A stretch of DNA of 64,000 nucleotides from Takakia lepidozioides (GCA_030704615.1 CM060731.1:33480001-33544000), one strand, 5' to 3'. Positions 1 through 64,000 are shown, counted from the first letter of the stretch. Numbers and translations: made by a program. Notes: a model not told the origin generated them from the letters alone.

Positions 1-1397
1 AATGTGTCCCAAAAGCACCCCTGAGTTCATACAGAAAGTACACTTCTCTGGATTCAGCCCCAGACCTCTCATCCTGCATCTGGCCAAACATAACTCCAAT
101 TCATGCAAGTGCTCATTCTTAGAGCTGTACACACTGAAATCATCCAATAACACCTGCATGAAATCATCCAGATACTCATGAAAAGATTCATTTATTACTC
201 TCTGAAAGGTTGCTGGTGCATTACAAAGTCCAAAAGGCATGACTTTGTATGCATAAGCACCCCAGTCTGTGATGAAAGCTGTCTTTCCCTGGTCTTCTTC
301 TGCCACTTGCACTTGATTATAACCACTAAAGCCATCCATGAATGAGTACATCTCATGGCCTGCCACAGTGTCCAATACCGCTTCTGTGAATGGCAAAGGG
401 AAAGGATCTTTCTTCGTACAAGCATTCAACTTCTTATAGTTTACACAAACTCTCAGTTTACCATTCTTCTTGGGAACTATCACAATGGGTGACAACCAAG
501 TTGTATACTCTATCGGGTATATAAACTTAGCCTCAGCCAACTTCTTGATATCTTCTCCAACCTTCTGTGCATAGTTGGGATTCATTCTCTACCTTGCCTT
601 TTTGATTGGTACTGACCCTGGTTCAGTTCAATCTTATGCTGACAGATCTCAGGTGGTATCCCTTTCAGATCCTCGTAGCTCCAAGCAAATACATCTCTGT
701 ATTTGATGAACAGACTCTTAGCTTCCTCAAAGAATTCTGGCTCCAAATCAGCCCCTACCTTCACCATCCTCGGTTCCCCTTCAGTTCCCACATTCACTTC
801 TTTTACCTGCTCATCAGCTGTGATTGTCCACCCAGTCACCACTTCATCCTGTAAACTCACAGTGGCTGGTTCCTCTAGGATTTCCATTTCTTCCTCTCTT
901 TTTTCATAGAAATGTGGTGGGTAAATGCTTGTTTCACCCTCAATTGGTGTTGCTGTCACTACACCACAACAGATACCTTTTAAACAACTTAGGCCTTCCA
1001 GTTGCATCTTAGCAACCTGCTCCCACTCTGGGTGTGCAACGAACAGGGTAGCTTCCTGCTCCTCATCAAGTCCTCCCCTCCAGTCATACTCCCTGACCCC
1101 TCAAGGTCTTCTCGTAGCAGGTAGTCTACTAGATTTCTTAGTGGTGATTTGTATCTTGTGCATCCCATCATGCACAGTTAGTAACTGGGAATTCCAGTCA
1201 TGGAATACCCTGGCCTGTTTCAGCCACGGTCGACCCAGCAATAAAAAGTAAGCTTCCATGACTTCATCCATTTTCAACACAGTTACTGTGATCTTAAAGA
1301 TCATCTTTTGAATCTGTATCTTAACTCCTCTTATCAATCCCAATGGCTGAACACTTCTTTGATTTGCCATTGTTACTGTAAATGGGGCTGGTTTCAT
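1..1397 (-). mobile_element. Degenerate Ty3/gypsy (non-chromovirus-like) pol fragment: aspartic protease region plus reverse transcriptase; frameshifted, runs off the window start
   Basis: Minus-strand peptides LLLGRPWL (protease C-terminus), YRDVFAWSYEDLKGIPPEICQHKIEL, WLSPIVIVPKKNGKLRVCVNYKKLN, MPFGLCNAPATFQR and LLDDFSVYS; pieces lie in different frames. Confidence 0.9.
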
Positions 1398-1744
1398 GTT
1401 CTTTCATGTCTCTCTACACAGTATGTTTGTATCGATTCAGTATCGGATTAAGATGAATCATGTATCATGCCTATGCCATGGTGTCCCTAATCTACCCTAC
1501 TGCATGAATTAAGCCTCAATCAAGCCATCATCTCCTCTTCACTATTTCCGCTCTCCGTTACGTCTCTTCCTCCCTTGAACAAATCGGCCTCCTCAAGAAG
1601 TGATCCTCTTCCTGTTGTCGCCCTGCCTAATCTACCCGCAAGCTGTTCTAACCACCTAACTAACTAACCGTCACCCCTGAAGTAACACGTTCCCTCTGCA
1701 GATGTCGTTCTCTGTCAATGATAACTGTTCCCATGTACTATGAC

Positions 1745-1992
1745 AGACTGTGTGAAGTTGTGCCGAGCTGTGACTGGCTGTGTAAAGCTGTGTCGGGCTG
1801 TGACTCGCTGTGCGAAGCTGTGTCGGGCTGTGTCAGACTGTGTCTGGCTGTGATAGACTGTGACGGGTTGTATAAAGCTGTGTCTGGCTGTGATAGACTG
1901 TGACGGGCTGTGTAAAGCTGTATCGGGCTGTGATAGACTGTGACGGGCTGTGTAAAGCTGTGTCTGGCTGTGATAGACTGTGATGAGCTGTC
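1745..1992. repeat. Minisatellite with a 10-bp (g/a)ctgtgNNNN unit and a 40-bp higher-order period
   Basis: Repeated gctgtgtaaa-gctgtgtctg-gctgtgatag-actgtgacgg blocks; the ORFs over it are repeat artefacts. Confidence 0.9.
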
Positions 1993-2196
1993 TAACCCCC
2001 CTAAAGCCTGCTCCTGCCACCCCTAAGGCTCATGTTGGTCTCAGTCTGCACAAAAATTAAGGGTACCCCACAGAACCCGTAAAAGCGTCTAAGTCCCAAG
2101 CAGCCCTCTAACAAGATCCAGTGTGGGCAAGGTGGAGGTTTCGACAATGATGGTGATGGCACACAAGGAGTTCACATCAGGCTTAACGATCCACCG

Positions 2197-4287
2197 ATGC
2201 TCGATCCAGTGTCCACTCCCATTTCGAATTTAGACTGCACACAACATGCAGACGTGACACCTGACTCCATTGATGCACTTGCTGCCAAATCTGCTAGACG
2301 ATTACACGGAGCTCCTCATCTGAAGAAGAACGGGAACTGGACAAACAATTCATTGAGATTGGCGATGAATGATGTGGGGGCAGGAATGGCAATTTGAGAG
2401 GCAAGCAGGCAGTGGGGTGTCCCTGTGACAAGCCTACGAAACCATTTATATGGAGTAACAAGAACCAGAAAGCGGGGAATCAAGGGGACATTGACAGACA
2501 TAGAAGAAGTTGAACTGGTAAATTACATTATAAAAATGCAGGAGTATGGGCACCCGCTGACGTTAACACAGTTGCGCTTGAAGGTCATAGAGATTTGCCA
2601 GGAATGCCAAACACCATTCAAAGACGGTGTTCCAGGGTGTGGTTGGGTTAGATGGTTCAAACGAAGGCACCCATAACTGTCTTTGTGGCATTCCCAGGGC
2701 TTGGAAACATGACGTGCCAAGGGACTTTGTCCAGCCAATGTCCAATCGTTTTCTGATGACCTGGCTGAAGTATACAGGAAATACAACTATTCACCGGAGA
2801 GCATTTGGAATTGTGATGAATCGGGGGCTCAAGCAGGGGGGAACGGAGGAGCTTTAGTCATTGCCAAGAAGGGTTCTAGAAGAGTCTATTCAAATTATAC
2901 CAGACGAGAGGGAATGGCTCTCGGTACTGTCATGTATGAATGCAGGTGACGAAAAGATTCCAAATTTCTACAATTTCAAAGGCAAAAGGTTCAGACGGAA
3001 TTACATAATTCGTTGTGAGGGCGGTGCAACTATGGCGATGCAACTAAAGGCTTGGATGACCTCCTTCTTGTTCTCAAAGTGGATATCTCACTTCATTACA
3101 ACAGCTGAACGTCTTGGGAATGCTATCACACCACAGAATCGGCACCTGCTTATTTTGGATGGACACAATTCACACGTCACTATTCATGTGTCAAGAAAGC
3201 AAAGGAGGTGGGCCTAGTTCTCCTCACACTTCCTTCACACATATCACATGCCATGCAGCCCCTGGATGTGTCCGTGTTTAAGTCATTCAAGACAAACTTT
3301 AGAGCATTTCGAGATGTCTGGGCAGCTGCTAATAAAGGAGCTACAACTAAGAAGGAAGATCTAGCTCAATGGGTGTCACTATCTCTCAACAAAGTCCTCA
3401 GTTCAGACAACATAAAAAATGGATTTATGACGACAGGGATATGGCCTATCAATCCAGAAGCAATGGCTCATAAGATGGGTCCAAGTCAAGGGTTCAGAAA
3501 TGAAGAGCCGGAGGATGACCCTCAGCCAGGTCCAGAAGAGATACGATTGGCAACCATTGAGTTACAAATCGAGGAAGTTATGGGGGATCATGTGATACCC
3601 TCAACACAAGATCAACGACAACATTATTTCGTGCAAGTTAAAAGTGACGTTGAAGCAGGTGGCCGTGAAGCCACCGGTGAGCAGCCGAGCACTCAGTCCA
3701 ACAGTCCATTCTCATCAGCTGAAAGAGACATGGTTCCTCCATTGATTCATCGAGACAACATTTCAAACTTTCTAACCTTGCCAGAGATTCCAATACCGGC
3801 ACGACGTCAACGACCTATAGACTCTACCGAACCATTCATTGATTATAGCAAGTTGATATTGATGACTTCAGATGATTATTTGAGATCATTGGAGCATAAA
3901 TCTGCATGGAAAGAAGAAGCTACAAGGCTTAGGGAAGAACGGAGGGCATCACTAGTTTTGGCCAAGGAACGAAGGGCTGTTGAGAAGCTTGATAAAGAAA
4001 ATGCAAAACGCCAGAGGGTGAGGATCGGCAGGCCATGAAATGATTCAATGAGGCTTGGTCTACAAAGTCATGCACTGCGGCTGGAGAGAGGCTCCAAGAG
4101 GCGATCAACACCAATCCCTCTTAGCGCGTACAGAGGAGTGTTTTGCGGGAATGCTCCTCCCATTTGCCGAAGGAACATGAGAATTGATATTCAACGTAGA
4201 GCAGCGAGGAAAGCTGGACAAGACATTTCAAACTTGCAACTCATAGGACCTCCCTGGGTGTACATACCATCTATAAATCATAAGTGA
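2197..4287 (+). mobile_element. Decayed pogo/Fot1-like (Tc1/mariner) transposase: HTH_psq, CENP-B HTH and DDE_1
   Basis: WTNNSLRLAM..GMAI*EASRQWGVPVTSL (psq-type HTH); GCGWVRWFKRRHP (CENP-B HTH); IWNCDESG; LLILDGHNSH; LPSHISHAMQPLDVSVF. In-frame stops at about 2396, 2674 and 2710, plus frameshifts. Confidence 0.9.
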
Positions 4288-4735
4288 AAGGTCGCGGTTG
4301 TTCAAGGCTTCCAGATCTGAAAGGATGCAAGACATGAATGACTAAGATCAGATCTAACATGACGCAAGACTAAGATCAGATCTGAAAGGATGCAAGACAT
4401 GAATGACTTAGATCATACTGGCGGGAGAAGGAATCGAAACTGGCGGGAGACTAGATCATATCTTGTGATGAGTGATCAGGTTTACGTTTCAGTCTGATCA
4501 GGAAGCGAGGAGATCGGTTTTCCTATGCCATCCGATTAATTTTGAGCAACTTGTGGTCTGATTTTGGCTGGTGGTTAGATCACCATGCATATGGACCTGA
4601 TCAGATTAGTACTTACCCAAACTCAGTTTACTGGAAGGAGAAGGTTTATTTTATATAACTGCATCAGCAGTTTGCTGGTTAGACGTGCACATTTTGTATA
4701 TGTATCACTCAATGAAGAGACAAACAGCTTGTACG

Positions 4736-5394
4736 TTAACCCTTTAAACGCCCACTGGATAAGTTTGACTTTTCCCAAAATCACTACCCCTGGGATGAAA
4801 AAACCCTGTAATTTCCAGGAAAAAAAGGATTTTGGAAATTTGACCAGACATTATCTTCCTAACTATCCCCTGCATACACCTGCCGAATTCCAGGCCAATC
4901 GGATGGAAATCAGAAAAACGCCACCGTTGCATGTGGGGTGCATTTTTTGGGGCAAAAAAAATAAAAATAAAAGTGCAAGTGGTTTTCCTGAAATTTGGAA
5001 GACGGGATGGAACTCGATTGGGCTGATGCATCTCACTGGTCATCCCCACCACATCCTACATCCAACAAGCCAAAAAGTGCTCAAATTGGCTAAGTGTACA
5101 TCTGCTGGTGGTTAGTCAAAGCAGGGGTGTCAGACCACCTGCAAACGTGCGGGAACTGGAGCTTGCACAACCACAACGCGGGAACCTCCACGCTTCGCCA
5201 CATACCCCCCTCCAGAAAAATCGCAATTGCAACTAGCTAATCAGGAATTAGGGCTATCAGGGTTCCCATTTGCAAACTAGATGATGGGAGAAAATCCAGG
5301 GCTTGATTTTGCAAAATTTGATCAAGATCTGAAAAAGTTATGGCTCCTGAAAAATCTTTGGAGGCCCAGTTTCGGCCTCGCGGGCGTTTAAGGG
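4736..5394. mobile_element. Putative non-autonomous piggyBac-like element
   Basis: TTAA-CCCTTTAAACGCCC at 4736 and inverted GGGCGTTTAAGGG at 5382-5394; the right-hand TTAA is not intact (tgca). Confidence 0.5.
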
Positions 5395-6065
5395 TGCAGG
5401 ACACTGCAGTGTTAGTGTTCGGTTGATTTCTGGTCCACCCCTACTGGCCCACGATGGGTATTTTCTGTATTCGTACTTTGAATATTCACCAATATTACGG
5501 TTTTTGACATTTGATTTTTGTTTCAAGTTATGCAACAATTTTATTTATTTATTTAAGTTTTTACCGAACAGGGGGCGAGGCCCTGATAGTGCTTATTTAC
5601 AATTCTTATTTACATTTGCCAATATCAGAAAAATATCAGTACCAAAAATGCTCCTCTCAACTCCGCTGTGTTTCTTAAATGAGCCAAAATAGGTTGAGCT
5701 GCCTTAACACACATGCCCAACAACGCCCAGTCAGATCGCCCTGCAAACTATCCACACACGGGGCAGGCCAGCAGGCTTCCAGGGTAGCACGCTACGACCC
5801 TCTCGAGATCCCCACTCTGTCTCCTCCTCGGCTGTGAGGTAGATGGTGTAACGAGAAGAACAGGATCTCTACATTTCCATACGCACTTATCGCTTAGAAA
5901 TGTCTCCCTGCCTGGGATAGTGGGTTTCGTGAATTCTTAACAACCAATCATGTTCTGGCACTTCATGTGCGAAGCTCGGAAACATACCGCATATTGATGG
6001 CTCTCTCTTCTCTGTGCGGCCTATACTTAACTCCTTCATCTGAGGAAGAGTTGTAATCGATACGC

Positions 6066-7605
6066 ATGGCAATAGTGAGTTTGTTTCGACGGTACAAGCG
6101 ATGGAATCCAGTGCACCCAACCTATGGCGCTTTTTGGGGAATCGGCTTAGGGCTGGGTTGTGGGGTGGGTTGGGGACCCGGTTTTGGACCCGAGGTGGTG
6201 GGCTACGTAGGGTCGGGGTGTGGGGTGGGATTTAGTATGGGTGTAACTCTGGTGGGCGTCGGCATCGGTCTTCCTGCAAGTGGCCTCACCTGCCTGCCTT
6301 GCAATGGTGCGTCTGTCAAATTTTGATCTTGGTTTGATGTTATGGTTGTGTTCTTGCAAGGGGCCATGTGATATTTGGCAATTTTTCGTCCGACGTTTTG
6401 AGAGGGGGAGGGGGGACGGAGTGATGCATTACAGTAGATGGTGCTTTTCAGGGTCTTCGTATGAGCCAGTGCCAGAGGCTATTTGGTTATTACTCGTTAC
6501 TTGCACCCTCATGGTCTCTAATGCCGTTCTAGCTACTCAAACACTCTTGTTGGGGGTTCTGAAAATTGAGATCAGGGGAGAAAAATTTGGTAATGTGATG
6601 GTATTATCTAGATATCAAGTTTTCTGATCACTTAGGTCACCTTGCGGAATGACTGCATTCTCTCTGTACTTCCATTGGTTTTGTTTTATGGCTTTCAAGG
6701 GGGTGGTGGTATGTGGATCACCGAATTGTGCGGCCCTGTGCTTGCCTGTTTGGTAGGTAGAGGTTTTTTTTCTCCTCAGTTTGGAAGTTCATGGACGGTC
6801 AAGCACGATATCTGAAAGCAAAAGTACCAATCTGTTCTGGCTGGTACAAAACAATCCAAAAACACCTCAGGTGAGCTAATATGCTAGGAGACAGAAAATT
6901 TCAACATACTTAGTATGGCCTGCCTTTATGGGAAGGGGGTGAGAGGAAGAGAAAGAAATTGTACCTATAAGACGTTGTTGAGAGATAGGAGGACTAAGAC
7001 CTTGCAGCTGGTATCAGACCCCAAAAGCCCTTGGGTGATAGAACCCAGGTGTGGAACAAAACAAACCTGGAAGCTAGAGGGAGTTAGAGAGGAAAGACTG
7101 CAAGTTCCCCTTCAGGTACAGCTCATCTTAGTTTTTGGCTCCTGTACAGAAATTTCCAATGTTCTGGTGTTTGAAACTTTGGAATTTCATTGGCATATTG
7201 CGCTTGTGATCATGAATCTCTGAATAACTCTGGGAGCCCTAACATGGATGACTTGCAGTTGTGGCAGGTGCAGGACAAGGGGCTTATGAGCTGACCACAG
7301 TGTGGGCTGTACCAGTGGTGTCCGGAATTGTGAAACAAAGCTGGGATTCAATCTGTATTCAAGCCACAATAATGGACAAAAGGTTGCGAGATGGAGATCA
7401 TTGGAGACCACCTACGTTTGAGGACTGCAAGAGAAAATTTCCAGACCTTTTTAAGCTCAATCCATGGAAGGTGGAGACTGAGCAGGACAGCACTAGATTG
7501 AATGTTTACACTACAAGGCCCTGGGTGAAATTTCCTTTCAAAGCTACTCCTCGCAGCCGCACCCCCGTCAGCGAGTCAAATGAGAGTTCTACAGGGACAT
7601 CATGA
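6066..7605 (+). CDS. Cadmium-induced protein AS8-like (Gly-rich), 2 exons: 6066-6306 and 7259-7605
   Basis: MAIVSLFRRYKRWNPVHPTYGAFWGIGLGLGCGVGWGPGFGPEVVGYVGSGCGVGFS is the conserved plant AS8 N-terminus; phase-1 GT(6307)..AG(7258) intron joins in frame to ORF 7261-7605. Confidence 0.85.
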
Positions 7606-7827
7606 GGAGATGTTTGACATTCTTGTTGATTGAGCGACTCAACAGACCAGTCACAAGGATATAGAAGATTGCAGCTGGTGAACTCACTCCTTTGTCATTC
7701 TCATTCCTATCTCCCACTTTATTGTCTATCAAGACTGGAGGGCAAGAATCTCTCAGTATTCTCAACTCAAGGAAGAGTAAAGAAATGCTTGATGAACAAA
7801 ATACATTGCGTTTTTGTGATGTTGGGG

Positions 7828-7829
<2 letters not shown>

Positions 7830-7858
<29 letters not shown>
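7830..7858. repeat. (GA)n microsatellite
   Basis: About 14 GA units. Confidence 0.95.
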
Positions 7859-7862
<4 letters not shown>

Positions 7863-10351
7863 AGCCATTAGCACAACAACAAGTGGCTGCATGGCACCGC
7901 ACTTAATATGCTGTGACATGATGCAACAGGACTATTCTGCACTCATTGAGGGCGATCTGTGGCATTTGGACGATGCCCATGCATTCAGCCGGGTACAGAT
8001 AGGTAACTAACTGTCATAGGTCTTTCTTTGCAAGGTTATGTATCTGTGATTAATTGGGTGAAGCAAGGCTCTTTGTGCGTTTTGGGTGCCACTACAATGC
8101 CACGGCGTACCAGCATTATCCAGCTGATGAGGCCTTGCGCAGCCTCTCCAAATGGAGTGCATTTGTAGAGGTTGCATATGGAAGTGCATAAGTGAGGCAG
8201 AAGATTTTCCAAAAGTTTCTTGGGTGTGAAGTGGCTGATCACTTGCCACTCAGTTGAAATTCCAAAACAATGCTATTTTATGAAGGTACGTGATATACAA
8301 TATGTATGTGTATTTTGACTTCCATGCAATTGCTGTTGTATTCCAGTATTGAGGTGCTAGCAATTTTCAAACGTGGTAAGAGGTTGCGCAAACTTTTGAA
8401 GAGAGGATCGGGGGTCCGATCAAAATCAGCTAAGAGTTTGCGGTGGACAAAAGCAGTAAAGGCAAAACAAAATTCTTCCCTTGGAAGTTTCTTTGACGAA
8501 AGCAGGATGATCTAAACTATTTTAGTATATGTAAAAACTTGCTGTTGAAGGGATGGTAAAAACCCTTAAGGAATTTGGTGAAGTTGTGAAATGGCAATGT
8601 TTCCTCCCTTGCATCATGAAGTTTGTCATTACATGTTTCCATCACTTGAGTTTCATAGTTTTAACACCCTAGTTTCATTGATTTGTTCTTTGTTTTCCTC
8701 ACCCTCTGACTAGCCCCAAATTGCGACCTGCCTCTTGAGGGAGTGTAGCAGATCGCACTAGATTGCCCTAGCCTATATGTTTTCCTGTGACACACCCTAC
8801 TGTCACATATATCTGTGGATTTGTCGGGCAATTAATCCTCATAATCTTTAGTGGATAGAGCAAAGGTTGAGTACTCGAATCAAGACAATAAACTCTGTCC
8901 TCCAAGGTATAATAGCATCTAGGAAGTTCTCAATTGGAACTCAAATTGCTCTCATCATTCATGCAAAACTTGTTAGTATGCAATGACATGTTTGTGTGGG
9001 ATGTTGTACGACAAACACTAAAAAGTCCAGTGCACACTTCCATGGGAGCTGTGATTGCAGACTAAGCGAATTCTGGTTCCCTCCGCATCCACGTGAAAGC
9101 CCACAGCTAATTTGTGACTCACAGAAAGGGCACCCAAAATGCCTCGAGACCTCACAAACCCAGTATTTCAATCCCTCGAGACTGAAATTCAATATAGTCT
9201 TACCGCCGAGAAAACTCACCGCAACTGTAAACGAGAATCTTTACGCGACAATATTACTGTGCGCAGGTTCTTACTACGTCCGCATCCTCAACGCTCTGAA
9301 CGCGAGCAGGCTCGCTCGCTACACAAAGCGAGGGGCAGCTTTGAAGAAAGAGATTCCCGATCTCCTTCAGGATATCTATGTGGGTAACTGCATACTCGTG
9401 CTGAAGTACCTGGATCGGCACATTTCATGAGCAATACCGAGGTAGAAGGCACAACCCCGCTTCAAGGAAATCCGGAAGAAGGATGAATTGAGATATCATA
9501 ATCGCTTTCATATGTCTCGCGAAGGTGGTGGTTTTTGGGGGTGATTGGCGTTCGCGCATGCGCAGGTAAATCGCAAAGTGAATCGCAACAAGCAGCCAAG
9601 TGTGAGTTATCTAAGAATTGGTCTGGGATTTGAAGATCTAGTGCTGAACATGCATCCATAGTCAGCACTTGCGTATTTCTTAGACCTGGCTCTTTGCACG
9701 ATGCGAAACAATTGTGTCAAGGAGAATTCCCGTTATTGCATTGAGACTTGTGTTGGGGAAGGTATCATTGGTCTAAATGACGTTAGGGTATCCCTTGGAC
9801 TGAGCAGCAACGTTACAATCGCAAGTGCACATGGGACGTTAGTCACTGTGAGGATCACAGGTCGTAGAGGACAGCACGGTCTCATTTCTGTTACTCCCTC
9901 ATTCTTCGGTCGTAGGAGGTTGTATCCTCTTACCTCGGAGCACTGGAGACGATATCCTGCCTCTGTATTCTCTAGGGATGGATCACGCACATTTCATGTA
10001 GAGTGGGTAGTGTATACAATCTGTTTCTGTTGGCAAGCTTTGTGGAGATGACACAAAGTCCGGTTCATCCCTTTTCCTCCCAGCAACTTGTTTGGCCAAT
10101 TCTTCTGTCTTTTCAGCCAAACTTTCGCTCATCATTTGAATTTCCCTCGATATTTCGTAATGTGACTTCTTTGTCCCATGTGTGGCAGTGAAATTAAAGA
10201 TGTTGGCATGCAGCACGACAGCTTGCAGGGGTGTCAGTTCTTGGCTTATCTAAAGGGGTCTCCGAGAATTTTTAGAAAGTGCTGGCAATAATCCCAGTGC
10301 TTTGACAAAAGAATAAGACTTTTACCAGGACAATCGAGTGCCAATTCCACC

Positions 10352-13074
<2,723 letters not shown>

Positions 13075-14591
13075 GACATAGTTATTTACCCTTCATGAGT
13101 AGGGACAACTTGTAGTTGACCATTCTTAAAAGGGGGCAATAGGAATAATGAATTGGTGCTGGATCAACCAAGTAATCTAAGGTTATGTCAGCACCTGGAG
13201 AAAGCTATGCTTATTTGTTCCTGTCAATCAATAACGAGATTTTGACCGGCAGCACACTGCAAACTTTCTTTTTATTTGTCCTCAGCTCAGAGCATACCAT
13301 ATTTTTGGGCAAATATAACGAGGGGAGGGGAGGTGGATCAGATAGAGTCCTTGGAGTTTGGCTGGATGGGGTTGTATGTGTTGGCTTGCAACTGTAAAGT
13401 TTGGGACAACCTAGAAGAAACTCAATTTTGTTTGATGATTTGCATGCAGTAGAGAGACCTATTTGGAAGGGCTACCTCCAAATAGGTAGGGTGCATAAAC
13501 AGCCTTCACTTGATATAACTCAAGATGGCAGTGCTGGCGCTGACCACCAGTTTTCTGATGTGGTCAACTGTAATTTGTCCTTGACATATAAGGATGGGCC
13601 GCATTCTGCATGCCAAAGTTAGCATCTGGATGGTCAAGCCCGGGTTGGGCATGTGTTGGGTTGCTTGTACAAACTGACCATAATACCCCCTGCTTAATTG
13701 TCAGGGCACATTGAAAGTATTCTGCATTTTGTGTAGCACATCTGTTGGGGTTCACTCAACATTGTGCCTCTAAATGCTTAATCGTCCATCCAGTGGCCTC
13801 ATGGTTCACTTTAACATGGTTTTAGTTGGATCGTCAATGGAATCCAATCCAAAGCCGCACCATGCAACACCTGCAGGAAGGTCTGCCATACCAGAGTGTC
13901 TACTCCGATGCAAACGTCTATTTGGCAGGTGATAGAGATGAGTGCAAGAAGGGCAAAGTGGATTGGGTTTCTTGCACGGAATGGGGTGACCAGTTGTATA
14001 AGCCATAAGAAACAATGGGTCAGTGCAGAAGTTGAAGTAAACCCCATCTGAGGGGGCCTGGTGGGCGTTTAAGGGCTAAACATCCCCGGTTTTCTCAACT
14101 GTCCATCTTGAACAGGTCCCATTTGTACACTAAATTTTTTCATGATCATGATTTCAGGATGATCATTGACGAACTGGAGATGGGCAAGTTGGAGGACGCC
14201 GGCTTTCGTCTGCACCGATCTGTGGCGTCGACTCTTGGTGGCCTTGCCGCTATGGTGCCTCCTCCATACGATACTTCGCATCCCACAAGAAGGAATGGCA
14301 AACAGTGCATTGGGTGGCTTCGGGGCCTGTGGATGGATTCAATCATTTCCCAACTTCATTTAAAACTTTGGGACCGTTCAGTTTTTCAAACAATTTGAAC
14401 CAGTTCTTTCTTAAAATAAAATGGCTAAGTGCTGAAAATGCATTGTCTGGACTCCTCTTGATCACTGCAAAGGAGGTATATCCAAATCTTGTCTAAAATA
14501 TCTGAAAGCTTAGGAGAAGCTGGCCAACATCATGAGGTATACTCTTATGGAAATTGGACTCCAGCCATTTAGGAATTCGATACAATTTTGT

Positions 14592-14622
<31 letters not shown>

Positions 14623-15900
14623 CCCCTATTTTACAAAGGTTGAAGAACATTTTTATGCTCACAAAATGGTTAGAAGATTCCAATTCTTACTGAAAAAAAT
14701 CAGAGACTTGAGGTGGAGGCAAAGGATTAGAACGGTTGAGCCTAGCACATTTTTAGTAATGAATAAAGAGGTGGCCATGGTGCAGATTTTGCAGTCAAGA
14801 GTGGAAAATGCTCTAGGGGTTAAGCCTGCTGTTTTGGTCAGGCATAGCTAAATTTTATCCCTGGCTTTCACCAACCTTTTTAAACCTGATATAACTTTGC
14901 ATCCAATTATAGATGGATGAAATTCTCAAAAGCATGGCACATGTCGAAAGCAAATGTTGGTGAAACTTTACAAATCCCAACACCCAATAATCCCACATCT
15001 GGCATGTTTAGGTCATATGCACTCCAGTGAAATTTAAACACTCAGTGTATAGTATAGAATCCAGTGTATGCGTAGAGGAATGGACGTAGATTGTGGATGC
15101 CCAAGATCTGGGCAGCCTTGACATAATATACATGTTTTGAAAATATTCATGTTCAGTGTAAGATATTGTCAGGAATATATGTTTAGAATATATGTTCCTA
15201 CATATTCTATGGCATATTTGATGGACATCTCTTTGGGTATCTCGAGCATAAACCCTATAAATTTTCAGTTTCGCTCTGATAAATTATATCTGAAAATGTG
15301 CAAGTAGTTTCATGGGTCAGAGTTTCACCCTACGAAATTACCCATGGGTGACGTGATGTCTTACCGCCCACTCTCGCACATGTTATGGAAGGGGAAGGGG
15401 CCTAGTATCGTGTGAGTACAACGTGAGAGAAAATAGGGTAACACGTTCATCATGTATAGGGTTACTTGTTCTTTATGTGTTGCGATTAGTGCTCATGTGA
15501 ACAGCTGAAAATAGTTTCACATATTTTTGACTTCCACAATTTATTGTTCCGGTATGGAGTATTCCCTAGGGATCTGGAGAATATGTGGAGTATGCCCTCT
15601 TGCTCACCTACCCAACCTCGACCTTGAAGTTATCAAAACATTTGTCTAGGCTTTAGGCAATCCAAAAACTTACTTGGTTGCTTCCGAAGTCGCTTAATTT
15701 CAATAGCTAATATGCTTAAAGTTTTTGCACAATACTCTATAATTATATGGGTGCTTTCCAAAGCTCTGCCGCTGTGACAAGTTCCGCTAGGGTCCATATT
15801 AATCGGTGAACACTTGACTGGGCCATTGCGTAAAGTCTTGGCAAGTCTACTTCTGGCATGATTTCACAACGATCCACTCACTCATGCATATTCCAAAGGC

Positions 15901-16052
15901 GCAACAACCAAGTTGTAGCCAAGTAGTAACGGGCACATACCACCTCAGAAGTGGTTGTGGGTTCAAACCACCAATTGATGTCACAAAGGTGTCCGGGGTG
16001 AAGAGGCACCATAATTTACGCTTCCATTGGGAGGCGTCACATATTATTATTA
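15901..16052 (+). mobile_element. tRNA-derived SINE
   Basis: A-box-like TAGCCAAGTAGTA (about 15916), B-box GGTTCAAACC (about 15960), (TTA)n tail, direct repeat CAAAGGC on both sides (15894-15900 and 16053-16059); second copy at about 24330. Confidence 0.7.
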
Positions 16053-17439
16053 CAAAGGCATCCCATTTGGAGGATTACCACAACCAAGTCACGGTCACCT
16101 GGTTGAGGGTTTCGACCACTCGAGGATCCACTTATCATAATCCAAAAGATCAATGCGACAATCATGTAAATTATGTGATAGCGATCTCTGATTTTGTATT
16201 ATTATGGTATCATCAATCAGGTTCCCAGGGCCTCAGTCCCCTGATCCCCCCCACCGAAAAATAAAATAAAAATAAAAATCAAGTTGTTTTTGTTTTTGGT
16301 TTCGACCTACCAAGTGTTGGAAAAAAAAAAAAAAGTGTTGGTCTTGATAGTACTTTGTTCTGTTATAGGTGATGTGGATTGACCAGTGTGGTATGCTCTT
16401 GGCCCTCTCTACTCCCTTAGGAACCCCTTTTACCGTCTTCCCCCCCCCCCCTCCCCGGCCTATGGGTATGGGGTCAAGTCCCCTAGTGGTATGCCTCATG
16501 GCTCATACTAAAGGGGGTAGAATGTCGTTAGGTTAACGTAGCTGTTGGCTAACTTGTACTAACTTATAGCCGCATTTTTCCAAGGGTTTAAAAGAAAGAG
16601 CACTGAAATCACAGTGTCACTTCACCCCAAATAACTAGAGCCTTCTATCATTGGAAAGTGGACATTTTGAACCCTAGATCACATACGTATTAGGTTATGC
16701 ACAGGCAAGGCACATTTGACTACCTGCTCCACTACCTGCTTCAAGGGTTCAAATTTAAGTGCTTGCATTGTGCCGACGATAAGGTAGGTGTAACGGCGTT
16801 TATAACAACAACATAAAAATAGGTAGTAACTAGTAACTAGTAGCCTTTCATTTAACCCTAGCTCAGCTCAACCATAACAAATGCAGTAATGAGAGCGAGA
16901 TAAATACATAAAATTGAGCTTCATATGATCCTTTTTGCAGCTCAGTGAGAAATTAATACAATGCATTAAGACTTACTAGGGCCGCCGCCTTAGACTAGGG
17001 ACCAATACCAAAACAACTTGATCGATCCTATTGGTTGAGGCATTTTCTTGGTAGAAATAAATAAATAAATGAATTTAAAGAAGGGGAGCAAGCCAAGGTT
17101 AAATTGGTGATACTGGACGAAGACCAAGAAAGTTAGGAATGCCATTGCATCAACGACGTGGCGTTGATTACGGTCTAGGGACCAAGAAAGGAACCCATGC
17201 AATTTGGAGTTTCAAGGACCAATTCCCGTATGGAGACATTAAAATATAATTTTCTTAAATGATCGTGATAGTCAGTTAGAATCAATCTCAAATGTCGAGA
17301 GAGACCAGGATATTCAGCTAAATTTTGTGCAAACACTGAGAGTGATCCACGCAAGACAAATCCGCTCTGCGCTACCTTCCAAGCAACCTGGGAAGCACGA
17401 GATAAAAAGTGAAGTATGACGCCCCGAAGGGAGCGTAAC

Positions 17440-18951
17440 TTAACCCCTAATGGACGAGGCGACCTGAATTGGGTCGCCGGAAAATTTTGAATGGATGAAA
17501 ATCATCGAGATGATCTCGAATGAAATCGAGCTCGGAATGAAAAATGTAGGAAATTTAATTCTACGCCCCCTGTGTTGATGGCACCCTAAAAACCCTACAT
17601 GACAGCCGACAGGATTTTTTGGAAAGGGTGGGGGTACCCAAGAATCAAGGGTTTGGGACCCTCCAGCAGGGTTGACTTTACCACATGGCAGGTAGATGGG
17701 GCTAGGTCTTGGCATTTGCCGGCGACGGGTATCAGCGGGGCTCCACTAAAAGCGAGCAGACACAAAATAGCCCCCATGAGTTCATGGGTTTTCATGACGT
17801 GGCCCCTTTTTTTGGCCGGAATTATCTACCGGCTCAGGCAATACTTCGCCCGAGCTGGGATTCAAGTAGGAATTAAAATCTTTGCCTGCATTTTAGTTAG
17901 AAATCAGAAATTGTTTTTGGAGGTAGTAGGAAATCATTCAAGGAACAATTCCACCGTTGGAATTGTGGTTCCAATGCCAATTTGGACCCCTATGGCTGAA
18001 TTACATGTAAATGGTGCTTTTTGACCCCACTGTTTCATATACAAAGCAACCCTATGCAGATTTTGGAATTGTGCTTTGAAAATTTGGGGCAAGATGCAAA
18101 TGTACATGGTGTAGAATGAAGTTGCAGTCTGTCTTGTCATGCCCAAGTGGGTCACTTGGTTGCATGTTTGGAGTCTGATAAACTGCAAGCTGGTCCATCA
18201 AGATGCTTGTGTACACAGGTCTTGAATCTGTACAATGGCAGGTTATTCTTACCTACCCAAGAGGCCTTGCACGATGCAAGTCTTGGGGTACTTACAATTG
18301 GCCAAGTATGAAGCTGCAATATGGTTTGTCTTGCCCAAGAAGTGTACTTGGTTGCATGCTTGAAATCTGATTAATTGTAGGCTGGTCCTTCAAGGTACTT
18401 GTATGAACATATCCTGAATCTGTAGTAGAACAGGCTGTTCTTACCTACCCAAGGAGCCTTGCATGATGCACGTCTTGGGGTATTTACAAATGGCAAAGAG
18501 TGAAGCTGCAATATGTTTTGTCATGCCCAAGAAGATTACTTGGTTGCATGTTTGAAATCTGGTAAATTGCAGGCTGGTCCTTCAAGGTGCTTGTATGAAC
18601 ATACCTTGAATCTGTAGCAGGGCAGTCTGTTCTTACCTACCCACTGTGAATTGGAATGTGGTTGGGATCTTGCAAGGAAAAAATATTTTTTCGGACCAAC
18701 AGCCTGACAAATTCTTCTTTCTAAAATTGGAGTACACTACAGATTTAGGGCTTACCATTTTGTTATAATCTTCCTAATGACCCGGTAAAATGGGTCGGAA
18801 TTTTTACAGCAGGTGCCTGAGGTAGGTAGCCTTCCTTTCATATGGTTCATCCCTGTGGGTGTTTGTTAGCTGGGAGATATACACTCTTCTGTGAGGGTAT
18901 GTGCTGTTTTGGAGTGGGCCCACCAAAAACAGCCTCGTCCATTAGGGTTAA
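17440..18951. mobile_element. Non-autonomous piggyBac-type element with an internal ~193-bp tandem repeat
   Basis: TTAA-CCCCTAATGGACGAGGC ... GCCTCGTCCATTAGGG-TTAA; subterminal CGACCTGAATTGGGTCG. Confidence 0.85.
18110..18642. repeat. ~193-bp tandem repeat, about 2.8 copies
   Basis: Units beginning tgaag(t/c)tgca at about 18117, 18309 and 18501 share ttggttgcatg, gctggtcc and ttcttacctaccca. Confidence 0.85.
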
Positions 18952-18970
18952 CTCTTATTCGTTATTCCTC

Positions 18971-19795
18971 TTAACCCTTAAGTTCCCAAGCGACCTGAAT
19001 TGGGTCACTTTGAATTTGCAGTTCGACCTAATTTTTGCAGATCTAATCTGATGGGGCCCACTCCTGAAGCTTTAATGACAAGGGATTTGTCTCGAGTATG
19101 ATGCAAAAAACAAAAAAAAACAAAAGCTACGACTTGCAAAAAATATCTTAGATCTCTCATTTACGTTTTAGGGCCTGAAAAGGGCTTGGTGACTGCTGAT
19201 GTGGCAGTAAACAAGCCCAAAACAGATTGCACTCCAAAAGCCATTTTTGGCAGAAAATTAGCAATCTTGGAAAAAGCACTTCACCTTGTGGTGTGTGAGC
19301 ATTACATACACACATCCACCATTGGCTTTTAAAAAATTTGTAGAAAAAAAAGTACTTCATTTGGAGGCACATTTTCTCTTGTCAATTTTGAGATTTCAAC
19401 CCCCATGTAATTGCATGCAAAGCAACCATAGGTGAAAAAATCAATTGGACCTGCAATTTAGTGGGGTCATAGCCACTCCACTATTGATTTGGAAATGGTG
19501 GGTCTTGGGGCAACCAAAATTGGATAAAGCTAGGTTTTGATTTGGTCAAACCAATTTCTTTCTCACTTTTTCCTTGGGACCTGATATTTGAGGTCCGGGC
19601 CAACGCTATAATCTCACAATTTCCACGGTGGACTTGGCTCCTTTTTTGGTATGTCATGCATAAATGAGCTGGGCCCATTGCTATAAGGCTGGAATCTCTG
19701 GATGATTTTTGGTAGGTTTCTAGGAGCAATTTACTGCAGTTGGGTACCCAAAATTGGTAAAAAGTCAAAAAAGGGCTTGGGAACTTAAGGGTTAA
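18971..19795. mobile_element. Second non-autonomous piggyBac-type element
   Basis: TTAA-CCCTTAAGTTCCCAAGC ... GCTTGGGAACTTAAGGG-TTAA (perfect 17-bp TIR); same subterminal GCGACCTGAATTGGGTC motif. Confidence 0.88.
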
Positions 19796-21723
19796 GGTGT
19801 GTGTGCCTTATGGTGTACCATGGGGGGGGGGGGTTTAAGTTTTCCCCCCTTATTTTTTTCTTAGGGGATGGAGGCCCTGGAAAATTTAATGATTCCCCCT
19901 AATATTTCCAAATTATAAATGTCCCCGGTAAAAGAAAAGGAAAAAAAATGTCCATTGGGAAAGGTGAAGGCAATGGAAGGTCCTACACCTCACATAAAGT
20001 TTTCTTGATCTTGGTCCCATGGCCTTTACACACACCAACTATGGTCCCTACGATATTAATATTACCAAGGTCAGGGAATTGGTCCAAATGTTTCTTGCTC
20101 TTGCTCTTGGTAGCCTAGCAACTTACTAACTTTAACCTTTAAGAGAAAACTTGGGCCAAAGCAGTGGGTGCCAAGTAGGACAGCGGCGCGGTGTGTGTGG
20201 CTTTAACCAAGCTGCCATGTCAGCTGCCAGGTTGAACGTCCCAAGTTTATTTTGGTGACTAGTGTGTTGATGAGTCATGCAGCTAGTAATTTTTCCATCG
20301 ATCAGTCAGGCCATGACTCCCTGCAGGATACTCGGATTTGGCTGCTAGAGCAAATGGATCTGAGAAGAAGATTGGATGCTAACCATATTTGCTTCAGAAG
20401 TCACAGGATTTGGAGAGCCATCTACGGGATCATTGGCGGCAAGACGACGGTGAACTTACAAGTGCACACGGTCATGCTTGTCATGTTTGCAAGCAGACGA
20501 CTTGGTGTTTGTTAAAATTGCAGTACTCAATCTTCTCGTGCGTATTTGCTTTGTTGGTGGGTATTATGTATTTCTAGTACTGTGTCATCTGTGCATTTTC
20601 ATACAACATGCTTTCAGAACAATTTGCTACAGTTACACTCCACCAGAGATTCGCACGTCTTTGGCCCAGAAATAGTGGAATCATGCAGAACACACTATAG
20701 AACAGTACATGTGAACCAAAAGAAAACTTGGGCGATTCTTTTGATCAGTGCTTCCTGTGGAAACTGCCGCCATCGTGAAGAGATTAAAACATTAGTTGGG
20801 AGACGTACCGATGCATTGAAAACTCGTGATACAATGGAGTCAAGTAGACGGGCCCACTTCATGGAATTGTTCGGTAATTCCTAATATATCATCTGGAATA
20901 TTTAGCGGTATGACGTTCAAACATAATCCAAAAATGGCTTAACCTTCCGAGGTGCTCATTGGAATACTGGTTGTATGTGCACGTCGTCAACGAGAGTATT
21001 TGCCAAGTACCATCGTGGAAGTGCTTCCTTCACCGACGGATCGACTCATGTGGGCTTTGTTAAAGGCAGCAGGCTCGTACTGATGACTGTATTGTTTGTT
21101 TGCAAGCATTTGAAGCCGATCAATACGTCACCTTTGAGAGGCGAGAACATTGTTCTACAATCTACAACGAATAGCAATTCAGTACATAGACATTCCCCCA
21201 TCTTTCTAGGTACATAGTCTTATTTAAGTTGCTTGTTGTTGCATTTCTTCTTTCACTCTTGTTCCTCACCAAGGTGGGCATTTTGTGGTCGCCCTCTTGG
21301 GAGGAATTGAAGTAGCAGCCCAGATACTGCGTGCGTCTGTTGTAACTTGTTTCTATCTCCATGCAGACTGTGTTACAAGATATTCATGAACCTTTGACAC
21401 GGTCGTGTTGTGTACTGCAAGTTCTGTAGGACCCTGCGCCTGCTCCTGTAGGAGACATATCAAAATGGTCAGTAGACTATGATCTCTCTCTCTCTATGAT
21501 CAGATCAAGTACTTGTACTTACGTGAGATCCAAAGATCCTATCGGGGCCAAATCGTGACAACAATCTAGATCATTTCTTGTCAACTCGCCGGTATATTTA
21601 GCTATCACAGTACAATTGCTCGATTTTCCTTCGAGATATATTATCCAGTGCGGTGCCAAGATTGACACCGTAGTGGAACGCTGTAAGAGGAGGATATATT
21701 CTGAAGCCCGGAGTTACTCAGGT

Positions 21724-24262
21724 ATGAGATTCATGGCAGTTCAAAATCGAGTGACAGTACTCGCTCTAGTAGTAGCATTGACCTGGCTTCAAATCGCCGG
21801 CCGGGCGACCAGCATCAGTTTGGAGAACTCACAATTCAACGAGAGTTTTTCCGTGGTGTGGGAGGACCAGAATGTGGCGGTCGTCGATGAAGGGAAGACC
21901 CAAGCCATTCAGCTCACCCTCAACCAAGCCTCGGGTAGACCGAATCCTGATTGAAACTGAGAGTTTGTGTAATCTTCGTGAGAGCATCAATTGAGCACAA
22001 CCTATGTTCAGTCTGCATAAAGTAATATCTAGTGGTACAGGTACATGTCTAATTCCCAGATTGAACTTTGTAATGCTTGAGCAAACTTGTGAAGGCATTG
22101 CACCATCGACTTATTGTACAGTGGTGGGAGAAAATCCTCCCGGCGCAGAGACCCCCTACGCATTCCAGACCTGTACATAAACCTTGATTGAACATGTATT
22201 TGAATTTTCTGTGCATAGCAGAGCAGGCCTGAGCTTCGTACCCCTTAAATCTGCAGTTTAATCACTGCAACAGAAAGACAAGGGAGTGTTGAGCAGATCT
22301 CTGACAATGCGTACATGGCGTAGGGTGTGCTATTGGATCCAAACACACGTACTTGTACGGGTACTTTCGAGCATCCATGCGGCTGATCCCTGGCAACTCC
22401 GCGGGCACCCTCGCCTCTTTCTATGTGAGTACTCGACCATTCGCACCCGCCTCTGTTCATGTTTGGACGTCTGATTATCTCTCCGCCATTGAATGATAGC
22501 CAAGAGCATTTCATTGTATCTACTTCTCCTACCATCGCTCACGCGGGCGGGGATAGTGACGGTCCCCCATTTAGCCATTGTAGCTCGAGTTTAGGGGTAA
22601 AGGCGTGCTCTGGATACCAGTACATTTGCACCCCCTTTCCAGATCGTGAATGTACATACATTTTTAGTTATCGCTCTGGGTGCTGTTTGGGGTTCTCCTT
22701 CTTACGGTACTAGCAGCATGGTCAATTGAGGAGAAACATCGGAGGCCCGAAAAACCTTCAATTCAGCAGTACTGTTAGTGTATTTCTCTTGCGCTCCACA
22801 TAATCTCATATATAATCTGATGCCAGGCCACAACGTGGTTTACGTTCCACGGGGTTGAGATTGTGATGGTAGTGTTTTTTCAGCTGGAAAACGTTTCCAG
22901 AAAGCTACAGTTACGTCAAAGACGTTGTCGTGAGTGCAGTTTGATGAAACTTCTCTTTGCGCGAGCCATCAACATAATTATTCGGTACTGGTCACGGTCC
23001 AGCCGTAAGCGAGTCTTTAGAAATGTCTTGGGGAATTATTAAATCTGAGCCAAATGACCATTGAAGGCAATGGCATCTCCTTACATATTATACAAACGGT
23101 ATCTCAGTGTGAGCCCACTTCTCTCCACTCGGGTCTTTCCGAGACTTTGTTCCCAGATCTGTAAACTCGGGCCCCTTCTTATTTGTGTTCTACCATCACA
23201 TGATCTCCATCTATATTCTTCGACTACCTACCCTGCTTCCTCACGCTTCTTTGACCTCTGTGCAGCTCTCATCAAATACAAATAATCACGACGAACTGGA
23301 CTTCGAGTTTCTGGGGAACGTAACAGGGCAGCCCTATGTGCTGCAGACCAACGTGTTTGCTAACGGCACTGGAGGCAGAGAGCAGCGCCACAGTCTGTGG
23401 TTCGACCCACGAGATGGCTTCCATAACTACTCCGTCCTCTGGAACCAGTATCAAATCGTGTAAGCCTTTCACAGCCATTTTAAGTTTTCCTCTGTAGGAG
23501 GCGTGCTTTAATGATCACAACAAACACCTCAAGACGATCAAACCCAGTTCGATCTACAGATGATGGTGAAATGTGACGGTTTTCTTCTCTGGAAATGCAG
23601 ATTCTATGTGGACGGAGTGGTGATCAGGGCGTTCCAGAACCACCAAGCCGCGGGCCAGGCTTACCCATCCAACCAGGCCATGGGGATCTATGCCAGCATC
23701 TTTAATGCGGATCAGTGGGCCACAAGGGGGGGCCTCGACAAGATCGATTGGTCTGCAGCTCCCTTTGTGGCATCTTACACAAACTTCGCACATGATGGCT
23801 GTGTCTGGGACACTAGCTTTCCCATTCCCAGCTCATGCGTTAGTAAAGGTACGAGACTTTCACCTTACTGACGAGTTCCTTATCAATTGAGACACAAATA
23901 ACTTTGAGGAAAGCTCATTATAGAGCTTACTGAACTGTACCACAAAACAAGACAGAAAAGTGGACCCCAACAACAACCATAAAACTACGATTCCACTTGA
24001 AGAGAATCTGAACGGTGGAGAGTTCTAACTTCTCAAAAAGTGAGAGATCTCCAATCATCGTTGTAGACTTACGTTTAACACAAGAAAGATTGGCCCTGTG
24101 ATGGCAGGACATTGGTGGGATGCGGTGCAGCATCAAACATTGGGGTATGCTCTGGCCGGCCAGCTTGAATGGGCCAAGCAAACGCTTCTCCTCTACGACT
24201 ATTGCACTGACTCCATCCGCTATCCCACACCACCCTATGAATGCACAGTTCCTGTTTACTGA
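21724..24262 (+). CDS. XTH: Xyloglucan endotransglucosylase/hydrolase (GH16 plus XET_C), 5 exons: 21724-21934, 22324-22424, 23266-23459, 23601-23848, 24108-24262
   Basis: Signal peptide [17 protein letters not shown]; [14 protein letters not shown]; catalytic [14 protein letters not shown]; WNQYQIVFYVDG; [10 protein letters not shown]; C-terminal [17 protein letters not shown]. Start may be 21733. Confidence 0.93.
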
Positions 24263-24329
24263 CCCCACACTTGTAACTCTTTGCTTCACATGGCCCCATT
24301 CTGTAGTAACAGTCTTAATTGTTACACCA

Positions 24330-24553
24330 GCCAAGTTGTAGCCCAGTGGTAATGGGCACATACTACCTCGGAAGTGGTTTTGTGTTGTCACGAAGGTGTC
24401 CACCTAGGCCATAACCCTTGAAGAGAGTCAAATGTTATTATTACACCATGTGCTTGGTGTCACAAAGGTGTCCACCTTCCTAGCAGTATCCCTTTTGGTT
24501 GAAGAGACACCAGAATCTACGCTTCATTTTGGGAGGCGTCAAATATTATTATT
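24330..24553 (+). mobile_element. Second, rearranged copy of the tRNA-derived SINE (B-box lost, internal duplication), just 3' of XTH
   Basis: ccaagttgtagcccagtggtaatgggcacatactacctcggaagtgg and gggaggcgtcaaatattattattac match 15908-16052. Confidence 0.65.
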
Positions 24554-25989
24554 ACATCATGTGCGCAATTCTATGCCATGTCACCTTCCACACATGGGAG
24601 GATAGATCTCAATCTTCAGTGGTACCTACTGAAACCTACAAAACATTTAAAGCAGTTTAACACTTGAAGAGATATACAATTAGATGCATATGGACCTTAT
24701 AAACATTTTCACTGCATGTGTAATGATACAAATAAATGAAATAACAACATTGCAATTGATGTATTCAACAATGTGAGTGATTATTTGTATGATCCGATCT
24801 ATCTCTCCTCTCTACATAACAATGAGAGTTCTAATTGATCATTTCATCACATCATAACTTGTCTACCTTTTGCTCTAGAACCTCTCTAGAAATGCTATAC
24901 AACCATTTCTAAGCTCTTTCAATGGATGGTTGGTGTGTCAATATAAAGGACATACATTCATCCATTCAAACTTTGGTCCTCTGAATATTTCACAATCTTT
25001 TCCATAGTATCCGCGTTGTTTTATTATTATTTATCTTCTGCAACCTCCTACCCTATTTCCTCCCTCTAACCAACAACACACAAAGCAACCACTATTGCAG
25101 TAACAACTTGCAACCAGCCTCACATTCGTTTGTCTTCTGCCCAATTGGCGTCTAATGTTAGTTGCACAATAACTAAAGCTACAAAATATAAATATTGAGG
25201 TTTATATGGGAAAGCAAGAGGATTCTCCCAATGAAGCATAAATTTATATATATATATATATATATATATACAATTTTTAATAGTGTCACTTCATTAAGCG
25301 CAAAATATAAAAACTTGATAATATTAACAAACATTTGAAAAGATAAGTTGGCTTACCTTGGCTAATATTACATGTTAAACTAACAACTGACATTTGAAAA
25401 ATGAATGAGAATTGTGGATTAGTAGTCACGGGCAGCTGCTGGAAATGGTGCCTTCCGCAGTGTTGTGCTGCTTGAGAGAGAGAGGAGAGTGTCGACAAGG
25501 AAGCATCAATAACATGAAAACGTTGCATGGTGGAATCATTTCAACTCGCCGCAACAGGGCGGGATGTTTAGTCATGCGTTGCCAAGCTGAGACGATGCCA
25601 TGTGAGAACTTCACAGACGCGGCTTGAACATGCAGGTGGGTGGACATCCGGTTGTGAATAGCCATTGAAAACAAGAGGATAAAAAAACAACATGATAAAA
25701 TTATGGAAATATAGCTTAAGCGGAGCTTTGAAAAGAGGTTGATCTTGCTGGGCAGGTAGAGGGGAGAAGAACAGCAAGGCAGCAGCGCGACGAGCTGAAG
25801 CTTGCGCCATGGCGGTTGCCATAGCTAGAAAGAAAGTAAGGGTTAGAGTAGCGACATTGTTAACAGTTGAAGAAAATGAGACTGTAAAACCGAGAAGATG
25901 GCAGACCCCTAAAAATTAGTCATGACTACGGGATTTAGCTAAGGTTGGCGGTGGGAGAGCGGAGCTCCGCCCTCCCGTTCTAATCTCGA

Positions 25990-27193
25990 GATCATTTATT
26001 CATCATCCTCGAGCAAACCCTTTTCACATGAAGACTGTTGGAAACCTTGCTGCAGAAAACCTTGCTACTCATCTTGCTACGATTCACAAAGAGCTTACAT
26101 TCCACCTCGCAGAAGCTCAAAAACAATACAAGGAGTATGCAGATCAACGTTGCTAACTCCAACCCCAGTTCAAGGTCGGAGATCGTGTGTGGCTTCTTCG
26201 ACGGGACATGCAAACCTTGCGACTATTAAGGAAATTGGATTATCAACGCCTGTGACCATTCAAAATTATTCGACAAATAAATCCGGTCAGTTTTCGGCTT
26301 GAACTCCCACGAAGTATGCGCATCCATCCAGTCTTTCAGGTTTCATTATTGGAGTTGTATCATCCATCGAATATTCCAGGAAGAGTCTCCGTACCACCTC
26401 CACCAATCGAAGTCAATCAGGAAATTGAGTATGAAGTCGACGAAGTCTTAGACTCTCGCATCAAGTATAAACGTCTTGAATATTTCGTATATTAAAAAGG
26501 CTACGACATCAGCGAACGAACGTGAGAACCTTCATCCAACCTCGCCAATGCATCTGACAAAGTCCAAGAGTTTCATCAACGATATCCAGCTAAGCCCTGA
26601 GCTACACGTCAATAAGACGTCACAATAATGGTGTCAGCCAAGTTAGCTTCAAGGTGAAGACTCCACATTCAATGTACCTGATACACGCTAAGGAAGGAGG
26701 AGACCACACATCAGTATATATAGCTATACTTCTAACACTCTTGCATTGTATTGACAGTTTGGAGTCATAGGAACCAGATACATTGGAGTTGTTGCTTACC
26801 CAGCTACCAGATCAGCCGTTCCGACTTTCACGACCTTGAACATCACGCCGAAGCTCTCGAGACGATGGGTCACCAATGCAACGCGTACTTCCTCGTCTGG
26901 ACCCCGTACGACGGCAAGTGGAGCTTACTCGAAGTCTGATAATTCTGCTGGAGGTTAAGGTTTCGGACGCAGGGGGCAACGAAATCATGTTTGAAGGTAG
27001 CTTCGAGTATCAGAATGCTCAAATCACTGCGTGGTCCCAAGTTTAAGGTGTTGGACAATATCGATGGTTGTAGGGACCTATAAATCATTTAGTCAAGAAC
27101 GTATCATTCGCCGAATTTTGAATTTTCTCCAACTCTAAGCAAGTCCAAGATTTTACCGCCCCTCGAGGAACTCGGCGCTAGAAGAGGGGGTGA
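25990..27193 (+). mobile_element. Decayed chromovirus (Ty3/gypsy) 3' end: integrase C-terminus, chromodomain and PPT
   Basis: [35 protein letters not shown] and [33 protein letters not shown]; purine tract agaagagggggtga at 27180-27193. Confidence 0.85.
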
Positions 27194-27748
27194 TATCACA
27201 GACATTGCCCAGAGGAATTTATCAGGATTAAATACCAGAAGTTATCGAGTTACCATGTTACCGGAAATTACCACAACTTACCGTAATTTATCATGATTTA
27301 CCATTACTTACCAAGTTACCAGGAGTTTACCAAATTACCAAGAGTAATTTGAGAAACTCCTGAGGAAGCTTCCTTTGGAGGAAACTTCTCCATCAAGGTA
27401 CCTCATTTGCTTAAGGATAGTAGCCAGTATATATAGGAGGCGAGACTGGACACTCTTCAGTCTCGTCAACACCAGTTCAAGCCACTCTTATTTCCAGTCC
27501 CCAGAACTCCAGTCCAGTTCCCAGTACTCTAGCCCAGTTTCCAGTATCTGGTACTCCAGTCCAGTTTCCAATATTCCAGTATTCAAGTCATGTTCCAATA
27601 TCTTGTACTCTTGTTCATTGTTATAAAGATCATCTTGATTCTTATTTACTCATCGTGCATACAGCCACGCCGACCTTGACTTCTTGTCTAGTCTTGTACC
27701 TCTAGGCTGATCTCTTGTTTGTGTTCAGTCATGTTCTCGTCTTTGACA
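27194..27748 (+). mobile_element. 3' LTR of the decayed chromovirus
   Basis: Follows the PPT; starts tatcaca (decayed TGTCACA) and ends ttgaca; TATA-like tatatata at about 27428; similar to the solo LTR at 42316. Confidence 0.7.
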
Positions 27749-28875
27749 TAGTCCGAGTAATTTGTAGATGTCATTCACCCCAAATAACACACCAGAAGAC
27801 CAACCAGAACGGGGAAAATATATATATATATACATGTTTTTTTTTTTTTTTTTTTTTTTTCTTGAAAAACTTGCAAATGAACCCAACCCCTACTTTACAA
27901 GCAAAAGACTTGGCGTTTACCCGGCATGGATTTCTGGTCACTTGGATGTGACAACGAATCATAAGTTATATAGTCCGAGCAATTTGTAGATGTCATTCAC
28001 CCCAAATAGCACACCAGAAGACCAGCCAGATTAAGATGGCATCAACGCCACCTTAATCTAGCACATTCGGGGAAAAAAAAAACGGATTAAGGTGCTAGAT
28101 TAAGGTGGCGCATTCGGGGAAAAAATAAAAAAATAAAAAAATCGGATTTTTTTTGTTTTGTTTTTTTTGGGAAAACTTGCAGACAAATTTTGGGTTGTCA
28201 TGTTATGCGGAGGCTGCAGCGGGCGATTTAGTCTCCTCTCATCTCCTCCTCCTGTGCTTTACGACAGAGATGGTTTTATGCAGAGCAGAGCTAGTGTCTT
28301 CACAGACAGTTGTGCCTTCGTTTTGGATACTGACTCCAATAACAGTTGATATTCTTCGTCGGAATGAATCGACTATTTTCAAACGATTTTTATTAAAGCA
28401 CCAAATGGCCTCTCCACCTTCTTTGCAATTAGGTGTGAGCATCTCTCTCGACTTAGGATACCTGGTAAAAAGACAACCACAACTCTCATCAGTTGGCAGG
28501 GGTTCATTCTGGAGCTCGGGGGATTCGGCAACCACTACTGAAAAATGCTTTTTAATTTTTCATTCATCCACAAACTACATTCATCCATGTGCAATTAGTC
28601 TAGCAGACATTCATCCATCATTCATCCGTCATTCATCCATAACGACCTTGTCAGTATAAATGTTATACCGACACTACCCACAGTAATAGGTTATCTAAGC
28701 CTAAACATATATCCGCGGTTATAGGCACGAGTAGATCCTGAAGCATGAGCAGAATTTTGTTTACGGAATTTTCTGCTCACGGATTCTGCTCACGCTTCAG
28801 CAATCCCCGACAGAATTCTGCAGGGTGGTGGTAACTCGTGGATGTAGGGGCAGTTAGGGCCGGGTGCATGTGCTA

Positions 28876-30961
28876 ATGGCGCCGAAGCGCAAGACACCTG
28901 AGGCGGGAGAACCACTGGCACCTCCATTTCACCTTGAGAGGGCTGTGAATATAATTAGAGAGTGGTGTGAGGAGGAGCAGCACTGCACAACTCGGCAAGT
29001 TGCACAAGTGCTAGGTTGTTTGAGCGAGAGCTACTTGTTGTCTTTACCAGTTCCTCCTCAGGCGCACAAGTGGCCGAAGCATCCTAAGGCACATAATTGG
29101 CGATTTTTGCTTAGAAGGCAAGTATGGCTCTTGTTGGGTTGGAAGGAGAGACGGGAGGAGGGAGATAAGGGTGGGTTCTCTTATTCTGTCAATTTGGTTT
29201 TTGAGGGAACTGGTTTGGATGTAAGGAGACAGGGTAACACTTGTTTTTCCCGATCACCTCTGGAGGAGCTAGATGTGAATAATTTGAGTGTCATTGAAAG
29301 ACTTAGTGAGGGCATTTTTGTTGGTGCTTGTGAGATTGACGATGATGATGTGCCGGATGATTACGAGGAGGACTCAGCCAATGAGGAGGACTGGGAGGAC
29401 ACGGACATGGAGGAACCTGGCGTGGTGAGGAATCCCACTTTTCGGGATTTGTTTGCTCCGAGACGGGAGTGCAAGGAGAATGTTTATTGCAGTGACAGAG
29501 TTGCTTTTGGGGGGCCACAGCCGGGCCCAACTCTGTAGGATATGAAAGGGGCGACTGTTATTTCGTTTTTCCATTTGTTTTGGAGGCCTTGTGTGCTGCA
29601 GCGAGTATGCAGGGAAACTAATCTGTATGCGGCAGTGTGTGTGAGGTCAGGAACTCGTGGTGGGCCGTTGTGAAGCCACTGAAGGTGCCCGAATTGCAAG
29701 CTTGGCTGGGGGTATGTCTGTTCATGGGCATCAAGAGGTTGCCAAACATTCGGTGCTATTGACAGTTGATCGAAGTGTTTTTTGCTTGCCCAGTAATCAG
29801 GAAGGTGATGACTCGTACCCGGGGTTTGAAACAATCCTCCGTTGCCTCCATCTGGTGGATAATAGCACTTTGTGTACTGATCGATCCAGTCCTCAGTATG
29901 ATAAACTCGGCAAGGTAAGATGGACCCTGTAATGAGATAGTTGGTAGATGCAAAGCTCTCTGGAATTTGAACAAGATGGCCACTGTTGCTGAGGTGATGA
30001 TAAGGTACAAAGGAAAGTCAGTGTGCAATTCGGCAGTACATGCCGAAAAAGCCAGTGAAGTGGGTGTGGGCCCTGGCAGACGCAGAGTCATCCTATGTTT
30101 ATGACTTTGATGTTTATTGCGGTAAAAATGGGGGGCTGCGGGTATCAAGGAGAAGAGTGGAAAAGGTGAGGCCTACGATGTTGTCACGGGGCTCGTCTCT
30201 TCCTTGCATGGGTTGGGGCATGCACATGATTGTCACAGACAATTTCTTTTCATCACACGAGTTGTTCTATGACATGGCCTTGCTGGGCACTTGGGCCACC
30301 GGCACTGTCATAATTGCGTGGGGCTGCCCCCTGCCCTGTTAGCCATGCAGAAGAGTAAGACGGCCAGGCAGGGGATTCGTGGTGGAAGATGCATAAGTCG
30401 CAGCAAATCGCCAGTGTCCTTTTGGTGGCACAAAAAAAGAGACTTCATCATCTCATCTGCAGCTCGGCCTGCCTGCGGGCCAAACTCCCCTATCACTGTG
30501 AAACGCTCTATGGGGAATGCCAGGGTTCGGGTACCAAGTGTACCTATGTATGTTCAATACCAGAGCTATATGAGGGGTGTTGATGTACAAGATCAGTTGC
30601 GGGGTGCATACTCCATGCAATTGAAAACCCACAAATGGTGGCACCGAGTTTTCTTTTTCTTGGTGGATATAACTATGGTGAACGCTTATCTGTTGCACAG
30701 AGCGCACAACCAGGCACTGAAACGCGTGCGATGTCTCATCTGGAGTTTAGTCTGGCAATGGCCCATGCATTGACCGAAGGCACATGGGCTCAATTGGCGA
30801 TGACTGGCTAGTCATATGTCCACCAATGCTTGCATTCAAGGCTTCGTAGGCAGTGTGCTCGTTGTGGTCGGCAGACTCACCATTATTGTCCCCAATGTAG
30901 CTCCACCTTCATGTGCATTGTCACTTGCTGGCGGGAGGCCCACCGCATACGGGCAAGGTGA
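28876..30961 (+). pseudogene. Decayed piggyBac transposase (DDE_Tnp_1_7 type) with N-terminal extension, acidic tract and C-terminal Cys-rich domain
   Basis: FFHLFW..RETNLYA; LRCLHLVDN..DKLGKVR; YMPKKPVKW; TDNFFSS; TGTV; YMRGVDVQDQLR..KWWHRVFFFLVDITMVNAYLL; CARCGRQTHHYCPQCSSTFMC..CW. Several stops and frameshifts; the first catalytic VDE reads VAE. Confidence 0.88.
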
Positions 30962-32199
30962 TGGTGTTCCTGTGTTAATTCAGTTGGTGCGGTGCTCTTG
31001 TTGCCTGGCAATTGCAGGGGCTTTGTGTTCGTGGCGCATAGTGTTGATGTTTGTGAGTTCTTGTGGGGCGGGGCACTTACATGGTTGGCTTTTGTTGGCA
31101 GGGAGACGGTGCACGGCTGGTTGGTGTGGTACTTGCTGGGGTGTTTGTCTCATTGATGGTGCGGGCAGGGTGACGTGATTGCACTGGTTCTTGGGCTCTG
31201 ATGTTGTTTGGGTTGGGATCGCCAGTTATTCTGGGATTGAGGGAGGGCTGGGCATGGGTGCACAGGTCGCGGGGTTTCCTTGTTTTTTTGGGTTTTGATG
31301 TTGTTTGGGTTGGCAAAGGGAGGGAGGGCTGCCAGAGTGATTGTTGAGCTTGGGGGTTGGCTGGCTGCTTGGGGGGGGGGGCTGTCTGCATACTGGGCAG
31401 ATAAGGGGGTTCAAACCCCCCTCAACTCTGGTAATTCATGCCGCGGGAAGGAAGTTGGGGGTGTATGTCTCGGGGAAGGTGGTTGGGCTTTGGCAGTTGG
31501 TGTCTACAGAATGGCGGGTGGGAGGCAGGCAAGTGCGGGGTCAGGAGCTAGTGGATTTCACAGGGGCCCTTTGGTTTTTCGTTTTTCATGACGTGGCCCT
31601 AAAAATCCTGCCGGAAAATGTTGCCGGCCTAGCAGCTAGTAGGCTTGAGTTGGGATAGGATGCAAAAATCACTAGGAACATGATCTCTCCCTGGGAATTT
31701 CTGGGAATTGGAAATGGTTTGGACCATTGGGCAGAGACTGGTACATGGCACATCTTCACCGTTGGAAGTAGCAATTCATGTAGAATTGGGTGTCCCCATA
31801 ATGTATTAGAAGTCATAGTGGCAAAATTTACAAAATTATGCCCCCAATTTCACATACAAAGCAACCCCTGAATTTTGGGTCGGAGATTTTGGGAGGGCAC
31901 CTGGTATCTGCCACGAGATGCTCAGTATGGTGGGCATTCTGACAGGAAAATTTAACCTGATACACAAAATCTCTGGTCAAACCAAAGTTACCCCACCTTT
32001 TTGTGGGGTGAACTTGCAAAAGTGGTGTTTTTTTTCTTGCTATAATCTCCAAATTCCAATGGTCAAATATGCTGAAATTTTATAAGTAGATGGATGTGGT
32101 AATTAGTGATTTATACGGTTCAAATCTGTGGATGATAGTAGGTAAGGAGTTACACCCTGATCCATGAGGGTGTGTACCATTTTGGGTTTGGCCCACTTA

Positions 32200-32235
32200 G
32201 CTCGTCGCTTAGGGGTTAACCCCTAAACGACGAGC
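32200..32235. mobile_element. Fused piggyBac right and left TIRs sharing one TTAA
   Basis: GCTCGTCGCTTAGGGG-TTAA-CCCCTAAACGACGAGC, one mismatch between arms. Confidence 0.85.
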
Positions 32236-33170
32236 CGACCCCAATGGGTCGGTCCGATTTTTCATCCATCCATAGCATGCATGGATGAAGTCCGATGAAC
32301 AAGGGGCTTGAATGAAAAATGAAGCGCAGAACGAGCTGCACACGCAGGTCTTTATGGCACCCCCAACAGAGAAAAAGTCAGCTGTCGGGAGTTTCTTGAA
32401 GTTTGGGAATTGCAGGATTTTGGGTGGAGGGTGGGCCATGGCGGTTGACCATCGACGTGGTAGGTGGTAGCGGCCACTCGGGTGGGATTTTGCGGCGGGG
32501 GCATGTAGGGGTTGGAGTGGGGGGGTGCTTGTGAGGCCCTCCCCAAAACGCCGAGGAACATGGGGACGGCTCGAATGAGCTGGCCATGGCAAACAATGGG
32601 GAACCTTGACGTGGCTCGGAAAACGTCGCTGGATTCAGGCGAAATTCCGGCCACCGATTGCCTAATCTAGAGGAGGCTGAAAATTTCACAAAATCCCACA
32701 TCCCAAATGCAATTTAGGGAATTTTTGAGAAATTCTTGGGCAAGTTTGTGTAGTTCTTGGCCTATGAGGGACTGACCGTTGGACTTCCCAATTAAAGAAA
32801 AATTTGGGGTCCCAATGGGGCCTATACCATTTCCTTTGCAAATTCTTTTTTTGGACCCCCGTTCCAATCACATACAAAGCACCCCACCATTCATTTTGGC
32901 AGATTGGCGTGAAATTTGGTGCGAGGGTTTGGGATTGTGCACTTCACAGGAATATAGCACTTTTTTCTCGCAGGAAAATTTGGGATCATGGATAATTTGC
33001 TTGGTCAAACATGAACTTTTGCTTTGTTTTTACCATTTTCTAAAAAATGCACCATCTTCAAATGTTATAATCTCCCAAACTACACAGTGGAATCTCCCCA
33101 AATTTGGGGGGCTTGTGCATCTGGTAGGTAGGAAGCAGTTTGTACAGTTCATGCACGTAGATGAACGTTA

Positions 33171-33236
33171 GTGGGCAGGTAGCCGCTGACGCGTGAGTGT
33201 GGTGTGGGCAGGTAGCCGCTGACGCGTGAGTGTGGT
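33171..33236. repeat. Perfect 33-bp tandem duplication
   Basis: gtgggcaggtagccgctgacgcgtgagtgtggt x2. Confidence 0.9.
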
Positions 33237-34143
33237 CCCGGAATTGTCCAAAAAACCGAAAAACACCTTAGGGAGGTCTTCACAAGTCCGGCACTACGCT
33301 TTTGTTGCAGATACTACTAGAGTATGGCCGATTTTATTATTTGGGTCCCCGTGAGGGGAGGGCTGCGCCGGCCAAGGAGGTAGTGCAAAATCAGGGCGAC
33401 GCAAGGCCCCGGCAGCAAGCTGCCAGATGGGCTTGCTGCCAGATGGGCCCGCACCCAGGAATAATTAGATGAATATAATGAGACTCGATGAAACTCGTAT
33501 CAGATATTTAACTGATAAGATCAGATTCCTCACATGATCATTGCGAAATGGCCGAGAAACATATGGCACGCATTGGAAGCCAGGCGCTTTATATACTGGT
33601 CTGGATCACAAACTTGGGCAATCGATATGGGACTATCTTTTACAAGGAAATAATTATCTCGCGTTGCAAAGGATAGGAAACTACAAAAATTGCTTCCCAG
33701 GCATGCTTCCCACGGATGCCACTTTGCCCAAACCCTTCTGCCCCTGCCTGGAAGAGAGTCCGAACTCTTTCTTTGAGCCCCTTTTGCTACTGCGCTCCAG
33801 AAGGTGAGAGAGGTGAGACAGTGTTTGATCGATGCAGGCTGCATAGATTCAAACACCCAGCAGGATGTTCATCGAGCTGGGGAAAATTTTATTGCAAATG
33901 CAATTTGTAAGAAATGTCTTACAACCATGAGGTGCGATATTCATCTGCTGAATCCACCCCTGGAATAATACTCAACGAGTCGCTGGCCAGCTCCAAAGGT
34001 TTCAATACACAGAGATGGACCCGCGGCACGTGAATTTGTTTTTCTATGATGAGTTCGCAATGTGTAACAAGACTCGTCTCCTCAAGGCAAGCGACCGGAG
34101 CAATGTGCTATCTAGGTTCAGAGATGGGTGCTCAGTTGATTGA

Positions 34144-36327
34144 TCACAGAGTAGTGGTATACTCAATGTTGGTCTCGGGCAGCCATGAATTGGCATCTAT
34201 GAACTTAGTGGCCTGATACTTGCTGGCCTCTGTGGTATTGGTAATTTGTGTGGACCATGAAACCCTGCCTTTGGTGCTGGCCCCGGCTCCTGTGCTCTTG
34301 TACTCAGCGTAGTACAGAGTTGAGAGTGCAAAATCCCCTGACCAGGCAAGCCATCCTGCCGAGTTTACTACGGCCCCCAAATTGGACTTCAAATGAACGC
34401 AGAGAGAGTACAGCTTCCATGGCCGCCCCAAATACGTAGGAAACTGGGCCTGCTGTGCTTGGAGTGTGCTGGTGCCGTCGAACACGCAGTTTTGGAAGGA
34501 AGTACCCGTATTTTGACCGGGATCTGTTCTGCCCTGAGCAGTGTAAGTATTTTGCTGGCCAGCCAGACCCGTCTTGGCCAAAATGGTGCAAGACTGGAAG
34601 GAAACGGCCGCATTTCCGAAGATGAAATCCACAGTACCGTAGATGGTGCAGTTTCTGTAGAATTGGCGGAAGGTGTGGGTGTACAAGGTGTCTTGATAAC
34701 CTTCGAAGGAGCAGAGATAGAATGCGGTTTGGTCTGCGCTCACTCGCAGAGCAACAGCCTGGTGCTTGATGGCTCCTGCTGTGTTTTGAATTGTAATTCC
34801 CTGTGCGATGAAGCCCGGCCCATTAACAGCTGCATCAATCAGAGCACAGTTGTGACAGATTAGTGAATGCATCAATTGAGGAGTCGCAGAAATCTTACAA
34901 AACTAGCATACATGTGCTAGCGTGACCCAGATGTGACTATTTTCTAGTTCAGCCTACACTGATCATATATCATCTTTCATATCACGATTCTACTGTCCCC
35001 TTCCTGTTTGTTCCACCTATGTAAGCTGCCTCAATCAATTAGTTATTTGAGATAGCGATGGACTGAACAGACACTGTCATCCTGGTAAATGCTCAATCCA
35101 GCTTCAGATTAAGCGTGTATGTGATGGCTTTCCCAATATGCCTGCTTCTGCAAGCCCTCTGAACCACCAGTACTAGAGCCAACATAAACGAGTGCTCAGA
35201 GTGAAAAACGTGAAGGACGTACCGACAGTGGCAGATTTGAAAGTGGTCATGCCCTGCATTTGCACATTGTTGGCCGCAGTGATGATTGTTTTATTGATGC
35301 CATCACCCAGTAACATCAAGTTCTTCGCCGCCTTTGGAATAGTCACGTTCTCAGAATATGTCCCCGCTTTGATGTAGATTACGTATCTGGAACTGCTAGA
35401 CAAGGGGGCGTTGTCCACTGCCTTCTGGATCGTCGTGTATGTCCCCGATGAGTCCTTCGCAACGACAACATTTGCTTGAACGTTGTTACGTGCCACGAGT
35501 AGACGGCGGTCTCGGGGATTCAGCCACGAGGGAAAAGGATCCTCGACACCTAGAGACTCAGGTACAGGAACTGGCGAGGAGAGTAACCTCCTGTGGAGAC
35601 CCGGAATATGAAGATCTGAGAGGTTCGGCTTACGACCGAGGTGGAAAAATGAAGATTTCCAACTTGACAAGTCATTTCCAAAATCTGCCAAGGCGTTGAC
35701 GAAAGAGAGGGAAATGCTCAAAATCTGGGCTGTCTTGTTTCCCTGATCGGCCACCAACTGGCCATCTGCTGGTGCAATTTCCGAGAATACATCTATGCAA
35801 GTAGTGTGAAACTCCATCGCAGCACTAATCTGTGTCTTGAGGTCTTGAAAAAGGCTGCGCAGGGCAGTCAAATTGAAAGAGGAGATCTGGGAGGATGCTG
35901 CTGACAGCTGATCGAGCGAATTCTGCAAATTCTCCATACAAACTTCAACAGCAGCTGTGACATTTGCATTGGATCCGTTGAGAGCCAGGACGGTGGTCCT
36001 GGTCTCATTCACTGCTTGTGACGCTGATGAGACGGCCAAGGAGGTGAGGCCCTTAGAATCTGCGTTCTGCGAACTGGGGTTGCTTGATATTGTTCCTTTG
36101 CAAATCTCGGGGTATAGAGTTACGCTGCAAGCCGACTGAATGGCTTGCGTGACCCCATTCTCTTGTGCTACGTGATGTCCTTTTCTGCGAGCCAGAGGTA
36201 TAGATATAGCTACTACAAGAATGATAACTAACAGACCTAGTAAAGCAGTTGTAGTCATGCAGCAACAGCGCTTTCGTGACCTCGGTCTGTAACTTCCGTC
36301 CAATGGCTTGGACTCGTCTGATGTCAT
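34144..36327 (-). CDS. PME: Pectin methylesterase with N-terminal TM anchor and PMEI pro-domain, 2 exons: 36327-35223 and 34829-34144
   Basis: TM segment, PMEI Cys pattern, RRLL processing motifs, IYIKAGTYSENV, QAVALRV, YQDTLY, GTVDFIFG, YLGRPWK; phase-1 GT-AG intron 35222-34830. Confidence 0.95.
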
Positions 36328-36348
36328 TGTGACCAGCTGATCCCACAG

Positions 36349-36349
<1 letters not shown>

Positions 36350-36380
<31 letters not shown>
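36350..36380. repeat. (TC)n/(GA)n microsatellite in the PME 5' region
   Basis: About 15 dinucleotide units just upstream of the PME ATG. Confidence 0.9.
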
Positions 36381-36382
<2 letters not shown>

Positions 36383-37728
36383 GCCCCCCCAAAAGACCAC
36401 CTCCCTCGCGCTCAAAGATAATTCTTGAGCACTCCTCGAAATTCGCTGCTATCTCTCAAAAGACTCGTCACCTCTCTCCCCCTCTCTACTTCTCTATCTC
36501 ATCAGAGACGAGGCCAACAGTTGTTGCAAATTATTGCACCGAGCTTATGTCTGGACAGCTGCTTCTCACTGGCTCCCTCTATGAGCTATGTTCCACCAGC
36601 AGTACCGGTTGAAATGCATTTAAAAGCTGTCACTGTTTGAACTCGTCTAACGAAACTGCTGTGATGGTGAATACGGTGGCACACGCTGCCCTCTCCAGAC
36701 TGTAAATCCATGCTGCACAAGTACCCCTGGGAGAGACGACCCCACCACTGCCAGCTTCTGCACGCGGCTTGGTGGCGGCCTCTTCCTCATCTCGCACGCG
36801 CTTACTAGAGCTGTTTCCCACATTTCCCAATCAATCATCGTCTCTGAAATTTTACCTATACTGTAATTTTGGTGTGGAACCTGTACTAACCAGGATTTGA
36901 GCCCAGGATCACTTGACTGATCGCCGCCGCCCAGTCAGACTGTTAAAGCTGCCATGGCAGATATCCATATGCTGGATCCCTATAACCAACTGTCCAATTG
37001 TATTCTGTATATTTTATCCTCCTTATTTACCATTTTTATTTATTTGAAGATGGTTTAGGTTCCAAATTTTAATTTTCTAAAGAACCGTGCTTGCAAAGCA
37101 CACCAAGATGAGGTGGAGCCGGAAGAAACCTTGTAAAATGTAGCCCTTACCCCTTACCCTCTTAAGGCCCTGGTGGAGCCTAGAAGGGCCCACCGCCTCA
37201 TCCTGCTTATGGAAAGTTCTAGAAGTAGAAGGAGGGCCCACCCTCCTGCTTCTATGCTAGCCTGTACACGTGGCCTCACATTTAGCCCATTCGAACGCAG
37301 GTGCCCAGCTCCCTCCCCATTGGCTGCTCCAATCCTCTCCCTTATTCGACCTTCAGGAACAATACTATAGCCCTGATTCCAAGATTACCATGCTAACTTA
37401 AGTACTAATCGAACTTTAGCACTGACTGAATGTCATGTCAGACGGTGGCCCAATGTTCCGCTACCGTCTGACAGTTGTATCTTATCAAAACATATTTAAT
37501 TCGTAAAGAACTAGGGCTGATTTCTCTCTGTTTGTATCTGCGTATTATACAGCGTATCAGCCAGCCACACAAGTACCAGTGCACACCTGTGCAATATACA
37601 CCTGCATAGTGCACACCCGCGATATTTCTTTATCTTTACCTCCAAGATCTTTTCTCACAGGAAGCTACCAGCAGGGAGAAAGCATAAGGAAGGATTAAAA
37701 GATAAAGAAATCATCCCATTTCTTTCCA

Positions 37729-37818
37729 TGAGGGGAGGGTATTATGGAAATTTCGGTACATTGTCTCTGGCTCCCGCCCTCGGCTCTGTACCAAAATTTC
37801 CGTAATACCCTCCCCTCA
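37729..37818. mobile_element. 90-bp fold-back, likely a Harbinger/Tourist-like mini-MITE
   Basis: 32-bp arms tgaggggagggtattatggaaatttcggtaca / tgtaccaaaatttccgtaataccctcccctca (2 mismatches), 26-nt loop. Confidence 0.6.
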
Positions 37819-39186
37819 GGGCCCTACCCTATACATAAAACATGAACAAAAGAAAGAACGAAAGCGACTAAAGCAAGAAGTCATCTTCTCCTCGTCGCCG
37901 CTGCGTCATCCGCAACCCAGCAGCAAAGGGTCCAGTGCCGACTTTATCTTGGGGAGGCCTGGAATGGACATGCTCATGCAATTCCAATTTCCAAGTGCGA
38001 ATTCGTAGCCAGTGTGTACTGGACCCTGACATACTTTTGTTCGTATGTGACGTAATGTATATTGTACAATTATTTGAGGAAATCATTCCACAAGCCTGCA
38101 CGATTCCGGATTGTTTCAAGGGGTAATCGCATGTTCCAGATTCGACTTCATAAGCTTGTGTCCCGCCTGTTGTTCACCTGGGTGAGTTTCACATTGGGGG
38201 ATTCACGGATGTAGATTGAGTGAATCAGCACCTCAAGAGGACTATTTTTTTTCCAACAAGTGATGTCGCTAGATCAAGTGAAGAGGGTGTCATCAGGAGT
38301 CCGAATTTGTTCAACATCAATTTAACATTGTGACTTTCAGAAACTTGGTTGACTCAAGGCCTGCCCCCGGCCTACCACTGTATGTTGAGATTCTTGAGTT
38401 CTTGAGTTCTTTCCCACGCTTGATCCACCGGTAGCAACTTAATTATCTTCTTTTCCATGTTCCTTCAATAGATTCCTAAGGATAAGCATTCATTCATATC
38501 CTCGATAACTTCAATTCATTGGCCAACCCCACTTTGCGTGCGTGCAAGAAAACTGTTATTTAAACCAAGTACCTGAATCTTGCCTAGTTTGATTGCTTGA
38601 CGCTATCTCTTGCTTGCTAAAGCGTACACAAGGCCGGTCGACTATCCCGTACACTTAACATTGATGCTGATACATTAACCATTAGTGCAGTAGAGTAGTT
38701 GGGAGGCGCTGCTATCATCCTGATTTCTGTCGTAGCCAGCACAATTTATCTCAAGGTCCAGCTGGTTATATGACAAATCTAAAATGGGTTGCTGATCCTA
38801 AATCACTACAATGGATAGCAATTGTTACAGATTTGATTTTTTTAATTTTTTTTAAAATAAAGAGGGATGAAGCCCTCATAATATTATTAGTAAGGGATTC
38901 TCCACTATTTTCCATTTCTGTGGCAACGGAATCCTCATACGACTCTTTCCATTGAATGTGTAGGATCTCTTTGCAGGCTATAATTTTTTAATCGTACTCG
39001 GATGTACATAGCCAACTATAGTCTCAAATCTAGAAATCAAGATGTTTTCCTAATCAATATATGAAGGAAGCCAATTGTTTGTTTTGTTTTGTTTTGTTTT
39101 GTCACGTTGTGATGTCCCAAACCATAAGGCCCCAGCCCTGGTGCTTGGTACCGTTGGAAAGCCCTCGACGAGGAGGGTGCACAGGT

Positions 39187-39670
39187 TTTAAATACACTTG
39201 TGAATAGATACAAAACATAGTTCATGAACATTAGTCTATGATTCCACTAGGATTATATATTAAGTCAAATGTGACAAGTTTTAGTTTAGGGTTGAGGGTT
39301 TAGGGTTTAGGGTTTAGGGTTCGCATTGGGTGTAGTCTTGGATAGTGGAATTTAATACATGAGGTAGTTTAGGGTTTATCTCCATTTCAATGTGTCTTGT
39401 TTTTTTAATTTGTCTTTGGTGAAGCTCACGCTTCACAAGTTGCTCGATTGTTTTATGTTTCTTCTTTCTTCTTTGGGTTTCTCGTCTTTGTTTTAGATCT
39501 CTTATGTTTTAAGTACACTTGTGAGTAGATATAAAACATATTTCATCAACATTACTCTAGGATTCTACTATGATTGTATACTAAGTCGGATTTGAGAATT
39601 TCTAGTTTAGGGTTTAGGGTTTAAAACCTAATGTTTGCATTTGGTATAGTCTTGGATTAGGGTTTAGGGT
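39187..39670. repeat. ~321-bp tandem duplication carrying interstitial TTTAGGG telomere-type repeats
   Basis: tttaa(a/g)tacacttgtga..aaaacata at 39187 and 39508; TTTAGGG runs at about 39285-39320, 39606-39622 and 39657-39672. Confidence 0.8.
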
Positions 39671-41149
39671 TTTTTTTCATTGTGTTTGAAGACTTGAAGC
39701 TTTCATTATATCGTTAGATTATGTTTGAAGATGTGAAGCCTTCATTATAAGTGAATTTAATATGACCAGAGATTTAATGTACAACTATATATGATTGATA
39801 AGATTTGAGCTTAATTTTGTGGTATGTTTGGGGTTTGGGGTTTAGATTCATGGCTCCTTACGTCAAAAAATGAAAACGAAGAACTGAAAATGAGAAGTGG
39901 ATAAGGAGACAGAAAGCGGCTACAAAAAATGAGGTAAATGCAAGACGAAATACTCTGAAGCGCATTGACAAAAAACTTGACATTAAGTTTGAGAGGGAGA
40001 GAGAGAGGGTTGAGAAACCAGGTGACATGAGGATAGATATACAAGTTTGCCCCTTGATGATGGTTATGCGCGCGGGTTTTGTGAATTGTTTGAAGGGAGT
40101 TCGTTCCAAGCATCATCATATATTGGTGTCTCCCCTCAATATGCATGACCATTGTTGACCACATTGATTCGCATGGGCTTCACCCACTACCAACAGTCTC
40201 TTGCAAAAGTGGAGGAATAAGAGTCATTGAATGTCACCATCGACATCTTCAATGGTATGTAAACTATTTTTGAGCTCATCATCAATTCATGTGTTAGTGT
40301 TGGTGGTTGATTGATCATTCATTTAGGCTCATCATTTGTTTGTTAGTTATATCTTGACTTTTTGTGTCTACAGAGGATGGTTGGGAGGACGGCTAGGATG
40401 ATCGTGCTGGCGCGCTTGGGCTTGTCATCGAAGCCAACGATTACTTATATGCGACGCCTTTGTAGGAAAATAAAACAGGGTAGATGAAAGAAATGAGAGC
40501 ACAAAAAGTACGAAAATGCACTTTGATGCACCCTCGTAAAGTGCGTGAGACACAGGAGCGGGCTAGAAAGAGAGTGCATGAGGGAGAAGGAACAGAAGAG
40601 ATAGAATGAGAGATTATCCTGGAGGAGAGAAATACAAGAGAAAAGCTAGCAAGAGGAGGAAGTTCAAGAGGAAAGGGTTCCAAGAAAGTTTAGATGATGA
40701 GACATTATTTTGCGAGCAGACAATTGTGCGAACTCGAAACAATTGCATGTCATAGCGCTGATGATGGCCCCTACCCGCGGTCAGTGATGTCAGGTCGCGT
40801 CACCCAGTCTGCGTCAAGTCTATTTTAGGGGTAACATAATTTTTGGGGAATAAAAAGTATCACACGTAAGTATCTACATCCCTCGAAAACTACACGAATG
40901 AGAAAAAACAAAAAAACAATAACAAAAACAAATCAATTAAATTTTTTTCTGGCAATTAGGAAGGGTCGTCATGGTCGTACGCGATAGTAGGCGACCGTCA
41001 CAGTCGTCCAGCGGTGGCCAGATAAATAAATAAATAATCGCATAGCCATGGTCGCTCGTAGACGGTCGCCCAACCATTGCCGTCGTACGAGGCTAAATTT
41101 AAAATTTCAAAGAAAAAAATAATAAAAGAAAAAAAAACTCCGCTCGTAG

Positions 41150-41705
41150 ATCGGGACCGCCAGAGCTTGCGGTCCCACTTTTTATTTTTTATTTATTACT
41201 ATTATTAATATTGGGACCGTCAGAACTGGTGGTCTTAATTTTTATTATGGGGACATCAGAGCTGACGGTCCAATTTTTAATTTTTCAATTTAAATTTATT
41301 GAAATCGGTACTGTCGGAGCTGACGATCCCATTTATTTTATTTTATTTATTTAATTGAAATCGGGAGTCCATCTGACTGCTCACATGGTCCCGATGTTTG
41401 TAAAAAAAAATTAAAAAAATTAATTAAAAATTAAAATAATGCCTACCAAATGCCCAGCGGTCGCCGACCAGGAAAAACGGAAGGTCGTCCCCAAGTCGCA
41501 CCATCACCCAATTGTCGCCCGGAGCCGGATGGTTATCTATCGCCTATCAGATCATTTTTAAATTGGGATCTGCAGTCCTTACGGTCTCGATGTTAATAAC
41601 AAATAAAAAAATAAAAATTGACACCACTAGCCCTGACGGTCCCCATTATAATTAAAAAAATTAAAAAATAGAATATTGGGACTGTCAGCTCTGGTGGTCC
41701 CAATT
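41150..41705. repeat. Array of imperfect ~24-bp palindromes in AT-rich spacers (foldback/MITE-like)
   Basis: GGGACCGTCAGAGCTGACGGTCCC-like copies at about 41153, 41213, 41249, 41307, 41565, 41620 and 41677. Confidence 0.75.
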
Positions 41706-42315
41706 TTAAAAATAAATAAATTAAAATATTAATAAAATTAGTCACCATCGTTGTTGCCAGATGTCGCCGTCATCCCACAATCGCATTGCAGTCGTCCGGA
41801 GCCAGACGGTTATCCATAGCTCATTTTTTTTTTAAACATTTCCTAAAATATATATATTATGTCACGCTGCTTCAACAATGGGATAAATTTAGTCAAAAAA
41901 CCAATACTCGACGTAAAGTCGGTTTGGGACGTGACGTGACGTGACGTGACGCTAACGTGTTTGTGTCACGTCACGTCATAATTGACAACTGGGGCAACAA
42001 CCAATCATGGAGCACCGACCTACGTATACGGGGACTGTGAAAGAGACATCTATAATAAAGAGTATGGGAAATAGGCGATCCAAGTTGAAATGGATGCAGT
42101 TTCAAATAGGGACCTTATGGGATGAGGTATTTTCAATCGACATTGAGTATGACCAATAAGACAAAGTGTATAAGATGAATTTGGATTTTACAAACTTGGA
42201 GGAAACATTTGAGGAAGCGAGACGTCTCAATGGCGAGCAAGTCTATCCATCTGGGTGCACCCATCCTCACTTGGTCAAGAAAATCAAAAAACGCTTCAAA
42301 GATTAGATCCATATT

Positions 42316-42835
42316 TATCACGAACATAGCCCAGAATCATCTAGCAAGAACCCAAGAACTTCTACAAACTTCCAATATTCAAAACATTTTAGAAACTACT
42401 AGAACATTCCAGAATATTGAAGTAGTTCCTAGGACATTCCAAAACTTTTCAAGACATTCTAAGAACCTTCCAGAACCTTCTAGAAATCCGAACCATCTAG
42501 AAGACTCTATGGTGGTGATGAAGCTGTTTAGAAAAAATCTCTTAGCCAGAGAAGCTTCTCAAGAAATAACCTTTAGTTGGAGAAACTTCATAAAAAGTTC
42601 ATAGGCAGCTAGTATATACAAGATGCGAAACTGGGAATTCTTCAGTCTTGCCAACACAAATCTGGAGGTACAAGTAGACTCTATGCTTTGGCCTTGATCA
42701 TGTATTCTCTTGTTCTATACATTCATCTTGATTCTTACATAATATGTATCGTGTTTTGCTCGGATCTCATTGGTCTCTTTTCCTAGTCTAGTCTTGTTCA
42801 TTGTATTCGAGTCAGTTAGTCCCTTGTCCTTGATA
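42316..42835 (+). mobile_element. Solo LTR related to the LTR at 27194
   Basis: tatcacg..cttgata (decayed TG..CA) flanked by the 5-bp TSD ATATT (42311-42315 and 42836-42840); shares tcttcagtct and catcttgattctta blocks with 27194-27748. Confidence 0.8.
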
Positions 42836-44565
42836 ATATTCATGTAGTTATGATGGTAATATCATATTTCTATCATTAGTCAAAATTAGCATAAAATCAT
42901 AATTATTAGTTTTGGTATGTGTATCTAACTCTTCATTAGCCCTTCCAATGAAACCTTCAGTCGCTCTCTAGTCTAATGGTAGCCCCCTAAGGACCCTCGA
43001 ACGTTGCATCGCAGTGGAAATCCCCAATGGTTGTAGGCAATTGAAAATAACTCCTCATGCTTGATAGCTTTCTAGTTTGCTTGATGTTTCACTAGCTTTT
43101 GATCACTTGAGCACGCCCTTTTGTTCGTGTCTTGACCCTCTCTAGGCAAAGGCCACGACACCCACGAAAAACCAGGAAAGCTTGCAACACTACGTATAGG
43201 GCGGGGGACCAAACTGAAAGACGATCGAAAAAACCAAACAAAGTCATGATAAATGTGAGAGACCACCATGATACAATGTAAGACTTTCACCTTGGAAAGA
43301 CTAAGGTGTTAAGACATGCCATAACACTCATTCAGATGCTCACTGTACACTAAACGATTCTCTCTTAGAAGTTGCATGGGTTGCCAAGTCATACTAATTC
43401 TCATGGTTGTACGTCATGGCTTAGCATCACAAATGACCTAAAAGCATATGTTGGAATGAGTGGGAGTACCTACGCAAAGACTTATAAGGCTAGGTAGACA
43501 GCGGCCGATGAAACGGCCTTGACCATTTGCTCATTGTTGTACCTTGACTACTCAATGCATGTCCACGCAAGCATTAACCATTCTTCTAGCCACTTACTTC
43601 AGTAAGTTAGCATTGTGTTCAACCAAGTGTTGCCTCTAGTGCTCGATAGAATATATAGTCTAAGATATGTTTATGTCAACATGACAATTCTGCACTTAAA
43701 TCTAGATGGAAGTTGCCTAGCTGATAGATAAAGTTTTCACTTCTGTGTGACCAACTTTCACTTCCCTCCCAATGCAAAATTTCAATGTTGCACTAGTAGC
43801 ATTTAATATACTAGAAAGCAATTATAAGGCTTCTCCCTTTTTAGTAGCAAAGATAGCTCTTAAGGTCATAGTTGCTGCACCTGAGGACACCCCAAGGGCA
43901 AATCGGGTGTGACCTACTCAAGAAACAAAAATTCTTGAACACAACTCAAAATCCTGCAAATGACTTTATAGGAACTAAGGTTAATAGTTGAGTTTTTAAT
44001 GCACAACTGAGTAATATGTAAATATTGATGAAGACAAAAATGACAAATTCACTATCAAGCCATCATATTTAACACCGTATTTGCTAAAAGTGTACTTGGG
44101 GGTATAAAAGTGTATTTTTGCATAAACAATGGGTTGTTGGATTTTACAATAGAGTGGTGTTAACTTATGCAACATTTCGGTAAATATATATTGTTATTTT
44201 TCAAACATGAGTTGAAAAAATCTCCTATCATATAATCATCAAATGTGTGAATATCGAAATGTGAATATGTGAAATGACTATAAATACACATATGAGAAAA
44301 TATATCCATTCTCCATATTCATCCAATCATCAATATATATACATATATAATCTAAAATAACTAAAATATACATTCATTCATCCATATATATATATATATA
44401 TATTCAAATTAATTGTGAGGAATCATAATAAAGTAACAACAAAGGGAAATACGCAAAAAAAACTCATATATTGAATATTTGAATTTTACATTAAAATATA
44501 TTTTGATTTGGAATGTATATGAGCAAAATCATTACACTAAATAATCTTATTCGTGTTTATCAACA

Positions 44566-45870
44566 TCACTGGTATCTTGAACATATGAAACCGCTCATGT
44601 AATTGTTGAAATGTACGTATAATTTGTGAGGGATGGTAATCTCCATTTCGGTTTTGTTATTGTGCCACATTTTGGTCTTTGAACTACTAGCTGTATTGCG
44701 CCATGATACAAAAACATTGTCTACTGAAATGTCATCTTCACCATCATCACTGGGAACCCAACCTGTATATAGACATCTTTCATATCGAGTTGTCATTGCA
44801 TGTTGTGACTTCATCGACATGCCTTTAGGTACTTTTGGCCAATACCAAAGAATCCGTATAATGCCATCATCATGTGTTTGTCTATCCACACTTAGTACTT
44901 TTCCGATCCACAATGGAACTCCAAGTTGAATTTGATCATCCTCAACATGCACACCAACAAAATGCCCAATCTCAACATCTTTTGTTAGATCAAATTCTCC
45001 AAATATATCCTCTGACAACTTGACCTTTCTCCCATTTTGATGGATTTGGATCATAGATTATTCATCTTTCCGTGATCGTTTCTTCGGTTGTCCACATCTT
45101 GTCCCAAAATATCCTCGAGGTTCAACGTCAGGCATGATTGGAAGAAGGGTTGTCATTTCCTCCCCGTTTGTATTTGAGCTATTCGGAGCATTATCTGTTT
45201 TCACATTATCAAGCCAAAAAGGTGTTGTTTGCCTAACACCATCGCGATTTCGTAGTGGAAATTGGATAAACTCATGCAATGACTGAATCTCTTGTGGATC
45301 GGCTGCATTGACGGGTGCAAATTCAGGTTTCGCCTTGGGGTTAGGAACAGATTTCAAGAATGGAATACCATCAGTAGGCATCCATTGTGGATCTTGAGCA
45401 TAATTTTTGTGCTGGATATGCGGAAGCCTGTTCTTCAGATAAAACCTGAAGTGATGTGGTTTGCTGATGCCAACAGACGTGTCACCTCCGGTCGGCAAAT
45501 GTGGTGTATTCCAGTCCCAGATGTCCTCCAATTGATTGACAAAAATATTTTTGTGTTTGCCTGCTCCAGCCTCATGTATCAAGGATATTAACTCTTTCAT
45601 CGAGGAAATATCAGTAGGTTTCAAAACCCCTGCTATGACGCTGAAACGTTGATCAATATCCTTATGAGGATGACCCACAGTAAGAAATCCAATGTGGATG
45701 TTGCGAAAATGGCCCAAAGCCACCAAACTTGTACACAGAACAAACAAATATTTATTTTTGTTTTCTCGTCCACAGTTATCTGCTTGAATACGCAAACTGG
45801 GAGGCAGTGTTCCTCGAGCTTGTTTCACTTTTGTGAGGGTCTTCATAATGGATGTCACAACTTTTCTATT
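44566..45870 (-). pseudogene. 3' half of a DUF7869/Sola1-related DDE transposase-like gene with a C-terminal SH3/Tudor-like domain
   Basis: LRIQADNCGRENKNKYLF..FLTVGHPHKDIDQRFS; GISKPHHFRFY; downstream GHFVGV..PLWIGKV..IRILWYWP; 5' part replaced by unrelated sequence. Confidence 0.75.
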
Positions 45871-47059
45871 TTTCAGATAGAAACAATGTCTGAAACTTGA
45901 CCGTGTGACAATAAGCAATTGTTGTGCAGAGGTAGATCAACCAATTCAAGTCAGTTTTGTAAGGACTAGTTTGTCTACACCTCAAACCGATATCAGAGCT
46001 GCTCACCTTAAGCCAAGGAACACCAAACTCCCCTTGGAATTAGAGGAATGAAATGAAATACTTTATAACGTCCGTAGAAAACTCAATGAGCTTATGGGAC
46101 AAAAGAAAAACAAGAAACAAGAAAAAGAAAGAAAATTTTGGTGGAAGAGTCTCAGCTTGACTTCTTGGAATGACCTCTGGTGCAGGGAAATAGTTCTCAC
46201 GGGTACCACCTTAGACTGATTTTTGTAGTCAGTAACTTTGGTGCCTAGTTTCTCTCTCCACTTTTTTTTCTTACTGCCATCTCTACTATTAGATCTGTGG
46301 GAGATTCACTGTCTATTCCATCAAACCCAATCTCTTTGCAGATGATATCAGAAATGCTTGGCAGCTGACCTCCATGAAGCTTTGACCGTTAGGCAATCCC
46401 TTGAGTAGTAGTTGTTTTTAATTAGGTGGTTAGAGTACATGCCAAGAACTCTAAAACCTAATCCACATCAAGAGTGAGATGCTCTTGGAAGTACAATAAG
46501 TAAGCAACTTACGTGCAAGATAATGACGGGCTTGAACTCGTGGTACTATGTCAAACTCTGCCTTTAGGATTACAATGTGCTCACAAACACTACAATCGTA
46601 GCTCTCGCCATAGGAGAAAAAAAAAAAACAGGAAAAGAAGAAAAGAACTATCCAAAGATAAGCTCAAATAGCTAATTATGAGACAAAGAAATGAAGTGAT
46701 ACTCCATAAGGTCCACAGAAAGCTCAAATAGCTTATGGGACAAAAAACAAGGAAGGAACTGGGGCCCTAAGAAGCCTAAAATCTACCTATTCATATCAAG
46801 AAATCCCCCCAAGTTTGACAGACTCATGAGATAAGCTACTAGCTTGACCTCAGCTTAATGAAAGATTTGTCAGGGATTGGTTGTCTTTGAAGAGGCAGTA
46901 GTGGTGGCCACAGATTTCATAATAGAGCGGACATCGAAAGAAGAAATGTTTCAGAGTCTCCATGCCCTATTTGTCTTCCCTAGCACAGGCAAGGCTCAGA
47001 GGAAAACATAAACAAAATACAAAAAAATTGAGGGGCTGTCAATGTGCCCAAAAACTCTG

Positions 47060-47400
47060 GATTCCCGAAGATGGAGAGAGATTCATGCAGATGTGTTGCT
47101 AGGCATCTGTGGTCCTCATAGGGAAAGACTCCTCAAAGGGTTTTACTGTCTTTAAACAAGCAGTAGTAATGGCCCCAAATTTCTTAGTAAAACGTACAGT
47201 AGAAAAATAGATTCTCAATGGTCTGTCTGGCTTCTCTAGCACAAGCTTGGCAGAAGCGTTTGGTACACTCCAATTTTTCCATCTTCCAGTCTCTATCCTC
47301 AGATTGTGAGAGCCCACCCTAAACTTTCCCAATGCATGTGGCAAAGATGGAAAGAAAGCTATACAAAGATTGGGATGTAAGAATCATTTTTTGAAGAGGT
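47060..47400 (-). mobile_element. Non-LTR retrotransposon (LINE) ORF2 C-terminal fragment
   Basis: LGKFRVGSHNLRIETGRW followed, after a frameshift, by RFCQAC..ENLFFYCTFY, a typical post-RT Cys-rich region. Confidence 0.65.
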
Positions 47401-48849
47401 CCAGGAAGGTGTTATGATGTTGAAACGGGGTTCCAATCCAGCTCAAAATGTGCATAAAACGACAGAGAACGAGAGAGAGCTCAAGAAAAGTGTACACGGG
47501 TATGACTGCCAGTAGCCATGATTTGGGCATAGGTTTTGCCCTCTTTCTACAAAACTGTTGCACATTTTTGCTAGTTCTACTGCCTAGTTTTTCTACAACC
47601 CCCTAGGGGATTTTTGCTTTGATTAGGGGCTCTCGAGCCCTATTATGTTGCTGCTCTCCTTGCAAGAAGTTTGTTCGATCGACACTTTGAGGCAGGCTGC
47701 CTAGTTTTTCCACGACCTCCTATGGGGTTTGTATGTGTAGGGCTTATCCAACCCTTGTTTCTCCCTGTTCCTTTTAGGAGGCTTGATCGTGCTTCACTGA
47801 CTACGTACAATGTGTGTGCCTCCATGGCGTACCAACGGGGTTTTAATCATTTTTCCCCAAATAAACTTAATAAAGTTCTCACAGGGCCTCCGTCCCATGT
47901 TCATTTAAATATTTTAAAAAAAAAAATTGATCTCTCCTGGGGCAAGGATAACATCCTCTGCACCCGCACAGATACCTCGTCCATTATCTGGCATCACCTC
48001 CTCCCCGCTCAATGGCAAGTCCCCGATTGAATCAGATGACCCAGAGGTGAACTGGAGGCACCACAAGCTCATGATTCCGAGGACTAAAGCGCAGCTGGAT
48101 TTTGGAGCTCAGCTGTAGGAATTAGCTCATTTCCCTCCGTTTGCAAGTCCTTCTCTGCTTCAGACTCTCTCCCATTCCCATTCCTTGTGTTCTAGAGTTG
48201 CTTTGGGCTCGATGTTGCCCTTGATTAGAATCACTTGGGCTATGGCTCAGCAGTTTTTGGGTGATGATGATTAGTTTGTTGCGGTTCTTTCCCCCGTTTC
48301 GGTTCCTTCGTTTGCACTTGTCTCTGATCTTCTTTAGTGATCTAGAAACCCTATTTTAAGTAATTCCGGACTTTTGGCTTAAATCCGGACCAAACTTAAT
48401 ATATAACATAATTAAAATTAATTCAGGTATTAATAATAATATCGTGGAATATTGAGTCATTTAACTTGTGAAGTTGCACAATCCCATTCATGTAACATCG
48501 AATGGTAAGTCGAATGACGTACTTTGCATCAGAAAATTATAAAGATAAGATCGATTGAATGAAGTTATTAATAAATTGATAGATGTATGACATAAACAGA
48601 CGATTCAAGAAGATAATATACAAATGAAAAGTAAACATCCATACCATACTTACAGTATAGTAGTACCATGAACCAATGTATTGCAAGTTTTCAATTGATG
48701 GATTAAAACGTTGAATGGAATAAGGTTGGATTTCAATGAATCATGTGAATTATGTTTCAAAATATTTAGAGATCATTCCGATGTTCATATGACAACCAAA
48801 TATTGTGGAAGAGTGTCATGTAGATTCAGCTATAAAGTCATTGAACCAA

Positions 48850-49750
48850 GCTGGAATTAGGTTTTAGGTTATAGAGTTTGCTTGGGTACATTGAAACATA
48901 GTACTTGGTATGAATGGAAAAGAAAATATGGGAAAGTGTATAGATGACTTGGCACCTATGAAAATTTGTTAATGAAATATCCCAACCACAGATTGTATCC
49001 AAATTTCTATGAGGAATGTGAATCAAACAGTGGAGTTTGGTTTAGGGCTTAGGGTTTTAGAAAACTGTAAATGGACAAACAATTATGGAGTTTGAGTCTT
49101 TACCTATGCGTAGAACAATTCATGAATATTATCCCCACCACTTCAACCGTACCCAAAATTGGAAGTAATAAATAAATAAGCATCAAACATTGAAATTAGG
49201 TTTTAGGATATAGTGTTTGCGAGGGTACTAACCATAGTACTCGGTATGAATGGAAAAGAAAATATTGGGAAGGATATAGATGACTTGTCACCTATGATTT
49301 AGGGTTTAGGGAATAAAATTTCCCAACCACAGATTGTATCTAATCTATGAAGAATGCGCATCAAACAATGGAGTTGCGTTTAAGGGCTTAGGGTTTAGGG
49401 TTTAGAGAACTATAAATGGACAAACAATTATGGAATGTGAGACTTTACGTGGAGGTCGTACAACAATTCAGGAAATATCCCCTCCACTTCGACCGCACCC
49501 AAAACTGGAAGCAATAAATTAAATAGGCATCAGACATTGGAATTAGATTTTAGGGTACGGAGTTGAGTAGTGTAGTAAACATACTAATGGGTATGAATGG
49601 ACCAAAAAATCTGGGAAAGTGTACAAGTGACTTGTCACCTAAGAAATTAGACTTGAATGAAATGTCCCAAGGGCCATTCTATTATGCCCAACCTTGTAAC
49701 CCTTGAAGAATGCGCATCAAACATTCGAATTAGGTTTAGGGTATATGGTT
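48850..49750. repeat. ~340-bp tandem repeat (about 2.7 copies) containing TTTAGGG-like motifs
   Basis: Units start g(g/a)aattag at about 48853, 49192 and 49539 and share ggtatgaatgga, tgacttg(g/t)caccta and gaatg(t/c)g(a/c)atcaaaca; ttagggtttaggg within units. Confidence 0.8.
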
Positions 49751-50466
49751 TAAGGTGAGGACAATGTAAGGACTGAAGGCCCTAGAAGTATTGTCTTTAG
49801 AAGGTCCTAATAAGATAAACAGACCCAAGATAAATTGACCTGAGATGACACGGAATAACGGGTGGCAAAGCGAGGTTTCATGATTGATTAGTGACGAAGA
49901 AAATTGAGAAGAATCTTAAGATAGTCCGAAAAGACAGTAAAAGAAATGTAACTCTGTACTTGAAGCCAGACTTACAGAAAGCTACTGACGAGTAATGGGA
50001 GAAGATTCACTTCACAAGATTCACAAGCAGTAAACCGCAAGAAAGCTTGTCCATTGAAGCAACAACTTTCACAAATTGCCACGCGGTTTATACTCAGGAC
50101 ATTTTTTAGACCAATCATATTGAGCCCAACAATACGACCATGTGGACCGAGAATGAAGGAGATGGGCGAATCTGTTGAGGAGAAGACACTTTGGTGAGAA
50201 CCAGAGAACCAAAAGAAATGGGTGTAATGTGAGAAAGGAACTGCAAAGAGAATGAAGCACTGACATTAGGAAAACTAGGAACTCTGGATGATCACTCGAG
50301 GTTGCTGAAACATTACAGAGATGAGGTCCAGAAAAAAGCTGGTGGCTAGCAAAGAAGGTAGATTAATATTTGAACACGTGAAGAGAAACAAATGGAGAGT
50401 GGAGGTAAAACATTAGTTTTATTCTTGAAAACATGCCGAGGAGTGAACCTCCACAATATGTCCTTG

Positions 50467-53400
50467 TCAACCTTGTTCTCCGCTCGAGGTTACATTGTCT
50501 TCATTGTCTGACTGTTGATTGGCCTCATCCAAATTTGCTCGTGCTTTCTCCGCCTCCACCGCGGTAATTTTCTTAGAGCTATTACGTGTCGTGTTTTTTC
50601 TGGCGGACATTGTCCAAACGACAGAGTTAATGTGAATCCACTGAGGGGGATCATCTAGATTGAACTCCCAAACTTTGGACCAACAATCTTTGTACCTGTC
50701 CAACTTAGGTCGCCACCATTCGACGTGAACCTTCTTAAAATTCCTAGATCCTCTGTCGCGGACCACATCCGATATTGCCATCCCCATCCAAACTGGAAAC
50801 GTCACAGTATCTACTGGTCGAACCAAGACGAAGAATCCGTTCTCAATGTCCTTGAACGGATTTAGAGGCTGCTTCGGTCTATCACACCGGAGGCCACAAT
50901 ACGGCTCCATGACTTCATCTGCTTCCAACAGATCATCCTCTGCAGGTGTATGGATTCCGGCTTTGTGGTGGTTGATAGCCCACTTGGTTGAGGGCCAAAA
51001 ACCCTCTTTAAGCGTGATTGAATGTCGTGATTATCCAAAAATGGGAAGATCAAGTTCTGCAAGGATTGCTTCCCAGTATTGATCATATTGTATCATGATG
51101 TCACGATAATGATCGTCAAGCAACATCCCCTTCTTCCAGAACTCCCTGTATTTTTTAATTCCAGTTCTGATAAAGGACTGTTTATCGGATGAGTCATCTC
51201 CCACACCCCCAAATTGGTGTTTTTCTTACAGCCCTGGGTTGTACTGCTACATGCAACTTTGGAGATCCATCGGGATTCGACTTCCACATCTTCACCGCAC
51301 CTTTTTGGGGGAGCCACTCAGAATCATTTGCAAACTTCTTAAACTTCATGATATGCCAACCATCTTCATCTACATAGAATCGAAATACATGCATTTCTGT
51401 TTGCCCAACTAAAGCCTATTTTCCATCGAGAATGCAACCGCCCACATACGCCTTGAAATCTGGCACCTCTTGAATGATTTGAGGAATAAATTGCAAATCT
51501 TGAGAGATCATAAAAAACCACATAAGATCGGAGAGAACGTAGGTGTTGTTTTGCTTCAGCTTCTTCGATAAGTAACTGAAGAATCCGACAATGTCCTCAT
51601 GGGTATGGCCAACCATGAGAAATCCCATCTGAATCTCCTCAAACACTCCTCTCGCAGTTAGGAGCGACAGAAAAGCCAGCATCCACCTGTTTTTGTTTTC
51701 CTTCACGCAGTTGTCCAACTGCAGGTAGAGTCTTCACGGAAGTGGGATTTTTCTTTTTTTCGTCTTCTTATCGCCGAAAGATTTCAGGACGTCGAGACAC
51801 CTCGATTTACCCTTCATGAGAGATTCGAAAAAGGAATTTTGAGGTGGGTGGTCAAAGATGTTACGACTTTCGCGGCAAGAGGGCTTCTCTAGTTGGCGGA
51901 GGCATCTTGCTAGAGAGTCAATCGTGAAGTTCGGGTCTCCCGGCCAGAAGTCCAGAGAGTACTGTCCGTAGGCTCCGTCCCCGTGGTCGTGGGTGACCAT
52001 GCCGATTAGCAAGATTGGAAGTTGACCTAAGCCGGAGACCATCTTGTTCGTCGTCTGCAACCTTGGAATAGCTGTTTTCCGATGATCCATCTTGTCATGA
52101 ATGATGCAGAGAAACTCGGACGGCATCATAGCTGACTCATTCCTCCAGCTGTGATAGAGTCTCATGCAAGACTCCTGAAGCCTGAGGTGCTTATCAAGTG
52201 CTTTCTTGTGCGAGGCCTGCTCATCGCTACGTTTGTCCGACTTCTGATTAGGTCTTTGAGCATCTCACAGTCTGTGCATTTGGCAAACGTGCTACCACTT
52301 TTTCTAACCTCGACATTGGGAAAAATCCGTTGTCTGATTCTGCTGACGGCTGCCTGGGAGATAGGCTTCAACCCACATATTTTATTCGCCTGCAAGACAA
52401 ACCGGGGGAAATGAACCTCGCGCGATCACCCGAGCTTTAATAGTGAGAGGTCTGATACATTACGTGGAAGCAAAACAGGGAAGGTCCCCAAAAATATGTA
52501 ATTCGGAAAGTGGTAACAAGAAGAAGAACTGACCTCATTACACTCCTGACGATGTTTTTTCCAGTTCAGTTCAGGTGGCAGAATTCGAAGAGTATCTCTC
52601 CGTCCGTCTCCAATACAGCGGGTCTTATGAGGCATGAGATCGGAATTTTCGTTTATAATCGACATTAAGTTTCCTTCAGCTTGACGAGTTTGTGGACAGG
52701 GCCGTTTCACTCCGGAATTCCCGTGCAACGATGTAACCACACCCTCTCTGCTTAGTTTTTTGTATTCCATGTAGGTTGAACGACCGATTCCGTGAATTGT
52801 CCACCAAGCTATCTCACACACATCAACGCTCTCAATGGTTATGTAGGCCTTTGTCGAAACCCCGTCGATTCGATGAAGTCTTTTGGGAACATCAAAACCG
52901 AGCTCTCTTCGTTCGTCGTAAGAGGATCCCCAATAAGCGGTCCGGATAGCGAGTGTTTTTCTCCAGTCGAAATATTGCCAACACTGTAAATTGCAACGTT
53001 GTTTGCTGCTGACTTCTGGAACTGCCTGCAGAGAGAGGCGAGTATTTATCTTTTTGGAATCGTCTTTTTTCGGATCTTTTTTTGGTCTGTTGAAATGCCA
53101 GTATGCCGCTTTTTTCACACCTTTCTCGTTGTGACCAATGTATGTTTGTTCCCGGCTATTGATGAAACTACGAAGTTCATGTGACAATGTCCTGCCACTA
53201 TCAATCAACCGAGTTTGCGTCAATGGCCAGTTCACGAGACATATGAGATTGGTCGAACCGCCATTCAAAATCCTTGTAACGAGCACCCCGACGTGATGTT
53301 CTCCAACTTTCTCACAAAGTATCACCTCGTCAGGATGACATGCTCTCGTACAAAGCACTTTGTTCATCTCCAAGGAGAATACACATTTTATTTCTCCAAC

Positions 53401-53828
53401 TGTCTCTACCCATAGCAACATCGTTATTCGGAGATGGCCTTGTCATGTCAGATTCAATTTGTTCATTGAATTTTGGTTGGTAATCAGTCGCAGATGTCAA
53501 TTCAAGTCTCATCCTCCGAGAACCGAGGAACCTCAATGTTGGTGTTGGTGTCAGTCCCAGTATCTTTTTGAATTTGCACCACATCCCAAACGACAGGTGT
53601 TCCGATTGCTTCACCCAAAGAGTCCGCATCCATGTGCGGATATGGCAACGACATAGAAGAATGTGCCGGATCGCAAGACACTATAAAAACAGATATTGTG
53701 GACCCGTTTAGATGTCGTCCATGGCAACTTCCGCAACCAGTCACGTTGAGACATTTTGTTGTTGCGACGATAGAGTTCGAGCCCTGAAGAGTGAGGAAAA
53801 CTTGTTGACCAGTTTGGAACAACGACAT
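50467..53828 (-). pseudogene. Near full-length decayed DUF7869/Sola1-related DDE transposase-like gene with N-terminal Tnp1/En/Spm(DUF8039)-like domain(s) and C-terminal SH3/Tudor-like domain; intron 52533-52390
   Basis: CHGRHL..LPYP..LGEAIG..VVW; VCEIAWWTIHGI; HGNSG; FAKCTDC; IIHDKMDHRKTAIPR; LYLQLDNCVKENKNRWML..FLMVGHTHEDI; HVFRFY; FVLVRP..PVWMG..VHVEWWRP. Several frameshifts and a stop at about 51416. Confidence 0.8.
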
Positions 53829-56614
53829 TTCCACAAACCTCGCGCGATCGCGCGTGTATCCTATAGTACAGATTTTGGTGATTAATGATTCGGCACTATA
53901 TCGATGGACACTAAGAAAGAGTGAAACAGTAAGTTACTGAAGTTTGTTTAGAAAAACTGAGGATGAAGATGAAAAAAAACCTCGCGCGATCGCCCGCGTT
54001 TAGGGTTATAATGATTTGGAAATTGAAAATTGAACTCGGACTCTCGGATTGTCTACTAGAATGTAGAACGTAGGTTTCTATTGGTCAAAACAGATATTTT
54101 TAGAAAATTAAAGGATCTGCTAAAGCTACGACCCGAATGCACAACATTGTCTACGACTCCATAACAGAAATACAACCACATCGACGGGCGTTCGCGCGTG
54201 CTTCAGATGGATGAAATGAAGGACGGATGAATAATGGTAGACGAGTTTCGGATGACAAATAAGCAAATGGATGAATAAATGAAACATGGATGAACGAAAC
54301 AGCTGTAGTGCGAGTGATCATTCGAAGTACATAAAACGGTCGGGTGTGTATGTAAGATTTTTCCAGGCAGTGGATGGGAACAGAGGAGTAGAGAGATAGA
54401 ACAGAAACCCAAATGAAGTGGAGAGGCTCTCAATATTGACAGGAGTACAAAGGGAAGAATGAACGTAAAACAGACAGTCCTGAAGATCAGCAAGCCAGAG
54501 CAACTCAGAGAGAAAAAATGACATGCGTGCACATGGCAGGCTCTTATACGGATTGTCAAACAGTACAAGGTCGACGTGTTCACATTACAGAGGTGCATTT
54601 GGAGTGTCATGGATCGACAAATTGTCGCCCTGGATATGCTCTTTCATGTAATCTAATGGCTATTATGTGTCATCCAGAGCATAAATTCAAGTAGGAGTCT
54701 GAAATCCACCGAACATTAATGGGTCCATAAGTTATTGCGTCCAATGCGAATAACTAACTGATTCGAGATCTGGAATCTGACATCCAAAGCAGAAGCAACA
54801 AATCCAATATTGAATTAATGATACAAGAGAAGGAATAGTCGGCGACGAAAGTGGCCGCCTCTTAAGGCCATTGTGATGAGCCGGCGACCATTTATGGCAT
54901 GGTGACATTAAGTAGCCACAATGAACGTGGGGCCATAGATGAGGTGTAGATAGAGAAAACGTGAGACCGATCAAATCCCAGATGCACGTCCCGACACCTC
55001 ATTATTGAACCTATGAATAATATTTTATCATTGGATGAAATAAGAGCCTTCGCGGATGAAACAGACGTATACTGGATGAGATGACTGCCCTAGTGGATGA
55101 TTCAACTCCCCTCATGGATGAGCGCCGTCACGGGAACCCGCAATAATTCCAAGGTGTTCAATTATAAAGGCGTCGGATTGCCGCGCTGTAACGCTCTGGA
55201 CAAACTAGTGGAGTCCATTCATTACTGACAGTCATGTCGCATCATTGATTGTATCTGCATAAATTTAGGGGTCATCAGCAAACCGTTGGGAAACATCCCG
55301 CCTTTCATTCATCCATGCATCGAGGCCACAAACCGTAGGATGCGACATAACGCCGACAGTTGAGATCACAGGTGGTAAGGCATATAAGGAGGAGTGACCG
55401 AAAGGAGTCTCCTTTTGTATTCATTTGATACATGCGGAAGCCCTGTTCAATTTTGGACTCAATGAAGAGGTGCGAGAGAGAGCGACTGAGCGAGAGAGGC
55501 AGAGATGTGGAGATCGAGTAAACGAAAGAGTGAGAGATCGAGGGAGCGTGAGTTGGAGTGAGTGTGGGTTTGAGCAATTCACCGTGTGCGGGGGAGTGTG
55601 ACAGAGTGAAAGGAGGGCAAAACAAGAGAGTATGTTATCCCGGAAGCTGTTGTGCGCACTCGAGCGAGAAAGCTCATCCAGCCCTGCAGGGAGGATCCTT
55701 GCCTGAAATGGCATCAAGCAGGTAAAATTTTTTTCCGTCTTCTTCGTGCATGCACTGAGCGATTCTTCTGTGGGCTGCAGAGATTGCAGGAAGGTAGAAG
55801 TTGCATGCTTGATTGATTGTTTGCTTGATTGTTTGCTTGTTTGAGCGAATGATTGCTTGATTTGATTTTTGGATTGATTCTAGAGTTAAAGAGGTAGGAT
55901 GGTCGATAGAAAGATTGGGAATTGTGGAAGATTTCGGGATATGTATGCTTTCATTGAGGAACAACTCCGGATTCGAGACATGAGAAATTCCGATTTCATA
56001 GGGTTCGTAGGTACAGCTGGCAACTGTTTAGGTTTTGCAGCTTATGGTGTAGGCCTCAGTATAGATACCATGACACAGTCCATTCACGCGCGATCGCGCG
56101 TGAACTTATTTTACCATGTACAGTTCTGGATACCAAACTGGGTTTTTGGCTCGATTCGGTTATGAACATTATTTCCATGATCTGCATTACGTGACTCTCG
56201 AAATAGGGATTCCTAGTGATTTCGTAAGCCGTAGACAAACCTCGCGCGATCGCCTGTGTTTATTTCAGTGATAGTATTGTGAAACATGGTTTAGTTATGA
56301 CTTGGAGCGAGGCCAATAAGCACTTTCATCAGTGGAATGGTTTGAACGAAGCACGCGCGATCGCGGGTGCTTCATTCAGTAAAAGTGGTCACATAAAAGA
56401 GCACTAACGAACAGTAGCTAATACCAAACTGGGTCGAAAAAATCATTCATTAGTAGGACAATAAACTCAGTGTTTTCAATTTTAAGGATTATGCAATTAT
56501 TGAACATTGCACAATCGCGCTAATTTGACTCCGTAGTTTACTGCATTGGATGAGAAATTGAAGATGTGATGCGAAAAAATGCCCTGAAGAAGCACGTGCG
56601 ATCGCGCGTGCTTC
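52417..56614. repeat. Dispersed CpG-rich palindrome, consensus CGCGCGATCGCGCG (core GCGATCGC), 8-9 copies
   Basis: Copies at 52417, 53841, 53983, 54185, 56083 (perfect 22-bp TTCACGCGCGATCGCGCGTGAA), 56243, 56348, 56508 (decayed) and 56589. Confidence 0.9.
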
Positions 56615-58464
56615 ATTTGGTTGGTACTTGTATTCTAACGACCATCAACAACACCATTGATACCCAGATGATTAGATGACACATATAAGGATATGTCTGA
56701 GTGCATACTCAAAACTGTAAAGTGTTTCGGAAGACATTAGTTCACATTATACAATGTGTCGTGTGCATACATATCGCTACACAACTACATCGTTGTCCAA
56801 AACCACACAACACATGTGCACGCCACACACTAGTATACCATTAGTCCAACTAGTCCAGCCACTAGTCCAACCACTAGGCTACAACTAGTCAGTCATTAGG
56901 CTGCCACTATGCTGCCCAGTATGGCAGTCACTAGTCCACACAATGATAAAGAAGAAGAATACAAGCACAAGCTCATGCGAGCTCACAAAGCTGAAGCATA
57001 AACTCATGCATATATAAACTCATCACTCAAATATAAGTCAAGCCAAGTGCACCCCATGCCACCATCCACATGCCCAGACAAATACCGGTGAAGGAGACAA
57101 TCCCGAGACAACTGCGCTGTCTTCCTCCACTGAAGAAGTGGGGGGAGACAATGTAAAGGATAACGCTGATTCTAGAGACGTCTTCGATAATGAGATTTCA
57201 GAAATAGACTCAAGGATGGGATTCAGTCCAGTGGAGGGGGATATGCCATACGGATGTCATCATATCAAGGTTTAAGCCAACGAGTTAGAGACATCCTTGA
57301 TGGTCAGGCATCTAGGGCATTGGTCGGCGATCAAAACTCTATTGACGTGAGTATTTCAGATTATGAGCTGTCCTAACACTTGTAAAATATTACAAACTTG
57401 ATATAACACCAATGGAACTATATAATAACCTATTGCTCGGTGATCAGGGATGCCTCGGCGTGAGCCTGGTCACGTGAGCGCGTGAGCGCAACTGCGCTCA
57501 CGCCACGTCACCTTGCGCAAATGCCACGTCACGGGGCTCACTCCACGTCATCACACGTGAAGGCCGCGTCACCACGCGCCCAGAAAGAAGTGGAGTGTAT
57601 TCCCGCGGATTGGCACCCTTTACCGCGGAAACAAGCTGGACAACATAATAAAAGACATTGAATAAAGGATGGATGAATGTACAGTTGGATGATAAACAGA
57701 TGGATGAGTGTGAAAAATGAATGTAGATGGATGAATGAGGGATGGATAAGAGTAAAATGGATGAATGTATAATGGATGTTGAGCAATGACAAAAATTCAT
57801 GACAGGAAGATGCATGACCAAATCTTTTGACGAATGCACCTCGTATATGAAATGAGTGTGGAAGGTTTGTGGGGTGGATTAAAGAGTACAGAGGATGAAT
57901 GTACAATGGATGTTGTACAAAGGAAAAAATTCATGAATGGAGCACGCATGAAACAGTGTAGATGAATGCACAATGGATATGAGAAGAGTCAGGGAGGTTT
58001 GTGAGATGGATTCATACATATTGCAATTTAAACGAAAGTTGATTCTGTGATTATTATTTGTTCTAAAGGAACAACTACGGTGGAGGAAGGGGATTCAACG
58101 TTTTCCAGATAATATGAAAATGAATATTAAAAGAATACAGTTCAGTCTGACTCAGAGTCAGTACAATGTATCCCCGCTTCCTCTGCATCTAAGTCTAAGT
58201 ATTTTAGAACACCGGATCCACGCTGGATACACCTACGGCTGGCCACTAAAAAGTCAGGGGATAGGGACTCGGCCGCGTGAAGTGCCATTGCCTCGGCATA
58301 AACATGAAGAAGAAAATTGGAAAGGGGGCTGTCGAAAACAGACTCGCCAGAAATGACTGTATCTCCTGAAGATCCACCGCTGCCTTTCCTGAAAGACAGC
58401 CTGAAAAAGTTATTACTGTAACTTTGATGTTATCGAGAAATTGAGTATGACTCCCAAAGAGGGT

Positions 58465-59036
58465 TTAGCACTTACTCACATGAAAAGTCGTTGTCGCGTT
58501 CTGCTGCAGAGAAGCAGCTCTTGTAGGGTTTAGGTGTCCTCCCCCAAGATCCAAAGTTGATGTCCCGGGGAGGAGCACTGTGTTGTAGAGGTCAGAATCA
58601 CCCTCCATGCCAAAAAGGCTTCTTCCGCCTGCCTTGCATGCGTGGTAAGTTGCTCCTGCACCAGACAGGAGAACATGAACAGTTTGGAGGGGGGGATTTA
58701 AGCAGATGAAACTGTTGAAAGGAAACCAATTCGGAAGGGAAAAAACGAACCTGTGGACACAGAAAGATCGACCACCCGTGCAGAGCGGTGGCTGCATGAC
58801 TCCAGCAGTATTTGCATGAACGCTGGTGACTTTTCCTTTGCACCTCTCCAAGGAGTGCCATCTGGTCTCTTCAGAGTTTGACTGGACTGCATGAAGTTGT
58901 ACAAAATGTCATCGACATGGGGCTCATAGGGGGGGTTGACGAAACAACCCTGGTCAGAAATCTCAAAGCTGCGAATGGAGGATGGTGTCTTTGAGGTGCG
59001 AATCCTCCGCAGGCAGATCGCCTCGAACATCCTCGT
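58465..59036 (-). CDS. 3' exons of a spliced N6-adenine/N4-cytosine (beta-class-like) DNA methyltransferase-like gene; exons 59036-58751 and 58655-~58480; 5' part separated by the LTR retrotransposon; possibly a pseudogene
   Basis: Joined peptide ..WRGAKEKSPAFMQILLESCSHRSARVVDLSVSTG|ATYHACKAGGRSLFGMEGDSDLYN aligns by eye to the QKP..L..LI..S..GD.VLDPF.GSGTT..A...GR..IG.E.D..Y signature; 95-nt GT-AG intron 58750-58656. Confidence 0.7.
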
Positions 59037-59161
59037 CTGGCAAAGATAGCAGGTTAGTGTGGTAAACACAATCTATAGTGGAAGTGTGTACATCGGCTAT
59101 TCAGAACTCTGACACAAAAAAATCATGAATCGGTGATGATCGATGTCGATCATAACACATT

Positions 59162-60757
59162 TGTCGCGCACCTCACTTCGGTAAACTCCCCTTCAAGTCA
59201 TAGTTAACCGCTTTGATGCGCGCGCCTGACTCCCAACCTGGCCGCCGGGCCAACTTGGAGTTTCGGCTACTCACCGGGACATAACGGTCCCCATTCGCTT
59301 CCTCTAAAACCCTCCACCTATTTGGGACTAGGAGAATTCCCTTTGGTAGATGGCAGTCCGGAACAGCTCCCCACTCTTTGGTCGCTTTCCGGCTCGCACG
59401 ATTACTCACTAGTTTTTGGTCACCAACGGGCTTGCACCGTTCTCGGGGTTACTACTCCCTTATATATACTTCTGTAGCTGTCCGCGGGGGTTTCATAACC
59501 AGCCATGCCATTTTATGGCGAACCACCACGAAAACCCTCGACTCCCGGTGGTGAGTCGCGGTGAGTCTTGGCCCACTCACCGCGGCCCCAATGGACCATG
59601 ATGAGTCCCAAGACTCCCCACGACTCCCACCTCGAGGTCTCCACCCCATGGTGAGTCCTATGCCACCCCCACTAAGTCCCACTAAGCTACCACCACCCCT
59701 TGTGGAGCCACCTCCACCGCAACCCGGTGTGCGGGGCTCCACCTAGTGAGCGCCTCCGCCTCTTTGAGTGCCTTGGGCACTCAAGGGTGCTTCAGCCCCC
59801 CATACCTATCGTCGCCGCTGCCCCCACCACAGGGGCAGCCCCTCATGTGTCCCGACCCCCTGCCCTCAAGGCAAAGGGCCGCGACACACACCCCTACCAA
59901 CAGGGAGTCGATGTCCTCATCGACTTGTCCATTTTGTAGAAACGAACATCCAAGTTGTGGCGTCCCACATCAAGGAGTTTGTTTCCGTACATGGCGTCCC
60001 ATGGCAAAGAACCAAACCCCACACTTGACTCCACTCTCCACTAGCTAGTTCGGCCGACTTCCTCCAAGTCCCGGCCAAGGGTGGAGCCTCTCCAGCTCCT
60101 CCCAGTGCACTCTTCTTGGCCTACTTCAAGGCCAAGGAACGATCCTCCCCGAGGATCGAATCGCCTTACTGCAACAACATCGCTTGCGATCGCTCATGAT
60201 GCCGCTTTTGGCATCACCTTGAGCAAGGGTTCACCTGGAACCCTCTTTGACTAGGAAGATAACCTTGAACCAACCGTGCGCCCCAATCACTACAATTGGG
60301 TCCGCCTTGGAATGCTGGCCTGAGGTACAGGAACACGCCGAAGCCGCACTACGACTTCGTCCCGAGGCTACACGATTATAGTACGTGAACGGAAGCACGT
60401 AGCTTCCGCGTTAGCCCGCACTACAAGGCAACCCCCTCGGTAGCGCAGTTATAGTACGCGCACGCGCCAGGTGCGCACTAGCACGTGAACTCCCAAATAA
60501 GGCGCAAGTTTCCTTGCCCCTTGGATGGGAGTCACCCGATTTCGGCACTGCGCAAACACACGATTAACTCAATTTACCTCTCCTACTTTTGTAAGCTAGC
60601 ATGCATTCTACACACTAGTCAACCACACCATGCATCACCATTTCAAACACAATAGGACGCACAATATTTGGAACCCATTTCCTTTATAACAAATTTTTGT
60701 ACAATACAAGTTTTTGCAATCGGATTCCTGAGCTAGCTAAACCGGGCTAAGTATGCA
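59162..60757 (-). mobile_element. 3' LTR (~1.6 kb) of the chromovirus
   Basis: Minus strand starts TGCATAC right after the PPT GGGGGAGGAAA (60768-60758) and ends GGTGCGCGACA at 59162; TATA-like tract at about 59461. Confidence 0.75.
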
Positions 60758-60791
60758 TTTCCTCCCCCACGCTCCAAGGTTGATGTCCCCA

Positions 60792-63700
60792 TCAACGTTT
60801 CTTCCGCTTTTGAGGTCGCCCTTCGAACGCTGCAACTGCCTCGGATGCGTTTCCCATTTCTGAGGCACGCACCCAAGATGCCTCCACAAGATGATAGCCC
60901 TTCCATTTGACGAGATACTCCGTTTCTCGGTTCTTGAACCTCCTCGACTTAAGTATTGCCTCCACCTCGTACTCGGGTTCATTTTCATGATCCAACAGCA
61001 TAGGTGGCGGACGCAACACTTGCTGCCGATTCGGACGTGCTTCATCTTTGAAGTAAGGCTTCAAAAGGGAGACATGGAATACTGGGTGCACCTTGCTGTT
61101 TGCCGGCAGCTCCAATTCATACACATCCTCATTCATAACCCTCCGAATGCGAAAGGGACCCGCATACGGAGGTACGAACTTCGGACTCACTTCCGGAGGT
61201 AGTCGAAAATTCTTGATGTTCAACCAGACCTCTGTGCCTGCCTCAAACTTCACTTCCCTCCGCTTCCGATTCGCCTGCCTTTCATACCGTTTCCTAGCTT
61301 TGGCAATGTTGTACTTTGCGAGCTTCAACAAACGCTCGCGTTCTTCCAGCACCGCCGCTACTGCCGGTTCCTCAACGTCCTGGGTGGCCCAACTTGTCGG
61401 CACCAGAGGTGCTTTTCCATAGACCAACACAAAAGGGGAAATTCCCGTCGCGGAGTGTTCTGTGTTATTATAACAGAACTCTGCCGCGTCTAAGTGTTCC
61501 ATCCAGTCTGATTGGTCTGCCGACACGTAATTCCGCAAGAATTGCTTCACTACGGAATTCACTCTTTCCGTTTGGCCGTCCGTCGTAGGTCGGAAGGCGG
61601 TGCTCATCTTCAGCCTCGTCCCCATCTTCTTCCAAAGTGCTCTCCAAAATTTACTCGTAAACTTTGGGTCGCGGTCCGAGACAATATCCTTCGGGACTCC
61701 ATGATGCTTTAAGACGTGGGCGAAGTAAAGTCGCCCTGTCTCCTGCGCCGTTGCCGTCTCCTTGGTGGGGATGAAATGGGCCATTTTACTGAACCTATCT
61801 ACCACCACCATGATTGCATCGAATCCTTTTGACAGCGGCATAGCAGTCATGAAATCCATCGAGACGCTTTCCCAAGTCCCCTCTGGAATCGGCAAGGGTT
61901 GTAACAGCCCCGCTTGCTTTTTGTACTCGCTCCGGTTTTGTTGGCATGTGGTGCATGTCTTGACATACTCCTCTGCCTCCTCCCTCAGTTTGGGCCAGAA
62001 ATACTCTTTCTTCAAGAGTGCCGCAGTGCGCTTGGCTCCGCCGTGGCCCGCAAGCAGGCTATCATGGCATTCTCTCAAGAGGCTATCTCTGATCCCTCCC
62101 TTTGGCACATAGAGACGTTTTTGCCTATACCGGAGCAGTCCTTTTTGCAAGTGGAACTGCGATTTAACCCCCATTCTCAAGTCCTGCATCACGCGCTTTG
62201 CCAGCTCATCCTTCCGGCAAGCCTTCCGGATCTTCCTTTGGAGCGCCGTCTCGCCCTTGTACACCAACAAGAGCTGCTGCTTTCTACTTAAAGCATCGGC
62301 CACCACATTGTCCCGTCCCGGTTTGTACTGGATATCCACGTCGAACACTGCCAAAGTATCTTGCCACCTAAGTTGTTTTGGGGACAACTTGGGCTGCGTG
62401 GCAAAATACTTCACCGTGACATTGTCCGTGAACACCTTCACTGGGTTGGAACCAACATAGTGGCGCCAGAGTTCAAGGCAATGCACCACCGCCTTCATCT
62501 CTTTTTCGTGCGTCGGCCACCGTCGCTCCACTTCATTCAGTTTCTTACTTTCGTAAGCCACTGGACGTCCATCTTGCATAAGTACACCCCCAATCGCGAA
62601 GTCCGATGCATCTGTATGAATCTCAAACGGACGATCGAACTCCGGGATTTTCAAGACTGGAGCTTCCGTCATCCGCTGCTTCAATTCAGCAAAAGCTTGG
62701 CCACAAAATGTGTTCCATACCCAGACTTTGGATTTACACAGAAGGTCCGACAGCGGCCCCGCGATCTTGGCGAAATTTCTCACATACTTCCGGTAATAGG
62801 AGGCGAGTCCTAGGAAGGATCGCACTCCCGGGACCGAAGTCGGAGGCTCCCAGTCCAAGATCGCCCTCACCTTTCTGTCATCCATTTTGATCCCATCCTG
62901 TGTAATCACATGCCCCAGGAACTCCACTTTTGTGACCCCGAATTCGCACTTTGAAGCTTTGGCATACAGCTTCCCGTCCCGCAATTTTTGGAACACCCTT
63001 TTGAGGTGCTCCAGGTGCTCCTCCTTTGTTTTCGAGTACACCAAGATGTCGTCGATGTACACGATCACAAAGTCATCCAACCACTCCTGGAAAAGGCTGT
63101 TCATCAGCGTGCTAAATGTCGCTGGTGCATTGGTGAGCCCAAAAGGCATCACCAAGAACTCATATGAACCATACCTTGTCCTGCACGCGGTCTTCTCCTC
63201 ATCTCCTTCTGCCACCCGAATTTGGTGATAGCCGGAGCGCAAGTCGATCCGGCTGAAATACTTCGCTCCTGCCAACCGATCGAAGAGGTCGTCGATCCTT
63301 GGCAAAGGGTACCGGTTTTTGATAGTCACCTTATTCAAAGCCCTGTAATCGACACACATCCGCAGCGTCCCATCCTTCTTGTCTGCGAATAGCACCGGGG
63401 CTCCGTAAGGTGACTTACTCGGCCGGATGTACCCCTTTGACATTAGATCCTTGAGCTGAGTCTTCAGCTCGACCAACTCTCTGTGGCTCAACCGGTAGGG
63501 CGCCTTGGCAGGCGGTTCCGATCCCGGTATCACCTCAATCTTGTGGTCAACTCCTCTTCGCGGTGGCAAGCCGCTTGGTAAATCCTCCGGCATCACATCC
63601 TGGTATTTCTCCAAAATCCCTTTGATCCAATCTGGGCTCGGCTCCCCATCGCCTTCTCCTTTCACTTCTCTAATGTAAAGCAAAAACTGGGACTCGTGTG

Positions 63701-64000
63701 CCTCCTCCACGGCCCACTCCTTTGCTGACAGAAGGTTTATTCGCCCTCCCACGGATTTGGGCGTTTCCGACACTCGTAAAACTTCACCACCATTCCCACA
63801 TGGCAGCGTGACTACTCTCTTGCGGCCATCTATGACCGCTCCGGATTTGCTCAAAAAGGTCATCCCCAAAATGAGATCCACTCCATCGATCTCGCAGATA
63901 GTGAAGTTCTCACGTCCCTCCCAACTCCCCAGTTGAAGAGGAACATCAAACGCCAACCTTGTCGCCAACTGAGGTTCTCCTTTGGCAGAGCGCACCTCAA
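60792..64000 (-). mobile_element. Intact-looking chromovirus (Ty3/gypsy) pol: partial protease, RT, RNase H, integrase and chromodomain; runs off the window end
   Basis: Uninterrupted 1067-aa ORF: [43 protein letters not shown] zinc finger, [34 protein letters not shown]. Confidence 0.97.

Follow-up and report, generated by a model that had tools for sequence, protein, structure and literature searches.

What gene do two lone exons on the minus strand of a Takakia lepidozioides chromosome belong to, could its product methylate DNA, and how did the exons come to stand directly beside a retrotransposon? The exons lie near one end of the 64,000-nucleotide stretch analysed here (hereafter the window). 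The original prediction, made from the sequence alone, joined them across an intron and read the spliced peptide as motifs X, I, II and III of a beta-class N6A/N4C DNA methyltransferase, encoded by a gene spread as transposon cargo. We have examined the exon structure of this gene end, its relatives in other genomes, the state of its catalytic motifs and the surroundings of the copy in the window.

Exon structure of the gene end

Both predicted exons (A and B) and the GT-AG intron between them were recovered at their predicted positions on the minus strand (Table 1). The predicted peptide across the junction, ...VVDLSVSTG/ATYHACKAGGRSLFGMEGDSDLYN (slash, splice), proved correct, and in the moss Ceratodon purpureus the annotated protein is spliced at the matching position (...NTG/ASIIACARSNRHLIALERDSEIF). 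The first ~40 residues of exon A are variable, and are followed in order by the conserved stretches DDiLyNF...DGtPWRGaKEKsPaFMQ (motif X) and VVDLSVST(G) (motif I). The extent of the gene had been underestimated, since a terminal exon C with its stop codon had been overlooked. This exon encodes the motif ...HVYAEAMA...KYLDLDAEE... and is in another frame than exon B. Several frame-preserving GT-AG joins between B and C are possible: a donor after 58476 (GTAAGT) can be combined with an acceptor before 58365, and either of two pyrimidine-rich acceptors, before 58400 or before 58388, can be joined to a donor after 58472. The 3' limit of exon B and the acceptor of exon C are uncertain within these choices. 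No stops and no frameshifts occur in exons A, B and C, and a tblastn search of the exons against the window gave no second copy of the gene. The minus-strand stretch 59036-58142 is best described as the probable, intact-looking 3' end of one gene copy, in three exons.

Table 1. Features of the gene end, the carrying element and the adjoining retrotransposon (positions in the window).
Feature	Positions	Strand	Remarks
Ty3/gypsy pol (RT, RNase H, integrase, chromodomain)	60792-63995	-	continues past the window end
3' LTR (~1.6 kb), Ty3/gypsy chromovirus	59162-60757	-	polypurine tract just upstream (60758-60775), then TG
Remnant of intron upstream of exon A (~125 nt)	59037-59161	-	no coding similarity; between gypsy LTR end and exon A acceptor
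Exon A	58751-59036	-	starts after AG at 59038-59037
Intron, 95 nt, GT-AG, phase 1	58656-58750	-	after ...STG
Exon B	58473-58655	-	motifs II-III equivalent ATYHACKAGGRSLFGMEGDSDLY, then variable linker
Terminal exon C	~58400/58365 to 58145	-	acidic C-terminal module; stop TGA 58144-58142
3' untranslated and subterminal part of carrying element	57445-58141	-	

A eukaryotic family with conserved introns

Searched with phmmer against 1.84 billion cluster representatives, exon A had 33 matches at E<1e-3, the best at 2.7e-14. Nearly all are short ORF fragments from intron-containing eukaryotic contigs in ENA, Logan and JGI assemblies. The annotated match is the 758-residue protein P0029 of C. purpureus, which has three paralogs; all four are hypothetical proteins, and a word-based search with the Ceratodon protein retrieved nothing beyond the paralogs. 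The family aligns over the block DDvLyNf...DGxPWRGaREKsPaFMQxLIE...VvDLsxSTG. Judged by this similarity, exon A represents a small eukaryotic family that is real and more than a chance resemblance.

In Ceratodon genomic DNA introns are found directly before THNF and directly after NTG. Both introns flanking exon A in the window have the same positions as in the Ceratodon locus L002, the acceptor lying before T-R/H-x-F and the donor following sTG. The position of the A-B intron is shared by P0029 (locus L002), P0008 (locus L004), P0006, P0189 and P0195, the fragments P0008, P0006, P0189 and P0195 running through the intron in frame; the intron is absent from L007 and P0203, which represent two lineages. 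Exon C and its relatives have in common a C-terminal module, ...YAExxA...LD[LI][ED]A[ED]. The relatives thus conserve both the splice and the peptide pattern on which the original prediction had staked its claim, which stands: the intron is real and is kept at the same position in Ceratodon and in further relatives.

Full-length relatives have the order ParB/Srx-like exon, second conserved domain with a basic linker, complete but permuted methyltransferase-derived domain and acidic tail. Of these parts, only the tail and the latter half of the methyltransferase-like domain (the stretch equivalent to the target-recognition region together with motifs X, I and II-III) fall within the window.

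Homology to beta-class amino-methyltransferases

A profile of the C-terminal half of the family domain (A3, 33 rows) was searched with HMMER against 177,635 distinct PDB sequences. The 12 matches at E<0.1 comprised 11 sequences from seven beta-class amino DNA methyltransferases and one arginine methyltransferase. The best was the DpnA-like M1.HpyAVI (5hek, E=2.2e-6), followed by CcrM (4e-4), 9c3u/8urk (3.5e-3), M.RsrI (0.018), the N4-cytosine enzyme 8s9m (0.04) and M.MboIIA (0.085), with TTHA0409 (2zie) also among the matches. The alignments place GaREKsP of the family onto HPTQKS/P of motif X, VlDLtaSTGas onto VLDPFxGSGTT of motif I, and gRhliAlExD onto xRxFIGIE (GRxFIGiE) of motifs II-III. 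The predicted homology of motifs X-I-II-III to beta-class N6A/N4C methyltransferases is borne out by this search.

The signal is carried by the profile: a single-sequence phmmer search of PDB retrieved 5hek/5hfj only, at E=0.3. The Pfam family N6_N4_Mtase is the best Pfam match in ten of the 33 members (best E=1.4e-4), always below threshold, and no other Pfam family recurs in more than three of the 33. With a gathering score of 26.7 bits, the highest score was 19.4 bits (E=0.0011, P0029:531-660), and a search with P0029 gave E=0.015; the two exons of the window, searched separately, had no Pfam match. An AlphaFold2 model of the methyltransferase-like domain from an 18-row alignment reached a pLDDT of 41, too poor for a fold search, with a compatible order of secondary structure elements. 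No bacterial relative was found when a full-domain profile was searched against 5.8 billion proteins, the search returning family fragments only. Taken together, the profile alignments make it likely that the domain descends from bacterial-type beta-class amino DNA methyltransferases.

Catalytic motifs and likely loss of activity

The original prediction had also drawn attention to an NPPY tetrapeptide resembling catalytic motif IV, while allowing that it might be coincidental. NPPY is present ~30 residues ahead of motif X, within the variable first third of exon A, and we reject it as motif IV: its column is conserved in no relative, unrelated residues being found there, and the resemblance is a coincidence. 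Beta-class enzymes have their target-recognition region between motifs VIII and X, and the variability of the first third of exon A fits its placement as such a region.

The motif IV of the family is instead found upstream. In full-length relatives the domain starts in an upstream exon, which encodes its N-terminal half with the sequence G[IV]D[LMV]I[IF]xDxPxxLxVPV...ILLxH...DWWG, with the D-x-P-x stretch ~150 residues ahead of motifs X-I-II-III, which is the permuted order IV...X-I-II-III. A full-domain profile (A4, HMMER) aligned GiDliiaDiPegL onto the DPPY strand (vDliitDPPYn) of 5hek, CcrM, 9c3u and 8urk, at the N-terminal location where motif IV is expected; these alignments are individually weak and are collinear in the five top sequences, from three enzymes.

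The family motif IV thus aligned is D-x-P-[E/G/S], seen as DAPE, DAPS, DTPS, DIPG and DIPE. Neither an aromatic residue nor a PP pair ever occurs in it, and its fourth position varies freely. Motif I (VvDLsvSTGa) retains the aspartate and the final glycine, whereas F and the first G are mostly lost. All characterised beta-class enzymes known to us use (D/N/S)PP(Y/F/W). With D-x-P-[E/G/S] in place of this motif and a degraded motif I, methyl transfer to exocyclic amines is unlikely, and the family protein is, from its motifs, probably not an amino-methyltransferase and is better regarded as a pseudo-methyltransferase.

Selection on the domain was estimated from Nei-Gojobori rates on coding sequences reconstructed from three Ceratodon loci. 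Among the three paralogs dN/dS was 0.05-0.07 for the methyltransferase-like domain (residues 430-650, dS 0.52-0.65), 0.05-0.15 for the N-terminal annotated domain and 0.18-0.24 for the linker. The Ceratodon copies are old and are kept under strong purifying selection.

Association with a probable Mutator-like transposase

A large ORF on the opposite strand lies head-to-head with the gene in all eight relative loci that have upstream sequence. Ceratodon contributes L002, L010 and L011, each from a different chromosome, and a single ENA plant-like assembly contributes L003 and L004; the other three are L005 and two JGI metagenome contigs, L007 and L008. The partner ORFs are 28-32% identical to the 1320-residue ORF of L005. 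Pfam gave no match for the partner ORF; among its named ESM-Atlas neighbours, each of the ten best has a MULE or SWIM domain. The sequence contains the pattern ...FMADAAxAN...CYFH..., familiar from Mutator-type transposases, and D...D...CxH can be read in it. In the sequencing run X6 at least four distinct contigs cover single gene positions, and the gene is therefore multi-copy in the organism of the window.

No terminal inverted repeats or target-site duplications were found; the 20-25 kb loci of the relatives contained no long inverted repeats, and a quick scan of these loci gave no palindrome arrays. The predicted role as transposon cargo is upheld in the relatives by the putative Mutator-like transposase standing head-to-head at every locus with upstream sequence. 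In our judgement this multi-copy gene is probably an accessory gene of Mutator-like DNA transposons of non-seed plants. A methyltransferase domain of the DIRS-retrotransposon kind appears less likely, since every relative pairs with a putative Mutator-like transposase and not with a reverse transcriptase or a tyrosine recombinase.

A ParB-like N-terminal exon in the relatives

Between the partner ORF and the annotated gene start the relatives have a further conserved exon that the Ceratodon annotation overlooked. It is present upstream in all loci, lies outside the window and has the sequence IPLCR...VRP...FVxGY...[YW][ED]GNHRxxAW; its last element, [Y/W][E/D]GNHR..AW, was found in L002, L003, L004, L005 and L009. 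The DGNHR..AW loop corresponds to the ParB/Srx signature, DG-x-HR-x-x-A after a beta-strand. A profile of this exon (A5) had no match in PDB at E<10, Pfam ParB_N was absent from the six members searched, and an AlphaFold2 model was unusable (pLDDT 41). The ESM-Atlas neighbours of two members include ParB_N, DUF6551 and DndB (0.91-0.92), with fungal DUF3723 highest (0.96), all of which serve as leads only. The ParB-likeness of the exon should accordingly be read as a motif-backed lead rather than as an assignment to the ParB/Srx superfamily.

The copy in the window

Downstream of the stop codon the carrying element contains GATGGATGAATG-like repeats (57660-58010), and its end (57445-57590, the last ~150 nt) is GC-rich, with repeated CACGTCA motifs. 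Contigs of the runs X5, X7 and X8 break at exactly 57445, those of X7 and X8 with different flanking letters while that of X5 simply starts there, and read depth is near zero at 57134-57401 in three of the four runs (X5-X7). From these contig breaks and the drop in depth we infer that the carrying element ends at 57445.

On the other side, read depth rises 10-100-fold at 59144 in four public runs, and the contig of another copy departs at 59164. The LTR of the Ty3/gypsy element lies directly beyond the intron remnant, and in Ceratodon the intron preceding exon A is ~100 nt long; the retrotransposon was therefore inserted into a short intron. Most probably it is this insertion of ~7 kb that severs the copy from its 5' exons. 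The original prediction had placed the missing exons beyond the retrotransposon; to this can be added the insertion into the preceding intron, and by analogy with the relatives the 5' half of the copy would lie just beyond the window. A full protein is probably no longer made from this copy.

Two other readings of the surroundings lost ground. A retroelement polypurine tract at 58537-58566 that would end the coding sequence is weakened as a candidate by the peptide GTSTLD encoded there, which matches GPSTLD of P0195. A composite element with a DUF7869 gene and GCGATCGC palindromes is unsupported, the contig breaks ending the element at 57445, and a comparison of the relative loci with positions 48000-58200 of the window gave nothing shared. 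The window also contains a pectin methylesterase gene, the best named relatives of which, from the lycophyte Diphasiastrum, are 62-66% identical.

Alternative explanations

Three alternatives were weighed against a transposon-borne pseudo-methyltransferase gene cut by a retrotransposon. The least probable, to which we give very little credence, is a host gene or domesticated transposon gene for which the transposase neighbourhood is incidental; in the window, a retrotransposon would then simply have landed in a normal gene. The Ceratodon paralogs are indeed annotated as ordinary hypothetical genes, and strong purifying selection would fit a host gene too. An incidental neighbourhood is, however, hard to reconcile with the same head-to-head partner ORF at eight of eight loci from at least four sources, or with one genome whose paralogs lie on different chromosomes in the same two-gene unit; moreover, the gene is multi-copy in the organism of the window, and many copies are decayed, with stops for example in L001, L003 and L007. 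An active N6-adenine or N4-cytosine methyltransferase encoded by the transposon and working with a non-canonical D-x-P-x catalytic loop, which is the original prediction minus its NPPY, appears improbable, though somewhat less so. The whole domain is under strong purifying selection, its N-terminal half included, homology to active enzymes is clear, and the aspartate of motif I is kept, as are the acidic residues (..E.D) of motifs II-III; the name "DNA modification methylase" given to one member in its source is an automatic label. The catalytic motifs themselves speak against such an enzyme, since in no member does motif IV have an aromatic residue or PP, the variation at its fourth position (E, G or S) being unlike a catalytic residue, and since in most members motif I is without F and the first glycine.

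The third alternative concerns the window copy only, which might still be functional if the ~7-kb gypsy element were spliced out with the intron and the full protein made. Exons A, B and C are open and keep the conserved residues of the family, and usable splice sites exist. Yet the intron, ~100 nt long in Ceratodon, here bears an LTR element on the same strand with transcription signals of its own, and no spliced RNA was seen: none of the runs recorded as RNA contains the stretch, and in the one public run guessed to be RNA (X8) the contig is an unspliced ~93% paralog with a mutated intron donor, and is uninformative on expression. We regard a functional window copy as unlikely, and consider the severed gene of a Mutator-like element, encoding a pseudo-methyltransferase, to be the best explanation of the locus.

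Proposed role

How might a transposon benefit from such a protein? We propose that the methyltransferase-derived domain would serve as a non-catalytic DNA-binding module that has kept its fold and perhaps still binds AdoMet. The variable recognition segment could then give element-specific recognition, with the ParB-like module as a second DNA- or nucleotide-binding part, and the protein would recognise the ends of its own element or its internal repeats. The benefit to the element may lie in assistance to the transposase or in countering host silencing, rather than in DNA methylation. Both DNA binding and a role in the transposon are our inference from the features described above.

A bolder version can be formulated, in which Mutator-like elements of non-seed plants carry a self-recognition module derived from prokaryotic mobile elements. 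A ParB-like part fused to a catalytically retooled amino-methyltransferase would bind the DNA of the element, or mark it in an unconventional way, and thereby protect it from silencing or guide the transposase, as an analogue of VANC assembled from phage or plasmid parts. We offer this version as a speculation that we consider unlikely.

Comparison with known systems

Very few genes of eukaryotes are known to descend from bacterial amino-methyltransferases; we are aware of two cases, N4CMT of bdelloid rotifers and DN4MT1 of Marchantia. If the present interpretation is true, the family would be a third independent eukaryotic case, located on a DNA transposon, fused to a ParB-like part and without a catalytic motif, yet strongly conserved. 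It would also provide a testable example of a transposon accessory protein made from parts of prokaryotic mobile elements, and would call for caution in deducing 4mC or 6mA from "DNA methylase" domain matches in plant genomes. The orphan exon pair of the window would be accounted for as the end of a transposon gene that a nested retrotransposon has interrupted, and the window itself adds the severed 3' end only. A literature search found no description of the family; its coverage was incomplete, and an earlier description is possible.

The beta-class enzymes (PF01555; e.g. 5hek, CcrM 6pbd, M.RsrI 1eg2 and M.MboIIA 1g60) have the same order IV...VIII...recognition region...X-I-II-III. They differ from the family in having (D/N/S)PP(Y/F/W) as motif IV where the family has D-x-P-[E/G/S], and DPFxGSGTT as motif I where the family has D-[LWF]-x-x-[SG]-T-G. 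The family gene is, furthermore, eukaryotic, intron-bearing, fused to other domains and below the Pfam threshold.

In setting, the family resembles the rotifer and liverwort genes, with which it shares a prokaryote-type permuted amino-methyltransferase domain in an intron-containing eukaryotic gene. The rotifer N4CMT, stated to be an enzyme without eukaryotic homologs (PMC8885841), is fused to a eukaryotic accessory domain, and the family protein is likewise a fusion. N4CMT (PMC8885841) and MpDN4MT1 of Marchantia (bioRxiv 10.1101/2021.02.12.428880) are host genes that each occupy a single locus; their catalytic motifs are intact, and their 4mC activity has been demonstrated or is genetically supported. 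In contrast, the family gene is multi-copy transposon cargo without a catalytic motif.

The domain order of the family recalls a different group of proteins. Phages and plasmids encode prokaryotic fusions of a ParB N-terminal domain with an N6_N4 methylase. In them, too, a ParB-like module at the N-terminus is followed by a beta-class domain, also on a mobile element. Unlike these fusions, the family protein has its two modules separated by a further conserved domain and a long linker, and its ParB-likeness comes from the motif and language-model neighbours only. Methyltransferase-type domains are found on other transposable elements as well: cytosine-5 methyltransferases have reportedly been captured by retrotransposons (as described by de Mendoza et al. 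in 2018). Those enzymes lie inside pol and have intact motifs, whereas the domain described here is amino-methyltransferase-derived, has a degenerate motif and is encoded by a separate gene of a DNA transposon.

As regards the place of the gene in its element, the nearest parallels are the accessory genes of Mutator-like elements, such as the one for the anti-silencing factor VANC of Arabidopsis VANDAL21, and mudrB of maize MuDR. VANC acts by sequence-specific binding to non-coding repeats of its own element. Like VANC and mudrB, the family gene is a second, element-specific gene that adjoins the transposase gene and evolves with the element. It has no sequence relationship to either, and we know of no accessory gene of a Mutator-like element with a content of ParB-like and methyltransferase-derived domains. 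By analogy, the role proposed for the family protein would resemble that of VANC.

Surroundings of the element

The sole clear host gene observed in the window encodes a pectin methylesterase with a PMEI pro-region; it is split over two ORF pieces and is 62-66% identical to its best named relatives (Diphasiastrum). Another ORF, with a strong match to DUF7869 (E=2e-39), likely represents a transposase-associated domain from a different DNA transposon. A tandem array with a period of about 340 nt contains TTTAGGG-like motifs of the plant telomere type. The CGCGCGATCGCGCG-core palindrome occurs in 5-8 copies spread across 4 kb, adjoining an unannotated ORF of 331 aa for which Pfam gave no match; palindromes and ORF both lie beyond the inferred element end at 57445.

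Features and their coordinates
Feature	Sequence	Position (strand)	Remark
Pectin methylesterase gene	window	34144-36327 (-)	
DUF7869 ORF	window	45058-45918 (-)	
Tandem array	window	48850-49755	
CGCGCGATCGCGCG-core palindromes	window	52402-56623	
331-aa ORF	window	52426-53421 (-)	
GC-rich element terminus	window	57445-57600	
Local palindrome	window	57468-57512	
Degenerate repeats, 3' untranslated region	window	57660-58010	
134-nt duplication	window	57715-57880 / 57850-58012	
Variant linker segment	window	58497-58566	
GTSTLD-encoding segment	window	58537-58566	
Gypsy LTR, outer half	window	59144-59947	
Gypsy LTR, inner half	window	59948-60751	
Gypsy polypurine-tract region	window	60760-60789	
ParB-like exon	L002	8670-9514	outside NCBI annotation
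ParB-like exon	L010	7662-8537	outside NCBI annotation
ParB-like exon	L011	7273-8080	outside NCBI annotation

Variation at the 3' end of the gene and in the gypsy LTR

At its GC-rich end, the repeated element contains 5-6 CACGTCA/CACGTGA motifs and a local palindrome, which are candidate subterminal binding sites. The gene's 3' untranslated region carries short degenerate repeats of the GATGGATGAATG type and a 134-nt duplication.

In the exon B linker, the contigs of all four public runs were interrupted at position 58567. A contig of run X5 has 80 different letters in place of a 70-nt segment, with flanks 99% identical on either side; the difference may reflect another allele or a short templated replacement within the linker. 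Part of the segment (58537-58566) matches the polypurine-tract region of the neighbouring gypsy element at 27 of 30 positions, yet its translation includes GTSTLD, similar to GPSTLD in the relative P0195. Within the gypsy LTR, the outer half was covered 5-50 times as deeply in the public runs as the inner half, and may also occur in solo fragments or in other elements of greater abundance.

Decayed copies and the N-terminal exon of relatives

Decay was seen in many family copies of other assemblies. For example, the methyltransferase-like domain is interrupted by in-frame stops at the relative loci L001 and L007, and in L003 and L009 stops fall within the N-terminal exons; the sister copies L004, from the same plant-like assembly as L003, and P0027 have open reading frames.

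In Ceratodon purpureus a conserved ParB-like exon lies upstream of the annotated gene starts. Because the NCBI start falls downstream of this exon, KAG0605740.1 and its paralogs as annotated are probably N-terminally truncated. The nearest language-model neighbours of the family's N-terminal exon, taken as L002 8670-9236, were fungal DUF3723 proteins (0.96; 180/256 features). Giant transposons of the Starship type carry DUF3723 as an accessory gene, and a ParB-like accessory module may be common to unrelated eukaryotic transposons.
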